NCBI GenBank assembly: GCA_036338595.1
Contig: JAYZBV010000051.1
Coordinates: forward strand, 1-10,973
From: Planctomycetota bacterium
GTDB taxonomy: Bacteria > Planctomycetota > UBA8108 > UBA1146
Direction of reading: 5' to 3'
Length of the DNA: 10,973 bases
Under the pieces are notes generated by a model. The model was not told where the DNA came from, ran no database searches, and saw nothing but the letters and a program-made list of their open reading frames with translations. Shown piece by piece: positions 1-10,973 of the stretch (position 1 is its first letter; each line of letters starts with the position of its first letter). Position numbers and translations under genes: made by a program.

Positions 1-1048
1 TTGCTCGTTCGAGTGCAAGGCGCTCGACCTGACAGCGGATCACCTGCTCGCAGACATGGAAATACTCGCCATAAGTTGGATCGAGCAGCAATACACGGCT
101 CTCTGCTGTAAGCCACTGACAAAATGCAAGAAAGATCAAACTGGATGAACCGGCACCCGGAAGGATATGGGCCGCGGGCACTGCGCGAGCAGCAGCGATC
201 GCCTCGACCAGACCCTCACAGCCGGTCGGAGGAGATGTGCGAAGTAGCCAGTCGAGGTGTTCGCCGAGGGTCGAAAGGACTCCGGGAGCAGGAGCGAACC
301 ACGCATCGAGCACATCTGCATTGATGATCTCCCGGCGACGGGACAGGGTCTGAAAATCCTCGCCCACGTCGCGGAAGAAGCCGCCACCATGAAAACAAGC
401 AGCCGGTCTTCGCAAGGGCACCGTCAATTGCCAGTCGACCATCCGTTCGATCCGCGACAGCAATCGTGGGCTGTCATCGACCACCTGCCTTACCTGTTGC
501 ACGGTGGCACTCATCAGCTGGAAGTTCACAGCGCCCCGGGTCAACTCGATGCCATGGTCCTGGAATCCACTGCTTTGATAGATGGAGGCGATCTCGGTGC
601 GACCGATCACCATCATCCGTTGCCCGCCAGCGGCCTCCACCGCCCGGAAGGCGGCATACATCAGTGCCGGGGCCAGCAACGATCCTCGATGACCGGAGAC
701 CACCGTCAGCAATCGGACCTCGTAGAGGGCATCCGACTCGTCGAAGGGCCACTGCGAACGAGGGATGTAACTGTCGAGGGAATACTCCCCCCCTTCGGGC
801 GGAGTGATGCTGATGTATCCGGCTAACTGGCCATCGACGACCGCCACGAAGTAGCGATTGAAGTCGTCCAGATGATTCTTCAGCACACCTTCTGGATGGA
901 TACCATGCTGGCCGAGTTCGATGGCATAGACATCATGGCGGGATCGGTAGATCGCCTGACGATCCTGCTCGGTGGCCTCTCTGAGAACCATCCTGGAAGC
1001 AGAGGACGTACCATCGTTACCGTGGATCAGGTCCTGCCCAGATTGCAT
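1..1048 (-). CDS. GNAT-type acyltransferase fused to a class I/II PLP-dependent (HisC/CobD-like) aminotransferase or decarboxylase; 3' end lies outside the window
   Basis: Not in the ORF track because there is no stop in the window. Manual translation from ATG 1048 (alternative ATG 991) gives 349 open codons: MQSGQD...MVLREATEQDRQAIYRSRHDVYAIELGQH...YFVAVVDGQLAGYISITPP...LYEVRLLTVVSGHRGSLLAPALMYAAFRAVEAAGGQRMMVIGRTEIASIYQSSGF (GNAT fold), then CFHGGGFF (aa ~218-225)...INADVLDAWFAPAP...LVEAIAAARAVPAAHILPGAGSSSLIFLAF...VLLLDPTYGEY (HisC/CobD-type motifs). The PLP-binding lysine is beyond the edge. Confidence 0.85.
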   Translation of the reverse strand, partial: MQSGQDLIHGNDGTSSASRMVLREATEQDRQAIYRSRHDVYAIELGQHGIHPEGVLKNHLDDFNRYFVAVVDGQLAGYISITPPEGGEYSLDSYIPRSQWPFDESDALYEVRLLTVVSGHRGSLLAPALMYAAFRAVEAAGGQRMMVIGRTEIASIYQSSGFQDHGIELTRGAVNFQLMSATVQQVRQVVDDSPRLLSRIERMVDWQLTVPLRRPAACFHGGGFFRDVGEDFQTLSRRREIINADVLDAWFAPAPGVLSTLGEHLDWLLRTSPPTGCEGLVEAIAAARAVPAAHILPGAGSSSLIFLAFCQWLTAESRVLLLDPTYGEYFHVCEQVIRCQVERLALERA

Positions 1049-2701
1049 CTACTTGGCTACCGGCTCACCGCAATAACACGATGCCGGTGGCATCACATCG
1101 GCACTTCGCCACGCTTTCCGAAACGCCTGGTCGATTCGAGCCGCTTCATCGGCTCGCCTCTGACCGCGCAGTGCATCGCGAAGGCCAAGCAGCGCCCAAC
1201 CGTTGGCGGGAAAGAAGTCGAGATCTCTCAGATAAACCTTCTCGGCATCCTTGTACCGCCCTGCCACGATGAGTAGCGCTCCGTAGGCATGTCGAGCTGG
1301 CATCATCCAGGCCGCTGGCTCGGTATACTCGAGGCGTTCCTCCACCTCGATCGCCTGGGCCAGCAACCCGAGTCCCTGGTCACGATTTCCGGCCTTGAAT
1401 TCAATCTCACCGGAAAGCACCAGCCGCGCCAACACCATCACCTCGACAGCCGGCTGACCACCGAGGTCCCAGTCCTCGGCGGGAATCGCCTTGACCGCTT
1501 CATCAAAAGCAGCCATTTCCGTACGTGCCTGTTCAATGCGCCCGGTGTTGGCATAGGCGATGCCGCGAGCGTAATGACGCAAGGATCGTCCAATCACCGC
1601 CCATTCCGGCGGAGTCGGTTCGGTCAGAATCGCTTCCCACATGCCAAATCGGACCAGCACGTGCCACTTGCAGGAGGCGACTCCATCGCTGATGAACCCG
1701 AGTGCCTCCATCACCGGCGCCGGGACTTCCTCGGTGATCGCACGCGCAGAGGCCACCGCTTCACGACGGCGACCCTGCATCGTGGCTGCGAAGGCCAGGA
1801 AGTGGCGGTTGTGGGCCATGTAGAACCGATATTCACCGGCGTTCGGATCCCCTTCGAACCATGCGTCATCGAGCGCCGCAGCGCGGCGGTTGCAATCGGC
1901 AGCATCATCGTAACGCCCGGTCTGCATCCAGATATGAGATGGCATGTGCACCAGGTGACCTGCCGCTGGAATCAAGTCGATCAGGCGATCGGCCGCGGGT
2001 TCGGCGATCTCGGGCCAGGGAGACGATTCCATGACATGGATGTAGAGATGGTTTGCCGCAGGATGGTCGGGATGACGTCTCATCACGCCCTCCAGGATGG
2101 CTCGAAACTGGGGCGTAAGGTCGAGCGGCTCTCCATCGAGCGACCAGTATTCCCACGGCTGAGTCACCATCATCGCTTCTGCGGTCCAGGTCGCCACATC
2201 GGGATCCATCGGGAACTGATCTCGGACCTTCACCATCGCATCGAGGTAGGCCTGGTTCTGATCGGTCAGATCCTCCGGTGCGGGATACTGGTATCGATGC
2301 ACTAACGCCTCGATCAAGGCGCGATTGGCGCCGCTCTCGCGGCCCTTCAACTCGAACGCCCGCTGGGCGGCGGCGTAGGACCACTGGTCCTTGGGCTCAA
2401 CGATGGTCGGATTGTTCTGGTTCGGACCGGACGAGTAGGCGATCGCCCACCAGGCCATGGCGAAATCAGGATCGATGGTGGTCGCCTGCAGAAACGATGC
2501 GATCGCCCCATCGAAGTTGAAGCCGTACATCAGGGCGAGACCCTGATCAAACCACTGGCGTGCTTGCGCCGAATCGGTGGCTACCGGACGACGATGTTCA
2601 CCGAGTCGCTCCAGGATCATCGGAGGTGGTGCTACAACTTCAGGAAGAGCAGGTTCATCCACAGGAGAGATGGTAAGGGCAAGGATTAGCGGTAGGAACA
2701 T
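1049..2701 (-). CDS. Exported TPR-like alpha-helical protein with His motifs (550 aa)
   Basis: Track ORF 1049..2746. The better start is ATG 2701 (GGAG 7 nt upstream, hydrophobic N-terminus MFLPLILALTISP). It has TPR-like segments (AIASFLQATTIDPDFAMAWWAIAY; GRYDDAADCNRRA; YGALLIVAGRYKDAEKVYLRDL), the motifs HLYIH, HLVHMPSHI and HNRHFL, and a C-terminal SCYC. Confidence 0.85.
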   Translation of the reverse strand: MFLPLILALTISPVDEPALPEVVAPPPMILERLGEHRRPVATDSAQARQWFDQGLALMYGFNFDGAIASFLQATTIDPDFAMAWWAIAYSSGPNQNNPTIVEPKDQWSYAAAQRAFELKGRESGANRALIEALVHRYQYPAPEDLTDQNQAYLDAMVKVRDQFPMDPDVATWTAEAMMVTQPWEYWSLDGEPLDLTPQFRAILEGVMRRHPDHPAANHLYIHVMESSPWPEIAEPAADRLIDLIPAAGHLVHMPSHIWMQTGRYDDAADCNRRAAALDDAWFEGDPNAGEYRFYMAHNRHFLAFAATMQGRRREAVASARAITEEVPAPVMEALGFISDGVASCKWHVLVRFGMWEAILTEPTPPEWAVIGRSLRHYARGIAYANTGRIEQARTEMAAFDEAVKAIPAEDWDLGGQPAVEVMVLARLVLSGEIEFKAGNRDQGLGLLAQAIEVEERLEYTEPAAWMMPARHAYGALLIVAGRYKDAEKVYLRDLDFFPANGWALLGLRDALRGQRRADEAARIDQAFRKAWRSADVMPPASCYCGEPVAK

Positions 2702-2819
2702 CAGCGGGCTCCAGTTTCTATTGCACGATAATCCTGGAAAACCCACCAGGATCTTCCAGACCGATACGATCCTACAGCGGATATCTGGTCGCCAAAATCC
2801 CCTCGAGATCGAACTCTCA

Positions 2820-3692
2820 TCAAAAAGAAATCTTGTCTTTGATCACCCGAATGTGTTCAGGAGTGGTCCCACAACAGCCTCCGACGAGGCTGGCCCCCGC
2901 ATCGATCCAGGAGGCGACATGTGCGACATAATCGTCGGGGTGGATGGCGTCCGAAGAGATCCAGTTTCCATCTTCATCTGCATGGCCAATGTTGCCGTAG
3001 GCGAGGATGGGAGTCTCCGGTAGCGCTCCCCGTAACAACCCGACCTGATCGACGATCGCGTTGGCAGCGACACAGTTGACACCGACCGCCCGTGCATCCC
3101 CCAGTTGAGACAGCAAGGGCGCCAGTTCCTCGCCACTGAGCAGCACCCCTGGCGGCCCGTCACTGCGGGTACAGAAACTGATCATCCACTTGCCGGGAGC
3201 CACCCGACGCGCGGCTTGCACCGCAGCGCGCGCCTCGCCCAGATGGTTCATCGTCTCGATCAAGATCAGGTCCGCCCCTGCAGCGACTAGGTGCTCCATC
3301 AACTCGGTATGTTCGCGCAGACAGGTCTCTTCATCCGGCACCAGGTCCGGCCGGTAGCAATCCTCGAGCGGAGCGACGGAACCGAACACCAGAGCATCCG
3401 AACGCTCCTCATCGCGAACCCGCATGGCGATCTCCACCGCCTGTCGGGTCAATTCTGCAGCGCGTTCGCCCAGCCCAGCCTTCTCCAGCGATCTGCGATG
3501 AGTGCGAAAGGTGGCAGTCGTGATCGCTTCGGCACCGGCGGTTAGATAATCGCGATGAACATCGGCCAGTACCTCGGGAGCATCGAGCAGTGCACGGCTC
3601 GACCACAGCGGCAAAGACAGATTGATGCCGCGCCGTTCCAGTTCGGAACCGGTCGCCCCATCGATGCATCGCAACTTCATTTCTTCACTCAT
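2820..3692 (-). CDS. Homocysteine S-methyltransferase family protein (stand-alone, MmuM/BHMT-like), ~290 aa
   Basis: Family motifs IDGATGSELERRG, LWSS.AL, VHRDYLTAGA, GSVAP, GADLILIETM, GVNC (Cys 3072-3074) and VGGCCGTTPEHI (CC 2871-2876), giving the three Zn-ligand cysteines. Start could be GTG 3695, ATG 3692 or ATG 3680. Tandem stops TGATGA at 2817-2822. Confidence 0.93.
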   Translation of the reverse strand: MSEEMKLRCIDGATGSELERRGINLSLPLWSSRALLDAPEVLADVHRDYLTAGAEAITTATFRTHRRSLEKAGLGERAAELTRQAVEIAMRVRDEERSDALVFGSVAPLEDCYRPDLVPDEETCLREHTELMEHLVAAGADLILIETMNHLGEARAAVQAARRVAPGKWMISFCTRSDGPPGVLLSGEELAPLLSQLGDARAVGVNCVAANAIVDQVGLLRGALPETPILAYGNIGHADEDGNWISSDAIHPDDYVAHVASWIDAGASLVGGCCGTTPEHIRVIKDKISF

Positions 3693-3870
3693 CACTGTTG
3701 TTCTTTCAGGATCAACTTCCTACACAACGAGTCGTAAATCCCTGCCCCCAGATCAGATCGAAAACACACTCGATGGTAAGCAGCGACTCAGCAATCCTCA
3801 ACTCTGCAAAAAAGGGCAAATGGCTCTGGTCCGGGGCAATGACTCGCTCGATGCCTCTGCTCGGAGACCA

Positions 3871-3879
3871 TGCTACGAT
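3871..3879 (+). promoter_or_regulatory. Putative extended -10 element (TGcTACGAT) for a leaderless transcript
   Basis: TGn-TAnnAT match ends 6 nt before ATG 3886, and there is no Shine-Dalgarno directly upstream of this ATG (preceding bases are CCCTCC). Confidence 0.5.
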
Positions 3880-3885
3880 CCCTCC

Positions 3886-6800
3886 ATGAAGAAGATGAAG
3901 AAGAGTATCTTTCTCTCGTCGATCTCGAGACTGCTGGTAGTTATCCAACTCGGCTGGCTGCTGCCCTCTGCCCTCCTGGCGCTCCCGTTACAAGATGAAA
4001 TCGACTACAACCGTTCCATCCGGCCACTCCTCGCGGATCGCTGCTATCCCTGTCATGGTCCCGATGGTCAGGCGAGAAAGGCCAAGTTACGGCTGGATCG
4101 ACGTGAAGATGCCCTGGCAGCACGAACTGAAGGTTCGCCGATCGTTCCCGGCGATCCCTCTGCAAGCCTGATGATCGAACGATTACACCTCGACGATCCA
4201 GAAGATCAGATGCCTCCCCCCGAATCGAAACTCGAGGTCTCCCCTGCCGAGATCGCGTTGCTGGAGCGATGGATCGAGCAGGGCGCCCCATTCGACAGAC
4301 ACTGGGCGTTCGTCGCTCCCGAACCACCCGCGCTGCCCGAGGTCTCCGATGAATCCTGGTCGAAGCAGCCATTGGACCGTTTCATCCTGTCACGACTGGA
4401 AGATGAAGGCATCGCTGCCGCCACCGAAGCAGATCGGACGACCCTGGCGCGTCGCGCTTCCTTCGTCCTGACTGGCCTGGCACCCGAACTGGAAGCTCTC
4501 GAGAGTTTCCTCGCCGACGATTCGCCTGATGCATGGCACAAGTGGATCGACTCACTACTGGCATCCCCCACCTTCGGTGAACAGATGGCCACCCACTGGC
4601 TCGATATCGCCCGATATGCCGACAGTTACGGTTACCAATCAGATGTGCACCGTCAGATGTGGCAATGGCGCGACTGGGTCATCGATGCATTCAACTCGAA
4701 TCTCACCCACGACCAGTTCATCACTCAACAGGTCGCGGGAGACCTGCTCGCGGATGCAACTTCTCAACAGAAACTCGCCACCGCCTTTCAAAGGCTTCAT
4801 CGCCAGACCAACGAAGGAGGGAGTGTCGAGGAAGAATATCGCATCGAGTATATCGCCGATCGAACCCAGACTTTTTCCACCGCGTTTCTCGGCCTCACCT
4901 TTGAGTGTGCACGTTGCCACAATCACAAGTTCGATCCGATTCAGCAGCGCGAGTACTATGCGCTGTCCGCATTCTTCTCCAACATCGATGAAAGCGGTCT
5001 CTACTCTCACTTCACGGCGGCAGTACCCACTCCAGCACTGACACTGTTCGATCAGCAAGCCAAGGATCGCGTCGTCGAACTGACGACCGAGGTGAATCGT
5101 GCCGAGCAACACCTCAACGAGGTGATGGGAACGCGACTCGAAGCGTTTGAATTGTGGCAACAACAACAAAAAGACACCCAGCCACCTCCCTTCCTCACCG
5201 ATGTTGCGGGCCACTTCGCCTTCGACGAGGTCATCGACGCCAAGAGCCCGAACCAGGTCGATCCAGAACACCCCGCCAAGGTGCCCGGAAGTCTCTCGCT
5301 CAGCGAAGGGGTCTCCGGTAAAGCGATCCAGTTGACCGGAGACGATGCACTGGGCTTCGATGGTCTCGGCGCCTACAGCCGCAACGATCCCTTCACCATC
5401 TCCTTGTGGATTCGTACCGAACAGGAACTGGAACGAGCGGTGATTCTTCATCGTTCGAGAGCGTGGACCGATGCCGGCAGCCAGGGGTATCAACTGCTCA
5501 TCGAGAATGGCCGTCTCAGTGCTGCCTTGATCCACTTCTGGCCTGGCGATGCGATAGCAGTTTCTACCACTGATCGCATCGAAGTCGGTCAGTGGACCCA
5601 TGTGGTCTTCTCCTACGATGGATCGAGTCGCGCAGCAGGCATCCAGTTGTGGCTTGATGGTGTTCCAGCAGAGGTCGAAATTGTCCGTGATCATCTACGC
5701 TCCCCCATCACCGGCGGGGGCCCCTACTTCGCCATCGGAGAGCGTTTTCGTGACAACGGTTTCAAATATGGGCAAGTCGATGAGATGCACATCTTGAATC
5801 GGTCCATCTCGGAGATCGAAGTACGCAAGTTGTTTTCCGATGTTGATGATCCGCAAGCCGAGTTCTCCAGTAACGAAAACGAACTTCTCAACTGGTGGCT
5901 GCTGGCGGTTGACGAGGAATGCAGAACAGCTCGTGCCGGGTTGACGGCAGCACGCAAGGCGCTGAGCGGATTCACCGATTCGAAGGCGAAGATCATGGTA
6001 ATGTCGGAGATGGCGCAAAAAAGAACCACGCACATGTTACGCCGGGGTAGATACGATGCTCCTGGCGAGGTGGTCGAGCCTGATGTTCCGGCTGTCTTGC
6101 CACCGATGCCCATCGGTGCCTCGAAAGATCGTCTGGCTCTGGCTCGCTGGCTCGTCTCGCCCGAACACCCCCTGACTGCCCGGGTGGCGGTCAATCGACT
6201 GTGGCAAATCGGCTTCGGTGCGGGAATCGTCCCCACCTCGGAGGATTTCGGCACCCAGGGAACCCGTCCTTCTCATCCACAACTGCTCGATCATCTGGCG
6301 CTGGACTTCATCGACAGCGGCTGGGATGTGAAGAGGATGTTTCGCAAGATTCTCACCTCCAGTACCTGGATGCAGTCATCGACTTGCAGTGCCACCCTGT
6401 GGGAGAAGGATCCGGCCAATCGCCTGCTGGCGCGCGGACCATCCGTCCGGATGTCTGCGGAGATGGTGCGCGATCACGCGCTCCAGGCCAGTGGACTGCT
6501 GGTCGGCAAGATCGGGGGCCCGAGCGTGTTGCCTTACCAACCGCCGGGACTGTGGCAAGAAAAGAGTGGACACACATATACCGCCTCGAAAGGAGAGGGA
6601 CTGTATCGACGCAGTCTCTACACCTTCTGGAAGCGAACTTCTCCTCCTCCAACGATGATGATCTTCGACGCATCAAAACGAGATGTCTGCGTGACCCGAC
6701 GACATCGAACCAGCACACCGATGCAATCCCTGGTGCTGATGAACGATCCTCAGTTCGTCGAGGCGGCGCGAATGCTGGCACGACGTGCCTTGCTGACCAA

Positions 6801-7062
6801 CGGAGACGACCTGGCCGGTGCCATCTCGTACGCCTTTCGTCTGCTGCTGGGTCGACCGATACAAACTGCAGAACTCGACACCCTGCTGGCACTTCGTGAC
6901 CAGTTGTACGCGGATTTCAGTGTCGATGCGGAGGCTGTTGTCCACTGGCTCGCTATTGGAGATAGCGCCATCGATGAGAGCCTGGATGCCGCCAACTGGG
7001 CTGCCATGGCAGCGGTCTGCTCGACCCTCTTCAATCACGATGAAACGACGAGACTGAGGTGA
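3886..7062 (+). CDS. PSD1 / planctomycete cytochrome c protein (PSCyt1 + DUF1549 + LamG/ConA-like + DUF1553), ~1058 aa
   Basis: The track start at 3622 overlaps the divergent gene. The likely start is ATG 3886 (or 3895), giving MKKMKKSIF plus a hydrophobic signal. Motifs: IDYNRSIRPLLADRCYPCHGPD (CxxCH 4042-4056), WIEQGA, HWAF, HWLDIARYADSYG, WRDWVIDAFN, CARCHNHKFDPI (4906-4920), LamG motifs (FTISLWIR, WTHVVFSYDG, GQVDEM), RLALARWL..PEHPLTARVAVNRLWQ, PSHPQLLDHLA, RRSLY, STPMQSLVLMN. Confidence 0.93.
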   Translation: MKKMKKSIFLSSISRLLVVIQLGWLLPSALLALPLQDEIDYNRSIRPLLADRCYPCHGPDGQARKAKLRLDRREDALAARTEGSPIVPGDPSASLMIERLHLDDPEDQMPPPESKLEVSPAEIALLERWIEQGAPFDRHWAFVAPEPPALPEVSDESWSKQPLDRFILSRLEDEGIAAATEADRTTLARRASFVLTGLAPELEALESFLADDSPDAWHKWIDSLLASPTFGEQMATHWLDIARYADSYGYQSDVHRQMWQWRDWVIDAFNSNLTHDQFITQQVAGDLLADATSQQKLATAFQRLHRQTNEGGSVEEEYRIEYIADRTQTFSTAFLGLTFECARCHNHKFDPIQQREYYALSAFFSNIDESGLYSHFTAAVPTPALTLFDQQAKDRVVELTTEVNRAEQHLNEVMGTRLEAFELWQQQQKDTQPPPFLTDVAGHFAFDEVIDAKSPNQVDPEHPAKVPGSLSLSEGVSGKAIQLTGDDALGFDGLGAYSRNDPFTISLWIRTEQELERAVILHRSRAWTDAGSQGYQLLIENGRLSAALIHFWPGDAIAVSTTDRIEVGQWTHVVFSYDGSSRAAGIQLWLDGVPAEVEIVRDHLRSPITGGGPYFAIGERFRDNGFKYGQVDEMHILNRSISEIEVRKLFSDVDDPQAEFSSNENELLNWWLLAVDEECRTARAGLTAARKALSGFTDSKAKIMVMSEMAQKRTTHMLRRGRYDAPGEVVEPDVPAVLPPMPIGASKDRLALARWLVSPEHPLTARVAVNRLWQIGFGAGIVPTSEDFGTQGTRPSHPQLLDHLALDFIDSGWDVKRMFRKILTSSTWMQSSTCSATLWEKDPANRLLARGPSVRMSAEMVRDHALQASGLLVGKIGGPSVLPYQPPGLWQEKSGHTYTASKGEGLYRRSLYTFWKRTSPPPTMMIFDASKRDVCVTRRHRTSTPMQSLVLMNDPQFVEAARMLARRALLTNGDDLAGAISYAFRLLLGRPIQTAELDTLLALRDQLYADFSVDAEAVVHWLAIGDSAIDESLDAANWAAMAAVCSTLFNHDETTRLR

Positions 7063-7066
7063 TGCG

Positions 7067-8488
7067 ATGACCTGCCCATCCCACAGCAGTAGTGACCTCA
7101 ATCGCCGCCAGTTTCTGGCGCAAACCGCCGGTCTTGCCGCTGGTAGTGCGATGTGGGGCTGGATGCCCACGACCGGGCAAGCGATGGGTGATCTCAAGCC
7201 GCACTTTCGTCCTCGCGCCAAGAGAGTGATCTGGCTCTTTCAGAGCGGAGGCCCATCGCAGATCGATCTGTTCGATCCGAAACCACTTCTGCAACAAAGG
7301 CACGGCGAGGAACTGCCCGCATCGATCCGGATGGGGCAAAGACTGACCGCGATGTCAGGCAACCAGTCGTCACTGCCGCTGGTCGGAAGTCCGTTCAAGT
7401 TCTCTGCACACGGACAAAGCGAAGCTCAGATCAGTGAACTGTTACCTCACACTGCCACCATCGCTGACAAGCTCTGCATCGTTCGATCGCTTCACACCCA
7501 GGCCATCAATCACGATCCGGCCATCACTTTCGTCCAGACCGGTTCGGAGATTGCCGGCAGACCCTCCATCGGTGCCTGGCTCTCATATGGACTGGGGGCA
7601 GGCAATCCAGATCTACCGGCGAGCATCGCCATGGTCACGCAGAACAAGTCGGGACAACCGCTCTACGCACGCCTCTGGGGCGCCGGATTTCTTCCTTCTG
7701 AACACCAGGGCATCCAGTTCCGCCCCGGCAAGAACCCGGTCTTGTTTTTGAAGGACCCCGATGGGCTCTCTCGCCCGATGCGTCGTCGGATGCTCGATGC
7801 CCTGCTCGAGTTGCACCGGTTTCAAGATGAAGAAAACAATCCCGAAATTATCTCTGCCAATACCCGGAACGAACTCGCCTGGCGCATGCAGACCTCGGTC
7901 CCCGAGGTGGCGGATCTATCCGACGAACCGGAAGAGACTTTCGAACTGTACGGACCCGATTCCAGAACCCCGGGAACCTACGCCAATAACTGTATCCTGG
8001 CGCGTCGGCTCGCCGAGCGAGGTGTTCGCTTCACCCAACTATTCCATCAGGGCTGGGATCAACACGGCAACTTACCTGGCGCCCTGCGTACCCAGTGTCG
8101 CGAAACGGATCAGGCTTCTGCGGCACTGGTGGTCGATCTGGAACGCAGGGGTCTGCTCGATGACACCCTCGTCATCTGGGGAGGCGAGTTCGGTCGAACC
8201 AGTTATTGCCAGGGCAAACTGACTCCCCAGGGATTCGGTCGCGATCACCATCCTCGTTGCTTCACCATGTGGATGGCCGGCGGAGGCGTGAAAGAGGGGC
8301 TCACCTACGGAGCCACCGATGATCTCGGCTACAACATCAGCGAGAACGCGATGGACGTGCACGATCTCCAGGCGACGATCCTGCATATCCTCGGAATTGA
8401 CCACGAGCGACTGACCTACAAGTTCCAGGGCCGCCGCTACCGCCTCACCGATGTCCACGGCAAGGTGATCGAGGCGCTACTGGGGTGA
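7067..8488 (+). CDS. DUF1501 domain protein with Tat signal (473 aa)
   Basis: Twin-arginine motif NRRQFL and family motifs AKRVIWLFQSGGPSQIDLFDPKP, GWDQH, DLERRGLLDDTLVIWGGEFGRT, GRDHHP, HDLQATILHILGIDH. SD GAGGTG at 7056-7061; starts 4 nt after the PSD1 stop, the usual pairing in PVC genomes. Confidence 0.93.
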   Translation: MTCPSHSSSDLNRRQFLAQTAGLAAGSAMWGWMPTTGQAMGDLKPHFRPRAKRVIWLFQSGGPSQIDLFDPKPLLQQRHGEELPASIRMGQRLTAMSGNQSSLPLVGSPFKFSAHGQSEAQISELLPHTATIADKLCIVRSLHTQAINHDPAITFVQTGSEIAGRPSIGAWLSYGLGAGNPDLPASIAMVTQNKSGQPLYARLWGAGFLPSEHQGIQFRPGKNPVLFLKDPDGLSRPMRRRMLDALLELHRFQDEENNPEIISANTRNELAWRMQTSVPEVADLSDEPEETFELYGPDSRTPGTYANNCILARRLAERGVRFTQLFHQGWDQHGNLPGALRTQCRETDQASAALVVDLERRGLLDDTLVIWGGEFGRTSYCQGKLTPQGFGRDHHPRCFTMWMAGGGVKEGLTYGATDDLGYNISENAMDVHDLQATILHILGIDHERLTYKFQGRRYRLTDVHGKVIEALLG

Positions 8489-8607
8489 AGGGGTGGTTAT
8501 GAGCCCCTGGCAGTCGCCAAAACCGGAAACAACACCAACAAGGCTTGTATTCCCGGCCCGGACAGGGCCAAATAGGGGCACGCCCAGGACACCGAACACG
8601 GAGCCCA

Positions 8608-9747
8608 ATGACTGACCATGCAGCACCCCGCGATCGTGATGACGGACCGATCCTGTGGGTCAACACCCTCTTTTTGAGCCTCAGTCCATTTGTGGCGGCG
8701 GCGTTGATCCCGCTCTACCTGTGGTACTCGGGCAGCCACTGGGCGTTGTGGGCCGCGGCATTCACGCTGTGGATCTTCTCCGGACTGGGAATCACCATCG
8801 GCTACCATCGGTTGTTTGCCCACAGGTCCTACGAAGGCTCCCCGTTGTGGCGTTTCCTGTCCCTGATAGCGGGAGCATCCGCGCTGCAGAACTCCGCCAT
8901 CGTTTGGGCTGCCGCCCACCGTCGCCATCATCAACACACCGACCACGAAGGTGATCCATACGATGCCACTCGAGGCTTCTGGTGGGCTCACATGAAATGG
9001 ATCTTCCACGACAACGACCGGGCCGACGATTTGAGTAACGTGCCCGATCTGAAGGCCGACCCACTGGTTGTCTGGCAGCAGAAGTGGTACTGGGCCATCG
9101 CACTGGTCGTCAACGTCGGTCTACCTCTGGGACTGGGCCTTCTCATCGGCCACCCGTGGGGAATGTTGCTGTTTGCCGGTCTGGCTCGCGTCGTCTTCAC
9201 TCACCAGGCGACCTTCTGCATCAACAGTTTGTGCCACATCCTGGGAACTCAGCCCTGGTCGAAGAACAACACTTCAAAAGATTCATGGATTTGCGCTTAT
9301 CTCACCTTCGGTGAGGGATATCACAACTTCCATCACACCTTTCCTGCGGATTACCGCAATGGTCTGCGCTGGTACCACTTCGATCCCGCCAAGTGGGCCA
9401 TCTGGACAGGAAACCATCTTGGCTTGACCAGTAACCTGAAGAGAACCGAAGCTCCGATTCAATGGCGCAAGAAGTTCGAACGGCTGACGGAGAGATACGA
9501 AACATCACTGTCGCAGATTGTTCCCGAAACCAACGAGGACTGGAGCCAGCGCATCGAGTCTGCCCGATTGCAGGTCGACAAGAATCTGACCCGCTGGTCC
9601 CAGAAACTGCGCGAATACCATCGGGCGTGTCGAGATGGGCAAGTCAGTGCATCCTTGTTGCGTTCCGTGCGTCTGGCGAGGCGCGCCTTCAGGCGTGCCT
9701 GGAAACAATTCCTCGCCCTCGAACAGACGATGCCGCTGCCTGCATAA
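8608..9747 (+). CDS. Membrane fatty acid desaturase, delta-9 acyl-CoA/acyl-lipid (OLE1/DesC-like) type, 379 aa
   Basis: Three His boxes: GITIGYHRLFAH (His box 8806-8823), HRRHH (8917-8931), FGEGYHNFHH (His box 9322-9336). Also DPY...RGFWWAHM.W, INSLCH and transmembrane segments. Start ATG 8608 with GGAG at 8600-8603. Confidence 0.95.
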   Translation: MTDHAAPRDRDDGPILWVNTLFLSLSPFVAAALIPLYLWYSGSHWALWAAAFTLWIFSGLGITIGYHRLFAHRSYEGSPLWRFLSLIAGASALQNSAIVWAAAHRRHHQHTDHEGDPYDATRGFWWAHMKWIFHDNDRADDLSNVPDLKADPLVVWQQKWYWAIALVVNVGLPLGLGLLIGHPWGMLLFAGLARVVFTHQATFCINSLCHILGTQPWSKNNTSKDSWICAYLTFGEGYHNFHHTFPADYRNGLRWYHFDPAKWAIWTGNHLGLTSNLKRTEAPIQWRKKFERLTERYETSLSQIVPETNEDWSQRIESARLQVDKNLTRWSQKLREYHRACRDGQVSASLLRSVRLARRAFRRAWKQFLALEQTMPLPA

Positions 9748-9750
9748 TCG

Positions 9751-9779
9751 TTGGTAGACCCGGAGCCCTCGTCTACCAT
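9751..9779 (+). promoter_or_regulatory. Putative sigma70-type promoter TTGGTA-N17-TACCAT overlapped by an 8-bp inverted repeat
   Basis: -35-like hexamer 9751-9756, 17-nt spacer, -10-like hexamer 9774-9779, ATG 6 nt later. Inverted repeat TGGTAGAC (9752-9759) / GTCTACCA (9771-9778). Confidence 0.45.
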
Positions 9780-9785
9780 GAGGTC

Positions 9786-10520
9786 ATGAACAACCACTCC
9801 CCAATCCTCGTGTGGCTGGCCACCTGTGCGTGCCTGCTGCTTTGTTCGTGTGAATCTCTCACCGCTCGCAATTCCGGACAACCATCACCGACCCCGCTGT
9901 TCAATGGAACGGATCTCGGCGGCTGGTACGCCGATGTCCCTGCCGCCGATGGTGGCAAGGAGGTCGCCCCATCGTTTGTGGCTCGAGACGGCATGCTGGT
10001 CAGCATGGGCAACCCACAAGGCCACCTGATCACCGAACAGTCCTACAGCAATTACCAGTTGGTGGTGGAATACCGCTGGGCCGGAACACCGGGTAACTGT
10101 GGCATCCTGGTTCATGCCTCGACACCGCGTCGTCTCTACAAGATGTTCCCGCAGTCGATCGAGTGCCAGCTGTATGCCGGCAATGCTGGCGACTTCTGGT
10201 GCATCGGTGAGGACATCCACGTTGACGACATGGTCGCCCGCCGCGGCCCCGTCGAAAAGTGGGGCGTCGACGAGGGCAAGAGCCGGCGCATCCTCAATCT
10301 CACCGATGGTTCGGAGAACCCGGCCGGGGAATGGAACCGCATGGTGATCCAGTGCCGGGCGGACACCATCCACGTATGGGTCAACGGAGAACTGGTCAAC
10401 TTTGGCTTCAACTGCAGCGCCAGTAGTGGACAGATCGCCATCCAGGCCGAAGGGGCTCCTGTCGAGTTCCGCCGAGTCGATCTCTCGGCACTGCCCACTG
10501 ACGCAACCGAAGGACGCTGA
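9786..10520 (+). CDS. DUF1080 (3-keto-disaccharide hydrolase family) lipoprotein, 244 aa
   Basis: Motifs LFNGTDLGGW, GHLITEQSYSNYQLVVEYRW, GNCGILVH, SIECQL..GNAGDFW, ENPAGEWNRMVIQC, VWVNG, GQIAIQAEGAPVEFRRV. Start ATG 9786 gives a hydrophobic signal with a lipobox-like LLCSC (Cys22). The track start at 9462 overlaps the desaturase. Confidence 0.92.
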   Translation: MNNHSPILVWLATCACLLLCSCESLTARNSGQPSPTPLFNGTDLGGWYADVPAADGGKEVAPSFVARDGMLVSMGNPQGHLITEQSYSNYQLVVEYRWAGTPGNCGILVHASTPRRLYKMFPQSIECQLYAGNAGDFWCIGEDIHVDDMVARRGPVEKWGVDEGKSRRILNLTDGSENPAGEWNRMVIQCRADTIHVWVNGELVNFGFNCSASSGQIAIQAEGAPVEFRRVDLSALPTDATEGR

Positions 10521-10973
10521 TGTTTCGTTCGACGCTATTGTTGCTGCTACTTTTCAACCTCTTCCCAGCGCCCTCGATCCTTGCCCAGGGGCATCCGACC
10601 AAAGCATCTCCCTTCGATGCGATCCGCTGGCTCGAGCAGCAACCACAGGTACAGATCGGGGGGAAGTGGTATATCCCCGTGGAAATCGACGGTGTCCAGG
10701 TTGAAAAGATCCTCGCGAAATGCCGCAAGCAGTGGCCCGGCCAGCTTCAGAAACGATTCGCCGAGGATTTGATGGAAGCGATGGCTCTGCTGGGCCATGA
10801 GCCGGCAGATACCGTCACGCTGCGCTTGAAAGCGAGCCCGGCAGCGAAAGAGATCGTGCTCGAAGGCATCCCCAATACCCGCGACAAGCGCCAAAAACTG
10901 CGTGCTGGTGGGGACCGACAACCCACTCCGCTGCGACGCTCTCCCTCATGGCTGTCGAAAAAACAGGTCGAGC
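10520..10973 (+). CDS. Secreted protein, 5' part only; possibly the N-terminal domain of an S41-type peptidase or other hydrolase
   Basis: Not in the ORF track. ATG overlaps the DUF1080 stop (TGATG). 151 open codons to the edge: MFRSTLLLLLLFNLFPAPSILA|QGHPTKASPFDAIRWLEQQPQVQIGGKWYIPVEIDG...QKRFAEDLMEAMALLGH...; clear Sec signal peptide. The gene call is solid, but the peptidase label is only a recalled resemblance and no catalytic residues are visible. Confidence 0.75.
   Translation, partial: MFRSTLLLLLLFNLFPAPSILAQGHPTKASPFDAIRWLEQQPQVQIGGKWYIPVEIDGVQVEKILAKCRKQWPGQLQKRFAEDLMEAMALLGHEPADTVTLRLKASPAAKEIVLEGIPNTRDKRQKLRAGGDRQPTPLRRSPSWLSKKQVE

Follow-up and report, generated by a model that had tools for sequence, protein, structure and literature searches.

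What does a protein make that carries a GNAT domain and a PLP enzyme on one polypeptide? The question is raised by an open reading frame at one end of the window, by which we mean the whole stretch of DNA analysed here, 10,973 nt long and comprising all of contig C51. An earlier note on this DNA had read one uninterrupted frame leading from a GNAT domain into a PLP domain that begins with HGG at residue 220, and both the frame (1048..2, minus strand) and its motifs are present as described. The same note had the GNAT domain at about residues 20-185; the GNAT fold stood, but it extends to about residue 206. The frame runs off the contig end, and the features of this region are the following.

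2..1048, minus strand: 5' part of the GNAT-PLP fusion gene, 349 codons without a stop, of a protein of about 590 aa
1048 and 991: candidate starts, an ATG at 1048 abutting the stop of the upstream TPR gene and, as an alternative, Met20 at nt 991
431..991, minus strand: GNAT domain of the FeeM/Acetyltransf_5/LuxI branch, aa 20-206, assigned by profiles and fold
911-955, in the minus-strand ORF: AIYRSRHDVYAIELG motif
701..724, minus strand: YEVRLLTV strand, holding E110 and R112
392..430, minus strand: short interdomain linker, about aa 207-219, from the AlphaFold model
2..391, minus strand: N-terminal third of the PLP domain, fold-type-I class I/II, CobD/HisC-like, aa 220-349
383..391, minus strand: HGG motif at aa 220, corresponding to His8-Gly9-Gly10 of Salmonella CobD (1LC5)
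299..316, minus strand: DVLDAW, family-specific, in place of the CobD/HisC NINP/NENP segment
1049..2746, minus strand: gene for a TPR protein, upstream, abutting the fusion start

In the window ORF, Pfam recognizes a GNAT domain at residues 56-181 (PF00583, E 2.7e-4, just over the cut-off) and an Aminotran_1_2 fragment at 277-334 (E 0.018), and the top NCBIfam match is CobD (E 3e-7). The window neighbours encode the TPR protein, a homocysteine S-methyltransferase, DUF1553/DUF1549 and DUF1501 proteins, a desaturase and a 3-keto-disaccharide hydrolase; as the earlier note had it, neither Pfam nor NCBIfam found his or cob genes among them. Since the TPR gene lies next to the fusion in close relatives only, it is probably not part of the fusion system. 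The TPR gene (window 1052-2700) is 90-93% identical to that of relatives whose fusion gene is 71-78% identical, a mismatch that suggests, as far as sequence identities can tell, recombination or gene exchange at the locus. Parts of the stretch were found in 20 runs, 18 of them labelled, all as marine, seawater or marine sediment.

An assembly artefact as the source of the fusion was ruled out by contigs that span the domain junction, together with full-length relatives. Contig X5 (record 15) of another run covers nt 279-914 with 0 differences and contig X3 (record 9) of another run covers nt 244-598 with 4 differences, while each of the best 120 relatives in the database matches the 586-aa full-length form over 92-100% of its length, at 52-100% identity. 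No contig in the bin overlaps the truncated end, and one other contig extends it by 31 bases only. The complete protein is seen in relatives. The bin, G000 (2.9 Mb, 88% complete, 7% contaminated), contains contig C68, a syntenic copy of C51 at 70-80% identity, with 70-76% measured between the nucleotide sequences, which encodes a complete 586-aa form (P0001) 76% identical to the window protein; the closest complete relative, P0010, is 85% identical and 598 aa long, and close full-length relatives span 586-598 aa. Both P0001 and P0010 carry NPNSPTG, DETY, SMSK..SGVR, PPW and two C-terminal arginines, so that the fold-type-I class I/II motifs NP-x-PTG, D-E, S-x-S-K and G-x-R are all present. The PLP lysine motif sought downstream is intact in P0010 (SMSKAYALSGVR) and in P0001; in the window allele the contig stops short of this region. 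A confident AlphaFold model (pLDDT 92.4), built on 87 sequences, places the GNAT domain up to about residue 208 and the PLP domain from about 220. Compared with four relatives, both domains are under purifying selection, with dN/dS of 0.17-0.25 for the GNAT domain and 0.07-0.14 for the PLP domain.

Some 143 kb of bin sequence is present twice, at 68-85% identity, which indicates that the bin is a mixture of related organisms. On C68 the TPR gene is missing and an ABC-transporter cluster has been inserted. With 91% identity to P0001 and synteny with C68, a database record titled 'Bacillota bacterium' (L038) is probably mislabelled.

To which branch of the GNATs does the N-terminal domain belong? 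The window's own domain matches generic models only, without a FeeM match. Among 48 family GNATs, at E<=0.01, Acetyltransf_1 was matched by 48, FeeM by 44, Acetyltransf_5 by 43 and Autoind_synth by 7; P0001 scores 18.7 bits against Pfam FeeM (PF21926), below the cut-off of 27, which some other family members pass. The Atlas placed the domain with FeeM/Acetyltransf_5 clusters (0.97). A sequence search of the PDB gave nothing with the single GNAT sequence and only weak generic matches with a profile. Folded alone, the domain gave BjaI as the top Foldseek match (E 8.7e-9, TM 0.72), and the top matches as a whole were CoA-dependent short-chain AHL synthases and generic acetyltransferases. With VIA-align the top folds were TofI, RpaI and FeeM (Z 15.4-15.5, 169-184 residues aligned; Z 14.9-15.5 with MesI and LasI included), and alignments to LuxI/FeeM folds span 168-184 residues against about 140 for generic GNATs; a generic GNAT, glyphosate N-acetyltransferase, reached Z 14.8, so the LuxI/FeeM margin is under 1 Z unit. 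E110 and R112 of YEVRLLTV (E91/R93 in alignment numbering) do not vary among the 48 aligned family GNATs, in what we take to be the FeeM/LuxI catalytic strand with its catalytic Glu. Profiles and folds thus bear out the assignment to the LuxI/FeeM branch made earlier, GNAT folds being returned by both Foldseek and VIA-align, and the evidence from sequence and model supports a place for the window GNAT in the FeeM/Acetyltransf_5/LuxI acyl-amide branch. Because the fold margin is narrow and the window domain falls below the FeeM model, the acyl group need not be long-chain, and acetyl is possible.

Nearest to the window GNAT clade in a 36-row tree is P0141, a GNAT fused to PlsC (SH-aLRT 98), and stand-alone GNATs of the same clade exist, as do fusions to other domains. 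P0141 and P0271, the two PlsC-GNAT fusions seen, have no PLP domain. Residues 1-150 of another relative, P0251, form a hydrophobic extension without a Pfam match, which by eye presumably resembles PAP2/sphingomyelin-synthase-type domains.

The C-terminal domain matches Aminotran_1_2 (E 1.4e-39), and its best profile and structure matches are CobD and HisC, to whose folds it is about 22% identical. P0001 scores 182 bits against the CobD model TIGR01140 (cut-off 290.55) and 165 bits against the HisC model TIGR01141 (cut-off 276.55), below both cut-offs. The 36 family rows of a 69-row quick tree fall together in one clade on a long stem (SH-aLRT 100 in that tree), apart from the CobD-like and the HisC-like rows. 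The view that the domain is CobD-like at its HGG start without being a canonical HisC or CobD thus held, and no clustering with true HisC or CobD was seen. HGG is invariant in 87 of 87 aligned members, as are H222, N379, D407, K438, R446, R546 and R561 (P0001 numbers). H222, R546 and R561 align with CobD His8, Arg323 and Arg337, presumably the substrate-phosphate site of that enzyme, and if these roles carry over, their conservation would favour a 2-aminoalkyl phosphate as the product, which is what the chemistries of HisC, CobD and SMUL_1544 share. As read from its motifs, the predicted active site is a mosaic of CobD-like, HisC-like and unique elements; replacement of the CobD/HisC RYPD tyrosine by SPP in the fusion suggests that it is altered.

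The genomes agree with this picture. hisD was found in none of 25 genomes of the host order and in 6 of 6 from other orders of the class, hisB in none of 5 genomes of the host order tested, cbiB in none of 31 and cobS in none of 5 (genomes 74-95% complete); five distant carriers have other, separate HisC-like genes. Judged by scores, tree and gene content, the PLP domain of the fusion is predicted to be neither HisC nor CobD. That neither hisD nor hisB turned up in these genomes of the host order, nor a canonical serC in 19 genomes of the family, makes histidine auxotrophy possible. Another HGG-type class I/II PLP family, seen in two relatives (L200, L201), lies near CobD in the tree, although cbiB was not found in their genomes.

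The fusion family is patchy but widespread. Among 31 related genomes the fusion is present in 12 and a PLP-only form in 3, and one or the other occurs in 13 of 301 Planctomycetota genomes and in 8 of 301 from Verrucomicrobiota, the phylum of Haloferula. Further fusions come from Acidobacteriota, Rhodothermales, Kapaibacterium and one spirochaete, and 8 plasmid records of Streptomyces carry the gene at 45-49% identity. Named relatives are Planctomycetota MAGs, three of them labelled UBA1146, and cultured carriers are Haloferula rosea, Terracidiphilus gabretensis, Luteolibacter soli and Streptomyces atratus. The 4,020 matches of the database search include distant PLP enzymes and are no measure of family size.

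The whole fusion is also carried by two IMG/VR contigs (L203:5995-7602 and L204:6007-7536), one named as a giant-virus MAG, with Erv1/Alr, XRN and DnaJ genes nearby, the other surrounded by viral-looking unknowns. Both retain the PLP motifs, and the GNAT domain of L204 is divergent. The phage collection held no full-length match, a viral search with P0260 returned no match to the pattern, and in the viral fold library generic GNATs were the sole matches. A comparable divergence is seen in four database proteins (P0251, P0254, P0260 and P0262), of which P0254 clusters with L203.

PLP-only members turn up at scattered points of the tree, having arisen several times. Those at L050, L058, L060, L067, L068, L025, L026 and L236 have the same active-site motifs, and L236 sits inside an Aas operon. 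A GNAT of the window clade was absent from four of the five PLP-only genomes searched, the fifth having a class V fusion, and such genomes suggest that the PLP product is useful without the GNAT.

Do the neighbours of the fusion tell what is acylated? In the window's own lineage the gene is an orphan among unrelated neighbours, and an all-against-all BLAST detected no neighbours conserved across phyla outside close relatives. Of 124 fused loci, 19 have PlsC or CdsA within 4 kb, compared with 1.2% of positions drawn at random in G000; that background comes from this one genome, and related loci among the 124 count separately. Seven of the 19 had served to build the probes, 1 is a duplicate, and together they represent about 5 operon types. 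The remaining 105 loci, every window-family locus among them, have neither gene in the flank (mean 5.9 kb). Around 6 of 8 Verrucomicrobiota matches, one of the 6 being PLP-only, there is an MFS gene with an Aas-type (PlsC-AMP-binding) gene and a hydrolase gene, and the same MFS/Aas-type setting recurs at L111 and L051. At L054, L125, L133 and L152 a fabG-fabD-fusion array faces a fabZ-like gene and plsC, and L089 has the fabZ-like/plsC side of this setting. At L064 plsC overlaps the fusion start, with an MMPL gene behind, and at 4 of 5 Streptomyces plasmid loci examined the fusion overlaps a CdsA-family gene. These lipid-gene neighbours in several lineages would fit an acylated-amine product.

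A homologous GNAT is also joined to a different PLP enzyme. Contig C10 of G000 encodes a GNAT fused to a class V (PhnW/AepZ-like) enzyme, with a plsY-like gene directly upstream of the fusion (C10:7121-9295, equivalent to L002:4122-6296), and the pair is found in 5 congeners and on 2 Bacillales plasmids as well; FeeM/Acetyltransf_5 plus Aminotran_5 fusions are common in Bacillota. The two GNATs are related (hhalign 97%, E 2.9e-11) and fall in separate clades of the 36-row tree. The C10 protein is likely of the N-acyl serinol synthase type. Both fusions co-occur in G000 and in 6 of 8 congeners, which speaks against both making serinol phosphate and suggests that the class V and class I/II fusions have different products. 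A membrane protein encoded 3.7 kb from the class V fusion (L002:1-936, minus strand) has no Pfam match and by eye resembles dolichol/phytol kinase-type proteins.

We propose, with some reserve, that the fusion is probably a single-polypeptide two-step synthase that makes a 2-aminoalkyl phosphate and then N-acylates it. The PLP domain would first make the small 2-aminoalkyl phosphate. Granted the model, this could quite possibly be serinol phosphate from transamination of DHAP, though with less than an even chance; ethanolamine phosphate from decarboxylation of O-phosphoserine is possible too, if held a little more loosely, and something else, for example a product from phosphohomoserine, is rather unlikely. 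The GNAT domain would then acylate the amine with a fatty acid drawn from acyl-ACP or acyl-CoA, giving an amide resembling lyso-phosphatidic acid. Where PlsC/Aas or CdsA genes are attached, this product would be O-acylated or CDP-activated and become a membrane lipid; with a solitary gene such as that of the window, loss of the phosphate may leave a free N-acyl amino alcohol. As to substrate supply, canonical SerC was found in none of 19 genomes of the family, but genes that look by eye SerA-like, AGT-like (class V) and ThrB-like (a kinase) do occur; the two GHMP kinases examined in G000 resemble, again by eye, IspE and ThrB, not PduX. These substrate-supply genes disfavour Thr-P only.

Part of this scheme had been anticipated in the earlier note, namely that an amine is made and then acylated. 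The lipid-gene neighbours fit such an acylated amine, but the PLP-only members, mostly in genomes devoid of the clade's GNAT, sit less well with it. They are what a looser association would predict, in which the PLP domain works as a separate transaminase or lyase on an amino acid or phosphoamine and the GNAT, like FeeM, acylates an amino acid that is already present. The PLP-only forms in 3 of the 31 relatives and their scatter in the tree speak for such an arrangement, as do the stand-alone clade GNATs and the GNAT fusions to other domains. It nevertheless looks improbable to us, because the fusion is retained at 43-57% identity over many phyla and viruses, both domains are under purifying selection and a sister GNAT clade is joined to a different class of PLP enzyme.

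A coupled enzyme might instead release a small acetylated or short-chain product, such as a signal or a detoxified amine, rather than a lipid. The short-chain synthases and acetyltransferases that head the Foldseek list would agree with this, as would the match of every one of the 48 members to generic Acetyltransf_1 and the fact that most loci, the window's included, have no lipid neighbour. To this reading, too, we give little weight, given that fusions in unrelated phyla repeatedly lie beside Aas, FabD/FabG, PlsC and CdsA genes, that a PlsC-GNAT fusion exists and that the alignment to LuxI/FeeM folds is longer than that to generic GNATs. A HisC or CobD that has diverged and carries an accessory GNAT would explain the best profile and structure matches of the protein, the database name 'histidinol-phosphate transaminase' and the hisB gene adjacent to the fusion at one metagenomic locus (L119). 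We regard this as very improbable, since the scores stay below both cut-offs, the family forms its own fully supported clade, hisD, hisB, cbiB and cobS were not found in the genomes surveyed, and other carriers have separate HisC-like genes.

Beyond the two-step synthase itself, a broader proposal, which we consider doubtful as a whole, would place it at the committed step of a so far undescribed pathway to amide-linked phospholipids that does without serine palmitoyltransferase. Such lipids would mimic ceramide or phosphatidic acid, with serinol phosphate or ethanolamine phosphate as their backbone. One GNAT lineage would have recruited PLP enzymes twice, a class V enzyme together with PlsY and a class I/II enzyme together with PlsC/Aas/CdsA, and the module would have spread over many phyla and into giant viruses, which could use this one gene to remodel host or virion lipids.

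Bacterial N-acyl amides are membrane lipids and host-receptor ligands, and we know of few N-acyl amide synthases that have been assigned. If the proposed function is right, the fusions would be candidate genes for orphan amide lipids of marine Planctomycetota and Verrucomicrobiota, and giant viruses would carry a lipid function. If it is wrong, the analysis still corrects a widespread misannotation, because databases call the family 'histidinol-phosphate transaminase' even in lineages in which no histidine pathway was detected. The fusion is one soluble protein with cultured carriers.

How does the fusion compare with known systems? Relative to CobD (1LC5) and SMUL_1544 (6OUX) it shares the HGG start, the PW motif, the Arg323/Arg337 equivalents and the fold, with a TM of 0.90 to the CobD chain, but has DETY for DEAF/DESF, LDAW for NINP and SPP for YPD, plus the fused GNAT; the position of the DETY tyrosine is Phe in 1LC5 and 6OUX and Tyr in 3FKD. 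With HisC it has in common the fold, the DExY tyrosine, the S-K motif and the PLP-stacking tyrosine, whereas the N-terminal Tyr and NENP motifs of HisC are missing and the clade is separate. On the GNAT side, profile, fold and the E-x-R strand place it in the same branch as FeeM and the LuxI-type AHL synthases; those are 13-20% identical to it and single-domain and use existing amino acids or SAM, whereas the fusion adds a PLP enzyme.

The closest parallel in architecture is the N-acyl serinol synthase of Gemella. The Gemella nas product, in the work of Cohen et al. in 2017, is said to be a fusion of an Acetyltransf_5-type N-acyltransferase with an aminotransferase, and we take it to be a member of the class V fusion family. 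As in that presumed architecture, the GNAT of the window protein is fused N-terminally to a PLP enzyme, but here the partner is class I/II and CobD/HisC-like rather than class V; the name Gemella does not appear among the best 120 of a homologue listing. The claim of the earlier note that no characterised enzyme has such an architecture was too strong, in that one nas gene of Gemella haemolysans gives N-oleoyl serinol in E. coli according to a preprint (bioRxiv 10.1101/2025.04.11.648385). hm-NAS products have been described (PMC11271093, PMC10666787), NAS enzymes take acyl-ACP (PMC8762209), and RtxA forms serinol phosphate from DHAP by transamination (PMC3222319). The OlsB/OlsA system, in which N-acylation by a GNAT is followed by O-acylation by a PF01553 enzyme (PMC11631085), matches the PlsC/Aas neighbours of the fusion; OlsB, however, takes a ready-made amino acid without a PLP step, and the window lineage has no adjacent O-acyltransferase. 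In the literature covered, largely open-access, no study of a GNAT-HisC/CobD-like class I/II fusion was found. The logic of a GNAT plus an aminotransferase has a precedent, and it is the class I/II partner of CobD/HisC type that seems to be the new element.
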